A stretch of 58,092 nucleotides of DNA from a virus. Taxonomy: Duplodnaviria; Caudoviricetes. Positions 1 to 58,092 of the stretch are shown here, piece after piece (positions within the stretch are counted from its first letter, which is position 1; each line of letters opens with the position of its first letter). The stretch lies in the IMG/VR virus record IMGVR_UViG_3300037045_000348, positions 1 to 58,092 of that record; one strand, given 5' to 3'. Below the pieces are notes generated by a model. That model was not told the origin of the DNA. It saw nothing but the letters and a program-made list of their open reading frames with translations, and did no database searches. The position numbers and the translations under genes are program-made.

Positions 1-1146
1 TCATGTCGCTGCCTCCAATTGCGCCGCCTTCCCGAGCAGCACGGGTTCTCTTGCTCCGTGGTCCTCGCCCTTGGCCTTCCAATAGGCCACGAGCTTCTGA
101 GCGACCGTCTTCGCTTCTGACACCTCCGGAGCCCGAGCCCGCACGGAGGTTTCGACAATCTCCTCAAGCTTGACCACGATTGCGCCCCGCGCCAGCGCTT
201 CTGCGCGGTACAACTCCGCGCGATTCCGGGCGGCATCTCGATGCTCCGCTGCCACCGTCCAGCGCAGTCGGACCTCAGCGCCGGCGACGTCGGTCAGGCG
301 ATGGAGGCCGAATAGGGTGTTGTGCTCGGGGTCCCAAACGGCGTCTAGCAAAAGCATCGGGGTGGCAGGCGTTTCGACGAACTCCCACCCCCTCCGAACG
401 CTCACCCTGTTGTCGACCCTAATGGTATCCACAATCACGTAGCCCTTCGGGTCGACGTCCCCAAACTCAGTCCTTCGCGGGCTTCCGGGGTAGACGATGG
501 GCTCACGATCGTCCCACGCTTGATGGGCGTGGATGTGCCCAAGGGCCACGAAGTCAGCGCCCGCGAGCCCCAGGTCATCGAGGCCAAGTTCGAGATCGCA
601 TCCCACGAGCGGCTGACCTGCCGTCGTCCGACTCCCCCGCACCATGGCATGGGTAAGCAGGATTCGGGGACCGTCGTGCTGTTCGAGCTGCTGACGGAAC
701 CCGAGCAGGATAGACCGCAGAGCATCGCGTGCGGCGTTCTCGCTTACCTCGTGGGACGCGTGCCCCATCCTCGCCATCAACTCAGCCTTTCGGGGCCATG
801 CGAGGCACGCGACGGCGCACCCTGCGACGTAGCGCACGCACGCCTTTTCCTCGGCAAAGATCGGGTACTTGCTCCCCAGCTTGCCCATGAGCTCGATGTC
901 GCCAAGCGCGTCATGGTTTCCGCGCACGATGACCACCGGAGCTTGCTGCGCCACATCCGCAAGCCATTCGGCCACCTTGAGCCGTTCCGTGGGAGTGCTC
1001 TTCGCGTCGAACAGATCTCCGCTGTGCAGGACCAGATCGACACCGCGCGCGGCAATGTCTCCCTGGATCCACTCGTGGATGCGGCAGGTCTCTTCCCAGC
1101 GCGAGCGCTCGCAAAAGTGACTGTCGGCGATGATTGCGATTCTCAT
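1..1146 (-). CDS. sbcD: SbcD/Mre11-like metallophosphoesterase exonuclease
   Basis: Motifs IADSH, HSGDLFD, RGNHD, THAM, LGHIH, YPGSP; ATG overlaps the stop of the upstream ORF (ATGA 1143-1146). Confidence 0.9.
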   Translation of the reverse strand: MRIAIIADSHFCERSRWEETCRIHEWIQGDIAARGVDLVLHSGDLFDAKSTPTERLKVAEWLADVAQQAPVVIVRGNHDALGDIELMGKLGSKYPIFAEEKACVRYVAGCAVACLAWPRKAELMARMGHASHEVSENAARDALRSILLGFRQQLEQHDGPRILLTHAMVRGSRTTAGQPLVGCDLELGLDDLGLAGADFVALGHIHAHQAWDDREPIVYPGSPRRTEFGDVDPKGYVIVDTIRVDNRVSVRRGWEFVETPATPMLLLDAVWDPEHNTLFGLHRLTDVAGAEVRLRWTVAAEHRDAARNRAELYRAEALARGAIVVKLEEIVETSVRARAPEVSEAKTVAQKLVAYWKAKGEDHGAREPVLLGKAAQLEAAT

Positions 1147-1337
1147 GAGTCCTTGCCTCCAAGGGCGTTGCGGTAAACGCTTGCGGCCTTGTTGTGGACG
1201 TCGATAAGAACGCCTAGCGCTTTCGCGTACTCGGTGGACTTGTCCGAAAGTAGGTTGTAGGCCTCGATCGCTGCGTCGAGTTGTTTGGCCTCTCGCCGAT
1301 ACCCTTCTTGCAACGATGCTTCTAGTATGCGGTTCAT
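1143..1337 (-). CDS. Hypothetical 64-aa helical protein
   Basis: Strong SD AGGAGGA at 1341-1347; stop coupled to the sbcD start. Confidence 0.75.
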   Translation of the reverse strand: MNRILEASLQEGYRREAKQLDAAIEAYNLLSDKSTEYAKALGVLIDVHNKAASVYRNALGGKDS

Positions 1338-1347
1338 TTTTCCTCCT

Positions 1348-1421
1348 TGGTGGAGCGCCCCGGAGTCGAACCGGGATCAGGCCTTTCGGCGGGTACTTCT
1401 GCAGCCGGATACCTGCGCCCC
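1348..1421 (-). ncRNA. tRNA-like RNA with Ala acceptor identity (G3-U70, A73, CCA) and no canonical anticodon arm
   Basis: Acceptor GGGGCGC/GCGCTCC followed by A-CCA; perfect T arm CCCGG-TTCGACT-CCGGG; stem GGTAT/GTACC; hairpin GCC-GAAA-GGC. Confidence 0.75.
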
Positions 1422-1424
1422 AGG

Positions 1425-1450
1425 GCCCCGTCGAGCAGAGACGGGGCTTT
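1425..1450. other. GC-rich hairpin just 5' of the tRNA-like RNA (terminator-like on the + strand)
   Basis: GCCCCGTC-gagcaga-GACGGGGC followed by TTT. Confidence 0.5.
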
Positions 1451-1715
1451 CGGGTCGGGACCATGGGCCAGTCAGCGGACACCACGCGATACAGACACCC
1501 CGCGGCATCGGATTGCCAAAGCTCGACGGGACCCTTCGCGATCACGTGGTCATCGTCGACCAGTTCGGCGCACCATCCTCCATCCGTGCGCAGGATTCGA
1601 ACGGTCGCATACTTCCCGTGTGGATGAAAGCAAGCCGAGGTGATTTCGTCGCAGATGTCGGCCACCGCCTTGGGACTGGATTTGTCCTGAGTCATGCCTT
1701 CTCCTCGCCCCCAGG

Positions 1716-2855
1716 TCAGAAGTTGTCCGGGTCGTCACCCCGGGAATCGTACCCATCGCCCACGGGAGCATGGGCAGGCTCGGAGCCGCTACGGCTCGCA
1801 ATGATGGCCCGCGCTTCGTCGCAAAGTGCGGCGTTCTTCGCCTGCCACTCCGGCTTGCCGGGGTTCTTCTCGTAGTAGGAAATGAGCCTCTCCAAGTGCT
1901 CGCCACCGACGTTCAAAAGGTCGTCTCCCTTCTCCGGGTCGCCTTCCTTCTTCGCCGCCCACGGCCAGACGCCTCCCGAGCTGGATTGCTGTCGAGGGGA
2001 GGATTCGCGCTTCGGGGGAGGTTGACGTGCGGGCAATTGCGGAGCCGCATCCCCATCGTCCTCATCGTCGTAGTCCACCACGGCTGCCATGACCGGAGGC
2101 GCGGGAGACGCGGCAGGAAGGGCAACCTGGGGGCCGGGCGTACCGTAGAGCGCGCGCATGCCGCCCATCATCGCTGCAGCCCTCATCCTGAACGCTTCTG
2201 CTCGCAAGACCGGATCGTCTGTCGCGCCCGTCCACATGAGCTTGGCGACCACGAAGGGTTTCCCCAGTTCCTCCCGCGTGTACGCCGTCCTGATTCCGAG
2301 GGAGCGAATCGCCCGCAGCCTCGCCTTGGTCTCCGCGTGCGCCGCGATGTGTAGGCGCATCTCCCGGATCTGGTTGTCTGCCGCCCGGTTCTTCGCAGCC
2401 GCGCGTTGCTCGAGCGCTTCGACCTGGGGGGAATTGGGCCTCAAGTCCATCTCCTTCGTGCCCATGATCTGAACCTCGGTGCCGTCGAAGTGCCGATAGG
2501 TCCCGACGGCGAGCCACGAGCAATACCGAGGGTCCCGCCCGTCATCGAGACGACGAGACTGGTGCGCATCCCAGGTCACGCCGGCGGCGGCGGCGACCCG
2601 ATCCAGCGCGCTCTTGCCCAGCCCGAACTTGCCCATCCCCACGTCGTAGACTTCTCCGTTGCGCGGGTCCGGGTCGATCTGGATCTGCGAGATTGCCACC
2701 TCGCAGCCTTCGGGGACGGAGGCGATCGCTGTGGCCGGGGCGACCAGGTGATACTTCTCCGAAGCCGTCGAAAGGTGCTGTGTGATCTTCGCGGCGTCTC
2801 GCTGGTAGCCCGTCGCGATGCCCGTTTCCTGCCGTCTTGCCAGTGCCTGTCCCAT
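1716..2855 (-). CDS. Putative single-strand annealing/recombination protein
   Basis: SD GGAGGA; conserved-looking AETKARLRAIRSLG..YTREELGKPFVV core, acidic/Pro-rich tail, near sbcD. Function inferred from context. Confidence 0.5.
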   Translation of the reverse strand: MGQALARRQETGIATGYQRDAAKITQHLSTASEKYHLVAPATAIASVPEGCEVAISQIQIDPDPRNGEVYDVGMGKFGLGKSALDRVAAAAGVTWDAHQSRRLDDGRDPRYCSWLAVGTYRHFDGTEVQIMGTKEMDLRPNSPQVEALEQRAAAKNRAADNQIREMRLHIAAHAETKARLRAIRSLGIRTAYTREELGKPFVVAKLMWTGATDDPVLRAEAFRMRAAAMMGGMRALYGTPGPQVALPAASPAPPVMAAVVDYDDEDDGDAAPQLPARQPPPKRESSPRQQSSSGGVWPWAAKKEGDPEKGDDLLNVGGEHLERLISYYEKNPGKPEWQAKNAALCDEARAIIASRSGSEPAHAPVGDGYDSRGDDPDNF

Positions 2856-2866
2856 GTCGTTCCTCC

Positions 2867-3040
2867 TCAGTTCACAACCGTCGTTTGCAGTTCCTCTTTC
2901 GCCCGCTCCAACCATTCGAGCTGGCGGGTATCCCCCGTCCGAATCGCCCGACACGCGGCCCGGCGTCTCGCCCTCTCCCACGCGAGCCATATGCTTCGCG
3001 CTGGTGGGCAGTACCGATTGATTACGCCTCCGACTTGCAT
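2867..3040 (-). CDS. Hypothetical 57-aa protein (MQVGGVINRY...), below the ORF-track cutoff
   Basis: SD GGAGG before ATG; fills the gap in the operon. Confidence 0.5.
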   Translation of the reverse strand: MQVGGVINRYCPPARSIWLAWERARRRAACRAIRTGDTRQLEWLERAKEELQTTVVN

Positions 3041-3168
3041 AGCGCCTCCAGTGCAGCTTCCACGGCCGCGTCGTCGCCATCGGCCAGCATGTCGACCAGG
3101 GTGCCAAGGCCAAGAGACAGCAGGGCCTCACGCATCACACACAACCTCTCAAATGCCTCCACACTCAT
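3022..3168 (-). CDS. Hypothetical 48-aa acidic protein
   Basis: SD GGAGGAG before ATG 3168. Confidence 0.55.
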   Translation of the reverse strand: MSVEAFERLCVMREALLSLGLGTLVDMLADGDDAAVEAALEALCKSEA

Positions 3169-3182
3169 GACTCCTCCTTCGC

Positions 3183-3362
3183 TCAGATCCCAAGGTCGGA
3201 CCACGACGAGGCCGGAGGAGGAACACTCCCCGTCGCGGGCCGGTCTTGGGATTCGAGCGCTTCGCGCATCTGTTCGACGCGGGTCCGGTGAACTGCAAGC
3301 CACTCAAGCGGCGTCGAGTACTTCATCATGCTGGCAAACATCAATTCGGCGTAGTCGATCAT
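3183..3362 (-). CDS. Hypothetical 59-aa protein (MIDYAELMFA...)
   Basis: ATG directly follows the stop of the DUF6884 gene; fills the gap. Confidence 0.5.
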   Translation of the reverse strand: MIDYAELMFASMMKYSTPLEWLAVHRTRVEQMREALESQDRPATGSVPPPASSWSDLGI

Positions 3363-3818
3363 CTACGCTCCCAACTCCTGCCCCGCGGCGAGGGCCTTGT
3401 AGAGCACCCCGATGGACACCGCGGCAGCACGCCCGCGCATTCCGTGGTTCTCTCGACAAACCCGCAGGGCGCGAATGTAGCTCTCTACGTAGGGGAAGCT
3501 CTGCAGGGGCGCCATGTACGCGGCCCCCAAGATCGTCGTGAAGATCGTGTCCCGATCGTACCGGCGCATGAGCTCATCCCGACATCGGTCGACCCATGCC
3601 TGGCGCTCAGTAGGGGCGAGCGCGTCGAGGCGGAGGTCGTAGGGCTCGATTACCGTATCGGGGTCCACCACGCCGTACTTCGCGGAGAGGATGACCCACG
3701 GCATCCTCTTGTCCATCCACGCTGCGGCCGCCCGAAACGTCCGCGAGCAGTAGATCTCGCGGGCCGGGGCAGGCCGGTCCAGCTTGGTTTTCGAGCAGCC
3801 GATGATTCCGACTCTCAT
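3363..3818 (-). CDS. DUF6884-family (YaaA-like) protein
   Basis: GCSKTK..PAREIY.S..F...ILSAKYG..P...IEPYD signature. Confidence 0.75.
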   Translation of the reverse strand: MRVGIIGCSKTKLDRPAPAREIYCSRTFRAAAAWMDKRMPWVILSAKYGVVDPDTVIEPYDLRLDALAPTERQAWVDRCRDELMRRYDRDTIFTTILGAAYMAPLQSFPYVESYIRALRVCRENHGMRGRAAAVSIGVLYKALAAGQELGA

Positions 3819-3967
3819 GACACCGGCTCCTTGCCGTACGGGTAGACCCTCCCAGCCAGGCGTTTCGCCTCGCGCAACGCGGCATGTTTCGTGCGATACA
3901 ACTCATGCACAGTGCGCCCTTGCGCGTCCCGGTAAACCACTGTCCAGCGGAATTCGTTCGCCCTCAT
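3815..3967 (-). CDS. Hypothetical 50-aa protein
   Basis: ATGA-coupled at both ends. Confidence 0.55.
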   Translation of the reverse strand: MRANEFRWTVVYRDAQGRTVHELYRTKHAALREAKRLAGRVYPYGKEPVS

Positions 3968-4197
3968 GCCACCCTCCGCATCAAAGCCCGCACGGCCAGG
4001 TCCGGATCCCGCGGGTCCAGCTCGCTCTCGTCCCACTCGCCGGATTGGATCGTGACAGCGCGTGTCGACCCACAAGGGCAATTGGCCAGCTCGATAACCT
4101 CACCCCACTCGAACGTCTGCCGGCCGATGCAGCGCAGAAACAGCCACGTGAGAGCGGTGTAGGCGCGACCGCAGGAGCAGAGGACGATAGGGTTCAT
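3964..4197 (-). CDS. Hypothetical Cys-containing protein
   Basis: CSCG and CPCG motifs; translationally coupled. Confidence 0.6.
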   Translation of the reverse strand: MNPIVLCSCGRAYTALTWLFLRCIGRQTFEWGEVIELANCPCGSTRAVTIQSGEWDESELDPRDPDLAVRALMRRVA

Positions 4198-5006
4198 GCT
4201 GCCTCCGAGCGCAGGCGCTTGCCACCCGCGACCTGGTTCAGTCGGGCCAGTAGGTCGAGCCGGCGAAAAGCAAGGTGTGCGTTTCCGTTCCCAAACACCC
4301 GGAACTCGAAAAGGTCCGTCTTGCCACGGCCAACCTCACGCGGACACGCCTCAATTGCCCGCTGCAATGCGCTGTAATGGTCCTTTGCGATCTGGCCCTT
4401 GCCGTCGAGCCCATAGAACACGTTTTCCAGCGCGATGAGCTTTTGCGCGGTGTAATAATGGACGCGAAACTGTCCCGGGGCCCACCGCTTGTCCACGGGG
4501 TCCACAATCCCAGTCAGGACGACACGACGCGGAATCTCGTATTGGCTGTTGGTCTTGTAGCGATCGCTGCGGGGGCGAAGCCAATCATGAACTTCGCGCA
4601 CCGCTTCCTCGAACATCGTAGGCAAGTCGGCGGCCCATTTGGCGACGAACGCTGTAACCGATTGCTCGGTAATGGAAGGCAAGTCGATGCCGTCTCGAAT
4701 CTGGCGTTCGAGTTTCCCCCATCGCTCGATCGACATGGCGCGGCGGAGCTCAAGGCGGTCAACGATTGCTTCCCACGCGTCGCGCGCCATGCGACCAACC
4801 GCGGCGTCAGGGTCGTCGAATCGGCTCCCCCAGTGGTCGGAGGCTGAGATGGTGATTTTGCGGTAGTCGCCGAAGCCAAAGGCTAGATTCACGTCATGCT
4901 GTGCCTGCGTCAACGCGGCGAAGCTGAGCCGCACCTGAGCCTCGGCTCGCTGGAAAGCGGCTACCAACTCAGTCACGGTGGCGCGGCGGGCAAGATCGGC
5001 GCTCAC
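4194..5006 (-). CDS. DUF4942-domain protein
   Basis: C-terminal FEFRVFGNGNAHLAF..DLL.RLN motif; GTG start overlaps the upstream stop. Confidence 0.75.
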   Translation of the reverse strand: MSADLARRATVTELVAAFQRAEAQVRLSFAALTQAQHDVNLAFGFGDYRKITISASDHWGSRFDDPDAAVGRMARDAWEAIVDRLELRRAMSIERWGKLERQIRDGIDLPSITEQSVTAFVAKWAADLPTMFEEAVREVHDWLRPRSDRYKTNSQYEIPRRVVLTGIVDPVDKRWAPGQFRVHYYTAQKLIALENVFYGLDGKGQIAKDHYSALQRAIEACPREVGRGKTDLFEFRVFGNGNAHLAFRRLDLLARLNQVAGGKRLRSEAA

Positions 5007-5374
5007 GCTGCCGCCCCCTTCTGATGGGCCGCAACGCACCGTTGGCACGCGCTACCAGGCTCGTTTCTCCCGTGCTTGCAGGCCTCGCAGTCGGGCTCCT
5101 GGCGCTCCCGGAGGGCCCGAAGCGTCACCTGGCGGACCGCCATGGCCTTGTCTCCCCCGAGGACGGGCACCGATGCCACCACCTGCCCGCCCACGTAGAC
5201 CACGGCGCGGCCGTTCGAGATGGCGACGCCTGGATGGTGCAGAACGGCGGACAGTGCCTCCTGAGCCGCGTTGAGCGCCTGCGTGACAACGTCGTTTGGG
5301 AGCTTCCGCCCACAGCTCGGGCAGCCGGCAGGCTGCGACGTGCCTTTCCCCCCACAGAGGCAACAGGGACTCAT
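5003..5374 (-). CDS. Hypothetical protein with CxxC pairs
   Basis: Coupled start/stop; several CxxC motifs. Confidence 0.55.
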   Translation of the reverse strand: MSPCCLCGGKGTSQPAGCPSCGRKLPNDVVTQALNAAQEALSAVLHHPGVAISNGRAVVYVGGQVVASVPVLGGDKAMAVRQVTLRALRERQEPDCEACKHGRNEPGSACQRCVAAHQKGAAA

Positions 5375-5613
5375 GCTGCCACCTCCAAGCTTGCCCACCA
5401 CTTGCTATCTTCCACCATGCGCTCAAGAGCCTCTGAGCGGTCGGTGGAGACGCCGATCGCCAGGGAGTCCCTCTGTCCCGTCGACGTGACGCGGGCAACG
5501 TAGACGTGCAGGTCACGCCGCCATTCCCGGCAGACGGTGACCACTGGCGGGGTGTCGGACAGGTGGTCGGGCAGCGCCCGAAGCGCTTCCAGCTTCGCCT
5601 GGGGAAGGTTCAT
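5371..5613 (-). CDS. Hypothetical protein
   Basis: Coupled ORF in the leftward operon. Confidence 0.55.
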   Translation of the reverse strand: MNLPQAKLEALRALPDHLSDTPPVVTVCREWRRDLHVYVARVTSTGQRDSLAIGVSTDRSEALERMVEDSKWWASLEVAA

Positions 5614-5825
5614 GCCGCCACCTCTTCCCAGGTCCCGCCGACTTCCGCGGCGCGCGCCTTGGCGAGGTCCGCAGTGTGGGCCTTGCCGATGACCTTGCCG
5701 CGAGCGAGGCGGACCAGGAAGGTCTTCTCGCTGGCCCGTGCAAGGCGACCCGTGCGCGTCTCGGTGGGGCGCATGCCCTCGCAGGAGAAGTCCAGGTCCG
5801 AAGAGTCGATTTCGCGTGTCAGCAT
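5610..5825 (-). CDS. Hypothetical protein, first gene of the leftward early operon
   Basis: SD AGGAGGA; lies downstream of a sigma70-like promoter. Confidence 0.65.
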   Translation of the reverse strand: MLTREIDSSDLDFSCEGMRPTETRTGRLARASEKTFLVRLARGKVIGKAHTADLAKARAAEVGGTWEEVAA

Positions 5826-5843
5826 GGTTCGTTCCTCCTGATG

Positions 5844-5897
5844 CTCACTATAGCGATAGCGAGGAACGAGTCAAGGGTTTGTTATCGTTTTTGTGAT
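5844..5897. promoter_or_regulatory. Two operator-like imperfect palindromes (OL-like)
   Basis: CTCAC-TATA-GCGAT (5844-5857) and ATCGT-TTTT-GTGAT (5884-5897) match ATCGC-N4-GCGAT. Confidence 0.6.
5847..5874 (-). promoter_or_regulatory. Leftward early promoter (PL-like)
   Basis: TTGACT-16nt-TATAGT on the minus strand. Confidence 0.7.
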
Positions 5898-5979
5898 AGA
5901 CTTGCGCACACTGTGCGTTCGACAATTCTCAACCTGAGACTTGACCCCGTTCTGTTTCTTTTGAAGCGAATCTGGAAAA

Positions 5980-6672
5980 GTGGATCTGCTACGAGAATGG
6001 AGCGAGCATCCGTCCATGACGTGGCAGCAGATCGAAGGCGAAGCCGAGTATGTGCTGCGGTTGGCAGCGCTGGACGACTTCGTTCGGGTCCCTGTTCGCC
6101 CAGCGGTCGAGGCGGTCTTGGGACCAGGGTCGCTTCGCCTCGTGTCCAGGCGCGAGCTACGAGTTGGAGCGGTGGCCGAGCTCGGCACGGACAACGGAAG
6201 GACAGTGATCCGAGTGGCTCACGGGTTACCGATCGCCGCGGGTCGGTTCGCCGCGGCGCACGAGCTCGGGCATGCGGTGCTCGAGCACGAGCGACGGAGG
6301 GACGACCAGATCGAGGCGGAGGCTGACCGGTTCGCCGCTGCCATGCTCATGCCATGGCGCGCGTTTCACTGTCTGCGTGCCGAGGTTGGAGACGACCTCG
6401 AGGGGCTGGCCGACGTCTTTCTTGTCACGCAGACCGCGGTGGCGCTCCGCCTGGGGGAGGTTGGCGAGGTGGCAGCATCCATCGTGGTTGCCCCGGGATG
6501 TGTTCGTGCTCGCTCGCTGGAGGAGATCGTGCTTCCGACGGAGGAGGACCTTCGATGGCTCGCTCGCGCGTCTGATGAGGAGCTCGAGCGGGTCGGGCCT
6601 GGGATCAAGAAGGCTACGCTGACAGATGACCCTCGGCGCGTCGCGCTGGTGTTGAAGAACGAAGCCGGATGA
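5980..6672 (+). CDS. immA: ImmA/IrrE-family Zn metallopeptidase (anti-repressor); start may be ATG 6016
   Basis: RFAAAHELGH...EAEADRFAAAMLMP motif. Confidence 0.85.
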   Translation: MDLLREWSEHPSMTWQQIEGEAEYVLRLAALDDFVRVPVRPAVEAVLGPGSLRLVSRRELRVGAVAELGTDNGRTVIRVAHGLPIAAGRFAAAHELGHAVLEHERRRDDQIEAEADRFAAAMLMPWRAFHCLRAEVGDDLEGLADVFLVTQTAVALRLGEVGEVAASIVVAPGCVRARSLEEIVLPTEEDLRWLARASDEELERVGPGIKKATLTDDPRRVALVLKNEAG

Positions 6673-6685
6673 GAAGAGGTGACGG

Positions 6686-7762
6686 ATGACGTACATGGAG
6701 AAGATCAAGGTGCTGGCGGACAGGGCCCCGAAGATGCTCGGACATCTGCAGACGGAGGAGGCCACGAAGAACGCGCTCGTCATGCCGTTCATTGCCGCGC
6801 TCGGCTACGACGTCTTTGACCCGACGGAGGTGGTCCCAGAATTCACGGCGGACGTCGGAACAAAGAAGGGAGAGAAGGTCGACTACGCAATCAAGCGTGG
6901 CTCCGAGATAGTGATTCTTGTCGAGGCCAAGACAGCCGGTGGACAACTGTGCGACACCCATATGAGCCAACTGTACCGGTACTTTTCGGTCACCAACGCC
7001 AGGATTGCCCTTCTGACAAACGGTTTCGTGTATCGGTTCTTTTCTGACCTCGACGAGCCCAACAAGATGGACTCCAAGCCCTTCTTGGAGGTTGATTTGC
7101 GGGACCTGAGGGAAGAGCTACTACTTGAACTGAAGAAGCTAACCAAGGAGGCTTTTGATCTCGAGACGATGCTGGCGACAGCAAACGATTTGAAGTACCT
7201 GCGGGAGATCCGTCGCGTGTTGGACAGCGAACTGAAGGAACCGAGCGAAGAGTTCGTTCGCTTCTTTTTTGCTCGAGCAAATCCAACTGGACGGTTTACA
7301 CAGTCGGCCCGAGAGCAGTTCTCTCCCCTGGTCGGGCAGGCCCTCAACCAGTTCGTGGCCGACAAGGTGTCCGAGCGACTTCGTGCCGCGCTCGAGAGGC
7401 CCAAGGCTCCCGAGCCTCCTGATGCACCGTTGCCAGAAGACGAAGACCGAATCGTTACCACCGAAGAAGAGCTTGAGGGATTCCGGGTCGTGAAAGCGAT
7501 CTGTTGTGGCGTCTTGCCCGCCGGTCGCATCACATTCCGGGACACGAAGAGCTACTTCGGCGTGCTTTGCGACGACAACAACCGCAAGCCCATCTGTAGG
7601 CTACACTTCAACCGTACCCAGAAGTACATCGGCCTATTCGACGAGGCCAAGGCCGAAACAAGGCACGCGCTCGCGTCAACCGACGACATCTACGCTTTCT
7701 CGGAGCAGCTCAGGGAGGCGGCGGGTCGCTACGCTGCCCAGCCGGTTTCCTCGGAGGAGTAA
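6686..7762 (+). CDS. Stand-alone HsdR N-terminal-domain PD-(D/E)XK nuclease
   Basis: TEEATKNALVMPF, KVDYAI...LVEAK, QLYRYF, LLTNG motifs; no helicase domain. Confidence 0.85.
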   Translation: MTYMEKIKVLADRAPKMLGHLQTEEATKNALVMPFIAALGYDVFDPTEVVPEFTADVGTKKGEKVDYAIKRGSEIVILVEAKTAGGQLCDTHMSQLYRYFSVTNARIALLTNGFVYRFFSDLDEPNKMDSKPFLEVDLRDLREELLLELKKLTKEAFDLETMLATANDLKYLREIRRVLDSELKEPSEEFVRFFFARANPTGRFTQSAREQFSPLVGQALNQFVADKVSERLRAALERPKAPEPPDAPLPEDEDRIVTTEEELEGFRVVKAICCGVLPAGRITFRDTKSYFGVLCDDNNRKPICRLHFNRTQKYIGLFDEAKAETRHALASTDDIYAFSEQLREAAGRYAAQPVSSEE

Positions 7763-7763
7763 C

Positions 7764-8285
7764 TTACCTTCGACCCGGCGGATCCAGATCGTCGCCCGCG
7801 TCCACCTCCCCGCGAAGGCGCTTCGCTTCCGCCTCCCCCACCGACGCCTCGAACTGCAGAGCGTTCTGGGCCGCCACGAGCTGTTCGAGGAGTTGCTTCG
7901 CTGGCATCCTTGTCCCGCCTTTGCAAAGCGCCATCGCGCGGTCGACGGCTTCCTGCTGCACGCCAAGCCACTTGGTTGCGAACGCGATCGTGTCATTTGT
8001 CTCGTCATCGTCGGCAAGGTGCGTCGGGACCGACAGTGACTGCTCGCCACGAATGACGTCGTCGATCGTCCAGCCAAGGTAGCTCGCGAGACCGTTGAGA
8101 ACCCGCACGCCTGCGCCTCTCCGTGGCGGGTCGGAGATGAATTCGTAGAGCATCGACTGGGATACTCCAAGAGCGCGCGCTGCGGCCGACGTGTTGTCCT
8201 CGAACCGTTCCTTGACAACCTTGCGCGCAAGCGACCGGACCGCAGCGTTCTGTGCCTTCTCGAGGGACTTGGTCTTTCCCGCCAT
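7764..8285 (-). CDS. cI: CI-like HTH repressor without an S24 autoprotease domain
   Basis: HTH NTSAAARALGVSQSMLYEF; divergent from the cro-like gene. Confidence 0.7.
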   Translation of the reverse strand: MAGKTKSLEKAQNAAVRSLARKVVKERFEDNTSAAARALGVSQSMLYEFISDPPRRGAGVRVLNGLASYLGWTIDDVIRGEQSLSVPTHLADDDETNDTIAFATKWLGVQQEAVDRAMALCKGGTRMPAKQLLEQLVAAQNALQFEASVGEAEAKRLRGEVDAGDDLDPPGRR

Positions 8286-8314
8286 TTCGCAGCGCATCGT
8301 ACCACCTCGAAGGA

Positions 8315-8379
8315 ATCGCCTTTGCGATAGACATGGTCCACTTGACACGCGGCCAGATCATTGCTATCGCAATAGTGAG
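8315..8379. promoter_or_regulatory. OR-like operators and rightward promoter
   Basis: ATCGC-CTTT-GCGAT (8315-8328), ATCGC-AATA-GTGAG (8366-8379), TTGACA at 8342-8347. Confidence 0.65.
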
Positions 8380-8718
8380 ATGAACGGACCAGAGACATTG
8401 GCAAGGTGGCGTCTCGACCAGGGGCTCTCGCAGACAGCAGCGGGAGACCTGGTGGGGGTCAGCCAGGTGACGTGGAGCGACTGGGAGTCCGGCAAGAAGT
8501 GCCCACACGTGGGCCAAGCCGTGAAACTCGAAAGGGTGACCGGTGTGCCCTGCGAGGCGTGGGAGGCGCTCGCCGACGAGCAGCGCCGGCGACTGCAACA
8601 ACGTCGAGCAGCCGTCGACCCGGGCCAGGATGTGGCTGCCCAGGCCCCTGACGAGACCGGAACGCACCGCGTCTGCGACTGCGAGAAGGCCACCAGGTGC
8701 GCCGGGTCGGAGGGGTGA
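8380..8718 (+). CDS. cro: Cro-like XRE HTH regulator (probably leaderless)
   Basis: LARWRLDQGLSQTAAGDLVGVSQVTWSDWESG HTH. Confidence 0.8.
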   Translation: MNGPETLARWRLDQGLSQTAAGDLVGVSQVTWSDWESGKKCPHVGQAVKLERVTGVPCEAWEALADEQRRRLQQRRAAVDPGQDVAAQAPDETGTHRVCDCEKATRCAGSEG

Positions 8719-8942
8719 TGCGCTTCCGCCTCATGCCACCGGGTTACCGGCACTCTGCCCACCTCGATGAGAGCGGCGACTGGGTTCGCGTAGTGGGCCG
8801 GCTGTTCTGGCTCAGGAGGCGCTGCCGGTATGTGATTGGCGTCGACATGGCCGCGTCCCAGCGGGATTCGAACGTCGGGGTCGTGTTGCGTGTGGACGAA
8901 GACGGCACGCGGACGATCGTGGACCTTAGGAAGGTCTCGTAG
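8718..8942 (+). CDS. Hypothetical protein
   Basis: TGATG coupling to cro. Confidence 0.5.
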   Translation: MRFRLMPPGYRHSAHLDESGDWVRVVGRLFWLRRRCRYVIGVDMAASQRDSNVGVVLRVDEDGTRTIVDLRKVS

Positions 8943-9188
8943 ATGCCGCCTCGCTTCCGCTTCATCCGTCGCGATGGCTCCGTGATTACCGGCGTTGTGC
9001 ATGGCTCTGGCGGGGCTCTGTCGGGCCGAGATGCGCTGCACCGCCTGGAGGTACTGAGGCGCAAGCACCTGCTTGGAAGGCTGCCCAGGCCTGCCCAGCT
9101 CCGCGTGTATCCCGAGTACTCCGCGGCGTCCGATGGTCCAGTAGTGCTGGTGGACCTGGGGAACGTCAGTTCGATCGAGGAGATGTAG
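8943..9188 (+). CDS. Hypothetical protein
   Basis: Adjacent ORF in the operon. Confidence 0.5.
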   Translation: MPPRFRFIRRDGSVITGVVHGSGGALSGRDALHRLEVLRRKHLLGRLPRPAQLRVYPEYSAASDGPVVLVDLGNVSSIEEM

Positions 9189-9195
9189 CTCTGAA

Positions 9196-9223
9196 AACCC
9201 AAACGCCCCGGTGGAGCGGGGCG
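9196..9223 (-). terminator. Intrinsic terminator-like hairpin on the minus strand
   Basis: CGCCCCG-ctccac-CGGGGCG followed by TTTGGGTTTT on the minus strand. Confidence 0.5.
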
Positions 9224-9239
9224 CAGGAGGAACGTAGCA

Positions 9240-9803
9240 ATGCAGAACGTAGCAACGATTCGAGGGGACGTCAACCATGAGAACAAGAGTGACACCCCCG
9301 AGCACCGTCCGTCAGTGGCCAGCCCTCGCCGCGCCGCCACCTATACAGTAGAGCAGGCAACAGCGACGGCATCAGGCCTTGTGGCCGTCGCATTCGCCGC
9401 CACCGGTCTCTCGCGCCGCGCCGCTGCCGATGGCTGCGGAGTCAACCGCAACCTGGCTGACTCTTGGGCAAGCCCCGACCACCCCCGGACTATGCCGTTG
9501 GGGCGAATCCTTGCCCTCGCCATGACGTCGAGACGTGGGCGTGAGGCAGCCATTACCATTCTCGCGGGTGCTCTCTCGCACGTCCAGGAGATTGCCGTGG
9601 GCATGGTTCCCGACCGCGACCTTCGGGGATTGGTGGACGACCTTCACGCGGAGGTTGGGGACGTTGCTGCCGAATGGCGGGCGGCCAACCGGGACGGAGT
9701 GATCACGGCGGAAGAGCGGGAGGTGTTGGCCCGGGAAGTGTCGGACGTCGAGCGCGTGCTGGCGGGACTTCGACGGGAACTGGGAAAGGGGGAGGTGGAA
9801 TGA
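9240..9803 (+). CDS. Phage CII/YmfL-like regulatory protein
   Basis: SD AGGAGG; HTH plus C-terminal EVGDVA...DGVITAEE motif. Confidence 0.65.
   Translation: MQNVATIRGDVNHENKSDTPEHRPSVASPRRAATYTVEQATATASGLVAVAFAATGLSRRAAADGCGVNRNLADSWASPDHPRTMPLGRILALAMTSRRGREAAITILAGALSHVQEIAVGMVPDRDLRGLVDDLHAEVGDVAAEWRAANRDGVITAEEREVLAREVSDVERVLAGLRRELGKGEVE
9246..9274 (-). promoter_or_regulatory. Leftward promoter inside the 5' end of the cII-like gene
   Basis: TTGACG-17nt-TACGTT with extended TG on the minus strand. Confidence 0.5.
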
Positions 9804-10261
9804 GCAAGCCTGTCCACGAATTCGCAGAACAGGCCGACGGGACGCGCATGCGGACTATCGAGTGGTCCGATGGCGTAAAGGTGTCGGTCCAGTCGCACCA
9901 CCGCGACGCGGACGAAGAGGCTGCGATCACCGCATCTGTCATCGCCGGAATAGAAGAGGCCCTCGATGGGGCTGAGGCGACCATTACCTTGCTGACAAAG
10001 GAGCTTGAGAAGACGCGTGCGCTCGTCCGACCCAAGCCCAAGCAACCGACGCGACTTCTCGGGACCGGTTACGCCCGATTCACCACCAGGGGAGAGGTTT
10101 GGCTTCTCGGCGATCGTGAGAAGGGATGGGCAGCCTTCGGTTATGGATTCGAATCCTGGGACGCGCTTTTTCGCACCTTCGACGTGAAGATCACGGGGCA
10201 CGGAGTGGATGAGCACGGCCCCTGGTGGTCTGCGGAAAACATCCAGCGGGAGACATCATGA
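9800..10261 (+). CDS. Hypothetical protein
   Basis: SD GGAGG; ATGA coupling. Confidence 0.6.
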   Translation: MSKPVHEFAEQADGTRMRTIEWSDGVKVSVQSHHRDADEEAAITASVIAGIEEALDGAEATITLLTKELEKTRALVRPKPKQPTRLLGTGYARFTTRGEVWLLGDREKGWAAFGYGFESWDALFRTFDVKITGHGVDEHGPWWSAENIQRETS

Positions 10262-10776
10262 CCAACATCCTAGCTTCAACTACGCAAATCCTAGACATGC
10301 TTGTTCCCCTCGAGGGGCCCGAGCGACAGCGCGTCATCAATACTGTCCGGGCCGTGCTCGACTTGGTGGACGAGCCTACTCCCGGAAGACCGTGGTCCCC
10401 GGACCACTGGGACGCAGTGGTCGTCAGCTCGCGCGGAGTCGTCGGCACCATCGACCCCAAGGTTGGGGGCGTTACCAAGGGCACCATGGAGCCACCCACC
10501 GACTGGGCATCAACCAAGAAGGAGAAGCCGCAACCAGCGGCCCCAAAAGCGCGAAAGATGAACGAGCCGGGGGAGTTCCGGTTGGAGTTCAGGCGGGAGA
10601 TTCCGAGCCTGCTGCAAGGCTTCGGAAAGCCCCTCTCGCCAGCGGAGATGCGCCATGCGTTATTGGTCCCCGACGAGCGGAAGTCGACCTTTGCGGAGGC
10701 CCTTCGAGACCTGATCAAGGCGGGCAAGGTCGTTGCGACAGGCAGAACGGCGGGTCGCCGATACACGATTGCGTGA
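10258..10776 (+). CDS. Hypothetical protein with a C-terminal winged-helix-like region
   Basis: LRDLIKAGKVVATGRTAGRRY resembles a wHTH wing. Confidence 0.55.
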   Translation: MTNILASTTQILDMLVPLEGPERQRVINTVRAVLDLVDEPTPGRPWSPDHWDAVVVSSRGVVGTIDPKVGGVTKGTMEPPTDWASTKKEKPQPAAPKARKMNEPGEFRLEFRREIPSLLQGFGKPLSPAEMRHALLVPDERKSTFAEALRDLIKAGKVVATGRTAGRRYTIA

Positions 10777-10934
10777 TGGTCGTGTGCGGCAGAAGGCGCG
10801 TGGGCCTCTATCCATCGCTGGACGAGGCCCTGGACAGACGGCATCGGTCGGGACACCCGATCGGGTCCGTCTACTTGCGAATCAGAGACGGAGAGCCTCT
10901 CGCGAGGCTCATAGAACAGAGGGCCAATCAATGA
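10776..10934 (+). CDS. Hypothetical 52-aa protein
   Basis: Coupled at both ends. Confidence 0.4.
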   Translation: MVVCGRRRVGLYPSLDEALDRRHRSGHPIGSVYLRIRDGEPLARLIEQRANQ

Positions 10935-11305
10935 ACGAAGGAACCTGGGACTTTGGAGTGTTGCTATCGAGCATCGCGGACGGTGAACTCCGCGACGAGG
11001 CAACGGACGAACTGCACGACCTCGTCGAGAAGCTCTACGAGAGAGCAACTGCGTCGGCGCGAAACGTCAAGGGCACGCTGACCATCACGCTCGACGTCAA
11101 GGTGAGCAGCAACGGCATGCTCACCATCGAACCGAACGTCGCGGGAAAGCTCCCGCGCAAGGTGCGAAAGGACACGCCTTTCTGGGTCGGGAAGCACGGA
11201 CTGACGCAGGACAACCCGAAGCAGCAGAAGCTGTTTCGGGAGGTCAAGGAAGTCGGCGGCAAGAGAACCATCAAGGAGCCCGGCGAGCGGGCAGAAGGTG
11301 AATGA
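10931..11305 (+). CDS. Conserved phage protein usually paired with DUF2303
   Basis: KGTLTITLDVK...LTQDNPKQQKL pattern; directly upstream of DUF2303. Confidence 0.65.
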   Translation: MNEGTWDFGVLLSSIADGELRDEATDELHDLVEKLYERATASARNVKGTLTITLDVKVSSNGMLTIEPNVAGKLPRKVRKDTPFWVGKHGLTQDNPKQQKLFREVKEVGGKRTIKEPGERAEGE

Positions 11306-12204
11306 TCATGGACGAGCTAATCAAGACGGAAGGCGACGCGCAGGCAATCATCGACGCAGTGAAGGAACTTCACGAGCCTTTTTGGCAAGCCTTTGGCGAG
11401 GGAGAGAGCGCTACCACGGCGTTCTTCGTCCCGAAGGGGATGGAGCGGATCCCCATTCAGGACGAACTCGACAAGCGCGCGGACGCTCCCCGGCGCGCGG
11501 CGGGCGACGTGCGAGCCAATACCCTCGAGGCGTTCGTCGCGCTTACGAACCGTCACGCCAGCCCAGACACCGTTATCTACGTGGACGACGGCGCCCAGCC
11601 CAAGCTCATCGCCGTGCTCAACGACCATGGGGCCGGAGCAGAGCCCGGGTGGCGCGACCACCGGATCGTCTACCTCCCCACCCTGAGCGAGGAGTGGAAG
11701 GCGTGGGCAGCGAACGAGGGCAAGCCTCTCGCCCAGGTCGCCTTTGCGGAGCTGCTGGAGGACCGGTGCCTCGACGTCATCACCCCGGCGAGCGCTGGAC
11801 CGAAGACCCAGGGCATCATCGAGCAGCTCGGCGTGAAGGCGGCGATGCCAGCGGAGCTCCAGGGTCTTGCCAAGGGGCTGTCGATCAAGGTCGACCAGCA
11901 CGTGAAGGAAGTCCGGCGTTTGGACTCCGGGGAAGCCCAGATCATGTACTCCGAGCAGCACAACGGAGAAGACGGCAAGCCCCTCTCGGTCCCCAACGCC
12001 TTTGTGATTGCGATTCCGGTCTTCGGCGGCGGTGCTGCCTACACGCACGTCGTGCGCCTCCGGTACCGCGCACGCGAGGGGCGCATCACCTGGTCGTACA
12101 ACGTGGTGCACGCCGACCAGGCCAAGCGCGACGCGGTGCTCGACATGATGGCGACGATCCGAGAGAAGCTGCCTGAGGCCTTGGTCGTGGAGGGGACACC
12201 ATGA
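11302..12204 (+). CDS. DUF2303 (YfdQ-like) protein
   Basis: AVLNDH, SEEWKAW, QVAFAELLED, IPVFGG, RLRYR motifs. Confidence 0.8.
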   Translation: MIMDELIKTEGDAQAIIDAVKELHEPFWQAFGEGESATTAFFVPKGMERIPIQDELDKRADAPRRAAGDVRANTLEAFVALTNRHASPDTVIYVDDGAQPKLIAVLNDHGAGAEPGWRDHRIVYLPTLSEEWKAWAANEGKPLAQVAFAELLEDRCLDVITPASAGPKTQGIIEQLGVKAAMPAELQGLAKGLSIKVDQHVKEVRRLDSGEAQIMYSEQHNGEDGKPLSVPNAFVIAIPVFGGGAAYTHVVRLRYRAREGRITWSYNVVHADQAKRDAVLDMMATIREKLPEALVVEGTP

Positions 12205-12259
12205 CCCGGTTGCTCTGCTTCGTGGCCGCGGTGATTCTCGTCGAGCTTGGCCTGAACCC

Positions 12260-13042
12260 GTGGATGCATCTGTGATCTGCGCCTGGTGCCACGCCCCGCT
12301 CACTGACTCCCGGGCGCGCTTTTGCTGTCGGCGATGTCGACAGGCTGCGTTCCGTCTCCGCCGGCGCCGAGCTACGGAGTACTCCGACGACAGACCGATG
12401 CGGATGGTGTACGCGGACCCTCCGTATCCGGGTCTGTCGTCCAAGTACTATCGCGACGAGCCGACCTACGCGGGGGAGGTCGACCACGCGGCCCTCATTC
12501 ACGTTCTGTCGCGTCCCGGACTGTACGACGGTTGGGCGCTGTCAACGTCGGCCAAGGCCTTGCGCGACGTGTTGCCGCTCTGCCCACCGGAGGCGCGCGT
12601 TTGCGCGTGGGTCAAGCCGATCGGCGCATGCTCTCGGACGTTCGGGCTTCACAACACGTGGGAGCCCTTGATCGTGGTGCCCGGGCGCTCGCTCCGGCCC
12701 GGGAAGCGCGATTGGTTGTGCGCGCAGCCGGCTCGGTTCGAGGGGACCTTGGCCGGCCGGAAGCCCCAGGCGTTCTGCGCCTGGCTCTTCGATCTGCTTG
12801 GCCTTCTACCAGGGGACGATCTCGAGGACATGTTCCCCGGTACGGGCATGGTGGGACGGGCGTGGCGGTACCTGTCGTCCGCGGCCGCGCGTGGAGTGTC
12901 GCCATCATCACCGGGCGACGTGTCGCCCCGGTACCCTGTCGACGTGTCGGTCGGCGCCGGCGTCGACACGTCGCCCAAGCCTCGAGGGAACGGACGTCCT
13001 GACACGTCGTCCAGAGCAGCTCAAGCTGGAGGCTGTCGATGA
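12260..13042 (+). CDS. Putative amino-DNA methyltransferase with an N-terminal Cys cluster
   Basis: YADPPY catalytic motif, DMFPGTG SAM-binding motif, CxxC...CCxxC at the N-terminus. Confidence 0.7.
   Translation: MDASVICAWCHAPLTDSRARFCCRRCRQAAFRLRRRRATEYSDDRPMRMVYADPPYPGLSSKYYRDEPTYAGEVDHAALIHVLSRPGLYDGWALSTSAKALRDVLPLCPPEARVCAWVKPIGACSRTFGLHNTWEPLIVVPGRSLRPGKRDWLCAQPARFEGTLAGRKPQAFCAWLFDLLGLLPGDDLEDMFPGTGMVGRAWRYLSSAAARGVSPSSPGDVSPRYPVDVSVGAGVDTSPKPRGNGRPDTSSRAAQAGGCR
12869..13009. repeat. Periodic array of (C)GAC-NN-GTCG-like motifs, mostly 24 bp apart
   Basis: Units at 12869, 12893, 12917, 12941, 12965, 13001; the first two are degenerate. Confidence 0.55.
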
Positions 13043-13851
13043 CCATCCACCACGGCGACAACCTGGGAATCCTCCAGCGTCTCCGCGGCAGCGTTGGCGC
13101 GACAGTGACCCTCGCCTATCTCGACCCTCCCTACAACACGGGGAGGGTCTACGAGACGCGAGAAGGCGTGCGAGCCTTCGACGATCGGTGGTCGTGCATC
13201 CAGGACCACATCGACCACCTGCGACCCCGTCTCGAAGCTGTCCGCGAGCTGCTCGCCCCTCACGGGTGCTGCGTGGTCCACGTCGACTACCACGCTGCGG
13301 GGTACGTCCGAGTCCTCGGTGACGAGGTGTTCGGCCCTGACTGCTTCGCGAGTGAGATCGTTTGGCGGTATCGACGGTGGCCCGCGAAGACTCGCAACTT
13401 CCAGCGCGTGCACGACACGCTGTTTCGGTGGGTTCGTGACCCTGAGAGCGACCACCGCTGGAACCAGCTCTACGAGCCCTTGGCGCCCTCCACGCTGCGG
13501 CAATGGGGAACTGGCAAGCAACTCGCCGAAGTCGACCAGAGGGGCAGGAGGAGGCGCAGCACGAGCACTTCGGAACCCTCCCCCGGCGTGCCCCTTGGAG
13601 ACGTCTGGGACCTGCCCATCATCGCCCCATGCGCGAGGGAGCGGACGGGGTATCCGACGCAGAAGCCATCCGCGCTTCTCGAGCGGCTCATCTCCGCGTG
13701 CACCAACGAGGGCGACCTGGTGCTGGATCCGTACATGGGGAGCGGGACGACCATTGCTGCTGCCGAGCGGTTGGGCAGGCGGGCGATCGGAATCGATTCG
13801 AGCGAGGAGGCCGTACGGATCGCCTCGGCACGACTGGCGGAGGCGTCATGA
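13039..13851 (+). CDS. N4/N6 DNA methyltransferase (beta class)
   Basis: YLDPPYN ... YPTQKP ... VLDPYMGSGTT. Confidence 0.9.
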   Translation: MTIHHGDNLGILQRLRGSVGATVTLAYLDPPYNTGRVYETREGVRAFDDRWSCIQDHIDHLRPRLEAVRELLAPHGCCVVHVDYHAAGYVRVLGDEVFGPDCFASEIVWRYRRWPAKTRNFQRVHDTLFRWVRDPESDHRWNQLYEPLAPSTLRQWGTGKQLAEVDQRGRRRRSTSTSEPSPGVPLGDVWDLPIIAPCARERTGYPTQKPSALLERLISACTNEGDLVLDPYMGSGTTIAAAERLGRRAIGIDSSEEAVRIASARLAEAS

Positions 13852-14447
13852 TTCCGTTTCGGGTCATCCTCGCGGACTGCCCATGGCAGAACGACGACCA
13901 GCTCCCCGGAGAGCGCGGGGCAAGCCACAAGTACGTGACCATGCCGACCCGCGACATCTGCGCGCTGCGCATCCCGCCGACTGAGCCGGACGCGCTGTTG
14001 TTTCTTTGGAGGTTGGCCTCGATGCAATGGGACGCGCTCGAGGTGGCGCTTCGGTGGGGATTTACTCCGAAGTCAGAGCTTGTTTGGGTCAAGACCAAGA
14101 GCGTTTCCGGGGTTGAGATCCCGGCCGAGGGCGACGAGCCGGAGCCGGGCAGAATGGGGCTCGGGCACTACACGCGAAACGACCACGAGGTCTGCCTCAT
14201 CTGCGCGAAGGGGCGCGGGGCCAGCCTGGTGCAGGCCCACAACATCCGGTCCGTCGTGTATGCCCCGCGCACCCCGAGGCACTCCGAGAAGCCGGAGGCA
14301 ACGTACGCCGCAATCGAGGCGATGCTCGGCGACCTTGGGCCGCGGGTAGAACTCTTCGCCAGGCGTCACCGTCCTGGCTGGGAGTGCATGGGCAACGAGC
14401 TCGGGGTGGAGATTGGGTTTGGGCTGCTGGGAGGAACTCATGGGTGA
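13848..14447 (+). CDS. MT-A70 family adenine methyltransferase
   Basis: ILADCPW (variant of DPPW), LFLW, WVK, HSEKP, VELFAR. Confidence 0.85.
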   Translation: MIPFRVILADCPWQNDDQLPGERGASHKYVTMPTRDICALRIPPTEPDALLFLWRLASMQWDALEVALRWGFTPKSELVWVKTKSVSGVEIPAEGDEPEPGRMGLGHYTRNDHEVCLICAKGRGASLVQAHNIRSVVYAPRTPRHSEKPEATYAAIEAMLGDLGPRVELFARRHRPGWECMGNELGVEIGFGLLGGTHG

Positions 14448-15468
14448 CAAGACCAAGATCGCGTGGACCGACTCGACGTGGAACACGGTGGTAGGCTGCT
14501 CCAAGACATCCCCAGGATGCCGTGAGTGCTACGCCGAAAAGCTTCTCGCGTCGCGAATGAAGCACATGCCGATCTATGGCGATGTCACGTCGGGGGGAAA
14601 GTGGACTGGGCAAACTGGGTTGCTCCCACATCGGCTGGATCAACCGTTACGTTGGAAGCGTGCTCGCAAGATCTTCGTCAACGACCTCGGCGACACATTC
14701 CACGAGACCGTTCCGTTCGAATTCATTGCGGCGGTCTTCGGTGTGATGGCAGCTTGCCCACAGCACACGTTCCAGGTGCTGACCAAGAGGCCTGGGAGGA
14801 TGTTGGAGTTCTTCGAGTGGCTCGAGCAACGTGCCAAGTCGGGCGCAATCCGAAGGATGAGTGAAGACTTCAGCGCCCCGCGGTGGATGCAATACGTTTG
14901 TGTCGAGTTCGCTCACAGTTTTACCACTGCTCACCAGCATCGCCCGGCGTACGATCACCGTGTCCATTGGCCTCTCCCCAACGTTTGGCTCGGAGTGACC
15001 TGCGAGGACCAGCAGCGAGCCAACGAGCGGATCCCGCTGCTGCTACAGTGCCCGGCGGCGGTCCGGTTCGTGTCGGCTGAGCCGTTGTTGGGGGCGATCG
15101 ATTTCCGCGACATCGTTAGGACCCGGATACAATGCGAGGAGCATTTCAGCGCGTTCGAATGCGATGTCGACCCGGAGGATGACGACTTCGGGGGAGCGAT
15201 ATTGGAATGGCTCATCGTCGGCGGAGAGTCCGGGCCCAAGGCAAGACCGTGTGACGTCGAGTGGATTCGGTCGATTCGGGATCAGTGCGCCGCGGCGGGG
15301 GATCCGTGCTTCATCAAGCAACTCGGGAGCAACGCGCGCTGGGACGGATGGAAAAATCATGTGGGCGCCAGATGGGAAGGCGGCTGGAAAATGCATTTAC
15401 GCGACCGTGCCGGCGCCGATCCCACCGAATGGCCCGAAGACCTTCGCGTGCGGGAGTACCCTCGATGA
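14440..15468 (+). CDS. Gp37/Gp68 (DUF5131) family protein
   Basis: TKIAWTDSTWN..GC...SPGC..CYA; HTFQVLTKRP; NVWLGVT; VSAEPLL; IVGGESG. Confidence 0.9.
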   Translation: MGDKTKIAWTDSTWNTVVGCSKTSPGCRECYAEKLLASRMKHMPIYGDVTSGGKWTGQTGLLPHRLDQPLRWKRARKIFVNDLGDTFHETVPFEFIAAVFGVMAACPQHTFQVLTKRPGRMLEFFEWLEQRAKSGAIRRMSEDFSAPRWMQYVCVEFAHSFTTAHQHRPAYDHRVHWPLPNVWLGVTCEDQQRANERIPLLLQCPAAVRFVSAEPLLGAIDFRDIVRTRIQCEEHFSAFECDVDPEDDDFGGAILEWLIVGGESGPKARPCDVEWIRSIRDQCAAAGDPCFIKQLGSNARWDGWKNHVGARWEGGWKMHLRDRAGADPTEWPEDLRVREYPR

Positions 15469-15854
15469 CCCTCCAGGTCTTCACGGCGCGGATCGACTAC
15501 CCAGGACCTGGCCGGCTCGACATCACGCGCAAGAGCGGTAACGCCGCGTTCGCCCCGTCGTGGGAGATCATCCTGGCAGCAAAGCGGGGCCTGCTTCCTT
15601 GGCCCGATTACGTCGTCGAGTACACGGCCCAGATGCGCCGATCGTACCGCGAGACGCGCGCGGAGTGGGAGGCGCTACTCGGCGGACAGCGCGTCGTTCT
15701 GTGCTGCTTTTGCGTCGCCCCAGCTCAGTGCCACCGGACGATCCTCGCAAGGATACTGGGCGAAACGAAGGCGTTTGACGCGAAGTTCTTCGGCGAGATT
15801 ACCGAGTGGGACGAGACAGTGGAAGAACCTGTGTTTGCGAGGAGGAGCGCATGA
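15465..15854 (+). CDS. DUF488-like protein
   Basis: FAPSWEI...VLCCFC...CHRTILA. Confidence 0.65.
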   Translation: MTLQVFTARIDYPGPGRLDITRKSGNAAFAPSWEIILAAKRGLLPWPDYVVEYTAQMRRSYRETRAEWEALLGGQRVVLCCFCVAPAQCHRTILARILGETKAFDAKFFGEITEWDETVEEPVFARRSA

Positions 15855-16831
15855 GCTGGTTTCGCCTCGACGACAACGGCTACGACCACGACAAGGTGCT
15901 GAGCGCCGGGGACCGAGCCTACGGCGCATGGTGTCGCGCCGGCCAGTACGCCTCGAACAAAAAGACGGACGGCTTCGTGTCACACCGGGCCGCGAAGCAG
16001 ATCAACAGCGACGTGCGCGTATGGAAGAGACTCGTCGAAGTTGGACTGATGGAGTCCGCCGAAGGCGGGTACGTCATCCACGACTACCTTGACTACAATC
16101 CAAGCAAGGCGGAACTGGAGGCGAAGAGTGAGGCTAGGCGGGCCGCCGGAGCCCTCGGGAGCGAGGCGAGGTGGGGCAAGAACTCGGAGCGGATCGCGAT
16201 CGAAAGGCACCAACTCTGCGATCGAACCGACCCTACTTTGCGATCGAAAGGCACCAACTCTGCGATCGAACCGACCCTACTTTGCGATCGAAAGGCACCA
16301 ACTCTGCGAGCGGATTCGGAGCAAGTGCGCGAAAACATTGGCGGAGAGGATGGCAACCGCTATGGCGGGTGCCAAGCGACGCCGGATACTCCCGTCCCGT
16401 CCCGTCCCGACCCATTACATACAGATCAGATCCCCCCTGTAGTCCCCCCGCGGGGGACGCGGGAGCAGGAACCCGACTTCGACCTGACCCCGCCAGACCC
16501 CGACCCCCCGAAGTCGAAACGCCCCCGGACCATCAAGACTGTCCTCCCGACTGACTGGGCCCCGAGCGCTGCTCACCACCAACAGGCGATGACAGAGGGT
16601 GGGAAGCCAGCCTCATGGGTCGAGTCCGAGGCCATGCGCATGCGCGATTGGGCCTCGTCGAAGGGAGAGCGATGCGCCGACTGGGATGCGAGGTTTCGGA
16701 ATTGGATCCGGCGGGCTCTCGATGACGGGAGGGGCCCCAGACCAAACGGCCCAAGTGGCGGCGGCTACCGAACGAAGATCCAACCCCCAACGGGCGTCAC
16801 CTTCAGGACGCTAGACGTGGACGACCTATGA
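15851..16831 (+). CDS. Phage replication initiator
   Basis: N-terminal WFRLDD...YVIHDYLDYN, C-terminal DWDARFRNWI; internal iterons; upstream of a loader ATPase. Confidence 0.8.
   Translation: MSWFRLDDNGYDHDKVLSAGDRAYGAWCRAGQYASNKKTDGFVSHRAAKQINSDVRVWKRLVEVGLMESAEGGYVIHDYLDYNPSKAELEAKSEARRAAGALGSEARWGKNSERIAIERHQLCDRTDPTLRSKGTNSAIEPTLLCDRKAPTLRADSEQVRENIGGEDGNRYGGCQATPDTPVPSRPDPLHTDQIPPVVPPRGTREQEPDFDLTPPDPDPPKSKRPRTIKTVLPTDWAPSAAHHQQAMTEGGKPASWVESEAMRMRDWASSKGERCADWDARFRNWIRRALDDGRGPRPNGPSGGGYRTKIQPPTGVTFRTLDVDDL
16196..16309. repeat. Replication-origin iterons: five 22-bp units in A-B-A-B-A order
   Basis: A=GCGATCGAAAGGCACCAACTCT, B=GCGATCGAACCGACCCTACTTT, exact copies. Confidence 0.85.
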
Positions 16832-17526
16832 ACATCAACTTCGACGCGATCATGCAAGGTGGCAATTGCATCAACTGCGGGATGGTCATCGAGCACTTCG
16901 GGGTCTGCGACAAGTGCGCGGAGGACTTCGACCGAGACCGTACGGTGGAGGTCCGGCGAGAGGCCATCGCCACCATTCCCGGGACTCTTCGGTGGGCAAC
17001 CTTCGACGCGCCGGAATTGCCCGTGAGGGTGCCACACGCTCGCGCCATCGAGCGGGCTCGAAAGGTGGCAAACGCCATCGTAGCAAAAAAGCTCCTTCGC
17101 GTGATTCTCGTGGGCCCGTCCGGCGCGGGGAAGTCGTCTCTTGCGTGTGCGATTCTACGACAGGTCATCGAGGCCGGCGTCGGAAGATCTGCGCGCTTCG
17201 TGGGAGCTGTGGCGCTGGGAAGGGCTCGGCTCGACGCAAGCCTGGGAAGCCGACCGTTTCTCGTGGACGCGGCCATTCGCTCTTCCTGCCTACTACTGGA
17301 CGACATCGGGCAGGAGGACCCAAAGGGCGAACACGCGATTCGCGAGGTGCTGCACGAGAGGTTTGACAAGGCAATTCCTCAGCCGCTCATCGTGACGACC
17401 TGGCTTGGGTGCGAGATGGGGCAGCAGTGGAGCCAGAAGGGCCTTCAGGAGCGATATGGGGAGGGCACGGCCCGACGCATGCTCGAGCACGCCGTTGTTG
17501 TCAGGGTCGGGTGTGGCGATGCTTGA
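16828..17526 (+). CDS. DnaC/IstB-like AAA+ helicase loader
   Basis: N-terminal CxxC..CxxC, Walker A GPSGAGKS, Walker B LLLDDIG. Confidence 0.85.
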   Translation: MNINFDAIMQGGNCINCGMVIEHFGVCDKCAEDFDRDRTVEVRREAIATIPGTLRWATFDAPELPVRVPHARAIERARKVANAIVAKKLLRVILVGPSGAGKSSLACAILRQVIEAGVGRSARFVGAVALGRARLDASLGSRPFLVDAAIRSSCLLLDDIGQEDPKGEHAIREVLHERFDKAIPQPLIVTTWLGCEMGQQWSQKGLQERYGEGTARRMLEHAVVVRVGCGDA

Positions 17527-17815
17527 CGACGTCCAAGCGAGAATCGATGCGCTGAGCGAACGCCTGCGCTACCCCACGCGACGCAAGCCGGTCCCTAGCC
17601 CACGCGACGCGTCGAAGGCCAGGGAAGCGCGATACCGCCTGCGACGTGCGACGCTCGAGGCAGAACGCGAGGCGTGGGAACTCCTGGTGGAGGAGTGTCA
17701 CGGATGCATCGCGAGGATTGCCAGGCGGATGCACTGCGACCGGTCGACGGCTGAGCGTGCGCTCTGGGACCTCGGACTTTGGCCGGATGTTGTGCGGGAG
17801 CGAGGTGGGTTGTGA
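17519..17815 (+). CDS. Hypothetical protein with a Fis-like HTH
   Basis: GCIARIARRMHCDRSTAER. Confidence 0.5.
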   Translation: MLDDVQARIDALSERLRYPTRRKPVPSPRDASKAREARYRLRRATLEAEREAWELLVEECHGCIARIARRMHCDRSTAERALWDLGLWPDVVRERGGL

Positions 17816-18246
17816 GGCTCAAGCTCCGCGGGCCCCTGGAAAAAGACATCCAGGCCTGGATCCTGGCGTCGCTGGGCGTCGAGACTCCTCCCCGCTGGAC
17901 GGTGTCGAAGAAGACCGGTCAGGGACGATGGGTCAGAACGGGCATCTACGTCTCACGCGACGGTCGGGCGTACTGGTGGAGGGCAAACGCCGGCCAGCGC
18001 GTCTACACGACCGAGGGCGGCGGACGTGGCTTGTTCAAGGCGGCGCCGACTGGGACCGCTGACATTTTGGGCGTGTGCTGCGGTGTAGCGTGCGCACTCG
18101 AAGTTAAGCGCGAGGGGGAGACGCAGACACAGGACCAGCGCGACTGGCAGGCGATCCACGAGGCCGCCGGCGGCGTGTACGCGGTGGTTCGGTCACCCTC
18201 GGAGGCGCGGGCCGTTGTCGAGGCAGTTCGGCGGGAAGCAGCATGA
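17812..18246 (+). CDS. VRR-NUC/PD-(D/E)XK nuclease (resolvase-like)
   Basis: EKDIQ...GTADILG...LEVKR...QRDW. Confidence 0.8.
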   Translation: MRLKLRGPLEKDIQAWILASLGVETPPRWTVSKKTGQGRWVRTGIYVSRDGRAYWWRANAGQRVYTTEGGGRGLFKAAPTGTADILGVCCGVACALEVKREGETQTQDQRDWQAIHEAAGGVYAVVRSPSEARAVVEAVRREAA

Positions 18247-18542
18247 CCAAGCTCACCGACGACGAGATCGAACGGCAGGCAAAGGACCGAGCGCATCTCG
18301 AGCCCGACCCTGTGCTCTGCCGGGAAGACGGGTTCGTCTGCACGGCGTGTGGAGACTCCAGGCAGGTGGACGTGGCTTTGGGTCTGCCGTGGGATTGGAT
18401 GGGGGACCACAGGCGAAGCGCCTGCCAGAGGCGAGCCCAAGCCGTCGCCAAGGCGCGACCTGGGAACGGATCGACCTTGGACCCGTCGGGAGGGTCTCGA
18501 CGCGTAGCAAGGGCAAAGGATTCGAAGGACGGGCAAGCATGA
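18243..18542 (+). CDS. Hypothetical protein
   Basis: Coupled ORF. Confidence 0.55.
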   Translation: MTKLTDDEIERQAKDRAHLEPDPVLCREDGFVCTACGDSRQVDVALGLPWDWMGDHRRSACQRRAQAVAKARPGNGSTLDPSGGSRRVARAKDSKDGQA

Positions 18543-18733
18543 TCGAAATTCGACAACGTGGGCAGGTTACCGAGATCCACATCGACCACTCCGCGAGACG
18601 TCTTGCTGGAGCGATCGTGCGCACCTGTCCCCAGGGCGAGGAACTGATCGACCTCGGATGCGTCGTTAGGCTGGTGGTGCACGGAACCCAGGCAGAGCCC
18701 GTGGCGCCCCATGTCCCGGTGGAGGAGCGATGA
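18539..18733 (+). CDS. Hypothetical protein
   Basis: Coupled ORF. Confidence 0.5.
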   Translation: MIEIRQRGQVTEIHIDHSARRLAGAIVRTCPQGEELIDLGCVVRLVVHGTQAEPVAPHVPVEER

Positions 18734-19323
18734 GCACAGACGATCTGCTGGAGCTCGAGTGGTACTTCGGAGGCGGAGCCGAGGCCGACCTCGGAGCGAG
18801 GTCAATTCAGGGGGGCTTCGAGGCAACCATGCAGCGACTGTCCCTCGGCGGATCTCGACAGGATGCGCACGAGCAGTGGGTGGAGGGCAAGCCCGTGTGG
18901 GTGGCCGCGCAGCAATCGGCTCACGAGACCCGGTCCACGTACGCGGCCAGCGACGACGCGCTCGAGAGGCTCCACAACAGGCGCGGCAAGCTTGCCGATG
19001 CACGGCGGATCTTTGCCCGAGTGCGGAAGCTCTCACGCAGGGATCGGGCTGTGCTCGAGCTGCAGTTTGGCGACGCATCCCGCTTGTGCGGCGTCTCGAT
19101 CGCCCTGCTGTGCCATGTGGAAAGCGTGCAGCAAGCCGTTGCGACGGTGAACAGCAGGCGAGCTCGCAAGCACCGTCCACCGCTCGGACCCCGGGAAGCC
19201 TTGGAGGCGCTGGCCACGTCCACAACCGCAGCAGACGCGGCCCTGGTCGTGGAACTCGTGCGATCGGCTCGCATCATGCTCACCTCAGCACTGGAGGCGT
19301 ACTATGCTCGATCTCGAGGCTGA
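18730..19323 (+). CDS. Hypothetical protein, possible late-transcription regulator
   Basis: SD GGAGGAG; position before the late genes; LSRRDRAVLELQF resembles the lead-in to sigma region 4. Confidence 0.45.
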   Translation: MSTDDLLELEWYFGGGAEADLGARSIQGGFEATMQRLSLGGSRQDAHEQWVEGKPVWVAAQQSAHETRSTYAASDDALERLHNRRGKLADARRIFARVRKLSRRDRAVLELQFGDASRLCGVSIALLCHVESVQQAVATVNSRRARKHRPPLGPREALEALATSTTAADAALVVELVRSARIMLTSALEAYYARSRG

Positions 19324-19645
19324 AGTACTCGAGGAGTTCTGCGAGGCCGGAGCCGTCGCGAGACAGGATCGCTTCGAGGCGGAGGCCAGGTACGTCGCAG
19401 AGCGATCCGAGGAAGAGCGAGAGCGGGATCGGGAGCGGAAGGCGGACCGACGCGACATGCGAGCCATCCTGGCCGAGCTCCGACGCCTCGAGGGAATCGA
19501 GGAGCGGTTCTGTGCGTGCGGATGTGGCCGCATATTCCCTGTCAACGTCGGACCAGGACGGCCGCAGGAATATGCGACAGTGACATGCAGGGTGCGCGCA
19601 TGTATCCGATCCAAGTTGAAAAGACGGAAAAGCGAGGGAACGTAA
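19304..19645 (+). CDS. Hypothetical protein with a Zn-finger-like C-terminus
   Basis: CACGCG...GRPQEY...C. Confidence 0.5.
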   Translation: MLDLEAEVLEEFCEAGAVARQDRFEAEARYVAERSEEERERDRERKADRRDMRAILAELRRLEGIEERFCACGCGRIFPVNVGPGRPQEYATVTCRVRACIRSKLKRRKSEGT

Positions 19646-19983
19646 TTGTGTCCCACCCTTACAGTAGGACTTCGTGTCTCCGGGAGAGGGGGTAGGGGGT
19701 GAGGGTGACCGGACGGGCGAAGCCCGGACGGAGTAACTCGCGCTCCGGCGCAGCCGGGAGAAACGGCGTCAACCTCTTCCACAGACACGATCGCGCGAGG
19801 CGACGAGGACGGGTGGTGAGCTGTATCGCGTGCGGCTCGCCCCTCGTCCCCGGCGCCTCATCAGCGTCGGGTCTCCTTCCCTCCCCGGGTCGTACCAGGC
19901 CGGCCCAAACCCGCAAAGCGCTGCAGCCTCCCGGCGCTCAGGGAGCCTGGTATTGATTCCGCTGCCCTGCTACGGTTCAGCCG

Positions 19984-20202
19984 ATGGCGGTGCTCGAACA
20001 TGACGTGGATGTCGGAATCGTGTGCAGGTGCGTCGCCTGCAGAACCGAAGCCGACATCGATCGGCTCGAGCGCGCGAACGCGAAGATTTCGCGCGAGATG
20101 AAAGTTGACGGGCGGACGGTGTTTGAGTTGGAGGTCGAAGACCCGATGGCGGCGTGCCGATGTGGGAGCCGGCGGTTCACTTTTCGGTGGTCGTGGGGTT
20201 GA
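19984..20202 (+). CDS. Hypothetical Zn-ribbon protein
   Basis: CVAC...CRCG. Confidence 0.45.
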   Translation: MAVLEHDVDVGIVCRCVACRTEADIDRLERANAKISREMKVDGRTVFELEVEDPMAACRCGSRRFTFRWSWG

Positions 20203-20221
20203 CGTACGGACGAATTGACAG

Positions 20222-20740
20222 ATGACGCAGAAGACGATGGCGACGAAGACCAAGCCGAAGCCGAAGACGACCAAGGTCACGCCAATAACGCTGCGCACGA
20301 TGGACCGGGCCGCGAAGGCGCTCGAGATGAAGCGTGATGGCGCCACGTACGACGCCATCGGCAAGAAGCTCGGCATAACCAGGCAGGCCGCGTGGAAGCT
20401 CATCCAGAATCGGTTCGCGGATATTCGGAAGCAGACCGAGGAGTCCGCTGAGGATGTGCGGGATCAACAGCTCATGCGTCTGGACGGGTTTCTCTTCGCT
20501 CTGCGTGGAAAGGTGAAGCGAGGGGACCCTCGGGCCATCGATTCAGCGCTGCGTATCGAGGACAGGCGAGCCAAGCTGCTCGGACTGGACGCCCCATCGC
20601 GAACAGAGGTGAGTGGTCCCGACGGTGGAGCAATCGAAATCGAAGACGCCCGTGGACAGCTCGCCGAAGCGCTTGCGCGACTTGCTCCGCAGGATGAGCC
20701 CGAGCCAGGTCCGTCAGGCGATAGCGACGCTGCCGGATGA
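20222..20740 (+). CDS. terS: Terminase small subunit
   Basis: N-terminal HTH, RRAKLLGLDAP, EVSGPDGGAI; directly upstream of terL. Confidence 0.8.
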   Translation: MTQKTMATKTKPKPKTTKVTPITLRTMDRAAKALEMKRDGATYDAIGKKLGITRQAAWKLIQNRFADIRKQTEESAEDVRDQQLMRLDGFLFALRGKVKRGDPRAIDSALRIEDRRAKLLGLDAPSRTEVSGPDGGAIEIEDARGQLAEALARLAPQDEPEPGPSGDSDAAG

Positions 20741-22742
20741 ATCGGCGCGAGTTCTTCTCTACGATTGGCGAGGTGTCTGGGCGCGGGAGCAACAGCTTCC
20801 GCCCGATTGGGCCTGGGTCATCTGGCTCATTCTTGCGGGACGAGGGTACGGCAAGACAAGAACCGGGGCGGAGTGGGTCCGTGACCGAGTAGAGTCCGGC
20901 CAGGGCAAGCGACTCATCATCGCGGGGCCCACGTCCGACGACATCCGGGACATCATGATTGAGGGGGAGTCCGGCCTTCTGGCCGTTTCCCCGCTGTGGA
21001 ACAAGCCCATCTACCTGGCGAACAAGAGTCAGGTGGTGTGGCCGAAGTGTGGAGCCAAGGCGCTGTGTATCACGGCGGAGAAGCCGGACAGGTTTCGCGG
21101 GAAGCAGTGTTTCGTTGCTGGGACGATGGTCGCCACATCACGAGGCGATGTCCCAATTGAGAGAGTTGTTGCTGGCGACAAGGTTCTCACGCGTCATGGA
21201 TATTTCAGCGTGTCGAACCTCATGTCGTCGGTGGCCGAAGTCGGCCGAGTCTTGTTTTCGGACGGGACGTCGCTTGTTGGCACGCGTGACCACCCTGTGT
21301 GGTCGGGAGGCGATTGGTGGGAACTGGGGTACCTATCTGCGGGGTCGAAAACGTGGTCTGGAGAGTTGGGACGAACGGCTACGTCATCGGGTACGCCGAC
21401 GGGAAGCATTGCATCCAGCACCGCGTCATTTGGGAGCAGAATTACGGTCCCATACCCGACGGATGGCACGTGCACCACAAGGACGGGGACAGGGCGAACA
21501 ATGCCCTGTCAAACCTCGAATGCATCCCCCAGCGGATTCACTACGACCGACATATCGACAGTAGAGAGTGGAAAGACGTCGTTTGCTCCGAGTGCGGTAG
21601 AACCTACACAAGAGCGCGACGAGGCAGCGGCGTGTGTCCCTCGTGCCAACAGGCAAGAGCGGACGCTGCACGATCGAGGAACGAAAAGATTTGTCTCTAC
21701 TGTGGAAGGGCGTTTCTTACTCGCTCTGGCCGATACTGTTCGCAGCGTTGTGTCAACCTGGGAGCACGTTGGGGCAAGGCGGGTCTTCAACCTGACAGTT
21801 GAAGGGTGCCACGAGTACTTCGCGAACGGCGTGCTCGTTCACAACTGCGATTCGTTCTGGGCAGACGAACTCGCGAGCTGGCGATATCCGGACGCCTGGA
21901 ATCAGCTACAGCTCGGGTTCCGGCTCGGGACGAATCCGCAGGGCATCGTCACCACTACCCCGCGGCCAACTCTGCTGATCAAGAAGCTGGTAGCGAGAGC
22001 TGGGCAAGACGTCGCGATGACGCGCGGCACGACCTACGACAACCGAGCGAACCTCGCAAAACAGTTTCTGGAACAGATCATTCGCGAGTATGAGGGGACG
22101 AGGCTGGGCAGGCAGGAGCTCGAGGCCGAAATCCTCGAGGACAACCCGAACGCCCTTTGGGCTCGTGCGCGCATTGACGACTTGCGCGTCATGTCGCGCG
22201 AGGGCCTGCCTCAGATGCGCAGGGTCGTGGTTGCGATCGACCCCGCGGTGTCGACCAACCCGCGCAGCAACGAGACAGGCATCATCGTTGTGGGCCTCGG
22301 CGAGGATGGGCACGCATACGTACTCGACGATCTGTCCGGCATCTACTCCCCAGCCCAGTGGGCCGCACGGGCGATTGAAGCATTCGACAGGTGGGAAGCC
22401 GACTACATCGTCGGCGAGGTCAACAATGGCGGCGACCTCGTTGAGCGAAACGTGCAGGTGGAACGAGACGACGCGCCACCGTTCAAGTCGGTGCACGCCT
22501 CTCGAGGCAAGCAGGTCCGCGCAGACCCGATCTCGACACTGTACGAGCAGGGCAGGGTCCACCACCTCGGCATCCTGGGTCGTCTCGAGGACCAGATGTG
22601 CGGGTGGGACCCGGCAAATGATGATGATTCTCCAGACAGGGTGGATGCTCTGGTTTGGGGCGTCACGTTCCTGGACCTGAATAAGAAGCTGCAGGACTAC
22701 GACGGAATTCGTCGTGGAAGACGAAGCGCGAGAGGACGATGA
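20694..22742 (+). CDS. terL: Terminase large subunit containing an intein
   Basis: AGRGYGKT Walker A, FWADE Walker B, VTTTP, AIDPA, DRVDA nuclease motifs. Confidence 0.95.
   Translation: MSPSQVRQAIATLPDESARVLLYDWRGVWAREQQLPPDWAWVIWLILAGRGYGKTRTGAEWVRDRVESGQGKRLIIAGPTSDDIRDIMIEGESGLLAVSPLWNKPIYLANKSQVVWPKCGAKALCITAEKPDRFRGKQCFVAGTMVATSRGDVPIERVVAGDKVLTRHGYFSVSNLMSSVAEVGRVLFSDGTSLVGTRDHPVWSGGDWWELGYLSAGSKTWSGELGRTATSSGTPTGSIASSTASFGSRITVPYPTDGTCTTRTGTGRTMPCQTSNASPSGFTTTDISTVESGKTSFAPSAVEPTQERDEAAACVPRANRQERTLHDRGTKRFVSTVEGRFLLALADTVRSVVSTWEHVGARRVFNLTVEGCHEYFANGVLVHNCDSFWADELASWRYPDAWNQLQLGFRLGTNPQGIVTTTPRPTLLIKKLVARAGQDVAMTRGTTYDNRANLAKQFLEQIIREYEGTRLGRQELEAEILEDNPNALWARARIDDLRVMSREGLPQMRRVVVAIDPAVSTNPRSNETGIIVVGLGEDGHAYVLDDLSGIYSPAQWAARAIEAFDRWEADYIVGEVNNGGDLVERNVQVERDDAPPFKSVHASRGKQVRADPISTLYEQGRVHHLGILGRLEDQMCGWDPANDDDSPDRVDALVWGVTFLDLNKKLQDYDGIRRGRRSARGR
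21108..21845 (+). mobile_element. Intein (246 aa) in TerL
   Basis: Begins CFVAGTMV (block A), has TRDHPV (block B), ends VFNLTVEGCHEYFANGVLVHN followed by Cys+1. Confidence 0.95.
21317..21802 (+). CDS. HNH homing endonuclease with C-terminal Zn ribbons, nested in a different frame inside the intein
   Basis: HRVIWEQNYGPIPDGWHVHHKDGDRANNALSNLEC; SD GGGAGG at 21305-21310 before GTG 21317. Confidence 0.85.
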   Translation: MGTGVPICGVENVVWRVGTNGYVIGYADGKHCIQHRVIWEQNYGPIPDGWHVHHKDGDRANNALSNLECIPQRIHYDRHIDSREWKDVVCSECGRTYTRARRGSGVCPSCQQARADAARSRNEKICLYCGRAFLTRSGRYCSQRCVNLGARWGKAGLQPDS

Positions 22743-24400
22743 GCTGGCGAGACCAAACAAGCAAGACGCTCACCCGATTGGGGAAGCGTGTGCTTGCCAT
22801 CGCCAGCGCCGTGAGCCTCGCCTCCTCCCCGGCGCCAAGGCTCCAGAAGTCCACCCCGTATGAGGAGGACTCGCCGAGAGCTTCCGCGGTGGAGTGGAAT
22901 CCCCGGCTCATCAAGCAGGCCGAGCGGATGGCAGACGGCGGGTCGCTTCGCCTCGCGGCCCAGCTCTGTGACCAGATCCTCGCGGATGACCGGGTATCCG
23001 GGTGTCTGCGGGAGGTCAGGGTCCGCGGGCTTCTCGGCCTACCCGTCTCGTTCGAGCCGCCGAATGAGGACACAGCTTCCCCGGTCGACGAACTCGCCGA
23101 AGACTGGTGGCAGATGGTCCCAGAGGACACTCTATCCGAGTGGATGGAGTGGGGAATCATCCTCGGCATCGGTGTCGGGCGGGTGGCGAGTTGGGAGCGT
23201 GTGGAGCAGCCGAGCGGAGTCCGCTTGCTGCCGCACCGAGACGATGGGACGGTGGGGTTTGATGTCATCCACCCATCCGCTCTCCGATACGACTTCGAGC
23301 AGAAGGCCTGGTTCGCGAAGCAGAAGTCCGGGGATGAGGTGCGAGTCACCCCGGGAGATGGCACGTGGGTCGTGTACATGCCGTACGGGGCCAAGCGCCC
23401 GTGGACCCGCGGGGCATTCCGCAGCCTTGCCAGGTGGTGGCTGCTCAAGAGCTACGCAGTAGGCGACTGGGGGCGGTACTCGGAGCGCCACGGGCAAGGG
23501 CTGCTCGTCGGCCACGCCCCGGCCGAGGCGCGCAAGGCCGATCGCGACGAGCTCGCGGCGGACCTGCAGGATCTGGGGCGGGAGACCTCGATCGCGCTGC
23601 CCCCCGGCTACGATCTGAAGCTTGTCGAGGCGGAGGCGAATACCTGGGAGACATTCAAGGCCCAGGTGGAGATGGCAAACACCGCCATCGCCATTCGCAT
23701 CCTTGGACAGAACCTGTCCACCGAAATACAAGGTGGAAGCTACGCCGCAGCCGAAATCCACAAGGCGGTTGCGGCCTCGATCATCCGCGCAGATGACGAG
23801 ACCAGCGCCACCACCCTCCGCTCTCAGCTCATCTGGTGGTGGACGGTATTCAACTTCGGAGACGGTCGGAAGGCCCCATGGCCGAAGCGGGACACGACGC
23901 CTCCGGCCGACACCTCCGCCCTCGCAAAGACCCTGATCGACGCCGCGGACGCGCTTGAGAAATGGACAGCGATGGGGGCACCGGTAGATAACGAGGCTTT
24001 CGCGAGGACGTTTCGAGTACCCCTCGTCGATGGCAAGGCGTGGGAAGTCCGAACTCCGATCTACTCTCCCAGTTCGCCACAGACTCTCGTGCAGAAGCGC
24101 CTCGCCTCTGGAGACAACCCCGCGGATGCGACCGGCGCCATTCGCGGCCAGTCCTTCGTGGACACTGTGGGCGCGGGAGCGGTGCAGTCTGCGGCAGCGG
24201 CGATCGAGCCTGGCGTTGCCGAGTTGCTCGAAATCATCGAGGGTCTGGAGGACGGGGCAGATTGGCCGGACAGGCTGAGATCCACCCTCACGCGCCACTA
24301 CGAACAAACCAACAACCCTTCTGCCCTCGAGTCGCTGGTGCACAAGGCGATGATTCTGGGGGAGCTCGCCGGCAGAGTAGCCGTCGTCGAGGACCTGTAA
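22739..24400 (+). CDS. Portal protein (Mu gp29/DUF935-like)
   Basis: After terL; DWGRYSERHG, ILGQNLSTE..GGSYAAAEIH. Confidence 0.85.
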   Translation: MSWRDQTSKTLTRLGKRVLAIASAVSLASSPAPRLQKSTPYEEDSPRASAVEWNPRLIKQAERMADGGSLRLAAQLCDQILADDRVSGCLREVRVRGLLGLPVSFEPPNEDTASPVDELAEDWWQMVPEDTLSEWMEWGIILGIGVGRVASWERVEQPSGVRLLPHRDDGTVGFDVIHPSALRYDFEQKAWFAKQKSGDEVRVTPGDGTWVVYMPYGAKRPWTRGAFRSLARWWLLKSYAVGDWGRYSERHGQGLLVGHAPAEARKADRDELAADLQDLGRETSIALPPGYDLKLVEAEANTWETFKAQVEMANTAIAIRILGQNLSTEIQGGSYAAAEIHKAVAASIIRADDETSATTLRSQLIWWWTVFNFGDGRKAPWPKRDTTPPADTSALAKTLIDAADALEKWTAMGAPVDNEAFARTFRVPLVDGKAWEVRTPIYSPSSPQTLVQKRLASGDNPADATGAIRGQSFVDTVGAGAVQSAAAAIEPGVAELLEIIEGLEDGADWPDRLRSTLTRHYEQTNNPSALESLVHKAMILGELAGRVAVVEDL

Positions 24401-24410
24401 GGAGCACACC

Positions 24411-24827
24411 ATGGCCGACAAGACCGCAACGTTTTCCATCGCGCTGTCCTTTCCCAATTCCGCCGGGGCCGTTGCCTCTGCGCCGACCCAGGTCGTTGCC
24501 GTTCCGTACCAGGCCATGACATACGGGGAACTCGACATCCCCGACGCCATGGCGGCCAGCGAAGAGCTCACGATCTCGCTTGGTGGCATTGACACGGCGG
24601 TGACCGGCCTTGTGCTCAAGAACGAGTCTGGGCAGGAGCTGGAGATCGAGTTCGGAGGAGCTGCGGCCAAGTCGTTCAGTTTGCCTACTGGCGGGCTGAT
24701 GGTGGTTGCCGTCCCGTCCGCGCCCGCGGAGACGCCTATTACTGCGCTTACGGTCACCACCAGTGCCGAGCAGGATGGCGCTGGCATCGTGAAGTACTGG
24801 GCCTTCGGCGACCCGACCGGGGTGTGA
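24411..24827 (+). CDS. Hypothetical beta-rich virion protein
   Basis: SD AAGGAG; lies between portal and MuF. Confidence 0.6.
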   Translation: MADKTATFSIALSFPNSAGAVASAPTQVVAVPYQAMTYGELDIPDAMAASEELTISLGGIDTAVTGLVLKNESGQELEIEFGGAAAKSFSLPTGGLMVVAVPSAPAETPITALTVTTSAEQDGAGIVKYWAFGDPTGV

Positions 24828-24830
24828 TGA

Positions 24831-26405
24831 ATGGCTGCGCCGTGGGCCGCATCGACTGACGTGGAGGAGTTCTCCGCGGCCGCAGCGTGGCTCCTGGCGC
24901 GGGCCCCAGTGACGAAGTCGGTTTGGGATACGCTGGACGAAGAAGCCCAGCGCCGTGCGTTCACGGTCGCAGGCGTGGCGCAAGCCGACCTACTGCGTGA
25001 CGTGCTGCTGGCCTTGGACCGGGCGGTGGCGAACGGCACGACGCTCGAGGACTTCAAGCGAGACGTCGGGCAGCAGCTCATCGACGCGTGGGCCGGGAGC
25101 GTGCCGAACCCTGCGTGGAGGCTCGAGACCATCTTCCGGACCAACGCGCAAGCCGCGTACAACGCCGGAAGGTTCAAGCAGCAGTCCGATCCGGCCATCG
25201 TGAAGGTCCGGCCCTTCTGGCAGTTCGACGCCGTCCTCGACAACCGCACGTCGCTGATGTGCGAGAAGTCGGACGGCACAGTGCTCCCGCACCACCACCC
25301 GTGGTGGAAGGAGCACTACCCGCCCCTCCACTTTGGCTGCCGATCGATCGTCAGATCGCTCAGGCGGTCGCAGGCGGAGACCAAGGGCATCACGGATAAG
25401 CCCACTGACGAGCCGGCACAGGACGGCTTCGGGCTGGTTCCAGGGGCATCCGAGTGGAAGCCCGACACGAAGAAGTACCCGCCGGACATCCGCAAGGAGC
25501 TCGAGGGACGCCTCAAAAGGACCGGAAAGCCGCGCTCAACGCCCAAGCCAAAGGCGGAGAAGCCGAAACCGCAGCCCAAGGCGAAGGAGCCGAAGCCCGA
25601 ACACACGGCTGCGCACTGGGAGAAGAGCTTCGCTCACCTGGGAGACGCCGCGCGAGCCGCAGCCTGGGGCAGAGCCTCTCAGGAGCGCGGGCTGGACATG
25701 ACAGCCGAGCGGGCTGCGGAGCTCGTGCGGGTACATGGGCTCGCAAAGCACGTTGGGGCCGGCGACAAGTTTGCTGAGATAGAGGCCATGGCCAAGTCCT
25801 TCCCGAACAAGCCGATCCGGGACCTTGGCGTGAAGCATTCCGAACCGATGGCTGCCCTCCTGGGGCATCTTGATGGCGTCAAGGCGAAGCCCGGCACGGC
25901 CGTCATGGTGAAGGTGACCGGCAAGGGCCCCAAGGCCGAGCTCGATGCGGCGAAGGCCTGGCTGGACGCTCACCTCGACAGCGACGTCAACACGAAAGCC
26001 GTACTCCGATGGCTACGGCCGACGAAGCGCGCGTCCTGTGACATCTTGTCCTCGACTCCGGTCGTCAAGGCCTACAACCTGCGGTCGATTCTGCACGAGT
26101 GGGGTCACGCGATCGAGGTGAACAACCCAGCGATCCTCAAGTCTGCCAAGGCGCTGTTCGAGGCCAGGACCGCGGGAGAGGCAATAAAGAGCCTTCGATC
26201 CCTCACTGGCAAGGCGTACAAGCTCAGCGAGATGGCGAAGAGGGACATGTGGTTCGACCCGTACTGTGGAAGGGTATACGGCTTCGACGCCACGGAATTG
26301 CTCTCGATGGGCATTGAGCACCTGGCGCGGGACCCATTCTGGACTTACCATCTGGATCGTGAGCACTTCTGGTGGGTGCTTGGGTGTCTCGGAGGTTCAG
26401 CGTGA
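24831..26405 (+). CDS. MuF/gp30 head morphogenesis protein with a C-terminal HExxH metallopeptidase-like extension
   Basis: RAFTVAG, LETIFRTN..AYNAGR, PPLHFGCRS; Lys/Pro linker; LHEWGH...TELLSMG. Confidence 0.85.
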   Translation: MAAPWAASTDVEEFSAAAAWLLARAPVTKSVWDTLDEEAQRRAFTVAGVAQADLLRDVLLALDRAVANGTTLEDFKRDVGQQLIDAWAGSVPNPAWRLETIFRTNAQAAYNAGRFKQQSDPAIVKVRPFWQFDAVLDNRTSLMCEKSDGTVLPHHHPWWKEHYPPLHFGCRSIVRSLRRSQAETKGITDKPTDEPAQDGFGLVPGASEWKPDTKKYPPDIRKELEGRLKRTGKPRSTPKPKAEKPKPQPKAKEPKPEHTAAHWEKSFAHLGDAARAAAWGRASQERGLDMTAERAAELVRVHGLAKHVGAGDKFAEIEAMAKSFPNKPIRDLGVKHSEPMAALLGHLDGVKAKPGTAVMVKVTGKGPKAELDAAKAWLDAHLDSDVNTKAVLRWLRPTKRASCDILSSTPVVKAYNLRSILHEWGHAIEVNNPAILKSAKALFEARTAGEAIKSLRSLTGKAYKLSEMAKRDMWFDPYCGRVYGFDATELLSMGIEHLARDPFWTYHLDREHFWWVLGCLGGSA

Positions 26406-26737
26406 TTCATCGGTGGCGGTTCGAAGACGGCACATCGGTTCGGTGGACGGACCGAGGTAGCGTGCTTGTCTCCGGCACAGGGCCGATGGCCGAGAGTGTC
26501 CGGATGGGCATCGATTTTGGCGCTCCTGTGGGAGTTGGACCGGCCCCAGACGGAGACGTCCGACTGGACCCGCTCAGTGTGTGGCTCCTGCACAAGTTCC
26601 TGGAGCAAGAGGCGCGCAGGCTCGGGGCAAACCTCGTGGAAACGACCTACGTGCCAACCGAGCAGGACATCCCTCCGAAGGCTGAGGAGATCCTGGCGAG
26701 GGATTCCGGGGAAGACTCCCCCGGCACCGTATTCTGA
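26402..26737 (+). CDS. Small protein coupled to MuF, candidate immunity protein
   Basis: GTGA overlap with the MuF stop. Confidence 0.55.
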   Translation: MIHRWRFEDGTSVRWTDRGSVLVSGTGPMAESVRMGIDFGAPVGVGPAPDGDVRLDPLSVWLLHKFLEQEARRLGANLVETTYVPTEQDIPPKAEEILARDSGEDSPGTVF

Positions 26738-26804
26738 CAGACGCCAATCGTTGAAGCGAAACCGCCCGGCCGTGAGCTGGGCGGTCGTCATTTGGGGACA
26801 ATCC

Positions 26805-28217
26805 ATGAAGAAGAAGCGCTACTTGCTGGCGAAAGAGCTGGCGGGGACGGCTCCGTCCGAGATCTGCATTTTTCGGGCCGGCGTGAACCCGTCCTACCTT
26901 GGCCCGATCGTCTTTGATGCCGAGTCGGCGGCCGCCGTCATGGCTGCGTTCGAGGAGCGTGGTATTCGCCTGCATTTCGACTACGCGCACGCCCGGCCCA
27001 ACGCGCTCGAAGTGGCCGATCCAGACCCGCAGCACCAGAAGGCGGCCGGATGGTTCGACCTCGAGGTGAGGGAGAGTGAGGATGGCCCGGAACTGTGGGC
27101 AACGAAGATCAAATGGACGCCAGCCGCAAGGCAGGCAATCGAGGATCTTGAGTGGGGCTACTACTCGCCTTGGTTCGACATGGAAGTGAACACTGGGCGA
27201 GTCGTCGAGATCCGGAACATCGCCTTGACGAACGACCCGGCCATGCTGGGGCTCGCCTCCCTGACTCCGCTGGCAGCTGACCGGCGCTCGGTGACGCTGC
27301 AGGCGTCGGACCTCTCCTTCGAAGATATCAGTCGAGCGATCCGTAAGGCTCTCAGCGCCAAGCTTCCCGATGAGTGGCCCTACATCGAGGCTGTATACGA
27401 CGAATTCTTCGTCTACGAGCTTCACCAAAAACTGTTCCGGCGTGACTACGAGATCGTCGGACAGGACGCCACGTTGGGCGATGAGGTGGAGGAAGTCCAC
27501 CGCATTTACGAGCCAATCACGATGTCGCGGCCGCGCGACGAACGAACGCAGGTAAGCCGTGTGCTGAGTGCCACGGATTCCGCCAAGGCGGAGAAAGGAA
27601 GTTCCATCATGGAACGTACAGCTCTCATTCTGGCGCTCGGCCTGAAGTCCGACGCCACCGATGCCGAGGTGACTGCAGCGCTCAACGCGAAGCTGGGCGT
27701 GATTCAGACCCTCTTGACCCTCACCAACACCCAGGCGCTGGATCGTGCGGTATCGGCCGTGTCCGTGGCCCTGCAGACCACCCAGCGCGTTCTCGGGCTG
27801 ACCAACGCGGAGAGCCCCAGCGAAGCACTTGGCAAGCTCGAGGGCTGGGGCGAGAGCGCCAAGAAGCTCGATGAGGCCCAGTCGAAGATCGTCGAGCTCG
27901 AGAAGGGCGCCCGCGAGGCTCGCGTCAACGACCTCATCGCCAAGGGCATCTCCGAGAAGAAGGTCACCGTTGCGATGGAGTCGAACCTCCGAGCGATCGG
28001 TCTCGACGACCCCGACCGGCTCAAGGGCCTGATCGACACTCTCCCCGTTGTGTTGGCCTCCAAGCCCAGCAACATCGACGAGAGCTCTGCCGGGGCGACC
28101 GCCAGCGGCAAGAAGTGGGAGGAGCTGTCCCACACGCAGCGTGCTGCGCTCAAGCGCACCAACCCTGAACTCGCGAAGGCCCTCAAGGCCGAGCATTTGG
28201 CGCGGACTTCGGTCTGA
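26805..28217 (+). CDS. Prohead protease (Mu gpI-like) with a C-terminal scaffold
   Basis: FDYAH, AAGW, YYSPWF, IALTNDPA; possible internal start ATG 27609 after AAAGGA. Confidence 0.85.
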   Translation: MKKKRYLLAKELAGTAPSEICIFRAGVNPSYLGPIVFDAESAAAVMAAFEERGIRLHFDYAHARPNALEVADPDPQHQKAAGWFDLEVRESEDGPELWATKIKWTPAARQAIEDLEWGYYSPWFDMEVNTGRVVEIRNIALTNDPAMLGLASLTPLAADRRSVTLQASDLSFEDISRAIRKALSAKLPDEWPYIEAVYDEFFVYELHQKLFRRDYEIVGQDATLGDEVEEVHRIYEPITMSRPRDERTQVSRVLSATDSAKAEKGSSIMERTALILALGLKSDATDAEVTAALNAKLGVIQTLLTLTNTQALDRAVSAVSVALQTTQRVLGLTNAESPSEALGKLEGWGESAKKLDEAQSKIVELEKGAREARVNDLIAKGISEKKVTVAMESNLRAIGLDDPDRLKGLIDTLPVVLASKPSNIDESSAGATASGKKWEELSHTQRAALKRTNPELAKALKAEHLARTSV

Positions 28218-28232
28218 AGGAGCTGAAACACC

Positions 28233-29117
28233 ATGGCAACAAAGATCACCGACTTGGTAGATGTGGAGGAGCTCACCGAAGCTGTCTCCGCTCGTTTCGC
28301 GGCTGGCGCCAACGCCCTGTGGGGCACCGGCGCTGCCATTCTCAACTCGTCCTTCCCCGGCGGGCCTGACGCCGTCGGCACGAAGGTCAAGGTCCCCTAC
28401 TTCGGCTCGATCGGAGAGTGGGAGTCGCTCGCCGACGGTTCCGCTTTCACGCCGACCAAGATCACGCAGACCGAGGAGGAAGCCACGGTCCACCGGATCG
28501 GCAAGGCGTTCTCCATCACGGACTGGGCTCGCATGGCCGGGGCCAAGGGCGAGGGTGGCAAGGACCCGTACGAGGAGGCCGCCGAGCAGGCCGTCGCGGG
28601 CTTCGAAGGCGCGATCGATCGCATGCTCATCCTCTCCTTCGTGGCGAGCCTGCCCGCGATGACGGTGGACGTCTACAGCGCCACCACGCCCCGGACGATC
28701 GACAGCGACCTGGTCATCGACGGCCGCGCCAAGTGGGGAGACGAAGCGGGTGCCCGCGCTTTGCTCATGGCCCACAGCAAGGTCGAGAACGACATGTGGA
28801 AGCTCAAGGACGCCACGGGACGCAACCTGCTCGTCAGTCCGCAGACCGGCGGGCTGAGCACGTTCGTGGGCTATCCGGTCGGCATGAGCGACCGTCTCGC
28901 CGCGGCCGCGGGTGTCACCCCGGCGAAGTACACCACGGTCCTGGCGAACCCGGGAGCGGGGGTGTGCTGGTACAACGGCACGCCCGAAGTGGAGATTGGC
29001 CGCGACATTCTCGCTGGCGCCGATGTCATCGTGGTCTCGACCTACGCGGTCGTGCACCGTTACAAGCGCCTACCCGGCAAGACGAAGCCCGGCGTGGCTC
29101 TTCTCTTCCACAACTGA
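28233..29117 (+). CDS. Major capsid protein
   Basis: Position, size (294 aa), GTKVKVPYFGSIG and GKAFSITD motifs, strong SD. Confidence 0.8.
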   Translation: MATKITDLVDVEELTEAVSARFAAGANALWGTGAAILNSSFPGGPDAVGTKVKVPYFGSIGEWESLADGSAFTPTKITQTEEEATVHRIGKAFSITDWARMAGAKGEGGKDPYEEAAEQAVAGFEGAIDRMLILSFVASLPAMTVDVYSATTPRTIDSDLVIDGRAKWGDEAGARALLMAHSKVENDMWKLKDATGRNLLVSPQTGGLSTFVGYPVGMSDRLAAAAGVTPAKYTTVLANPGAGVCWYNGTPEVEIGRDILAGADVIVVSTYAVVHRYKRLPGKTKPGVALLFHN

Positions 29118-29125
29118 GGCGCGGC

Positions 29126-29416
29126 ATGGCGAACGAGTCGATGCTGCTGCACCACCGGCGGGTGCTCACCATGCAGTCGCACGGAGCGGACGAGCGCAAG
29201 TCGGAGCTGGGCGGGGTGTACCGCAAGATCCGGGACACCGAGGTGTCTGGCACCGACCTGCCCGCCGACTTCCCCCGCCGGTCGGAGGTTCTGGCTGCTG
29301 GTTACGCGGCAGTCGAGGACCTTCAAGACGCAACCGAGGACGAGCTCGTCCGCAGGGGTATGTCCCGGCGGGCGGCCAAGTCCGTCCTGTCCGCCCTCGC
29401 GGCGATGGAGACCTGA
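29126..29416 (+). CDS. Small head-region protein with an HhH-like motif
   Basis: AGYAAVEDLQDATEDELVRRGM. Confidence 0.55.
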   Translation: MANESMLLHHRRVLTMQSHGADERKSELGGVYRKIRDTEVSGTDLPADFPRRSEVLAAGYAAVEDLQDATEDELVRRGMSRRAAKSVLSALAAMET

Positions 29417-29418
29417 CC

Positions 29419-29778
29419 ATGGGATCGTACAAGAACGAACGGACCCGGCGCATGGAGCACTACGACACGGTGGAGCTCGCCAACGTGGGCGTCGGTGGGG
29501 ACTCTGGGGAAGGAACTCTGGTGGAAGTGGGGGCTCGCGGCACTCTGCTTCTTGACCTCGATGTGCTCGAACTCGGAGCGGGGACAACGCTTACGGTCAC
29601 CCTCAAGACCTCGAAAGACGGGGTTGCCTGGAGGACGCTCGGCGCCTTCGCTGCGGCAGCAGCCCCCGGTTCCGAGCGGAAGTCGTTCCCCGGGAGCGAC
29701 CGATACGCAAGGGCCGATTGGGCTCTCGCAGGCGGGACAACGACCGCCTCGTTCACGGTAACCGGCGAGGCCGTCTAG
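29419..29778 (+). CDS. Beta-sandwich virion protein
   Basis: LKTSKDGVAWRT...DRYARADW; similar to the N-terminus of 31692..32402. Confidence 0.6.
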   Translation: MGSYKNERTRRMEHYDTVELANVGVGGDSGEGTLVEVGARGTLLLDLDVLELGAGTTLTVTLKTSKDGVAWRTLGAFAAAAAPGSERKSFPGSDRYARADWALAGGTTTASFTVTGEAV

Positions 29779-29830
29779 CCTCAATCAATCGATGTTTGGC
29801 GCCGCCCATCGCGGCTGAAAGGAACGGATC

Positions 29831-30565
29831 ATGTTCTCTCCCTACGGGTTTCCGCAGAATGGCGCTCGCCTGCTGCTGGCCGTCATCGTGGCCAGCACGG
29901 CGAACGTCGCCGACCTCACCTCCTGCTCCACCACGATGGACGGGGTCACCCTCGAAGAGGGCAACCTCGTCCTGCTCAAGAACCAGACAGCGACCGAAGA
30001 CAATGGCGTCTACAAGGTCGGAAAGGTCGAAGACACCCACGCTCCGCTGACTCGACACGATCTTGCGGACATTGCCATGGCCAACGGCGGAGGCGTCCAC
30101 GTCTACGTTGCCAAGGGAACGCTGAACGCGGGGCTCGAGTACGCCCTGACGACGGCCGGAACCATCGTCATCGGCACAACCTCCCTCGCCTTCACGCAGC
30201 GTCCGACGCAGGCGGCTGTCACCTCGCTCGAGACGCGCCTGTCTGGAGCGGAGAGCGTCGGAGAGCTGAGTTCCGAGTCGGTCTACACCTCCCTGACCAC
30301 CAGGGTCAGCACCGAGGAAGCAACCCGATCGACGGCCGACGCTTCTCTGACGACGCGAGTGAGCACCGAGGAAAGCACTCGGACGAGCGCGGACACCTCG
30401 CTCACCGCGAAGGACTCGGTCAACCTGTCCACCGCCCTGTCCACGATCGCTGCGCTCGACACGGCCGTCTCGGGCGATGTGGCGAGCCTCGACACCGTGT
30501 ACTCCGCCGAGGTCGCGAGCATCGACACGCGGATTTCGTCCCTCATCGCCAGCATCGACGGCTGA
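29831..30565 (+). CDS. Ser/Thr-rich head/neck fibre-like protein
   Basis: DGVTL..VLLKNQT...NGVY head domain plus SLTTRVSTEE repeats. Confidence 0.65.
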   Translation: MFSPYGFPQNGARLLLAVIVASTANVADLTSCSTTMDGVTLEEGNLVLLKNQTATEDNGVYKVGKVEDTHAPLTRHDLADIAMANGGGVHVYVAKGTLNAGLEYALTTAGTIVIGTTSLAFTQRPTQAAVTSLETRLSGAESVGELSSESVYTSLTTRVSTEEATRSTADASLTTRVSTEESTRTSADTSLTAKDSVNLSTALSTIAALDTAVSGDVASLDTVYSAEVASIDTRISSLIASIDG

Positions 30566-31695
30566 TGAGCAAAGACCGACCCACCGTAGGAGTGACCTTT
30601 TTCCTTCACAAGAAGGAGAAGGGTGTCAGCATCTGGAACAACGGGGCCACACAGAACTGCGTGTTCTTGCTGAACCTGCTGCAGGCGTCCTCCATGGTGG
30701 GGAAGGTCTACGCGATCAACGCTGGGCACGATGAGCCACCTTCGGGGGCCATGATGCTCGACGGGATCGAGTTCGTGCGCCTCGAGGACGTGGTGGACGA
30801 GCTCGACTTGCTCATTGAGTGCGGCGGCCAGATAGGTCCGGAGCCAGCGGCCCGCGTCCGATGCAATGGTGGGCGCGTCGTCGGGTACAGGTTCGGCAAT
30901 TCGTGGCTCATCGACATGGAGCGAGTCATGTTTCGCGGGGAGCCTGGCTCGGTTCTCAATGGCACTGTGTTCGACGCGGTGTGGACCAATGCACAGCACC
31001 TGCGCACGAACGCAGCCTACTGGGAGACCGTCTACAGATGTCCGGTTCGGTGTCTCCCGCACATCTGGCAGCCGACCTTTGTTGACAGGGCGATCGAGGA
31101 GATTCGCGCGGCCGGAGAGCACGAGTTCGGGTACGCCCCAGGCCGCAAAGCAAAGCGGCTGAGTGTGCTTGAGCCGAACATGAACGTCGTCAAGTTCTGC
31201 GGCGTTCCACTCTTGGTCGCTGAGCAAGCGTATCGCCGCTGCCCAGATCGAATCGAACACCTTTGGGTGACCAACGCCCTCGGGATCAAGACCCACGAGA
31301 CCTTCGTGCGGATGGTGACGAGCTTGGACCTACAAGCGGCCAAGAAGGTCAGCTTCGAGGGACGGTACAACACCCCGTTCTGGCTGGCTTCGCGAACGGA
31401 CGTGGTGGTGAGTCACCAGTGGGAAAACGGCCTGAACTACGCCTATTACGACGCCCTGTACGGGCACTATCCGCTCGTGCACAACTCGCAGTTGCTGCCC
31501 TATGGGGTGGGGTACCGATACGACGGGTTCGACGCGGTGGGTGGCGGGCGGCTCCTCGCCTCTGTCCTCCAGTCCCACGACTCCAGGCATGAGCGGTACG
31601 CAAAGCGGTGTGACGACTTCCTGCAAACCGTGCTGGCGACGTCTCCCAAGAACATCCAGGCGCATGAGCGGGCCATCGAGGAACTCTGGGCATGA
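30565..31695 (+). CDS. DUF2827-family protein (glycosyltransferase-like)
   Basis: IWNNGATQN, PHIWQP, EPNMNVVK, VVSHQWENGLNYAYYDALYGHYPLVHNS. Confidence 0.75.
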   Translation: MSKDRPTVGVTFFLHKKEKGVSIWNNGATQNCVFLLNLLQASSMVGKVYAINAGHDEPPSGAMMLDGIEFVRLEDVVDELDLLIECGGQIGPEPAARVRCNGGRVVGYRFGNSWLIDMERVMFRGEPGSVLNGTVFDAVWTNAQHLRTNAAYWETVYRCPVRCLPHIWQPTFVDRAIEEIRAAGEHEFGYAPGRKAKRLSVLEPNMNVVKFCGVPLLVAEQAYRRCPDRIEHLWVTNALGIKTHETFVRMVTSLDLQAAKKVSFEGRYNTPFWLASRTDVVVSHQWENGLNYAYYDALYGHYPLVHNSQLLPYGVGYRYDGFDAVGGGRLLASVLQSHDSRHERYAKRCDDFLQTVLATSPKNIQAHERAIEELWA

Positions 31696-32402
31696 ACAAG
31701 CTGCCGATCACACTGCAGCCGATAACAACGGTTGCCTCTTCGGGCAGCGGGGAGTCCGTCGACATCGGCGAGCTTCGCGCGGCCGCGAAGTTGCGCGTAG
31801 TCGTGGCTGCGCTCGAGGGGACCGACCCGTCACTGATAGTGCGAGTCGAGACATCTCCCGACGATCTCACCTGGAGAACGGTGGACTCGGTCGCCATGGG
31901 AGCCGCGAGCTCCGCGGAGCTCGTGGTGGTTGGGCTGGACAGGTACGTGCGGGCGGTGTGGACGCTGACAGGGTCGTATGTCACGCTCGGCGTATCCGGA
32001 GGCGCTCGCCAACTGTTCGCCACCGAGAAGGACCTCGAGTCGCTCAGTCTTGGTTCGGACATTCTCGAGGACGCGGACCAGCAGAAGAAGAATCGGGCCC
32101 TGGTACATGGTAGCGACCTGGCGGCCGGCTACCTCGGAGCCCAGTACGATATGCCGCTGCTGAGCTGGGGGGACGACCTGTCTGGGCATACGGCAGCCGT
32201 CTCAGCCTACCGGTTCATGGTGTCGATTGGGTTCGCTCCCGAGGGGAGCGACGAACACATCCGCACCATGTACGAGGACGCCATTCGGTGGTTCGAGCGC
32301 GTGGCTGAGGGGAAGATCGCTCCGGACGACATCGTTGACAGCGCTCCAGAGCAAGACACTGGAGGAGCCTTCGTCTACACGAAATCCTTGAGGGGGTGGT
32401 AA
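31692..32402 (+). CDS. Head-tail connector (Mu gp36/DUF1320-like) with an extra N-terminal beta domain
   Basis: GYLGAQYDMPL...YEDAIRWFERVAEGKI. Confidence 0.75.
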   Translation: MNKLPITLQPITTVASSGSGESVDIGELRAAAKLRVVVAALEGTDPSLIVRVETSPDDLTWRTVDSVAMGAASSAELVVVGLDRYVRAVWTLTGSYVTLGVSGGARQLFATEKDLESLSLGSDILEDADQQKKNRALVHGSDLAAGYLGAQYDMPLLSWGDDLSGHTAAVSAYRFMVSIGFAPEGSDEHIRTMYEDAIRWFERVAEGKIAPDDIVDSAPEQDTGGAFVYTKSLRGW

Positions 32403-32965
32403 TGGGTGGTGTGGTTGGCGACTTCGGGAAAGCGCGCAAGCTGGGCGCGCAATTCCGCCAACTCTCGACCCCTTCGAAGAAGCAAGCGTTCGTCGCGAAC
32501 CTCGCAGAGGAATACCGCGACTTCATGATGGACTGCTTCCAGCAGTCGCGAAGTCCGTACGGTGAGAAGTGGGCCCCGCTCAAGTTCCGATCGAGCGCGA
32601 ACGGCCGAGGACAGAAGCCTCTCATGAACTCTGGGCTGATGCGCGCGGCAGCGACACCCATCGCTGTGACCGCGGCCGGGTGGAAGGTGAGCGTCGGTAG
32701 GATCTACGCTACCACGCACCAGCACGGCGCCGTTATCGTGCCAAAGCGCAAGAAGGTTCTTCGATGGGCAGGCGCCAGCTTCACGCAAGTGGGCAAGGGC
32801 ACTCGCGGACAGCATGCGAAGCGCAGCGCGTCCGGCTTCGTGTTTGCCCGCCGAGTCGTCATCCCGGCGAGACCATTCGCTCCCCTGAATGGAATGCCCC
32901 CAGAGCTTGACATGCGAGCCAGGGCCGCGGCGGACGACTTCATGCGAGCACACTTCGGGGGATGA
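32402..32965 (+). CDS. Virion morphogenesis / tail completion protein (Mu gpG-like)
   Basis: PYGEKWAPL, PLMNSGLM, YATTHQHG, IPARPF. Confidence 0.8.
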   Translation: MGGVVGDFGKARKLGAQFRQLSTPSKKQAFVANLAEEYRDFMMDCFQQSRSPYGEKWAPLKFRSSANGRGQKPLMNSGLMRAAATPIAVTAAGWKVSVGRIYATTHQHGAVIVPKRKKVLRWAGASFTQVGKGTRGQHAKRSASGFVFARRVVIPARPFAPLNGMPPELDMRARAAADDFMRAHFGG

Positions 32966-32968
32966 TAA

Positions 32969-33160
32969 ATGGCCAACACTATCATATACCGCAGCTACGG
33001 CCGTACCCGACGCCGCGACGCCAATGATCCACCCTACACCCCAACTCCCACAGAACTCAGAGAGTGGCGAAGGACGGTCTGGCTGTCCAGAACCTGTGTG
33101 TTGATCATCACAATCGGCTTCGTAGTGCTCTTCCTCAAAGCGACGTCCTGTGGACAGTAG
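32969..33160 (+). CDS. Small membrane protein
   Basis: C-terminal hydrophobic helix. Confidence 0.4.
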   Translation: MANTIIYRSYGRTRRRDANDPPYTPTPTELREWRRTVWLSRTCVLIITIGFVVLFLKATSCGQ

Positions 33161-33163
33161 ACG

Positions 33164-33646
33164 ATGACGAAGTGCAACATCGAAGAACTGATGGACTCGG
33201 TGGTCCAGCAGATCGGCCCCTCTGCAGTCCCCCACCTGTTTGGAAGAAAGAAGCTCCATGAACGGGGCGCTCCTCCGCGAGTGGTTTGGGCGCTGGCAGA
33301 ATCGGACTTCGCCGGCGGGTCGCCGGGCGGCAACCCTCGCAGGCTCTGGACCGAGCAGCAACTCGTCGAGATCCACGTATGGGGCAGAGACGCCGCCCAG
33401 GTTCGAGACTTGTGGAGGAACGACCTGGTCGCGCTGCAGCGCCTGGCTTCCACCGCAGCGCATCCGCGCCGAGTGACCCCTGGAGCGGAGTCCGAGCACT
33501 GGCTGACCAACGGCGAAGCAGTGGTTTTGACCGTCACGATCGACGTGCCGGTTCTGGACGAGATCGTCCCCACCTCCCCGATGACGGGGTGGACCTACGA
33601 GAGCGATTCCACCTGGGGCTACGGGTGGATCGGGGCTGGCACATAA
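33164..33646 (+). CDS. Putative tail terminator
   Basis: Position before the sheath gene; PPRVVW, VEIHVWG. Confidence 0.55.
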   Translation: MTKCNIEELMDSVVQQIGPSAVPHLFGRKKLHERGAPPRVVWALAESDFAGGSPGGNPRRLWTEQQLVEIHVWGRDAAQVRDLWRNDLVALQRLASTAAHPRRVTPGAESEHWLTNGEAVVLTVTIDVPVLDEIVPTSPMTGWTYESDSTWGYGWIGAGT

Positions 33647-33672
33647 CAACCCCCTCCAACGAGGAGTGAACG

Positions 33673-35073
33673 ATGAGCAATCTGGGCGGCGTGCGCAACA
33701 CGGTGGGCGACGGCGGGCTGGGGACAGTTCCGGCCAGCGTCGAGAACGAAATGGTCGTGTTCGGTGTGGCAAAGGGCGGCACCCCCAATACGGTCTACAG
33801 CTATTCCGACAAAGACGATGCGCTCGAGGACCTCGAAAGGGGACCGCTGGCGCAGGCCGCCGCGTACCTGCTCGGCACCGGGGCCATCAAGGTCGTTCCG
33901 GTCACCTCCGACGTCGCTGGCGTCGCAAGCGCGGTTACGAAGGTTGGAGACGGCCCGGACGTGACAGTCGCAGGCGAGCCCAATGACGCGTACTCGGTGG
34001 TGGTGGTCATCACCAAGGCGGGCGCCCTGGGGGCCGGGGAGTTCAAGTACTCCCTCAACGGCAACGTCGCCAATCCGAAGTACTCCGGCACGTTCCAGAT
34101 CCCGGCTGGCGGGGATTACGAGATCCCCGGCACAGACCTCACGTTCACGTTCGGTGTCGGCCTCTACGGCTTGGGAACCACGTACTCGACCGACTGCACT
34201 GCTCCCGGTTTCACCACCACCGAGCTCAATGCCGCGGTCGACGCGTATCTCGCGACGCCGTTTCAGGCTTCGCTCTTCTTCGTCGTTGGGACCCCAGCCG
34301 ACGCAGCGGAAACGGTGGATCTGGTGACGGCCCTGCAGGCCAAGCTCACGGCGGCCGAGACAGCCAAGCGATTCATTCGCGCGTTCGTCGAGGCCGCGGA
34401 CGACAGCGACGTGAACTTGCTCACTGCGACCATCAACACGGTGGCAAAGCGCGTCGTGTGCAGCGGCGGGTTCGTCGAGCTGTACAGTGACGTGGACGGC
34501 GCCTTCTACAAGCGGAGCGGCGCGTGGACGATGGCCCGCAGGGCCCTCGGCACCAAGGTCAACACCCACATCGGACGCGTGAAGGACGGCACCCTCGATG
34601 GCGTCCGAGCGCTGCTCCGGGACGAGCGTGTAACTCCCGGGCTCGGCAATGACCAGGCGCGTTTCTGCGTTCTGCGCACCTACGTGGAAAAGGCCGGCTT
34701 CTACGTCGAAGACGACTACACGATGGCGCCCCAGGGGTCGGACTTCTCCCAGCTCCGCAACGGCCGAGTCATGGACAAGGCCCTGCGCATCGCAGGCGCC
34801 TTCCTCATCGACTTGGTGCACGACGACTTCGAACTCCAGCCGAACGGCACACTGGCCGAACACGAGGTGCGAAGGATCGAGGAGTACGTGGGGCAGGGCA
34901 TCAAGAACGGAGTGGTCGACGCTGGCAACGCTTCTGCCTCCCGATTCGTGGTCAACCGCACCACCGACTTCGGAGCCACGCGCACCATCCGGTGCAAGAC
35001 CCTCATTCAGATCCGCCCGGATGCCAAGTGGATCGATCACGACATCACATTGACTCGCACCGTGAGCGAGTAA
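33673..35073 (+). CDS. Tail sheath protein (DUF2586-like)
   Basis: DGGLG N-terminus, IGRVKDG, LRTY..GFY, SDFSQL...RVMDKA. Confidence 0.85.
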   Translation: MSNLGGVRNTVGDGGLGTVPASVENEMVVFGVAKGGTPNTVYSYSDKDDALEDLERGPLAQAAAYLLGTGAIKVVPVTSDVAGVASAVTKVGDGPDVTVAGEPNDAYSVVVVITKAGALGAGEFKYSLNGNVANPKYSGTFQIPAGGDYEIPGTDLTFTFGVGLYGLGTTYSTDCTAPGFTTTELNAAVDAYLATPFQASLFFVVGTPADAAETVDLVTALQAKLTAAETAKRFIRAFVEAADDSDVNLLTATINTVAKRVVCSGGFVELYSDVDGAFYKRSGAWTMARRALGTKVNTHIGRVKDGTLDGVRALLRDERVTPGLGNDQARFCVLRTYVEKAGFYVEDDYTMAPQGSDFSQLRNGRVMDKALRIAGAFLIDLVHDDFELQPNGTLAEHEVRRIEEYVGQGIKNGVVDAGNASASRFVVNRTTDFGATRTIRCKTLIQIRPDAKWIDHDITLTRTVSE

Positions 35074-35083
35074 GGAGCAAGCC

Positions 35084-35539
35084 ATGGGACAATTTCTCGT
35101 CAACGGACATGAGTACAGCTTCACGTCCATCAGGGCAGGCCTGGGCAAGCTCAAAGGGGACCTGCTCTCGGCAGTGAACTACTCTGATGGGCTCGAGCCG
35201 GGCAAGGTCAAGGGCGGAGATGGCACGACCATCGGGATGACCAAGGGGGACTACGACGCAGACGCCTCCCTCGAGTTTCACACACGCCGTCACTTCCAGG
35301 AGTTCTTCGACAGCCTGGGGCCGTACCCGTACGAGGTCTTCTTCCCCCTCGTGTGCTCGTACTCCGAGACGAACGTGACCCCCGTCATCACGGACACCGT
35401 CCCACTGTGCCGGATCAAGAAGTCCAGCGTGGACGCCAGCAAGGGCAACAACGAAGCCATTCCGGTCAAGATCGAGCTCGCGGTGGGCGGAGTCATTCTC
35501 TGGAACGGAAAGCCTGGCGTGAGCCAGCGACAGGATTGA
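35084..35539 (+). CDS. Tail tube protein
   Basis: Follows the sheath gene; NGHEYSF, GMTKGDY. Confidence 0.75.
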   Translation: MGQFLVNGHEYSFTSIRAGLGKLKGDLLSAVNYSDGLEPGKVKGGDGTTIGMTKGDYDADASLEFHTRRHFQEFFDSLGPYPYEVFFPLVCSYSETNVTPVITDTVPLCRIKKSSVDASKGNNEAIPVKIELAVGGVILWNGKPGVSQRQD

Positions 35540-35550
35540 GGAGGCAGAAC

Positions 35551-35880
35551 GTGACGAAGCAGAAGGTCGACGACCAAACGATCCAGGAACTGAAGGCGAA
35601 GCACAAGACACTGTACTTGCTCACCGACGAGGATGGCGACGAGTACGTGTGCAAGGGACCGACGGTCCCCGAAGTCGAGCGCTTCCTTCAGGACGGAGGG
35701 GACAAGAAGGGAGAGAAGCTCGAGGCCTTCCGGGGGCTGGCAATGTCCTGCGTCGTGTGGCCCGACGGCGAGAAGCTGGCCGCCATTGCCGACGAGTTCC
35801 CGTTCATCGTCGTGACGCTCGGAAACAAGCTCTCTGAGCTTGCCAAGCTCCACGAGAAGGTTCGCGTAAAAAAACTCTGA
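35551..35880 (+). CDS. Tail assembly chaperone; a -1 frameshift extends it to 36029
   Basis: GTG with SD GAGGAGG; A AAA AAA slippery site at 35868-35874; -1 frame open to the TGA overlapping the tape-measure ATG. Confidence 0.8.
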   Translation: MTKQKVDDQTIQELKAKHKTLYLLTDEDGDEYVCKGPTVPEVERFLQDGGDKKGEKLEAFRGLAMSCVVWPDGEKLAAIADEFPFIVVTLGNKLSELAKLHEKVRVKKL

Positions 35881-36025
35881 GCCGCTACCGCGAGGCGGTG
35901 GCGAAACCGCATGTGGCAGCGGAATGTCTCAAGTCAGCGTACCGCGACGAGGAAGGCGACGACGCAACAATCGGATGGCAGCTTGTAGCTGAGTTCATGC
36001 ACGTGATGCGAAAGGCACACTCCGA

Positions 36026-38062
36026 ATGAGTTCCCTGTCCTGGGCCTTCAAATTCCTTGACCAGGCATCCTCGCCGGCCGCACGGATCTCGTCCAGCATC
36101 GACAAGACCACTGCGTCCCTCAACAAGGCGGACGCGGCGGCCCGAAAGGCCGAGTCGTCGATGGGCCATGCCATGAAGTCGATGGCAGCGCAGAAGACTC
36201 CACTGGCTCTGCAGTCGACGCCGAAGCAGATCGGTGGGTTCTCGCGCCTGGTGCAGCTCGCGGGGCGCCTAGGCGGCAACGAGGCCGCTGGCGGGGTACT
36301 CAAGCTGGGCAGCGCGCTCACACAGGTGGATGGGGCCCTTGGTAAGGTCGGCCTATCTCTCGGCGGGGTGGCGACGACGGCCGCCGTGGGGTTTGCCACC
36401 GGGCTTATGGCCGTTGTCGCGGCTGCCGTTGCTGCGACCATTGCTGTAGGTGTGCTTGGCGCGAAGGGGGTATACGCCTTCGCGCGATTCTCGGTGGAGG
36501 TGGGCGCGTTTCGAGAGACGACGCTCGTTACGCTGGAGGCGATGCTAAAGAGCAGCAAGGCGGCGGATGAGGTCTATGCCAGCGCCAAGAAGATGGCGGC
36601 CACCACGCCATTTGCCACCAAGGACGTGATCGAACAGTACAAGCAGCTCCTTGCCCTCGGGTTCAAACAGCAGGAGCTCGAGCGCACGTTTCGGGCAATT
36701 GGCAACTTGGCAGCCGTTCGCGGTGACCCGGCCATCATGGGCCAGCTCACGCTCGTGATGGGGCAAATCCGGGCGGCTGGCAAGCTGATGGGTGGCGAGA
36801 TCATGCAGCTGCAAAACGCCGGCCTGGGGAAGGGAGATGTCTTCGAGGCGATCGCCAAGAAGATGGGCAAGTCGATCGACGAGGTCCGCAAGATGCAAGA
36901 GGCGGGCAAGATCGACTCCGAGACGGCCCTGGACGCCATCATCACGTTGATCGAGGACAAGTACGGAACGGTGATGGCCAAGCAATCCGAGACTCTCGTC
37001 GGCTTGTGGTCAACGGTCCTGTCTCGTCCGTTCGAGCTCATGGACGCAGCGATCGAATCGGCGTCGAAAAAGGGCACCGGGCTCGCCAAGTTCTACGACA
37101 GCCTCAAGAGCGCGATTCGATGGGCTCGAGACCTTGCAATTGACGACAAGGGCGAGCTGACGGAGCGAGGCCAGCGTATCGTCGCTGTGCTCGAGCGCAT
37201 GGGCGGCATCCTCTCCGACATGTTCGGCGACTTCGACTCCACGAAGGCAACCGAAGCTTTCGACAAGATCATGATTGTTGTCGACAAGGTGATGCCTCAC
37301 CTGGAGGGCTTCGGAAAGGGTCTCAAGGAAGGGTTCTTGGCTGGGATCGGGCCGCTGATGAAGGCCCTTGACGGAATTGACGGGGAGAAGGCCACGGACG
37401 CAGAGAAGATCACGAAGGCCTTCGAGCAGCTCGGCACCGTGCTCGGGTTCGTGGCAGGCCAGACGATTGTGTGGACGGCGCTTTTCGGAAAGCTGATGGG
37501 CGACGTCGCGCTGTGGGGAGGCAAGGTGGTTGTTACCATCACCGAGTTGCCTGGATCCATCATGGCGGGACTGACCGGCATCTACGAGACGGTTGTCGGA
37601 TTCACTGGCATGATGATCGACGGTGGGATGAATCTCGTAATGGGCCTTGCGGCCGGTATCCGAGCGGGCATTTCCAGCGCAGTCTCGGCTGCCATCGAGA
37701 TGGCGATGAGCGTGGTCAACGCCACGACATCGACCCTCAAGATTCGGTCACCATCGCAGGTGATGCACAAGCTTGGCGCCCAGACCAGGCAGGGGTTCAC
37801 TGGAGGCCTCGAGGGCGACCCAGGGCGGACCCAGGATGCTGTCCTGAGCATGGTTGCGCCCCCACAGCCACGGCAACTTGCCGCGGCCGCCGGCGAGGCA
37901 TCTGCGGGGTCAGGCGGGGGCCCCAGTGGGCGCGTCATGACCGTGAACTTCCATGACGGGGCAATCCGCGTGGGAAACGGCGACCGTTCCGAGGTCAAGC
38001 GCGGGATGCTGGAGGCGTGGGAGGAGATTGCACTGGAGCTCGGGCTTCAGCCGAGCACGTAG
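36026..38062 (+). CDS. Tape measure protein
   Basis: Long Ala/Gly-rich helical protein; TTPF, GQIRAAGKLMGGE, IRSPS motifs. Confidence 0.9.
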   Translation: MSSLSWAFKFLDQASSPAARISSSIDKTTASLNKADAAARKAESSMGHAMKSMAAQKTPLALQSTPKQIGGFSRLVQLAGRLGGNEAAGGVLKLGSALTQVDGALGKVGLSLGGVATTAAVGFATGLMAVVAAAVAATIAVGVLGAKGVYAFARFSVEVGAFRETTLVTLEAMLKSSKAADEVYASAKKMAATTPFATKDVIEQYKQLLALGFKQQELERTFRAIGNLAAVRGDPAIMGQLTLVMGQIRAAGKLMGGEIMQLQNAGLGKGDVFEAIAKKMGKSIDEVRKMQEAGKIDSETALDAIITLIEDKYGTVMAKQSETLVGLWSTVLSRPFELMDAAIESASKKGTGLAKFYDSLKSAIRWARDLAIDDKGELTERGQRIVAVLERMGGILSDMFGDFDSTKATEAFDKIMIVVDKVMPHLEGFGKGLKEGFLAGIGPLMKALDGIDGEKATDAEKITKAFEQLGTVLGFVAGQTIVWTALFGKLMGDVALWGGKVVVTITELPGSIMAGLTGIYETVVGFTGMMIDGGMNLVMGLAAGIRAGISSAVSAAIEMAMSVVNATTSTLKIRSPSQVMHKLGAQTRQGFTGGLEGDPGRTQDAVLSMVAPPQPRQLAAAAGEASAGSGGGPSGRVMTVNFHDGAIRVGNGDRSEVKRGMLEAWEEIALELGLQPST

Positions 38063-38584
38063 TCACGGTTTGAGGCTGTCTGTTCCGACCCAACCGGACC
38101 GACCGAAGTGCTGTCCCGATTGGATTCGAATCTCGGCCTTCTCGAACCCGCGGCCGATCACACGAACCGGCGTGCCGTCGTCCACGCTGAAAGCAATCTG
38201 CGATGCGAAGCCGAGCACGTCCTTGCGAGCGGCGGCCTTCGTCGCCTTGGACATCGCATCCTCGCTCCCAAAGACAGGGACCGCTCGATCGCTGCCTATT
38301 GTGCGCAGGTAGCAGTTGTCTCCGGTGAAACACGCCGGCTTGGGGGCGGGCTTCGTCGTTGCCGCAGGAGCTGAAGCTCGGCTCTTCTTGGAATCGGCGG
38401 CCGCGCCGATGCACACCAGCCCCCCGCAGAAAAGAAGAGCAACGACGGGGGTTCCGATGAGTGCGGCAATGAGCCAGGTCGGAGCCCCCGGCTTCGGTTG
38501 CGGCGGCTGCCACTGTGGTGGTTGTGGCTGCCACTGTGGTGGTTGTGGCTGCCATTGCGGCGGCTGCTGCCATTGCTGATTCAT
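38063..38584 (-). CDS. Moron-like membrane protein with WQPQPPQ repeats
   Basis: Exactly fills the gap between tail genes on the opposite strand; 21-nt repeats, one TM helix, SH3-like C-terminus. Confidence 0.7.
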   Translation of the reverse strand: MNQQWQQPPQWQPQPPQWQPQPPQWQPPQPKPGAPTWLIAALIGTPVVALLFCGGLVCIGAAADSKKSRASAPAATTKPAPKPACFTGDNCYLRTIGSDRAVPVFGSEDAMSKATKAAARKDVLGFASQIAFSVDDGTPVRVIGRGFEKAEIRIQSGQHFGRSGWVGTDSLKP

Positions 38585-38623
38585 GTCCAGACTTTCGCAG
38601 ATAATGGAACCACGCGCAACCCA

Positions 38624-39412
38624 ATGACCACCGAGAACGACACCTTCGGCCCTTGGACTCCCCCAGGGGGAAGCGGTCGCCCTCCAGATGACGGGGCAAC
38701 TGCGTCAGAAGGGGAGCCGACGACGCCCGCCATCGTGGACGCGGCTCCGTTCTGGTCTACTTCGGGGGGCATCCTCGACCTCGGCAACCGCACGGAATGG
38801 GAGAGGTGCCAGCTCGGCGCCATCGAGCTCCCAGGGCTCGTGCACGTGAACATCTCGAAGCCAGCGGAGCGGAAGGTCGACGTCAAGAGCCCAGACGGCA
38901 AGACCAAGGCGAAGGTCACCGTCAAGGGCTGGGAACCCGCGGAAGTCCAGATCCAGCTACTGATGTGGACACCGGCCCAGTGGGCCGAGTGGCGCAAGAT
39001 CAGGCCCCAGCTTCGGGACCCGACCGACAAGAAAGAGTCGGACCCGTTCGAGATCGAGCACCCGGTGACGTACGACAGCGGCATCTCAGCGGTGATCATC
39101 AAGAACATCGGCGGCCTCGAGAACGGGACCACCCGAGGCACGAAGACCGTCAAGATCTCTGCGATCGAATGGACGGCGGAGGCGAAGAACACCGGGACTG
39201 GCACGCCAAAGGGCGCGAAGTCCTCCGGCTCCGCGAGCAGTTCCGCAGACCGGAAATCCGTCGAACAGGAATGGCTCGCCATGGTGGCGGCTGGTTCCCC
39301 GGTCTCGTGGGAAGAACTCGCGCGAGCCAACGGCATTGATCCCCCAGGGCCACCTCCGCCCGTCCCACCTGAGTCCGACTACAACAACCCCAACTACTGG
39401 GATGATGACTGA
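38624..39412 (+). CDS. Putative tail tube initiator / baseplate protein
   Basis: Position after the tape measure gene; LPGLV, FEIEHP. Confidence 0.55.
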   Translation: MTTENDTFGPWTPPGGSGRPPDDGATASEGEPTTPAIVDAAPFWSTSGGILDLGNRTEWERCQLGAIELPGLVHVNISKPAERKVDVKSPDGKTKAKVTVKGWEPAEVQIQLLMWTPAQWAEWRKIRPQLRDPTDKKESDPFEIEHPVTYDSGISAVIIKNIGGLENGTTRGTKTVKISAIEWTAEAKNTGTGTPKGAKSSGSASSSADRKSVEQEWLAMVAAGSPVSWEELARANGIDPPGPPPPVPPESDYNNPNYWDDD

Positions 39413-40044
39413 TGCCAGGAGCCCTCAACGGCATCGACGTCCTCGCAGCGACGATTATCCTGCCCAGAATTGGTGTGTGGTGGGCGGATGTGGAGTTGGA
39501 TACGGATGATGCGCTCGCCGGCGCCGCCATCCTCGAGTACGCATGGTCGCTGGCGGGGACCGTGGCCGACGGTGGCCAGTCGGTGCACGGGAGGAACCCC
39601 GTGCGAGTCGTCGGGGGACGAGGACGACTGGGTGACGATGCGCCGGCAAAGACGTTCCGCGGCGTCCCGATCCGGCTTCCCATCGTCGACACGGTCGAAG
39701 GGGCCGGCGAGGTGGTGTCGGCGACTGCGACCTGGGGCCTGTCCATGGTCCTCGCGCACTGGATTCGGACCCGTCGGCAGGCCGCCCAGGCGGTGATGAT
39801 GCTCGCCCGCAAGGGAGGTTTCGCCTGGCGATTCTTGCCCGATGGGACCTTCTGGTTCGGCGAGGAGACATGGCCCGAGGCCGACATCGAGCACGAAGTC
39901 ATGGAGGAGCTACCCAGGGAGAACGCTGTGCTCATCGCCACTGATGAGCTGCTACTTCCGGGTACGACGCTGCTCGGCCAGAGGGTCGGGCGCGTGCAGA
40001 TGCGACCGCACGAGTCGAGGACGACGGTGTGGTTCGAGAGATGA
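39412..40044 (+). CDS. Putative baseplate hub protein
   Basis: Position; WRFLPDGTFWFG. Confidence 0.55.
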   Translation: MPGALNGIDVLAATIILPRIGVWWADVELDTDDALAGAAILEYAWSLAGTVADGGQSVHGRNPVRVVGGRGRLGDDAPAKTFRGVPIRLPIVDTVEGAGEVVSATATWGLSMVLAHWIRTRRQAAQAVMMLARKGGFAWRFLPDGTFWFGEETWPEADIEHEVMEELPRENAVLIATDELLLPGTTLLGQRVGRVQMRPHESRTTVWFER

Positions 40045-40109
40045 AATCGACGAAATCGACATGACCACTGTCCCAAAACGACCCCCGATCCAACACGCAC
40101 AGGTGAGAA

Positions 40110-40571
40110 GTGCTTGATCGGTTCAAGGCCGCGCTCGAATGGGTGGTCGAGTCAATCGTTGGTGCTCGGCTCGACTACCTGGCACGGTACCCGGCGAGAG
40201 TTGTTTCGCAGGACGGCTCCGGCAAGCTCGAGCTTCTACCCGATGACCCGAGGATTCCCGGCATCCCTGGGGTGCCGATACGAGTGGGAGTGCCGGGCCT
40301 CAAGCTCACCGTGCCCCCCGGGGCAAGGGTGCTGCTTGCCTTTGAGGGCAACGGCGACCCGTCTCGCCCGATAGCTGAACTATGGGAGTCCGGGACGCCG
40401 CTGACCGTCACGTTCGAGGCAGCGCAGAACATCACCATCACATCGCCGGTCGCGCTCGACCTTGGAGAAGCTCCGAGGATGGGTGTTGCAAGACAAGGAG
40501 ACCCCGTGCAGGCGGGGCCGTGGCCGGGCGTCATCACCGCGGGCAGCGCTCGCGTGAAAGCGGGGCTGTGA
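40110..40571 (+). CDS. Baseplate spike (gpV-like)
   Basis: YPARVV..., RVLLAFEGNGDPSRP, VARQGDPV, GVITAGS. Confidence 0.7.
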   Translation: MLDRFKAALEWVVESIVGARLDYLARYPARVVSQDGSGKLELLPDDPRIPGIPGVPIRVGVPGLKLTVPPGARVLLAFEGNGDPSRPIAELWESGTPLTVTFEAAQNITITSPVALDLGEAPRMGVARQGDPVQAGPWPGVITAGSARVKAGL

Positions 40572-40810
40572 TGGCAATGTCGGCAGTTGCGCTCAAGGCG
40601 GCCCTCAAGGCCGCGTTGATTGAGAAGACGGGGGCGACGGACAACGACGCGACAGACAAGCTGGCGGAGGTCATTGCAGACACGATGGTCGAGCACATCA
40701 CAGTATTCGCGGAAGTCACGGTCGCCGCGGGCATTCCCGTCGCCACTGCGGGCACAGCGGCAGCGCAAACCGGGGCGACAACGGCCCCGGGGACAGGGAC
40801 GTTGTTGTGA
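40571..40810 (+). CDS. Small baseplate-associated protein
   Basis: Coupled to the spike gene. Confidence 0.55.
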   Translation: MAMSAVALKAALKAALIEKTGATDNDATDKLAEVIADTMVEHITVFAEVTVAAGIPVATAGTAAAQTGATTAPGTGTLL

Positions 40811-40843
40811 ATTCTCTCGAGCTTATCGACTCGGTGATGTGAC

Positions 40844-41776
40844 ATGACACGGTTGGCAAAGAGCAAGTCGTGGAACTTCTCGCTCAACAATCGTTGTGTC
40901 GGGGCTAACGCAAATGAGTCTTGCAAGATCGCAATGCTCTTGCAGAAGAACACTCTTGTTTCGTGGGGGTGGACTGTAGTTCGAAGCTGCGACAAGACCA
41001 ACATCGCAGACGCGGATCTGTGGAACACAATCGCAGATGTGAACTGGGGTTATAGTACGGGGGTTCGCTCCTGGACTGTTCTTCAACATCCCCTGCATAC
41101 CATGCAAATCTGCTTCTTCTTGACAAGTTACTCTTCCAACAATTCTCACAAGTGGCAAAGCATCTACCTGTCGTGGTCAGGGGACTTTTCAGGTGGAGCG
41201 ACAAATTCGGCGCCTACGGCAGGGGATAGGATCACACTTCTTGAGGGTGGATTCACGAACGATTCCGCCGTTCCCGTTGTGCTTCACATGATGCAGTCGA
41301 CAGATCAATCCTGCACAAGGCTCCTCAGGTTGGCGAGTAACAAGGTTGAAAACGCCATGTTCTTCGAGACGTTGGCCGACACTCGGGCCGAGATCCCGAA
41401 GGGAATCTTGTTCGTTGCGGGAGGGTTGTCCGACGGATACACGTACGCAAACTTCCAACGGATTAGCAAGTTCCGGGGCCTGTTCAACGGAGCAGACGAC
41501 TCGGCCATCCGGCTTGCTAGCTTAGGCGTGAGCGCTGTTGGGTTGGGAGAGACGTGGAACACGCTGAATCGCTACAACGTGATACCTTACTGCGAAATCT
41601 ACCCTTACACACTCACGCACAAGGTTATTCTGGGAAAGATGCAGGACCTTTGGTTTGGCCCAACCCTCTCAGCGAACAACGGAACACCATACCCAAGTGC
41701 GACTGAGGCAAATCAGTTTGCTCAATTCAACCACTTCGTCTTTCCTTGGGATGGATCAATCCCGGTGATTGCATAG
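40844..41776 (+). CDS. Putative receptor-binding/tail fibre protein, paralog 1
   Basis: Baseplate context; visibly lower GC; paralogous to the next gene. Confidence 0.6.
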   Translation: MTRLAKSKSWNFSLNNRCVGANANESCKIAMLLQKNTLVSWGWTVVRSCDKTNIADADLWNTIADVNWGYSTGVRSWTVLQHPLHTMQICFFLTSYSSNNSHKWQSIYLSWSGDFSGGATNSAPTAGDRITLLEGGFTNDSAVPVVLHMMQSTDQSCTRLLRLASNKVENAMFFETLADTRAEIPKGILFVAGGLSDGYTYANFQRISKFRGLFNGADDSAIRLASLGVSAVGLGETWNTLNRYNVIPYCEIYPYTLTHKVILGKMQDLWFGPTLSANNGTPYPSATEANQFAQFNHFVFPWDGSIPVIA

Positions 41777-41783
41777 GCTCCCA

Positions 41784-42722
41784 ATGCCCAGATTAGCGAA
41801 GAGCAAGTCGTGGAACTTCTCGCTCAACAATCGGATTGTTGGGGCTAACGCAAATGAGTCTTGCAAGATCGCAATGCTCTTGCAGAAGAACACTCTTGTT
41901 TCGTGGGGGTGGACTGTAGTTCGAAGCTGCGACAAGACCAACATCGCAGACGCGGACACGTGGGGTACGATTGCAGACGTGAATTGGGCAAGTTCCGCGG
42001 GGGTGCCCAGGTCGTGGACTATTCTTCAACACCCACTTTACAGCATGCAACTCTGCTTCTTCTTGACGTCGTACTACTACAACGGTTCTCACAAGTATTT
42101 CTACGTTTACATGTCGCGGTCAGGGGACTTTTCGGGCGGAACAACATCCACCCCTCCTACTGCTTCGGATAGAGTCACAATTGTCGATGGTGTTAGCGCA
42201 TTCACAAGCGATACCGTTACTCCCGTCGTGCTTCACATGATGCAATCGACAGATCAGTCTTGTACAAGGCTTCTCAGGCTGGCAGATAACAAGGTTGGAA
42301 ACATCATGTTCTTCGAAGCACTGGCTGGGTCAAAGCCGGAGTTGTCCCAGGGGATCTTGTATGCAAACCCGGCATTGTCTGACGGATTTACACACGCAAA
42401 CTTCCAACGGACGAGTAAGTTTCAAGGTTCGTTCGATGGAGTTGAGGACTCGGCCATCCGGCTTGCTAGCTTAGGCGTGAGCGCTGTTGGGTTGGGAGAG
42501 ACGTGGAACACTGCTAACTACGACGGTCTTCTTCCGAGTCTTGAAATCTACCCGTACTCTCTCACACACGAGACCGTCTTGGGAAAGATGCAAGACCTCT
42601 GGTTCGGCCCGAGCGGTCTTAGCAATGGAAATACGTACCCGAGTGAAACCGAGGAGAAGCAGTTTGCTCAGTTCAACCACTTCATTTTCCCTTGGGACGG
42701 GTCTGATCCCCTAATAACGTAA
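41784..42722 (+). CDS. Putative receptor-binding/tail fibre protein, paralog 2
   Basis: Colinear with 40844..41776 and shares identical DNA blocks with it. Confidence 0.6.
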   Translation: MPRLAKSKSWNFSLNNRIVGANANESCKIAMLLQKNTLVSWGWTVVRSCDKTNIADADTWGTIADVNWASSAGVPRSWTILQHPLYSMQLCFFLTSYYYNGSHKYFYVYMSRSGDFSGGTTSTPPTASDRVTIVDGVSAFTSDTVTPVVLHMMQSTDQSCTRLLRLADNKVGNIMFFEALAGSKPELSQGILYANPALSDGFTHANFQRTSKFQGSFDGVEDSAIRLASLGVSAVGLGETWNTANYDGLLPSLEIYPYSLTHETVLGKMQDLWFGPSGLSNGNTYPSETEEKQFAQFNHFIFPWDGSDPLIT

Positions 42723-43447
42723 TGGCAGAACTCGAAAACACTACAGTCCCAGAGCTCCTAGTGTTCGAGGCATCGCCTTACGAGACGGTAGGGTTTGTTG
42801 ATACATCTCCACCGACCTTCGCAGGAATCACCAGAGCGTCTGAGTCCGGTGGTATCGTTACCCTGGCATGGAACGCAGCTACGGATGATGTGACTGCTAC
42901 GGACGCCATCGAGTACGAAGTCCATGTCTCGACAGAGCCCGGCGATACGTGGACGACACGTGCGGTTGTGTCGGCTGCTGACGTTCTTCCCGTCAATTGG
43001 CAGATGATCGAGGGGCCGATCGAGTGCTCGTTCGATCTCGAGAACCTTGCGCCCGGGAAGACGTACTGCTTCCGTGTCAGGGCCCGGGACGCCGCCGGCA
43101 ATGTAGATGGGAACACCGAGGAGGCGAGCGCCATCGTCACGGCCGACGAGACGGCCCCCTCCATCAGCGACATCTCTCCCGTGCCAGGAACACCGATTCG
43201 CCCGACGGACACCGTCAGCTTCAACGTGACCGACAACGTCGACCTTCGACATGTAGAAATCCGTGTCGCGCAGAGAGACGTGGTGGAGACCGTGTTCAAC
43301 GGCACAGCATTCGTCGGGCGCTACACCGGTTCGGCCCGAGTCGCCATCGCCGGGGGGCATCGCTTCACAGTCCTGCGATCTGGTGGATGGGCCTCCTCCC
43401 CAACCTTCAGCGTTGACGCCATCGACAGCTCAGGAAACAAGGCATGA
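42722..43447 (+). CDS. Fibronectin-III/Ig-like domain virion protein
   Basis: TLAWNAATDD...LAPGKTYCFRVRARDAAGN. Confidence 0.75.
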   Translation: MAELENTTVPELLVFEASPYETVGFVDTSPPTFAGITRASESGGIVTLAWNAATDDVTATDAIEYEVHVSTEPGDTWTTRAVVSAADVLPVNWQMIEGPIECSFDLENLAPGKTYCFRVRARDAAGNVDGNTEEASAIVTADETAPSISDISPVPGTPIRPTDTVSFNVTDNVDLRHVEIRVAQRDVVETVFNGTAFVGRYTGSARVAIAGGHRFTVLRSGGWASSPTFSVDAIDSSGNKA

Positions 43448-43896
43448 GCGAGTTCACCTTTCCGCTGGCTCCGTCGCCGCAGAACCCTGCGACCAGGGCG
43501 TCCGTTGCGGACTCGGATCTGGGCGTGGACATCATGTGCGAGGAGGACCTTGACCCGCAGCTGCGCCTCGTCGGGGGCGTGCGAAACGTTGCGTGGGCCC
43601 TCGCCTGGAGAATCCGTACACCGCGCGGCGAGCTGTTCTACTCTCCCGACTACGGACGGGGGCTCGTGGGCTACTGCCACGACGAGGTTGACAGGCAGAC
43701 GCTTCACGCGTGCAGGTCTGGTCTGGAGTCCGAGGCGCTGAAGGACGACCGAGTCAGGACGGCGTCTTCCTCCGTGCGCTGGACGCCAGCAACGCGGACG
43801 CTGTCCACCTCCCTCGTCTGCCACAGCGCAGCAGGCCCGTTCCGGCTCATCGGCGAGGTTTCCAGGGCAGCAACCATCATCCGGGTGCAGACATGA
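43444..43896 (+). CDS. Baseplate wedge gp25/W-like protein
   Basis: RIRTPRGELFYSPDYG...DDRV. Confidence 0.7.
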   Translation: MSEFTFPLAPSPQNPATRASVADSDLGVDIMCEEDLDPQLRLVGGVRNVAWALAWRIRTPRGELFYSPDYGRGLVGYCHDEVDRQTLHACRSGLESEALKDDRVRTASSSVRWTPATRTLSTSLVCHSAAGPFRLIGEVSRAATIIRVQT

Positions 43897-45014
43897 CGGT
43901 CACGCTTCAGTCGCTCATCGCCACCTCCACGAACGTGCAGGCGAGGGAGCGCCTACTCCAGCGCCTCACGGACGCCGGATTTCCGGTGACGGACTGGCAC
44001 GATGGAGGCACGGCCCGCACCCTGATCGAGATGGATGCGGAGGAGTCCGCCATGTACTCCACCAGTCAGGTGGAGGTGGCGAAGGCCGGTTTTCTGTCGA
44101 CCGCGACGCTCGACTGGTTGACCCTATACGCGAAGGAGGTCTACGGCCTCACTCGGTACCCTGCGGGGTACACGGAGGGACCGGAGCTTCTGACCTGCGC
44201 GCCGGGAGAGGGACCCTTCACCATCCTGCCCGGGCAGCTCTGGTTCACGGATGGACTGCGGCGGTTCACGAACATCGACGGCGGCACTCTGGCGAGCGGG
44301 TCCACGCTGACCATCACCCTGCGCGCGGAGTCCCCAGGAGCGGACTACAACGTTCCGGTCGGCACCATCACCACGATGCTGACCCCTCTCGTCGGCGTCA
44401 CCGCGACCAACATCGACAACGGGACGGGAACCTGGCCCAGCACGCAGGGGACCGACGAGGAGTCCGACCCTCTGCTCAAGCAGCGGTGCCGGTCCAGGTG
44501 GGCTGTCCTCGGGCTTGGCGCGAACGGCGACTGGTACGTGTACTACTGCCGAAACGAACACCCGTATGCCGCCCAGGTGACGCGCGTGCTCGTCGAGACG
44601 GACCCGCTCGGCAGTGGGGCTGTGATCGTCACCATCGCGGGCCCGGATGGGGCGCTTTCGAACACGGTGGTATCCGTCATCGAGAGCGCCATCCTGGCGA
44701 AGAAACCGCTCACCGTCTCCTTGACGGTGCAGAGCGCGACCAACGAGGTTATCGACCTCGAGGGCACGATCTACGCCTACGCGGGATATGGCAGCGTGGC
44801 TAAGGCCACCGCGTTGACCGAGCTCGCCACGTACATCCGCAGCCGCGGGATCGAGGACACGGCCTACCTCTCGCAGATCGTCGATGCGCTTCAATACGAC
44901 ACGAACCAGGTCCGGAACGCCGTGCTGTTCAGTCCCTCGGCAGACGTCGTCCCCGGCGCTCGTGCGGTGCCCGTCATCGGCGCGAGTGACTTGCTCCTGG
45001 TGGAAGAGGTCTGA
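43893..45014 (+). CDS. Baseplate J-like protein
   Basis: TATLDWL..YGLTR, AESPGADYN, GTDEESD. Confidence 0.85.
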   Translation: MTVTLQSLIATSTNVQARERLLQRLTDAGFPVTDWHDGGTARTLIEMDAEESAMYSTSQVEVAKAGFLSTATLDWLTLYAKEVYGLTRYPAGYTEGPELLTCAPGEGPFTILPGQLWFTDGLRRFTNIDGGTLASGSTLTITLRAESPGADYNVPVGTITTMLTPLVGVTATNIDNGTGTWPSTQGTDEESDPLLKQRCRSRWAVLGLGANGDWYVYYCRNEHPYAAQVTRVLVETDPLGSGAVIVTIAGPDGALSNTVVSVIESAILAKKPLTVSLTVQSATNEVIDLEGTIYAYAGYGSVAKATALTELATYIRSRGIEDTAYLSQIVDALQYDTNQVRNAVLFSPSADVVPGARAVPVIGASDLLLVEEV

Positions 45015-45796
45015 TGAGCACCTTCGTCCAGTACGCGACCGAAGTGCTCAGCCCTCCGCGGCTTCGGGGAGCGTGGGGGACGAAGTGGGTCACTGCGTTC
45101 GCCGCCGAGTACGACTGGCTCAAGAAGCGCCTGACGCAGAGCGTGCTCGTCCGATACCCGCGCTTCGCCCCGGACGACGGCCTGGTTCTGCTCGGGTGGG
45201 AGCGGCAAATCGAAAAGGCCCCTGGGGAGACCTCCGAAAGCTACGCCACGCGCATCGGAGCGGCGTGGGAGACGTGGGAATGGAGCGGCACGGGCCCGGG
45301 CGTGCTGGCGGGTCTCGCGTCGTGCGGCGTGCCGTCCCCGGCCTGGGGACGGTCCACCGAATGGCCCACGGGGTGGCTCGAAGACGGGCTCGCGTGGCTC
45401 CTGCCCCTCAGGGCGATGGGACAGGTCCCAAGCGGAACGCGCGACCAGTTTGCGCGGTTCTGGGTCGTGATTGACTACTACGCGATGACCGGCGGGCGCG
45501 TCACGGCTCCGCTCCGCGGCGAGCAGGGCTTCTATCGCGGCAAGTGGGGGGCGCGCGGCATGCTGGAAGAAAGCATGCCTCAGGGCCAGTGGCGGGCGAT
45601 CAAGCGGTCCATCCGGAAGTGGCGGGGCCAGGGTGAGACGTGCCCGTATGTCGTCTTCTGCTCGTCAGAAAACGGCGTAGCAGATCTCCGGGCCCCACTG
45701 TGGCGCAGAGGCACAGGAACCATTCGAGGCAGCAGCGCACGCCTCCCCGGTGCCATCCGCGGATTCGTAGGGGAAGAAGGGTACAAGGTCCAATGA
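45014..45796 (+). CDS. Baseplate/tail protein (P2 I-like)
   Basis: Follows J; LVLLGWERQI...ESYATRI. Confidence 0.65.
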   Translation: MSTFVQYATEVLSPPRLRGAWGTKWVTAFAAEYDWLKKRLTQSVLVRYPRFAPDDGLVLLGWERQIEKAPGETSESYATRIGAAWETWEWSGTGPGVLAGLASCGVPSPAWGRSTEWPTGWLEDGLAWLLPLRAMGQVPSGTRDQFARFWVVIDYYAMTGGRVTAPLRGEQGFYRGKWGARGMLEESMPQGQWRAIKRSIRKWRGQGETCPYVVFCSSENGVADLRAPLWRRGTGTIRGSSARLPGAIRGFVGEEGYKVQ

Positions 45797-46311
45797 GAGT
45801 GCTCGACGAAATCGAGGAGTGGTGCGGTGTTGTCGTCTACGCACCAGGAGAAGACCCGTACGGGCCCTTCGTCGTCGACGGTCCGGTGTCGGACCTCATG
45901 CGACGGACGGCCTACCTCAAGGCGCGCCTGTCAGGGTCGTACCTCTGGCTTCCGTATCTACTCGCAGCAGGCGAGGTGGTCGAGGTCGGAGACGTGGTGT
46001 GCATGGGGGCCAGCAACGACGAGCAGATCAAAAAGGCGGTCGCCGCCGCGTTCACCCAGGCCGGCGTCGCTCTCGGGATCGTCGTCGGAGAGCCCAACAA
46101 CGGCTACGCTCCCGTGGCCATCTCGGGCCTGGTACCAGCCTCCATCACCGGACTGGGGTCGGGCACCGCCGGCGAACTCGTGTGCGTCGACAAGACGACC
46201 GCCAGGGCCATGCGCGGATACGACGGGGCCGGTGTGCAGTTCGTCTTGGGGCGCGCCAACCTCGGCGGGACATTGCAGCTGAATCCGGACCAAACCTACA
46301 TCGCAGCGTGA
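45793..46311 (+). CDS. Tail fibre-associated protein
   Basis: RRTAYLK motif; position. Confidence 0.5.
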   Translation: MRVLDEIEEWCGVVVYAPGEDPYGPFVVDGPVSDLMRRTAYLKARLSGSYLWLPYLLAAGEVVEVGDVVCMGASNDEQIKKAVAAAFTQAGVALGIVVGEPNNGYAPVAISGLVPASITGLGSGTAGELVCVDKTTARAMRGYDGAGVQFVLGRANLGGTLQLNPDQTYIAA

Positions 46312-46318
46312 GGAAACC

Positions 46319-46888
46319 ATGCCACTCCGAAAGACTTTGACGGCAGACGGATCCGCTTGGCCGACGTTCGAAGCTCCGCTCAATATGGAGCTGTACGACG
46401 CCGAGGACGACGAGGCGTGTCACCAGGCTGCCGCAAACGCCGCACTGTGGCTCAAGGAAAGATCAACGCGCATCAAGGACGCGGTGGACGCCGTCGATGG
46501 CACCTCCTACAACGGGGTCGGATCGGACAGCTGGCAAGACACGCCCATCACCACCGTCCTCGATGACCAGGTGGCCGGGGACATCGTCACGGCACTCGTC
46601 AACTTCGAGGCGATGGCCGGGGGCGATAACGCGGGCCAGTCCGTGTCGTTTCGCGTGAAGATCGACGACGGTGACGGCGTCTCCTACTCGCGGGAATCGC
46701 TAATGTCAGCGCCAGAGGTGGACGTCATCTTCGTCGCATTCTGCCTGATCGCACAGCGAGTGCTGACGGCCAGCGCGAACGTGACCATCACTCTGCAAGT
46801 GAAGAACTCCAACGTTGGGGTCGACACTATTGTTGCAGCGGGAACGATTCTTCCCAGCGTCGAGCGCCGTAAGGCTGACGACATCTAG
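46319..46888 (+). CDS. Short tail fibre-like protein
   Basis: ANAALWLKER followed by a beta-rich domain. Confidence 0.5.
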   Translation: MPLRKTLTADGSAWPTFEAPLNMELYDAEDDEACHQAAANAALWLKERSTRIKDAVDAVDGTSYNGVGSDSWQDTPITTVLDDQVAGDIVTALVNFEAMAGGDNAGQSVSFRVKIDDGDGVSYSRESLMSAPEVDVIFVAFCLIAQRVLTASANVTITLQVKNSNVGVDTIVAAGTILPSVERRKADDI

Positions 46889-46911
46889 ATCCCAAGCCAC
46901 TGAGGTGCAAT

Positions 46912-47172
46912 ATGATCACGCAGATCGACGCGGCGTCGCGGTCGAAGACCTACGCCGCAGCAGGCCCCCTTGGGGCCGATGTGAACCTGTACGAGGAGGG
47001 CGGCGGCGTGCTCCCGCGGAGAATCCGCATCGGGGCAGCAGGCACCCTTCACGTCGTCTACGAGGGCGGCGTGGAGGATACCATCACCTACGTAAACGGC
47101 GACGTGGACGCGATCAAAGCCTACGTCATCAAGGCCGACTCCACCGCCCAGGCAATCACCGTTTACTGGTGA
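46912..47172 (+). CDS. Head-spike base-like protein (RcGTA Rcc01079-like)
   Basis: RRIRIGAAGTLHVV..G...T...STAQAITVYW pattern; 86 aa. Confidence 0.55.
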   Translation: MITQIDAASRSKTYAAAGPLGADVNLYEEGGGVLPRRIRIGAAGTLHVVYEGGVEDTITYVNGDVDAIKAYVIKADSTAQAITVYW

Positions 47173-47184
47173 GAGAGGAAGATC

Positions 47185-47535
47185 ATGGTCGAACTCATCG
47201 AAACTGCAGGGGTTTATGCGGTAGTCATTGTGGCCCTCGTCCAGGCAATCCGCGCCAGGGTTCCTTCTCTTGACGGTTGGCCCGTGCTGGTGGTCGCCGC
47301 GGTGGCTGCCATCGCGATCGTCGGTCTGTTCATGCCGACGCTCACTTCTGCGTCGGCCCTGGAGGCTGGCAGGATTGCAGTGCTCGCATGGCTGACAGCT
47401 GTCGGAGGAGACGCCTGGGCCACCAAGATCGCGACCAAGGGCAAGCTCACAACGGTGATCGACACGGACGCATGGCGTGAGGCTCCTACAGTCAAGGATC
47501 GCCCCACGGTGCCGCCAACAGGGGCGCCGTTGTGA
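47185..47535 (+). CDS. Holin-like membrane protein
   Basis: Three hydrophobic segments and a charged C-terminal tail; start of the lysis region. Confidence 0.6.
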   Translation: MVELIETAGVYAVVIVALVQAIRARVPSLDGWPVLVVAAVAAIAIVGLFMPTLTSASALEAGRIAVLAWLTAVGGDAWATKIATKGKLTTVIDTDAWREAPTVKDRPTVPPTGAPL

Positions 47536-48101
47536 CGGCCGCCTGTCACGAGCCCGGCAACGGCACCAAACCGCGCTGCGTCCGCGACTCGGACTTCGAC
47601 GCGATCAATGGTCGCCTCGATTCCCTCGACGAACGCACGGGCGAGATGATGCGTGAGGCGGTGGAGGCTCGCGCTGAGGCTCAGGCCGCCCACGCCATCG
47701 GGCGCAAAGTGCTCGACGAGGTCCTGGGCATGCGCGGCGAAATGCGCGAGGCCGAGGACCGCAGGAACCGCGAGTGCGACATCCGGCACAGGCCCATCGA
47801 GCGCCGCCTGGACCGTCTCGAGGACCACGACGACACGCTCACGGCCACATCGGCTGTGACGTATTCAGACGAAGCGCTCCGGAGGCGGTACGAGGAACGC
47901 AAGAGCGAGATTGCTGGGCTGCAGGTCCGCTTGGACTCCGTCGAGCAAAGCCTGTCGAAAGAGAGCAAGGCCAAAGCTTCCGCCGTGGAAGCCGAGGCTG
48001 TCGCGCGAGCCCGAGCCCGCGCGGCCCTGTGGGGAGCTGCTGGCGCAATCGCAATGGCGGTTGCGTCGGCGGTGGTCGCTGCGCTTCAAACCTGGAGATG
48101 A
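47532..48101 (+). CDS. Coiled-coil protein with a C-terminal TM helix
   Basis: Charged heptads and a hydrophobic C-terminus. Confidence 0.6.
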   Translation: MTAACHEPGNGTKPRCVRDSDFDAINGRLDSLDERTGEMMREAVEARAEAQAAHAIGRKVLDEVLGMRGEMREAEDRRNRECDIRHRPIERRLDRLEDHDDTLTATSAVTYSDEALRRRYEERKSEIAGLQVRLDSVEQSLSKESKAKASAVEAEAVARARARAALWGAAGAIAMAVASAVVAALQTWR

Positions 48102-48104
48102 ACA

Positions 48105-48551
48105 ATGCCTGAATTCCGACTGACCATCATCACGCTGTCGCTCGCTATCATCGTGGGCTTCGGACTCATATCCTGTCTGTCTGGTTGCTCGCTCCTACGC
48201 GACCCGTGCGGGGCGGTCATGCCCACCGTGGTCACGTCTCAGGCCCAACTGGCCGACGTGCAGCGGGCGCTCGCCGAAGTCGAACGGAGCGGGGTGCGCA
48301 ATCTGCTCAAGAGCCCCGATGCGCGCAAGGGCTTCGATGACGCCATGGCTCGGGCCTGGGCCGCGTATGAGGTTGCGGTGAAGTCGATCGCCTTGGCCTC
48401 GGAGTCGTGCTCGCAACCATCGATTGCTGGCCTACTCGCTGAGATCGTGGAGGCGTGGACCATCATTCGGTCCTTCGTCAACCTGTTCGGCGGGGGCCAA
48501 AGTGCGGGTGCCGTGAGTGACCCGATCGTGTGGACGGAGGCCCAGCGATGA
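48105..48551 (+). CDS. Lipoprotein
   Basis: Signal peptide with an LSGC lipobox. Confidence 0.6.
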   Translation: MPEFRLTIITLSLAIIVGFGLISCLSGCSLLRDPCGAVMPTVVTSQAQLADVQRALAEVERSGVRNLLKSPDARKGFDDAMARAWAAYEVAVKSIALASESCSQPSIAGLLAEIVEAWTIIRSFVNLFGGGQSAGAVSDPIVWTEAQR

Positions 48552-49339
48552 GCCGGAAGTTCTGCAATGGCTTCATCCCTTCGCCCCCCGACGCGGCTCC
48601 GTACGGACTCGCATATGCGCCCGTCGAGTCCCCTCCGAGCTGCGACGCGCTGTCGAAGTGCGTGCGCCGCGGAGGCGAACAACTGGCGGAGGACTGCCTA
48701 GCGTGGGCATACGCTGGGGCGATCTGGGCGACGCTCGGCCTGCTGGGTCTGCCGCGAACGTGGCCCAGCGTGCTGGCGCTCTACTACCTCGCCAGACTGA
48801 AGCGGGCGAAGGGCAAGAAGGCGCTGCTGACGGACACCGGGTCGAATATGCTCGCGATGAGCGAGGTCGCGCGCGAGACGGGCTGGGTGTCCGAAACGCG
48901 ATGGCGCTACGACCGAAGCAACGTCAATAAGGAGCCCCCCTGGGACGCGCTGACTGCGGGGCTCGACCAGGACTGGCTTCGGCCCCGTCGCATCTTGCAC
49001 AGCACGAAGCTCGTCGCGCAGATCAAGTCCGCGCTCTCTGCCCCCGGGAAGCAAGCTCGCTTCGTCGTCCGCGGCAAGCGCGTGGATCGGTCCTACCTGC
49101 ACTGGACGCCGGGGAAGCTTGCGTGGGAGCTGACCGGCCCCGTGGAGGGAAGGCACGCCGAGTTGTGCGCAACCTACACGGAAGACGGCCTCGGGCACGT
49201 CTCATCGTGGGGAGAACCCTACGACCGGATCGAGGCCTGGAAGAACATCGAGAACGACCTCGAGGCGGAGACCTGGGTGGCGGACGTGGACGTCGCCGCG
49301 CTGGTCGCGAACCTGCGGAAGATGGGGGTGATGCGATGA
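48548..49339 (+). CDS. Papain-like (C1-type) cysteine peptidase
   Basis: Q....CLAWA, S.LALYY.AR...DTG, GRHA, SSWG. Confidence 0.65.
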   Translation: MSRKFCNGFIPSPPDAAPYGLAYAPVESPPSCDALSKCVRRGGEQLAEDCLAWAYAGAIWATLGLLGLPRTWPSVLALYYLARLKRAKGKKALLTDTGSNMLAMSEVARETGWVSETRWRYDRSNVNKEPPWDALTAGLDQDWLRPRRILHSTKLVAQIKSALSAPGKQARFVVRGKRVDRSYLHWTPGKLAWELTGPVEGRHAELCATYTEDGLGHVSSWGEPYDRIEAWKNIENDLEAETWVADVDVAALVANLRKMGVMR

Positions 49340-49767
49340 TCTCTGCCGAATTCGACCAAGAGCTTCAGCGGCTCCGTACCCAGCTTCGGGGAATCCGCGA
49401 ATTCGCCGGCCGTGTGTTCGAGCGCGCCGTGCTCGCGTGGCACGTCCCAGCGCTTCGTGCGCTCGCCATCGTGGTCGCCGTCGTGGCAGCGCTCGCCTTC
49501 GTGTTCGTCCTCGCGGTCGCGCTGTCCGGCTGCTCTCCCGAGCCCGTCACGCCGTCCCCCGGCCTTCCGTTGTGCCCCCAGGCGTGCGACATGCTCGAGC
49601 GGCTCGAGTGCCCTGAAGGTCTCGACCCCGACTGCACGCCCGACTGTGAGCGCTTGTCCCGGCTCGGATACCTGTGGATGGACGACTCATCGGGCCCGTC
49701 GTGCGTCGTCGCGAGCAACGGCACCGTCGAGGGGGTGAGGGCGTGCAACGTGCGGTGCGAGAGATGA
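49336..49767 (+). CDS. Cys-rich membrane/lipoprotein
   Basis: Hydrophobic helix, LSGC lipobox, multiple Cys. Confidence 0.55.
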   Translation: MISAEFDQELQRLRTQLRGIREFAGRVFERAVLAWHVPALRALAIVVAVVAALAFVFVLAVALSGCSPEPVTPSPGLPLCPQACDMLERLECPEGLDPDCTPDCERLSRLGYLWMDDSSGPSCVVASNGTVEGVRACNVRCER

Positions 49768-50393
49768 GGGCCGCCGCCGCTCGTCCCCACGCCCGCGGCA
49801 TCGACACGGTGCAGGCGCTGGATGCGGCCGCGTGTCGGCATCTGGTCCGAGCTGGCGTCGACTTCGTCGTGCGCTACCTCCACGGACGCTACGCCGTGAC
49901 GCGCGAGGAGGTCGCCCGCATCTTGTGCTCGGGGCTCGCGCTGATGCTGTGCACGCCATCGAGGACTCCAGGGTGGACACCATCGGGTGACATCGGCGCC
50001 ACGGACGGTCAGATGGCCCTCGACTGGCTGGCTGACCTGAGCATCCCGAAGGGCGCTACCGTGTGGCTCGATCTCGAAGGCTGCATGGGCCCCGCCGACA
50101 AGACCGCGGAATGGATCAACGCGTGGTCGATGCTGGTCGTGGGCGCTGGGTACCAGGCCGGCTTGTACGTCGGCGCGGACCCCGGAGGGCTCGACTCCGA
50201 GGCGTTGTGGAAACTCCCCCGCATCACGCGCTACTGGCGGTCAGGGTCGCGCGTGCCTGAGCCATCCAACCGCGGGTGGTGCATGCAGCAGCTCCGTCCC
50301 CTCGACGTGATGCTCGGGCCCATCCGCGTGGACCACGACGCCATCGAGACCGACTTCCGCGGCGGGCTGCCGACGTGGATAGAGGCGACGTGA
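49764..50393 (+). CDS. Endolysin, DUF1906/GH25-like glycoside hydrolase
   Basis: GIDT, FVVRYL, VWLDLE, GYQAGLYVG. Confidence 0.75.
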   Translation: MRAAAARPHARGIDTVQALDAAACRHLVRAGVDFVVRYLHGRYAVTREEVARILCSGLALMLCTPSRTPGWTPSGDIGATDGQMALDWLADLSIPKGATVWLDLEGCMGPADKTAEWINAWSMLVVGAGYQAGLYVGADPGGLDSEALWKLPRITRYWRSGSRVPEPSNRGWCMQQLRPLDVMLGPIRVDHDAIETDFRGGLPTWIEAT

Positions 50394-50569
50394 TCACCGT
50401 TCGTCTCATCATGCTCTCGGGAGCTCGCGAGATCGTCCGACTCGACGATGCCGGCGTGGTCGTCTACGCACCGGACGCGCTGACCTGGGCGATGTGGGCT
50501 AGGTGGACGGATGTACGCTGGCAGCTCGCGGACAGAGGAATTGTGGTCGAGAGCGAGGAGAGGAAATGA
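50390..50569 (+). CDS. Hypothetical protein
   Basis: Coupled at both ends. Confidence 0.45.
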   Translation: MITVRLIMLSGAREIVRLDDAGVVVYAPDALTWAMWARWTDVRWQLADRGIVVESEERK

Positions 50570-51267
50570 AACGTGTCCACCTCTGGGAGCCTGGAACCGG
50601 TCGCGTCTCGCTCGAGCTCGTACGCCGGGCCGCCGTCGAGATCGCGACGTGGGCCGTCGATGGTTCTCGAGGCCGCTCCGTCGGCGACCCCGTGCACGAG
50701 TGGGTCACCGAGGGGCGTCGCAAGCAGTACGAGGACGCCCTGCGACGTGGTGCAGCCTGGGCCATCAAGATGCGCGACGAAGGCGGCGGCTACCAGAGCT
50801 GCGGCGACCTGTGGCACTTCGTGGCAATGCTTCTCGGGTGCCGTGACGAGCGCGTCGTCAATCGCGGTGATGATGGGGGCCTAGTGGGCTGGGCAGTCGG
50901 CGCCAACCTCTCCCGACTGGTTCGCTCTCCTTGGTACGTCGCGTGGGGCGAGCCCGACCTGGGCGATCTGCTGCACGTCACTGGGCCCGACCACGCGGCC
51001 GTCCTGCTCGAGCGCACGGCGGAGAACGAATGGGCAACGGGTGACTTCGGTCAGCCGTACGGTCGCAGGAAGGTGTGCCCCGTGCGTCCGATCTGGGGTG
51101 GAGGCCGGACGGTGCGGGGAAGGCGACTGGCAGGGTGGGTATCGCTCGCTCGGATGGTGGAAATGGGCGGGCTGGTCGAGTCTGCGATCGTGCCGGACTC
51201 TTGGGTGGGAGGGGTACCGGACGACAATCCCTACCCGGAGGACTTGCGCATTCCGGAAGGGGTCTAG
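50566..51267 (+). CDS. CHAP/NlpC-like amidase/peptidase
   Basis: YQSCGDL...PDLGDLL..DHAAV...GDFGQ. Confidence 0.55.
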   Translation: MKRVHLWEPGTGRVSLELVRRAAVEIATWAVDGSRGRSVGDPVHEWVTEGRRKQYEDALRRGAAWAIKMRDEGGGYQSCGDLWHFVAMLLGCRDERVVNRGDDGGLVGWAVGANLSRLVRSPWYVAWGEPDLGDLLHVTGPDHAAVLLERTAENEWATGDFGQPYGRRKVCPVRPIWGGGRTVRGRRLAGWVSLARMVEMGGLVESAIVPDSWVGGVPDDNPYPEDLRIPEGV

Positions 51268-51298
51268 ACCGGAGACCGGAAGCCGCGTGGCTTTCAGC

Positions 51299-51334
51299 AA
51301 GCGCCTCGACTTCGGTCGGGGCGCTTTCGTCGTT
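51299..51334 (+). terminator. Intrinsic terminator at the end of the late operon
   Basis: AAGCGCCTCGAC-TTCG-GTCGGGGCGCTT followed by a T-containing tail. Confidence 0.75.
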
Positions 51335-51401
51335 TGTGGAGCTCGATCAGTCAGCGAGTTCAATCCTTCCAGTCCTGACTGGACCGCGGTATGCTCTCTG
51401 C

Positions 51402-52487
51402 ATGGCGGGACGCTTGAACCTGATGCACTCCTTCGTTGACAACGGTTTCGCTCCGGGTGTCGATTTCTTCCAGCACCTTGTTGCGAGCGGTGACTTCAGC
51501 AAAGATATCCTCGTTCAGCTCGTCCCCAAGTCACGGCAACAGCCCAAAGACCAGCTCGTCAGGGAACTCTCGGACAAGTTCGAGGCTGGCTCCCTCGATG
51601 TGGATGCGCTAATGCTGGCCTTTTGTCGTCGGCCTCGCAAGTGGCTGGCCTTCTACTTGACTGAGACGGATGGATTTCCGCAGAAACTCACCGCCAGGGA
51701 CTTCCTGTCAGAGTTTGGGAAGTCTCAGTCCTGGTACGGGCCCTTTCGGGACGGGCGGACGGCCTGGTACGTCCTCGCGGTCACGGTGACGCACTGGCTC
51801 TTCGAACCGGGCGATGATGCGCCCCAGTCCTGCCGGATTCGCTGGCATGTGACGGTGGAGGCTGCCCCGAAGTACATTGCTCTGCATTGGGACGGCTTCT
51901 CCTACAGCTCGGCGCCGACTGGTTCCTTACACACAAGCCAGTTCGCTTTTTGGCAGCGCCTGCCAACAGCAGTGCGTGCACTGGAGGAGATGCTCGGTAC
52001 GCCCCTCAAGCAACCAAACTTGTCGCAGTTGGTTCTCGACCAAATGTGGTCCAAGTACAGGTCCGCCGGTGACGTCCGATGGATAGACCGCCGTGTCCGC
52101 GCTGAGAGCGCAGGCGTCGCTCTCAACGCGCACAGTGGCGCCGTTGTTGATATCGACGTTGCTGGCTTGGGTGCGCTGGCGGACCGCCTCGCAGACGCTG
52201 TGCTTCTTGCAATTGGGGCGCCCGAGAGCGAGACCAACAGGCGTGATGTGCGCGACGCGGTTCTCCAAACAATAGTCAAGGAGTGGGGCACCAAGTCGTA
52301 TGAGTGCAGCTTGGATAGGGTCTCGCCGCAAGAGACGAAGGAGACGAAGGAGTTCCGAGGGCACTGTTACTTCGGACTGAAGGGCGACGAAAGCCAAGAT
52401 GCATTCCAGCACGTCAATTGCTTCTCCGAGTACGGAGGGAGCGCGGGGGCTTTGAGATTTCTACTTGGCGAGTTGGGTGTTCGGTGA
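51402..52487 (+). CDS. Hypothetical 361-aa protein, gene A of a candidate defence operon
   Basis: Own promoter TTCCAG-17nt-TATGCT ending at 51395 suggests a leaderless start; GTGA-coupled to the next gene. Confidence 0.7.
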   Translation: MAGRLNLMHSFVDNGFAPGVDFFQHLVASGDFSKDILVQLVPKSRQQPKDQLVRELSDKFEAGSLDVDALMLAFCRRPRKWLAFYLTETDGFPQKLTARDFLSEFGKSQSWYGPFRDGRTAWYVLAVTVTHWLFEPGDDAPQSCRIRWHVTVEAAPKYIALHWDGFSYSSAPTGSLHTSQFAFWQRLPTAVRALEEMLGTPLKQPNLSQLVLDQMWSKYRSAGDVRWIDRRVRAESAGVALNAHSGAVVDIDVAGLGALADRLADAVLLAIGAPESETNRRDVRDAVLQTIVKEWGTKSYECSLDRVSPQETKETKEFRGHCYFGLKGDESQDAFQHVNCFSEYGGSAGALRFLLGELGVR

Positions 52488-52855
52488 ACATCGGGCCGTT
52501 GCGGGAACATATGCCCGCAGTGTCGCAATCTCAGTGGGAGGTTCTCGTTTCGTTTCTCAACAGCCGCCGCGCCGCGCAGCCCCATGAGATTGCAATCGCT
52601 ACGGGAATACGTTCTTCGACAGCATTGGCCATCTTCGCGCACCTCGCGTCCATGGGTGCGACAACAAACTACCTACTACTGTATCACGGCTGCAGCGAAG
52701 CACCGTTCGCGGCTCGCCAGCTCCGCGATGGTCTTCCAAGCTTTCCTCTGCAGTGTACTCTATGCGACGAGGAGATCGTTGACGACCGGAATATTGGCTA
52801 TGATACTCGCACGATGCTGACTGAGGGGGTCACTCTCGAACTGGAGCGCCCATGA
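52484..52855 (+). CDS. Small wHTH + Zn-ribbon-like protein, gene B
   Basis: PHEIAIATGI...HLASMG; HGC...CTLC. Confidence 0.65.
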   Translation: MNIGPLREHMPAVSQSQWEVLVSFLNSRRAAQPHEIAIATGIRSSTALAIFAHLASMGATTNYLLLYHGCSEAPFAARQLRDGLPSFPLQCTLCDEEIVDDRNIGYDTRTMLTEGVTLELERP

Positions 52856-53601
52856 CGCCCGAAGAGTTCTTCGAGCAGTACATCGAGGCCTTGGAACAAG
52901 TTGGGGAAGCCACCGGTCCTTTGCAGAATCTCTCTTCCCTACTCTACCCGGCAAACGACGAGCTTGACCAGTACATCCAGAAGCTCGAGGCCATTTGCAG
53001 CAAGCAGCACCCCACGGATGCCGACAAGCGCGAAGCGGGGAACCTGATGGAACAGATTGCCTTCCTGGCATTCAGAAACCTCGCCCGGGCAGATTCGCTT
53101 CAGTCCTATCGAAGCCCGGTTGGGCAGCACGATCTCTTGGTGTCGGGCCAAGATGTTCCTTGGACCATGCTGATGAGCATGTGCCAAGGCAACAAGAATT
53201 TCGGCGGGATACTCGTGGAAGCAAAGGCTTGGGGGGGCAAGGTCGGCACTGCAGAGTTTCTTCGGTTGTACGCTCTCATAGAGATTTCGATGAAGTATTC
53301 GTGCGATATTGGCGTGTTCTTTACGGTCAAGGGTGCGTCCGGTTTTCCGAGGGATCCTGGCACTCACCAAACCAAGGTGTCTGAATGCCGTTTGCTGCAG
53401 GTGCTCGCGATGGCGAAGAGCGGAATCCGCGTTGTCGTGTTCGACTTGGACGAGATCAAGACGCTTGTTCAGGCGGGCTCCTTGCCTGTCGCGCTCCAGC
53501 GGAAGATCAAGGACATCGAAGCCATCAATGGCCGGTGGCTTCCCTCCACCTCCCCTGATGTCCAGTTGGTGGACTTGCCCGAGCACTTGAAGGGCCTGTG
53601 A
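52852..53601 (+). CDS. Mrr-like PD-(D/E)XK restriction endonuclease, gene C
   Basis: GNLME, QHDLLV, ILVEAK, GVFFT. Confidence 0.75.
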   Translation: MTPEEFFEQYIEALEQVGEATGPLQNLSSLLYPANDELDQYIQKLEAICSKQHPTDADKREAGNLMEQIAFLAFRNLARADSLQSYRSPVGQHDLLVSGQDVPWTMLMSMCQGNKNFGGILVEAKAWGGKVGTAEFLRLYALIEISMKYSCDIGVFFTVKGASGFPRDPGTHQTKVSECRLLQVLAMAKSGIRVVVFDLDEIKTLVQAGSLPVALQRKIKDIEAINGRWLPSTSPDVQLVDLPEHLKGL

Positions 53602-53643
53602 CGATTTCACGCAACCGATTCGACGCACGTCCGAAGAGGGGGC

Positions 53644-53823
53644 ATGAAGACCACACGCATCACCCCCGAAGATAGTTTGCTCGTGCTTGACGCGACCGGT
53701 TCGCCCCTGTTCGAGCTCGAGGCCAGAAGCAACGGCGTCGCGATCATCGCCGAGGATGGCAGGCGCATCGCCTGGGTCCCCATCTCGACGGCGGACGGGC
53801 CACCAGGTTCGCCGCCGAATTGA
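53644..53823 (+). CDS. Hypothetical 59-aa protein (MKTTRITPED...)
   Basis: G-rich SD; fills the gap. Confidence 0.4.
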   Translation: MKTTRITPEDSLLVLDATGSPLFELEARSNGVAIIAEDGRRIAWVPISTADGPPGSPPN

Positions 53824-53824
53824 C

Positions 53825-54478
53825 CTAACCCTTCTTCTTCATCATCGCCTTCAAGTTGGTCGCAACGGCACGGAGGCGATCGACGACGAGCAGGACGTCA
53901 GCTGGACTGTAAGCGAACGGATGCGAACACGGCCTCTGGGCGCTTTCGAGCAGCTCGACATCGACTCTCCACATCGCCCCACACACCTGGCACTTCGTGT
54001 CCAGCGCGATCGCCCCGAGCGTGAGGCCCCCCGAGGGGATTGTGTCTAGCATGCCGTTCTGCTTCGGTGGCTTCATGGGGGGATGCGGCATCGTCAAGAG
54101 CACTTCCACCTGGTGGGCGTTCCTGACCCAGTCCTGGACGGCCGCCGACACGAAGAACTTCCCGACGCATGCGGCTCGCAGCCCCGTTTCCGCTTGGAGT
54201 TCGATCAACGCCCACTGCCATCGCTCGGCAAGATCACGCGGAAGGTACCCGACCTTCCCGCCCCCGACGTACACTGCCACCGCGTTCTTGTCGTGCGCGT
54301 TCTCCGGTTCCGGGATCAGCCACGCACAGAAAGGGTTCTGGACGCCGAAATGCTGGACCACCATCTCGATGTGATCTTGGTGGTAGGACTCGCCAGCGAC
54401 GTGGACAGAGTTGTCGCCGGCCAGCCAGGCGCACTGGTGGTTCTCGGCAACGGTAGATCTGAAGTCGATCGAAGCCAT
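53825..54478 (-). CDS. HIRAN-domain protein
   Basis: VAGESYHQ...EPENAHDKNAVAV..GGKVGYLPR. Confidence 0.8.
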   Translation of the reverse strand: MASIDFRSTVAENHQCAWLAGDNSVHVAGESYHQDHIEMVVQHFGVQNPFCAWLIPEPENAHDKNAVAVYVGGGKVGYLPRDLAERWQWALIELQAETGLRAACVGKFFVSAAVQDWVRNAHQVEVLLTMPHPPMKPPKQNGMLDTIPSGGLTLGAIALDTKCQVCGAMWRVDVELLESAQRPCSHPFAYSPADVLLVVDRLRAVATNLKAMMKKKG

Positions 54479-54514
54479 GAACAATCCTTCACTCGGTGGT
54501 GAGCCTTGGACGTT

Positions 54515-54712
54515 CTAGCTGTCCGCTTTCCCGCGGGCAAGGTCGCGGATTTCCTTTAGCAAATGGTACTGACCTCGAGCGTACACGAGCATCAGGTCAG
54601 CTCGCAGTGCGTCCCTGTCAGGTCGTGGCGAACCGAGTCCGGGCTTTGGTTGAAATGATTGAAAGTACTTTGTTTCAGCTTCGGCGACGGCCTTCTCGTA
54701 GTCCTTGTTCAT
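54515..54712 (-). CDS. Hypothetical 65-aa protein
   Basis: SD GGAGG; in the leftward operon. Confidence 0.5.
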   Translation of the reverse strand: MNKDYEKAVAEAETKYFQSFQPKPGLGSPRPDRDALRADLMLVYARGQYHLLKEIRDLARGKADS

Positions 54713-54755
54713 TCGAGCCTCCGGTGGCAAGGATATGTGACTCGAGCGAAGACGA

Positions 54756-55745
54756 CTACTCCAAACCCACCTTCCGCACCGTGGGCACGGTGCCGGCGCC
54801 CCCGACGAGGACCGGAGAGACCCACCGGACCACCGGAAGGGTGCGGCCCTTGCCCGTCAGGTACGTGTGCCAGTGCGCCCGTCTGACGTGCGGCCTGGGG
54901 GACGCGTGGGAGCCCTCGCCGGGCTCTCCACGCTCCACGTCGCCAGCGGCTCGCAGGGCCGCCCCGATCCTCATGCCGACGTCCCAAACGGTGGGAGCCT
55001 CGGGCGCGATGATCTTCGTCCCCTTGTTCGTCTTCACGGGCTTGGGACGAACCGGTTTGCGATCCCCAGCGTAGTCCGCGTCGTCGCTGCAAAGGTAGAG
55101 CAACAGGGAGAGCAGAGGACGAACAACCTTGGCGGTCTCCTCGGCGATAGGTCGGGGGCCTACCCACGACGGGCTGCCAGCCTTGGCCCACTGCGTCGCC
55201 GCCTCTGCCTCGAAGGCGTGCAAGGCGTCCTCGAGGGTCCCGCCGCTGAGGTGAAGAATGATGGGCACAAGCCGAGGGGCGGCGTCGCGGTCCACGTCCT
55301 GGAGGATGCGAAGCTCGGTGCGACCGTCCCCTGCGTCCCACTCGAGGAAGGCGAAGAAGCCGTGCATGGGGGCGACAGGCGCTTCGACGTACACGCACCA
55401 CTCGGGTAGGCGCTGCAGAACTTCCACCGGGAGGTCGCCGGTGACGGGCGTTTCGACCAGGGCGCTGAACAGGTCGTCGTCGAAGCGATAGATGCCCTTG
55501 CCTGGCCGCCATGCCGCGAGGGCGCCGAGTTCGCCAATCAGGTGGGCCTGGTCGAAGGGCACGCGACCGTCTCCGCCGCCGCTGATGATCGCGTAGCTCG
55601 CAGCGAGCGGGCAGTAACACCAGTTCGGCCACTCAGGCAGACCGCGGCCGCGATCGTTTCTGAACCGCTCGTACTCACGCCAGAACTTCGGGAAAAGCGC
55701 GGTGACGCGCTGGAGATGCTGAGCTGGGCGAGGAAGATTGGTCAC
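54756..55745 (-). CDS. AcrVA2/FinQ-family protein
   Basis: AWR..KGIYRFD, LPEWCVYV, LLLYLC, PHVRRAHWHTY, VRW..PVLV follow the motif order I recall for AcrVA2; GTG coupled to the upstream stop. Confidence 0.75.
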   Translation of the reverse strand: MTNLPRPAQHLQRVTALFPKFWREYERFRNDRGRGLPEWPNWCYCPLAASYAIISGGGDGRVPFDQAHLIGELGALAAWRPGKGIYRFDDDLFSALVETPVTGDLPVEVLQRLPEWCVYVEAPVAPMHGFFAFLEWDAGDGRTELRILQDVDRDAAPRLVPIILHLSGGTLEDALHAFEAEAATQWAKAGSPSWVGPRPIAEETAKVVRPLLSLLLYLCSDDADYAGDRKPVRPKPVKTNKGTKIIAPEAPTVWDVGMRIGAALRAAGDVERGEPGEGSHASPRPHVRRAHWHTYLTGKGRTLPVVRWVSPVLVGGAGTVPTVRKVGLE

Positions 55746-56281
55746 GACGGTACCCTTGTTGCGAGCCACCGCCGCGCCTCTGTGGCGGCGACGCTCCACC
55801 TGCGCCCGTCGTCCTTGCCCTTGATCTCGCCGCTCCGGAGCAAGTGTCGGACGTGCCGCGAGCTCACGCCTCCGAGGATGGCGAGCTCCGCGGGCCCCAC
55901 GTCCTGACCGGCGTCGATGCGCTCGCGTCCCTCGGCAGCGCGCATCACGAGGACGAGCTGGCCCAGCCACCGGGTCGCGTCGACCGTGTCCGGGTCGTCG
56001 TACTCGGGCGTCGTGACGGACGGGCCATCGCTCGCTCTGGACCAGATCGGCAGCATGCTGATCAAGTACTCCTGGACCGGTGCGTCCAGCTCGCCGCCGT
56101 GGATGGCGTAGTGGGCGAGTACCCGCACGCTGAACTCCAGGTCGCACGGGCCCATCGGCTGGCAGGTCAGACCGACGCTGAAGGCGACGTGGTGGATGTG
56201 GCCGATGACGGCGTCAGCCACCTCCTTGGCGAGCTCCGCGGGGTCGATCGTGTACAGCGTCATGGATGATGGGCGTGTCAT
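55742..56281 (-). CDS. Protein with a C-terminal MerR/excisionase-type HTH (Aca-like candidate)
   Basis: AELAILGGVSSRHVRHLLRSGEIKG...WSV. Confidence 0.7.
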   Translation of the reverse strand: MTRPSSMTLYTIDPAELAKEVADAVIGHIHHVAFSVGLTCQPMGPCDLEFSVRVLAHYAIHGGELDAPVQEYLISMLPIWSRASDGPSVTTPEYDDPDTVDATRWLGQLVLVMRAAEGRERIDAGQDVGPAELAILGGVSSRHVRHLLRSGEIKGKDDGRRWSVAATEARRWLATRVPS

Positions 56282-56718
56282 TTGTCCTCCTGAACCTTCC
56301 TCAGACGCCGTTCGCCGACCTCCAGCGGCATCGCGTATCGATCGTCATGACCCAGCCGCACCACTCCGAAATGCTTGGCGTAGGCGCTTGCGTAGGCGCG
56401 CCTCGCCTCGATGAGCGCATGCTCCTTTTCGGTCACTTCCTCCCAGAATTCGTGAGCTTCTTTCATGACTCCTCCTCGTTGGCCCTGACCCACTCCCCAT
56501 CCACAAGCTCGCGGACTTCGAACCCGCACAGTAGGCTCCCCGGGCTCGCGGCGCGCAGGGCCGCGTTCGCCAGATCGGTCATCCGCGACCGCGACATCGG
56601 TCGGCTCGTAGGTGATGGTCCATGTCTTGAACATGGCAACGTCTGCTGCCTTTTCGTCCCGGAGCTCGACGTGTTGGATGTCGATGTCGTGTTCGCTTTC
56701 GGTGCTATGCTCGCTCAT
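56278..56718 (-). CDS. Small acidic protein; possible second start at 56466
   Basis: SD AGGAGGT before 56718 and GAGGAGGAG before the in-frame ATG at 56466. Confidence 0.55.
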   Translation of the reverse strand: MSEHSTESEHDIDIQHVELRDEKAADVAMFKTWTITYEPTDVAVADDRSGERGPARREPGEPTVRVRSPRACGWGVGQGQRGGVMKEAHEFWEEVTEKEHALIEARRAYASAYAKHFGVVRLGHDDRYAMPLEVGERRLRKVQEDK

Positions 56719-56783
56719 GGTGACCTCCTGCTAGGTTGCCCTGGCCCCGAGGGTTGCCGCCCTGCGGGGCCGTTGATATTTGT

Positions 56784-56817
56784 AGGATAGCACATATATC
56801 CGACGCGTCAACGGATA
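56784..56817 (-). promoter_or_regulatory. Promoter of the acr-like operon with an inverted repeat around the -35 box
   Basis: TTGACG-16nt-TATCCT with extended TG; TATCCG-9nt-CGGATA at 56797-56817. Confidence 0.65.
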
Positions 56818-56920
56818 ATCGACATGGGGCCCCTGGATTTGTAAGTGCGGGTTTTGTAGGGCCGAAGCCGCTTCCCTGTCCGTCAAGCCACAAACCGGAT
56901 CGCCACGAAGCCGCTCAATT

Positions 56921-56942
56921 GTTCAAATCCCCCTGGGGACGC
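56921..56942 (+). other. Putative attP core: 3' fragment of a tRNA-Glu gene
   Basis: GTTCAAATCCCCCTGGGGACGC = T loop, 3' T stem and GGGGACG acceptor strand; overlaps the integrase stop. Confidence 0.7.
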
Positions 56943-58092
56943 TGCTTGATGAGTCGTACACGGCGAGCAAGGCTCCCGTCGTGACCGTCCCCTCGATGCG
57001 AAAGCGCTTGCCGTCGGAGGTTTCCGTGGGCGTGAGGGTCAAGGGTCCGTCCAACAGGGCGTCGAGGACCTTGCGCGCCTCAACGGGGTTCCGTTCCAGA
57101 AGGCTGCGCAGCTGCTGAAGCCTCTCGCGCGCCTCCCTTTCCATTCGACGAGTCTCGAGGTCGATGGCCGAGGGCGCCGCCTGCGTGGTCGCCAATCTGG
57201 CCTTGAGGGACTCCAGGCGCCACTCTCTTTCCTCGATCATCTTCAGCACCACCTGTGGCGGTTTGTCGGCGCTGAGGAGCGCCTCACCGAGCCGGCGGAC
57301 CTCGTCTTCGAGCTCCTGAATCTGTCCCTGCAAGGCCGGAATCTCAGCGTCGAACTTCTTGCTCCGTTCCGCCAGGCGTCTGCGAACCTCTTTCAGTACT
57401 TCAGCGATCAGCTCTTCCTTGAGGATGTTTTTCTGGATCCACGTCGAGATGGCTGCATCGACGCTCGACACCGGCCGATGAAGGGAGCTTGGGCAAACGC
57501 TGTTGCCCCGGGTCCGGTGCCACGCGCAGACGTACTTGCCGACGTTGGTGGTCCCTGCCCGGCCGCTGGTTGCGTTGATCGGGCCGCCACAGACTCCACA
57601 GCGGGCGTAGCCGGTGAGGAAGTAGCGGGGCCCTTTGCCCTTGGGCCCACGCAGCCCCGTCCGAGCTTGGTTCGAAGCAATGCGCTGTTGCACTGCGTTC
57701 CATTGGTCGTCGCTCACGATGCGAAGGTTCTCGTCGACGATCTCGACGCAGGGATCGCTCGGCACCCGCACCTTCGTGCCGCCGCGGTACGTCTTGTGGA
57801 CCTTTCCCCAAGTGAGCCTGCCAGCGTAGCGCTCGCGGCGTAGCATCGCCCAAACACACGAGGGGGACCACGACCCTGTCCCGCGCTTGCCAGCTCTGGG
57901 CGCAGGAACGCCACGTTCGTTCAAGTCCTTGGCGATTGCACGTACTCCGTCACCAGAGCCGAAGCGGTCGTAGATCTCACGCACAATGCCCGCCTGCGCG
58001 TCGTTGATCCGGTACTCCACGTGCGAGCGGCGTTCCCTGTCGACGGCGGCCACAAACCGCGTGACTTCAGGGGTTAGCGCCTGACACCCCAC
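56923..58092 (-). CDS. int: Large serine recombinase (integrase), N-terminus outside the window
   Basis: Recombinase domain (IAKDLNERG, YAG..WGK, IVSDDQWNAVQ), Zn ribbon LTGYARCGVCG...YVC..C, coiled coil. Confidence 0.9.
   Translation of the reverse strand: MGCQALTPEVTRFVAAVDRERRSHVEYRINDAQAGIVREIYDRFGSGDGVRAIAKDLNERGVPAPRAGKRGTGSWSPSCVWAMLRRERYAGRLTWGKVHKTYRGGTKVRVPSDPCVEIVDENLRIVSDDQWNAVQQRIASNQARTGLRGPKGKGPRYFLTGYARCGVCGGPINATSGRAGTTNVGKYVCAWHRTRGNSVCPSSLHRPVSSVDAAISTWIQKNILKEELIAEVLKEVRRRLAERSKKFDAEIPALQGQIQELEDEVRRLGEALLSADKPPQVVLKMIEEREWRLESLKARLATTQAAPSAIDLETRRMEREARERLQQLRSLLERNPVEARKVLDALLDGPLTLTPTETSDGKRFRIEGTVTTGALLAVYDSSSSVPRGI

Follow-up and report, generated by a model that had tools for sequence, protein, structure and literature searches.

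The window analysed here, the whole 58,092-nt stretch of a tailed-phage record (IMG/VR IMGVR_UViG_3300037045_000348), carries on its minus strand a 74-nt tRNA-like element (1348..1421) with a complete alanine-type acceptor end, an encoded CCA and a canonical T arm, and with no D arm, anticodon arm or anticodon. Judging from its sequence and its relatives, this element is a divergent variant of a class of phage RNAs built as the tRNA-like domain of tmRNA alone (TLD-only), and not a demonstrated TLD-only tmRNA. The host tRNA-processing enzymes probably excise it from the message in which it is embedded. As the best explanation we tentatively favor a co-transcribed, excised mimic of tRNA or tmRNA, which would be a divergent and shortened member of the phage alanine-type TLD-only class.

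Anatomy of the tRNA-like element

The element consists, from 5' to 3' on the minus strand, of an acceptor 5' strand GGGGCGC (1421-1415), a variable body of 39 nt (1414-1376), a T stem-loop with a 5-bp stem and the loop TTCGACT (1375-1359), an acceptor 3' strand GCGCTCC (1358-1352) that forms 7 pairs with the 5' strand, a discriminator A (1351), and the encoded CCA (1350-1348). Its acceptor end comprises G1-C72, G2-C71, G3-U70, G4-C69, A73, and CCA. The initial annotation, made from the letters of the window, had described this 74-nt minus-strand anatomy, and the acceptor, G3-U70, the perfect T arm, the A discriminator and CCA all read exactly as it claimed. It had also placed CCA directly against the Shine-Dalgarno sequence of the next gene; AGGAGG (1342..1347, minus strand) indeed begins at the base right after CCA and is followed by the ATG at 1337 of a 64-aa open reading frame (ORF). 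With 74 nt in all, the element has no mRNA-like domain or tag frame either. Its acceptor pattern, GGGGC...GCUCC-A-CCA with G3-U70, is common to the tRNA-Ala acceptor minihelix and canonical tRNA-Ala, reportedly the subjects of work by Hou and Schimmel in 1988 and by McClain and Foss in 1988, whereas canonical tRNA-Ala has the D arm, anticodon arm and anticodon that are absent here.

Standard detectors do not recognize this RNA. ARAGORN, one of the checks proposed in the initial annotation, called 0 genes across the whole window, and Rfam, another, gave nothing at the gathering score. The tRNA model (RF00005) and the tmRNA models RF00023 and RF02544 had no match in the window at E ≤ 10, and the best local Rfam match was tRNA-Sec (13.7 bits, E = 7), which spans the acceptor and T arm only. 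A canonical tRNA-Ala was rejected on the ARAGORN and RF00005 results together with the lack of any conserved anticodon-type hairpin in the body.

The core of the element (7/7 acceptor pairs and 5/5 T-stem pairs with a TTCRANY loop, spaced as in a tRNA) is found once in the actual 58-kb window. Of 300 dinucleotide shuffles, 3.3% contained it (0.037 copies per shuffle on average), in a test on core geometry that counts neither the ACCA tail nor the homologs. The fold energy of the element is not unusual (z -1.18 alone and -0.82 with its flanks), and further folding z-scores (-0.46 and -0.54) were likewise not significant. Contigs from four other sequencing runs, which possibly belong to one campaign, showed 0 differing letters and 0 gaps over 1194-1616, indicating that the sequence is not a one-off assembly error.

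Genomic setting

The record is of the provirus class in IMG/VR and is estimated to be 78% complete. The phage is temperate and tailed, with Mu-like head genes, a baseplate, and a CII-like regulator. The best matches of its portal protein (33-38% identical) are to Meiothermus, Thermus, and Myxococcus phages, and a search for near-identical phage records with window 1-6000 returned none.

The element lies within co-oriented minus-strand genes, at a cistron boundary about 4.4 kb into a leftward early operon. This operon likely starts at a sigma-70-like promoter match (5847..5874, minus strand, 10/12 hexamer matches), which is the only promoter match in 1-7500 and no more than a consensus match. 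Leftward, all on the minus strand, the order is a gene for a 471-aa protein of PHROG 13782, a family of unknown function (1716..3131), a stop-less ORF (1422..1695) with its ATG at 1695 preceded by GAGGAG, a G+C-rich 8-bp hairpin (1425..1447) that ends 3 nt (CCU) before the first base of the element, the element itself, the 64-aa ORF directly downstream of it (1143..1337), and an SbcD-like metallophosphoesterase/nuclease gene (1..1146; Pfam Metallophos 1.5e-14, PHROG 100 SbcD-like 3e-22). The 64-aa ORF belongs to no Pfam or PHROG family. No promoter or terminator match of its own was seen near the element.

The ORF starting at 1695 has a third-position GC of 0.68-0.80 in its frame over 1660-1420, which is coding-like; searches with forms of 50-160 aa found no homologs and no family. 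The contigs of the other runs confirm its sequence. No stop codon interrupts this frame in the hairpin, the element or the 64-aa ORF, and it continues in register into the SbcD-like gene, so that 1-1695 forms a single 564-aa ORF.

Homologs of the element and their context

A search with the SbcD-like protein retrieved five distinct related loci. The closest homolog of the element is found in one of them, L003, whose SbcD-like protein is 71% identical to that of the window; it lies at 2920-2992 (+), upstream of the SbcD-like gene, and is preceded by a homolog of the 471-aa gene. Its first base follows a hairpin and CU, and GAGGTG stands 1 nt past a terminal CCG and is followed by the start codon of the SbcD-like gene; the 64-aa ORF is absent there. 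The same DNA occurs deep within a 433-kb metagenome contig (L090), and the metagenome scan gave only this contig and a cut 2-kb contig (L089), in which the SbcD-like protein is 82% identical, the contig is cut 107 nt upstream, and the leader is different and strongly structured (z -3.56). Loci with more distant SbcD-like proteins (41-52% identical; L002/L005, L006, and L008) have no element, and the upstream gene of the 471-aa type abuts the SbcD-like gene. A profile search of genome contigs with the SbcD-like alignment found only distant cellular SbcD/Mre11 proteins (≤36% identity) and no prophage copy, and the hits of the element in blastn against cultured phages were confined to the T arms of ordinary tRNAs.

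A pattern scan of viral contigs yielded another relative, L097 (1194-1273, minus strand), which is flanked by an SSB-like (DUF669) gene and a dnaN-like gene. Its acceptor is the same as that of the window element and its T arm nearly so. A GCCCCG hairpin stands 6 nt upstream and GGAGG 3 nt past the discriminator, with no ATG, GTG or TTG following within 12 nt. A fourth, L097-like member, L236, has the acceptor, the T arm and the GCCCCG hairpin in common with it. The 7-bp acceptor and 5-bp T stem with a TΨC-type loop in tRNA geometry are present in all four. Full homologs of the window subgroup number two among the sequences searched. The anticodon-less tRNA look-alike noticed in the initial annotation is therefore both real and conserved, given the rarity of its core in shuffled sequence and its homologs in L003 and L097.

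The window, L003, and L097 have the same tight layout. The 5' end of each element follows a hairpin at a distance of 2-6 nt, and the fold energies of these hairpins do not exceed the 4th percentile of local windows: the energy in the window (-16.7 kcal/mol) is below every local control window, that of L097 is also the lowest, and that of L003 is at the 4th percentile. A GGAG or GAGG motif lies 1-4 nt past the 3' end in all three. An alternative acceptor formed with the 3' strand of the upstream hairpin was considered as well; it makes 6/7 pairs in the window and is unsupported in L003.

These contexts bear on whether the element is an attachment-site remnant, that is, a partial tRNA or tmRNA gene at a prophage border, which the initial annotation had named as a finding that would count against it, or a chance look-alike. 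Genes for tRNA and tmRNA are common integration sites, and the classing of the record as a provirus agrees with a remnant. On the other side, the element has its two acceptor strands, a search allowing ≤3 mismatches finds the 3' half only once in the window, and the element sits between co-oriented phage genes in three contigs, in L090 deep inside the contig. The only recombinase seen is of the serine type (56923-58092, cut by the right window end), about 55 kb from the element. Chance is opposed by the low expectation from the shuffles. We rate both origins as extremely improbable, because both acceptor strands are present, no repeat is found in the window, and the operon position recurs in three contigs.

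Conservation and fold of the body

The acceptor, T arm, and discriminator of the window element and L003 are identical at 28/32 positions (88%), whereas the body is identical at 13/39 (33%). Identity between the adjacent SbcD-like genes is 77% at the first, 81% at the second, and 48% at the third codon position, so that the identity of the body is below that of third codon positions. We therefore consider both ends to be under purifying selection and the sequence of the body to be essentially free. Two of the four differences in the conserved part make up a compensatory swap of the T-stem pair 49-61 (C-G in the window, G-C in L003); one changes G3-U70 to G3-C70, and one breaks pair 7-66, which is an A-G mismatch in L003. 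Because L003 has G3-C70, and CCG where the window has CCA, alanine identity and the encoded CCA are not conserved in the closest homolog. The alanine elements emphasized in the initial annotation are thus complete in the window (G3-U70, A73, CCA) but lost in L003; alanine identity (G3-U70, A73, CCA or C74) is found again in L097 and L236.

An alignment made with MAFFT, from which the upstream hairpins were left out because their repeated GGGGC motifs mis-register when included, shows an 11-nt gap in the window and L003 where L097 and L236 keep a 10-11-nt joining segment of the CUUGGU type. This deletion would suit a relic, a once-working TLD-only tmRNA or tRNA-Ala gene of phages that decays in the window lineage now that selection has gone, as would the further damage in L003 (G3-C70, the 7-66 mismatch, CCG), the diverged body, and the failure of the detectors. 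Such a relic seems unlikely to us: the acceptor and T arm are far better conserved than neighboring third codon positions, double compensatory changes are seen in the T stem and in the candidate helix described below, and the layout of hairpin and Shine-Dalgarno sequence is kept in three contigs and two gene contexts.

The folds drawn for the body in the initial annotation do not hold up in L003. Its D-like stem pairs at 0/5 positions there (50% paired over both sequences), and its GNRA hairpin keeps 2/3 pairs with the loop AGCA. Its other reading, a D-armless tRNA with TGC in a 12-nt loop, can be traced in the window sequence, but TGC is absent from L003. A better candidate is a P2a-like helix closing the body (1376..1410, minus strand), in which 1410-1404 pairs with 1382-1376 (element positions 12-18 with 40-46) in 6 pairs with one C-U mismatch, and which ends directly at the T stem. 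Over the window and L003 only, 84.6% of its cells are paired, and two pairs are changed on both sides (U-A to C-G and C-G to U-A). The evidence for this helix is weak, since it comes from two sequences and its score is reached by 45/500 shuffles. A shorter rival helix of 4 bp (8-11 with 40-43) shows invariant pairs and mismatches. Compensatory changes, whose absence from homologs the initial annotation had named as an argument against the element, are seen as double changes in the T stem and the candidate body helix of these two sequences.

The best-supported topology would accordingly be read as a three-way junction of the acceptor, the body-closing helix beside the T arm, and the T arm, as in the tmRNA TLD and not as in a cloverleaf. 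A tandem G-A start of the body helix in the style of tmRNA can be drawn in the window and was discarded, as it cannot be drawn in L003 or L097.

Relation to tag-less tmRNAs and t-elements

A "TLD-only" (CDS-less) tmRNA of Mycobacterium phage DS6A has been published (PMC4131195, PMC11915505), and the latter states that the DS6A form inhibits endogenous tmRNA in Escherichia coli (PMC11915505). It has the tmRNA Website identifier tmID 11587. We located this RNA at JN698994 28478-28560, between gp33 and the dnaN-like gp34, where the record has no annotated feature; it matches RF00023 end-to-end with 34.7 bits. The experiment behind the statement on inhibition is said to be that of Mao et al. in 2009. 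To our knowledge, DS6A is essentially the one case in print of a phage tag-less, TLD-only tmRNA-like RNA; most such RNAs in phages lack annotation.

The DS6A RNA and the window element are alike in many respects. Both are phage-encoded RNAs of about 75-83 nt with a 7-bp alanine-type acceptor, G3-U70, A73, and a canonical T arm, and both are without an anticodon arm or tag frame. The candidate helix that would close the body of the window element beside the T arm would be a further likeness. They also lie in a replication or recombination gene block, co-oriented with their neighbors, and the DS6A RNA and the L097 element both stand upstream of a dnaN-like gene. The comparison with the tRNA-like domain of tmRNA made in the initial annotation is therefore apt, as phages do carry tag-less TLD-only tmRNAs (DS6A itself; compare the position of L097), but it stops short of identity, as the tmRNA models miss the window. 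In particular, DS6A keeps the D-loop analog of tmRNA (UGGUGGUCGAC type), while the window element has 0-4 nt there; the 8-12-nt analog (GG-UUCGAC type) expected of a tmRNA is absent. In tmRNA, this segment is contacted by SmpB and the T loop. Unlike DS6A, the window element has a tight upstream hairpin and an abutting Shine-Dalgarno sequence, and its closest homolog has lost G3-U70. Because the joining segment is missing and the tmRNA models fail, we treat the element as a divergent variant.

Tag-less tmRNAs are also described from jakobid mitochondria and Mallomonadaceae plastids (PMC11915505). Like the window element they are minimal (~65-77 nt) and consist of the tRNA-like domain alone; unlike it they are organellar and co-occur with SmpB, and it is their model, RF02544, that misses the window.

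Another comparison is with tRNA punctuation in general and in particular with the t-elements of plant mitochondrial mRNAs, tRNA-like folds thought to direct cleavage by RNase P or RNase Z (Forner et al., 2007; PMC1920247). Common to both are a tRNA-like fold inside a longer transcript at an mRNA boundary and the arrangement of a stem-loop with a tRNA-like fold. This type of placement, at the boundary of co-oriented cistrons, is found in the window, L003, and L097. The t-elements are organellar and derive from various tRNAs, no alanine identity bias being reported in the abstract of that work (PMC1920247), and cleavage in the window is putative.

A wider class of alanine-type RNAs in viral contigs

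A relaxed pattern (GGGGCG, a gap, the T-loop core, and CGCNCCA) matched at least 120 loci in viral contigs. Among the matches listed (122), 93 overlap ARAGORN tRNA calls and 29 do not; these 29 represent 28 loci and 27 distinct sequences, and 21/28 of the uncalled loci have U70. The stricter pattern GGGGCGC...GCGCNCCA, with the seventh pair as in the window and position 70 left free to be any base, gave 18 matches in viral contigs, every one of them with U70 (18/18). ARAGORN left 13 of these 18 uncalled, which correspond to 12 distinct sequences.

When 30 phage elements were folded under constraints, most took the same topology as that proposed for the window element: the acceptor is followed by 8-12 unpaired nt, in many cases of the GGUUUCGAC type, then by a single long hairpin, a spacer of 0-3 nt, and the T arm. 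The tmRNA model RF00023 matches several members end-to-end with its whole middle deleted, at 58.2 bits for L194, 58.0 for L103, 45.7 for L181, and 43.4 for L163; these four and DS6A serve as positive controls for the negative result in the window. Further matches are L144 (27.1 bits) and L158 (23.0 bits). At E ≤ 1 the tmRNA models matched neither L097 nor L003. Three cultured Streptomyces phages contain sequences resembling L103, which there lie under no annotated feature or under "hypothetical protein". As the class members were found with the acceptor and T-loop pattern of the window itself, a covariance-model score for the window would be circular.

Judging from these scans, alanine-type, anticodon-less tRNA-like RNAs are common in viral contigs, and the class grades from clear tmRNA heads to forms, like that of the window, which no detector recognizes.

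Possible roles of the element

What RNase P and the 3' tRNA-processing enzymes recognize in their substrates suggests that they should act on any co-transcribed RNA with this tRNA-like shape. In the mechanism that we favor, the host enzymes would recognize the stack of acceptor and T arm, RNase P would cut before G1421, and 3' trimming would halt at or past ACCA, freeing an RNA of ~74 nt. The upstream message would be left with the protective hairpin (plus CCU) as its end, and the downstream message would begin at its Shine-Dalgarno sequence. The freed RNA would offer the full acceptor end of tRNA-Ala or tmRNA with no decoding part; with such an end, AlaRS could recognize and probably charge it, and it might go on to draw partners away from the host tmRNA or tRNA-Ala, much as the TLD-only RNA of DS6A is reported to inhibit trans-translation.

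Several observations speak for such a role in trans, namely the complete alanine identity set in the window, L097, and L236, the bias of the class to U70, and the precedent of DS6A. Others speak against it: the segment related to SmpB is missing, the body drifts freely, and in L003 structure and context persist although G3-U70 and CCA are lost. Against the mimic may also be set a body as diverged as neutral sites and folding energies that are not significant.

The retention in L003 of the structure, the hairpin and the adjacent Shine-Dalgarno sequence without G3-U70 or CCA agrees with a function independent of charging and of SmpB. The element could thus be pure cis-acting mRNA punctuation, a phage counterpart of t-elements, whose excised RNA has no job of its own. 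The fold would serve only to recruit RNase P and the 3' enzymes, whose cuts would separate the SbcD-like module from the upstream part of the polycistronic early transcript; the hairpin would shield the 3' end so created, and the Shine-Dalgarno sequence would open the downstream message. Its tight embedding in three contigs and the lack of a separate promoter or terminator match nearby agree with this, as does the confinement of conservation to the parts read by RNase P, RNase Z, or the CCA-adding enzyme while the body drifts. Bacterial RNase P prefers U at position -1, and U precedes G1 in the window and in L003. The t-elements offer a precedent (PMC1920247). Conversely, the window and L097 retain a full alanine set, an encoded CCA and an exact T loop, none of which a cleavage signal needs, and U70 strongly predominates in the wider class. 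The SbcD-like relatives at 41-52% identity do without such an element, and in the wider set the hairpin is modestly enriched, falling in the lowest 10% of local windows for 7/29 elements. The initial annotation had offered a processing signal for RNase P as its alternative reading, and we hold punctuation alone to be a strong and close rival of the mimic, if a somewhat doubtful one.

A role in trans need not involve SmpB and tmRNA. The RNA might instead be a decoy for host defenses or enzymes that act on acceptor ends or Ala-tRNA, such as 3'-end-modifying toxins or tRNA-dependent aminoacyl transferases, or might sequester AlaRS or EF-Tu. What is kept, the acceptor/T-arm half with its alanine identity, what is absent, the segment related to SmpB, and the position in an early operon would all suit a bait. 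We nevertheless think it very unlikely, since no defense or counter-defense gene is linked in the three contexts seen, L003 is without alanine identity and CCA, and we found no experimental precedent for an RNA of this type.

The excised mimic and the punctuation signal might also be one thing. The window, L003, and L097 could represent a distinct module of hairpin, alanine acceptor/T-arm minihelix, and Shine-Dalgarno sequence that has shed the SmpB-related part and couples punctuation with a chargeable minimal alanine RNA. Cleavage at the 5' end would then make the ORF 1695-1422 non-stop and tie the fate of its protein to the ribosome rescue that the excised RNA mimics or blocks. This is a distinctly improbable proposal in our estimation.

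Implications

A TLD-only tmRNA was already known from DS6A; the present analysis adds the window variant without the D-loop-analog segment and many uncalled alanine-type relatives in phages. The question posed by the window variant is how a phage profits from an RNA reduced to the features that AlaRS, RNase P, the CCA-adding enzyme, and EF-Tu recognize. Should the element truly inhibit trans-translation, its lack of the SmpB-binding segment would indicate a previously undescribed kind of interference. Should it truly be a cutting signal alone, it would be a bacterial-virus case of tRNA punctuation with a built-in stabilizer of the 3' end.

Stop-less frame around the tRNA-like element

The minus-strand ORF at window 1422-1695 has no in-frame stop codon, is preceded by a good Shine-Dalgarno site, and shows a coding-like GC3. 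From position 1695 the frame is open as far as position 1: it crosses the tRNA-like element with its upstream hairpin, then the 64-aa ORF, and merges with the SbcD-like frame into an ORF of 564 aa (1695 to 1, minus strand). Contigs from four other runs, which cover window 1194-1616, showed no sequence difference in this region. A search at lengths of 50-160 aa found no homologs of the stop-less ORF.

The closest relative of the window's SbcD-like protein (82% identity) is encoded at L089, on a contig that begins 107 nt 5' of the gene. These 107 nt (L089 1-107, plus strand) make up a leader of another kind, with strong structure (z -3.56), where the window has the tRNA-like element, and the first 18 nt include an 11-nt string in common with the 3' side of the T-stem/acceptor of L003, the viral contig locus with an element homolog. 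The L003 contig also carries a genuine tRNA-Thr(TGT) at L096 1501-1573 (plus strand), with a T arm that matches the window element's exactly, and a tRNA-Arg(CCT) at L095 1501-1574.

Other genes and repeats of the window

Tandem 22-nt units (five to six, in two alternating versions of the GCGATCGAA... type) lie at window 16196-16327 (plus strand), within or adjoining ORF 15806-16831, which comes before an IstB/DnaC-like ATPase gene; these units look like replication-origin iterons. The large terminase ORF (20613-22742, plus strand; 709 aa) suggests an intein or Hint insertion, because Hint_2 and PT-HINT matches (residues about 166-249) precede its Terminase_6N and 6C domains. In the tail-gene region, a tandem pair of paralogous genes (40844-42722, plus strand; 310 and 317 aa) contains repeat families that are 73-90% identical and spaced about 945 nt apart, in a stretch of lower GC (57-59%).

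TLD-like elements and their annotation

The published TLD-only tmRNA of DS6A lies at L220 3479-3561 (JN698994 28478-28560), where the GenBank record has no feature. The Streptomyces phages LuckySocke, GiJojo and pSt2308 have comparable elements of 80 nt, which either carry no annotation or are covered by a 'hypothetical protein'. On the viral contig L158, an alanine-type element resembling a TLD scores 23 bits on RF00023 and has a weak match to mascRNA-menRNA (24.5 bits). A YrlA (bacterial Y RNA-like) match of 38.9 bits, below the gathering score, lies about 500 nt 3' of it; the two features occupy 1759-1852 and 1201-1270, both on the plus strand. ARAGORN called a tRNA-Pyl(cta) at L225 1501-1569 (minus strand) and a tRNA-Arg(tcg) at L229 1501-1570 (plus strand). 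Given the tmRNA-type segment GGUUUCGAC and the TLD-like fold of L229, at least the latter call seems to mislabel a tag-less tmRNA-like RNA.

What the first reader, a model, noticed from the sequence alone, without database searches (positions are those of the whole stretch)
21108..21845. TerL intein hides its HNH homing endonuclease in an overlapping reading frame
Seen: the intein frame is open from CFVAGT to VHN/C, but its centre is a Ser/Thr-rich stretch with no endonuclease motifs. The same DNA read in the +2 (-1) frame encodes a complete HNH protein (HRVIW...HHKDGDRANN..NL plus four Cys pairs) with its own SD GGGAGG and GTG at 21317, ending at 21802 within splicing block F. About 490 nt are therefore dual-coding. 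Established: intein endonucleases are normally in frame and released by splicing. Inference: this selfish element separates mobility from splicing, so the HNH is translated independently while the intein frame must stay stop-free. Standard annotation would call it a mini-intein and miss the nuclease. Similar non-canonical inteins may have been noted in other phages, so novelty needs a literature check.
Basis: partly seen in the sequence, partly recalled or inferred. Interest (0 to 1): 0.85.

Follow-up and report, generated by a model that had tools for sequence, protein, structure and literature searches.

The report
Terminase intein with hidden out-of-frame HNH gene
A self-splicing intein in a phage packaging gene carries its homing nuclease as a separate gene in a shifted reading frame of the same DNA; the layout is conserved in many phages and was first described in print in 2025.

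Summary
The TerL ORF (20613-22742) holds a 246-aa class-1 intein (21108-21845). In frame -1, 21317-21802 encodes an intact 161-aa HNH_3 plus zinc-ribbon endonuclease (Pfam E 1.2e-17), preceded by GGAGG and a GTG start.

In the TerL frame the intein centre (residues 89-204) is stop-free, Ser/Thr-rich and predicted unstructured. The HNH frame folds confidently, and its best solved match is I-HmuI.

The window alone could be chance (P about 0.06-0.10 for an open frame). However, 28 of 31 related lineages have the same frame offset with the TerL frame open. These range from 30% to 69% GC and include the GenBank phages TJE1 and phiCDHM19. Joint probability is about 1e-40.

Variation among close relatives is mostly synonymous in the HNH frame, so the HNH is the selected protein. 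A related phage carries a precise intein-less allele (GKQ|CDSFWADE).

Sequencing error is excluded and programmed frameshifting is unsupported.

The concept is in print. A 2025 preprint by Gosselin et al. reports an endonuclease VII-like nuclease in frame 3 of actinophage inteins. Here the nuclease family is different and the distribution is much wider. I file it as a new member of a known kind.

The parts
20613..21107 (+). TerL N-extein (ATPase domain up to just before Walker B), ending ...DRFRGKQ
   Evidence: ORF. Terminase_6N. Colinear with the intein-less allele L052.
21108..21845 (+). Class-1 intein in the TerL frame, 246 aa: Cys1, block B GTRDHPV, C-terminal VLVHN followed by Cys+1
   Evidence: Hint_2 E 3.4e-7 and Intein_splicing. 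Invariant C1, T6, H62, H245 and N246 in 14 relatives. AF2 pLDDT above 90 for residues 1-88 and 205-246.
21372..21719 (+). Intein residues 89-204 in the TerL frame: a stop-free, Ser/Thr-rich linker predicted to be unstructured. It is the shadow of the HNH gene read in the +1 frame.
   Evidence: pLDDT below 50 and no secondary structure. 33% S+T. No blastp similarity to relatives, while the flanks are similar.
21304..21309 (+). Shine-Dalgarno-like GGGAGG, 7 nt upstream of GTG 21317
   Evidence: Sequence. SD scan. SD-like motifs occur in 12 of 28 lineages against 28 of 393 control triplets.
21317..21802 (+). Nested HNH endonuclease gene in frame -1 relative to TerL. It encodes 161 aa: an N-terminal beta-sheet domain, an HNH_3 core and two zinc ribbons. 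The stop TGA is at 21800-21802. GTG 21299 and TTG 21314 are alternative starts.
   Evidence: HNH_3 E 1.1e-17. PHROG HNH families. Invariant H35, H53, H54, N66, H75 and four Cys. AF2 pLDDT 86.2. Top PDB match is I-HmuI.
21846..22742 (+). TerL C-extein starting CDSFWADE (Cys+1, Walker B), followed by the nuclease domain
   Evidence: Terminase_6N/6C. 93% identical to the intein-less L052 and L056.

Best explanation
The element is a mobile class-1 intein inserted just before the Walker B motif of the large terminase. Its homing endonuclease is not an in-frame domain. It is an independent gene nested in the -1 reading frame of the intein's central region.

Proposed mechanism:
(1) Ribosomes reading terL translate through the intein. 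The 116 central codons give an unstructured Ser/Thr-rich linker that only has to stay free of stop codons. The two Hint lobes (residues 1-88 and 205-246) fold and splice, restoring ...GKQ-CDSFWADE... and an active TerL.
(2) From the same mRNA a second initiation at GGGAGG-N7-GTG (21317) yields a 161-aa I-HmuI-like HNH enzyme with two zinc ribbons.
(3) In a mixed infection or a lysogen, this enzyme nicks or cuts intein-less terL alleles near GKQ|CDSFWADE. Repair then copies the intein plus the HNH gene into them.

Shown here: the anatomy, conservation of the arrangement, purifying selection on the HNH frame, intact catalytic residues in both proteins, and the existence of an intein-less allele.
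Inferred: independent translation (my odds about 0.7), splicing, and homing activity and target (about 0.7).
For: Anatomy.

Recurrence:
- 48 of 51 loci, and 28 of 31 lineages clustered at 85% HNH identity, have the TerL frame open across the HNH gene, always at the same offset.
- GC ranges from 0.30 to 0.69.
- The set includes GenBank phages TJE1, phiCDHM19 and Rhodobacteraceae phage MD07, where the annotated terL CDS is offset by one base from the HNH match.
- All 20 host ORFs scanned in Pfam carry intein (Hint) domains flanking the HNH region, 17 of 20 also match a terminase family, and none shows an in-frame HNH.

Stop avoidance: joint P is 1e-39.6 by synonymous randomisation and 1e-75 by the Poisson control.

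Which frame is selected:
- Identity is 0.44 in the HNH frame against 0.28 in the host frame, and is higher in all 21 pairs.
- Among 97 variants within close clusters, 54 are HNH-synonymous and 21 host-synonymous. Of 94 variable sites, 55 fall at HNH codon position 3.
- The host-frame centre has no blastp similarity in 26 of the 27 related lineages, one weak match aside (L051, E 0.007), whereas the intein N region (25 of 27) and C region (16 of 27) usually do.

Folds: HNH pLDDT 86.2 with I-HmuI 1u3e as top hit. The intein centre has pLDDT below 50 and its lobes above 90.

Start: every lineage with an HNH motif has ATG, GTG or TTG 30-56 codons before the LHR motif. SD-like motifs occur in 12 of 28 against 7.1% of control triplets, binomial p 1.8e-7.

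Mobility:
- L052 and L056 have a 463-aa TerL exactly colinear with the window's exteins, 82-85% nt identity, and no intein.
- They have no HNH homolog in the locus or the record.
- The same intein-plus-HNH unit sits at the Walker B region and at a nuclease-domain site.
- HNH clades follow the insertion site: 2 changes on the tree against 7.4 in shuffles, with 0 of 500 shuffles as low.

Not an artefact: contigs from four other runs show 0 differences and 0 indels over the parts they cover, including both frame boundaries.
Against: - There is no direct evidence of translation of the HNH, of splicing or of cleavage.
- For this copy alone the open frame is not significant (P 0.06-0.10).
- The nearest HNH relative is only 65% identical, so whether this particular copy is active cannot be judged from variation.
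- SD-like motifs are missing in 16 of 28 lineages. My SD count allowed a choice among 1-5 candidate starts per lineage, which inflates it.
- The Foldseek match to I-HmuI is weak in geometry (TM 0.41, E 1.9e-3).
- The lineages share ancestry, so the joint probabilities overstate independence.
- The runs X4-X7 come from the same habitat and year as the likely source and may not be independent.
- The intein-less records are only 44-54% complete.
Confidence: 0.85

Rival explanations
1. Sequencing or assembly artefact. Two compensating indels hide what is really an ordinary in-frame HNH intein.
For: In-frame HNH inteins are a known type (cited in the Gosselin preprint, section 8). One database protein, P0144, has the TerL C-terminal part, Hint and HNH_3 in one frame.
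Against: The same offset occurs in 28 of 31 lineages from many assemblies and in cultured GenBank phages. Contigs from four other runs match with no indel at either boundary. A search for longer, fused relatives found 1 protein, and it has no Hint domain.
Confidence: 0.01
2. Relic. The HNH ORF in this window is a decaying remnant that is no longer expressed. The TerL frame is open only because terL is essential, so functionally the element is a mini-intein with a long linker.
For: The open frame in the window alone has P 0.06-0.10. Remnants do exist, such as the HNH tail in L046. There are no expression data.
Against: The ORF is full length, with all invariant catalytic and Cys residues of the family, and it has an SD and a start. 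The family shows purifying selection in the HNH frame. The fold is confident.
Confidence: 0.07
3. Programmed -1 ribosomal frameshift. The HNH is made as a fusion to the TerL N-extein and the intein N-lobe, not from its own start.
For: The frame relation is -1, as in many programmed shifts. P0144 shows that an N-lobe-HNH fusion can exist in one frame.
Against: A canonical X XXY YYZ heptamer lies in the entry zone in only 3 of 28 lineages, and not in the window. Start codons sit at a conserved distance and SD motifs are enriched. In many lineages an in-frame stop lies a few codons before the start.
Confidence: 0.04
4. The nested HNH is a packaging cofactor of terminase, like the HNH proteins encoded next to cos sites, rather than a homing enzyme.
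For: It lies inside terL. Zinc-ribbon HNH enzymes beside terminase genes are common (abstract of PMC3592412, seen in the listing).
Against: Related phages with a 93% identical C-extein lack both the intein and any HNH homolog in the records held. The HNH always travels with an intein, at two different TerL sites, and its clades follow the site. The family is HNH_3 and I-HmuI-like.
Confidence: 0.03

Closest known systems
Non-canonical actinobacteriophage inteins with an endonuclease VII-like nuclease 'in reading frame 3 relative to the intein' (Gosselin, Arsenault and Gogarten, bioRxiv 10.1101/2025.01.02.630785; I read the abstract, sections 8 and 15, and passages of section 28)
   Same: Same strand and the same frame offset (frame 3, i.e. 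-1). The nuclease gene sits in the region between the splicing blocks, the host frame is kept open and predicted unstructured, terminase large subunit is among the hosts, and the proposed origin is invasion of an intein by a free-standing nuclease gene.
   Different: The nuclease family differs. Here it is HNH_3, I-HmuI-like, with two zinc ribbons. There is no Endonuclease_7 match even at E<=10, and tblastn of the HNH listed no PhagesDB-type actinophage apart from Tetrasphaera TJE1 among the records shown. The distribution goes well beyond actinophages, reaching Clostridium, Rhodobacteraceae and many metagenomic phages. I could not see the preprint's supplementary tables, which may list further types.
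Fractured genes with split inteins and a free-standing nuclease gene between the halves (Dassa et al. 2009, PMC2677866; abstract seen)
   Same: A nuclease gene occupies the intein's endonuclease site as a separate ORF. A relative of this very family has that form: in Vibrio phage 1.238.A (L049) the TerL frame stops inside the HNH region and restarts as a Hint C-lobe ORF.
   Different: In the window the host frame is continuous, so the intein is contiguous and cis-splicing. The nuclease family is also different.
ShiLan domain: a hidden out-of-frame HNH inside a phage DNA methylase gene (Arsenault et al. 2025, PMC11855218; abstract and section 4 read)
   Same: An out-of-frame HNH with a GTG start lies inside a host ORF that stays stop-free. 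The same question arises of how the HNH is translated.
   Different: ShiLan has no splicing domains, so the insert stays in the protein. Here the insert is flanked by an intact intein that can remove it. That paper reports no detectable ribosome-binding site, whereas the window has GGGAGG.
Antisense LAGLIDADG nuclease in the cyanobacterial dnaX intein (cited; Phillips et al. bioRxiv 10.64898/2026.09.14.751524, abstract only)
   Same: An intein whose nuclease is not in the intein frame. The suggested origin is secondary invasion of a mini-intein.
   Different: Opposite strand, according to the citation, and a LAGLIDADG family nuclease.
I-HmuI (PDB 1u3e), the intron-encoded HNH nicking homing endonuclease of Bacillus phage SPO1
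   Same: Best solved-structure match of the HNH model, with an N-terminal beta-sheet DNA-binding part followed by the HNH core. The Pfam family is HNH_3.
   Different: I-HmuI is encoded in an intron, not an intein. The C-terminal DNA-binding part here is two zinc ribbons. The similarity is weak (TM 0.41, 19% identity).

Membership tests
Class-1 intein (Hint fold) | N-terminal Cys/Ser nucleophile and block B TxxH | tested here: met
   Cys1 of CFVAGT and GTRDHPV. C1 and H62 are invariant, and T59 is in at least 90%, of 14 aligned inteins.
Class-1 intein (Hint fold) | C-terminal His-Asn followed by Cys/Ser/Thr at +1 | tested here: met
   VLVHN|CDS at 21831-21854. Relatives end in HN, SN, AN or AQ followed by C, S or T.
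Class-1 intein (Hint fold) | Hint domain recognised by profile and by fold | tested here: met
   Hint_2 scores 31.2 bits against a cut-off of 28.4. The AF2 beta-rich lobes have pLDDT above 90. No fold search of this model was run.
Class-1 intein (Hint fold) | Precise in-frame insertion in a conserved host site, with intein-less alleles | tested here: met
   The L052/L056 TerL is 463 aa, which is 709 minus 246, with the junction GKQ|CDSFWADE.
Class-1 intein (Hint fold) | Protein splicing activity | not testable with these tools
   Needs expression of the precursor.
HNH_3 / I-HmuI-like homing endonuclease | Profile match above the curated cut-off | tested here: met
   PF13392 at 63.7 bits against 24.8. 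Fourteen PHROG HNH families match.
HNH_3 / I-HmuI-like homing endonuclease | Conserved catalytic His, Asn and His residues | tested here: met
   H35, H53, H54, N66 and H75 are invariant in 24 sequences. Assigning a role to each residue is from recall.
HNH_3 / I-HmuI-like homing endonuclease | Fold like a solved member | tested here: inconclusive
   The top hit is 1u3e with prob 1.00, but E is 1.9e-3 and TM 0.41.
HNH_3 / I-HmuI-like homing endonuclease | Site-specific cleavage of the element-free allele | not testable with these tools
   Needs a nicking or cleavage assay on the L052-type site.
Inteins with an out-of-frame nuclease (Gosselin et al. 2025) | Nuclease ORF between the splicing blocks in another frame, with the host frame open | tested here: met
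Inteins with an out-of-frame nuclease (Gosselin et al. 2025) | Nuclease of the endonuclease VII-like type (IPR004211) | tested here: not met
   No Endonuclease_7 match in Pfam at E<=10.
Fractured gene / split intein (Dassa et al. 2009) | Host gene split into two ORFs around the nuclease gene | tested here: not met
   The window has a single 709-aa ORF. The feature is met only in the relative L049.

The most novel reading that the evidence does not exclude
The out-of-frame layout may not be a short-lived intermediate, as the published model suggests. It may instead be the ancient, stably selected architecture of a large, cross-phylum clade of terminase inteins. These sit at two catalytic sites of TerL, the Walker B region and the nuclease motif.

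On this reading, uncoupling nuclease synthesis from TerL synthesis is itself adaptive. Dual coding has then been held through divergence down to about 25% protein identity. Most of the 1102 database clusters that match the HNH profile at E<=1e-30 could be such hidden genes, and many annotated 'mini-inteins with long linkers' in phage terminases would be misread.
Probability: 0.5. Interest if true: 0.65.

Novelty: new member of a known kind. Interest (0 to 1): 0.55.

Why it matters
- Standard annotation calls one terL ORF and misses the nuclease. GenBank records of TJE1, phiCDHM19 and MD07 annotate only terL there. Such inteins are then read as nuclease-less and presumed immobile.
- The family offers many natural cases of long same-strand dual coding in which one frame needs only to avoid stop codons. 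That makes it a clean system for studying overlapping-gene evolution and internal initiation inside a translated ORF.
- The set contains free-standing, nested, split-intein and one-frame fused forms of one nuclease family. These are the stages proposed for how inteins acquire nucleases.
- The intein-less allele in L052 gives a concrete target for a homing assay.

Tried and rejected
- megablast of terL against GenBank phages gave no match.
- The word-based search for longer fused relatives returned 1 protein of 285 aa with no Hint domain. This is weak evidence, as the tool itself says. The near-length search returned 8 proteins, which shows that gene callers rarely call the nested ORF.
- Endonuclease VII membership is rejected.
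- Programmed frameshifting: slippery heptamers in 3 of 28 lineages, none in the window.
- Expression: no RNA holder is listed among 21 runs, so nothing can be said about expression.
- All laid runs were contigs, so depth and transcript ends cannot be read from them.
- I did not test whether the HNH and splicing-domain trees are congruent. I also did not fetch the preprint's example phages (Angelicase, Affeca, Keitabear, Sedona), because I had no accession numbers. The statement that their nuclease is a different family therefore rests on the preprint's InterPro label and on my Pfam result.
- Supplementary files of the papers were closed. They may list further out-of-frame nuclease types, including HNH.
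- The query 'terminase + intein + HNH + different reading frame' found 0 papers. A report of this exact family in journals outside the held library cannot be excluded.
- Complex prediction, the protein atlas and the RNA tools were not used.
Full report
**What is there**

The window is an IMG/VR provirus record of 58 kb with about 64% GC. A single 709-aa ORF at 20613-22742 on the + strand is the large terminase. It matches Terminase_6N and Terminase_6C, with Hint_2 and Intein_splicing matches in between. A small-terminase-like ORF lies upstream and a portal-like ORF downstream.

The intein runs from Cys1 of CFVAGT (21108) to VLVHN (21845) and is followed by Cys+1 of CDSFWADE, the Walker B region.

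On the same strand, shifted by +2 (-1), ORF 21299-21802 matches HNH_3 at E 1.2e-17 and 14 PHROG HNH families. GGGAGG at 21304-21309 precedes GTG 21317 by 7 nt. The stop TGA at 21800-21802 falls inside the codons for LTVEG of the C-terminal splicing region.

**Is it more than chance?**

For the window alone, hardly. With the HNH protein held fixed and codons redrawn from local usage, the TerL frame stays stop-free with P 0.064. From the stop density of the +1 frame elsewhere in terL, P is 0.10. High-GC DNA has many long spurious ORFs. The answer has to come from relatives.

**Relatives**

A scan of viral contigs with the HNH protein gave 46 loci at 25-65% identity. Loci were selected by HNH similarity only, not by the state of the host frame. 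I added four GenBank phages. With the window this makes 51 loci in 31 clusters at 85% HNH identity.

- In 48 of 51 loci (28 of 31 clusters) the frame +1 relative to the HNH is open across the whole HNH gene and belongs to an ORF of 392-1217 aa. The HNH-frame ORFs themselves are only 150-305 aa.
- The offset is the same in all 28, from 30% GC (Clostridium phage phiCDHM19) to 69% GC.
- All 20 host ORFs scanned in Pfam carry Hint or Intein_splicing matches flanking the HNH region, 17 of 20 also match a terminase family, and none has an HNH domain in the host frame. The remainder align to the window's exteins.
- In GenBank, TJE1, phiCDHM19 and Rhodobacteraceae phage MD07 annotate only terL over this DNA.
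- Joint probability of the open frames is 1e-39.6 by synonymous randomisation and 1e-75 by the Poisson control. Lineages share ancestry, so these are upper bounds on significance. The sequences have nevertheless diverged enough that the frame must have been kept open actively.

The three exceptions are informative:
- L041 is a free-standing HNH gene among structural genes.
- L046 is a remnant of the HNH tail upstream of an intein-less TerL.
- L049 (Vibrio phage 1.238.A) has the TerL frame stopping inside the HNH region and resuming as a separate Hint C-lobe ORF. This is a split-intein 'fractured gene'.

**Which frame is the protein?**

- The intein N region is recognisably similar to relatives in the host frame in 25 of 27 lineages and the C region in 16 of 27 (26-54% and 33-81% identity). 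The centre gives no blastp match in 26 of 27, not even to L002 whose HNH is 65% identical, and only one weak match (L051, E 0.007).
- In codon alignments of seven same-site lineages, identity is higher in the HNH frame in all 21 pairs, with means of 0.44 against 0.28.
- Within close clusters, 97 single-site variants split as 54 HNH-synonymous (51 of them host-nonsynonymous) against 21 host-synonymous. The 94 variable sites fall 25, 14 and 55 on HNH codon positions 1, 2 and 3. That is the signature of purifying selection on the HNH frame only.
- All 24 aligned HNH proteins keep H35, H53, H54, N66, H75 and four Cys.
- AlphaFold gives the HNH frame a mean pLDDT of 86.2. Its best solved match is the homing endonuclease I-HmuI, with prob 1.00 but a weak TM of 0.41.
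- The same DNA in the TerL frame gives two Hint lobes above pLDDT 90 (residues 1-88 and 205-246) joined by 116 residues below 50 with no secondary structure.
- The Ser/Thr richness (33% against 9.5% in the exteins) is a by-product. NAC codons for His, Asp, Asn and Tyr in the HNH frame read as ACN (Thr) one base on. For example, GWHVHHKD shadows as GTSTTRT (inference from the sequence).
- At the 3' end both frames are structured and both are conserved: YCSQRCVNLG in the HNH frame against SVVSTWE in the host frame.

**How the HNH is made**

Each of the 30 lineages with an HNH motif has ATG, GTG or TTG 30-56 codons before the LHR motif, often a few codons after an in-frame stop. SD-like motifs precede the start in 12 of 28 nested lineages against 28 of 393 (7.1%) control triplets in the same frame of the same genes. 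The binomial p is 1.8e-7, somewhat inflated because I could choose among candidate starts.

Canonical -1 slippery heptamers occur in 3 of 28 lineages and not in the window. Independent initiation is therefore the best reading, but it is inferred.

One database protein, P0144, has the TerL C-terminal part, the Hint N-lobe and the HNH in a single frame. It may be a real variant or an error.

**Mobility**

A scan with the C-extein found L052 and L056. Their TerL is 93% identical in the C-extein and is 463 aa, which is 709 minus 246. It is exactly colinear with the window's exteins, reads ...GKQCDSFWADE..., has 82-85% nucleotide identity and has syntenic flanks. They have no HNH homolog in the loci or in the records, which are 44-54% complete.

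The intein-plus-HNH unit occupies the Walker B region, at three positions a few residues apart, and also a conserved acidic motif near the end of the nuclease domain. On the HNH tree the site label needs 2 changes against 7.4 in shuffles, with 0 of 500 shuffles as low. The window sits in a 100/98-supported clade of seven Walker-B-site enzymes. Kin share labels, so this shows clustering rather than co-evolution.

**Not an artefact**

Contigs from four other groundwater runs lie on 21000-21950 with no differences and no indels. X4 covers both frame boundaries. These runs may belong to the same campaign as the source.

**Family size**

A profile of the 24 HNH proteins finds 66,585 cluster representatives at E<=1e-3 and 1102 at E<=1e-30. 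Most of the top 150 are 185-300 aa. The library gives no genomic context, so how many are nested is unknown.

**Comparison with what is known**

- Inteins whose nuclease is not in frame have been noted since 1998 for antisense LAGLIDADG genes, as cited.
- Gosselin, Arsenault and Gogarten (bioRxiv 2025; I read the abstract, sections 8 and 15, and passages of section 28) report antisense LAGLIDADG and VSR-like nucleases in actinophages. They also report, as new, an endonuclease VII-like nuclease 'in reading frame 3 relative to the intein', with TerL among the hosts. They propose invasion of inteins by free-standing nuclease genes.
- Arsenault et al. 2025 describe a hidden out-of-frame HNH without an intein.
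- Phillips et al. 2026 describe the dnaX case (abstract only).
- Dassa et al. 2009 describe the split form (abstract).

The window's element has the architecture of the 2025 preprint, including the frame offset. Its nuclease belongs to a different Pfam family, and the distribution I found is far wider. My four literature searches found no report of this HNH_3 family nested in terminase inteins.

**Verdict**

It is a new member of a recently described kind. The added result is that the layout is conserved, selected and widespread.

Noticed in passing
L049 (Vibrio phage 1.238.A, NC_055735) 3-3476: The same HNH family sits between the halves of a split intein. The TerL frame stops about 40 codons into the HNH gene, and a separate 114-aa ORF supplies the Hint C-lobe plus a short C-extein. 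The same TerL also carries an upstream LAGLIDADG-type intein.
   Followed up: partly
L022 2-3625 and L036 104-3754: TerL ORFs of about 1210 aa carry two inteins: an upstream one with an in-frame LAGLIDADG_3 domain, and a downstream one with the nested out-of-frame HNH.
   Followed up: no
P0144 (database protein, 357 aa): Terminase_3C, the Hint_2 N-lobe and HNH_3 lie in one reading frame, ending at the HNH stop. This could be an in-frame fusion variant, a fractured form or a frameshift error. Its genomic context could not be fetched.
   Followed up: partly
L046 2956-3138 and 3107-4501: A 61-codon remnant of the HNH zinc-ribbon tail (YCSQRCVNLA...) lies just upstream of an intein-less TerL with an intact Walker B. 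It looks like a relic of an earlier HNH gene.
   Followed up: no
L041 2797-3297: A free-standing member of the same HNH family, with GGAGG and a GTG start, lies among structural genes and not in a terminase.
   Followed up: partly
window 20222-20740 and 20613: The small-terminase-like ORF overlaps the longest terL ORF by 128 nt. The real terL start may be further downstream than GTG 20613.
   Followed up: no
window 23132-25279 (- strand): A 715-aa antisense ORF lies opposite the portal region. It is typical of spurious long ORFs in high-GC DNA, and is a reminder that open frames alone mean little here.
   Followed up: no
Intein junctions of L005, L012, L013, L014, L037 compared with the window: Within the Walker B region the insertion point differs by a few residues between lineages: Q|CDSFWADE, W|CDE and WCDEL|C. 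This suggests site sliding or separate invasions of neighbouring positions.
   Followed up: no
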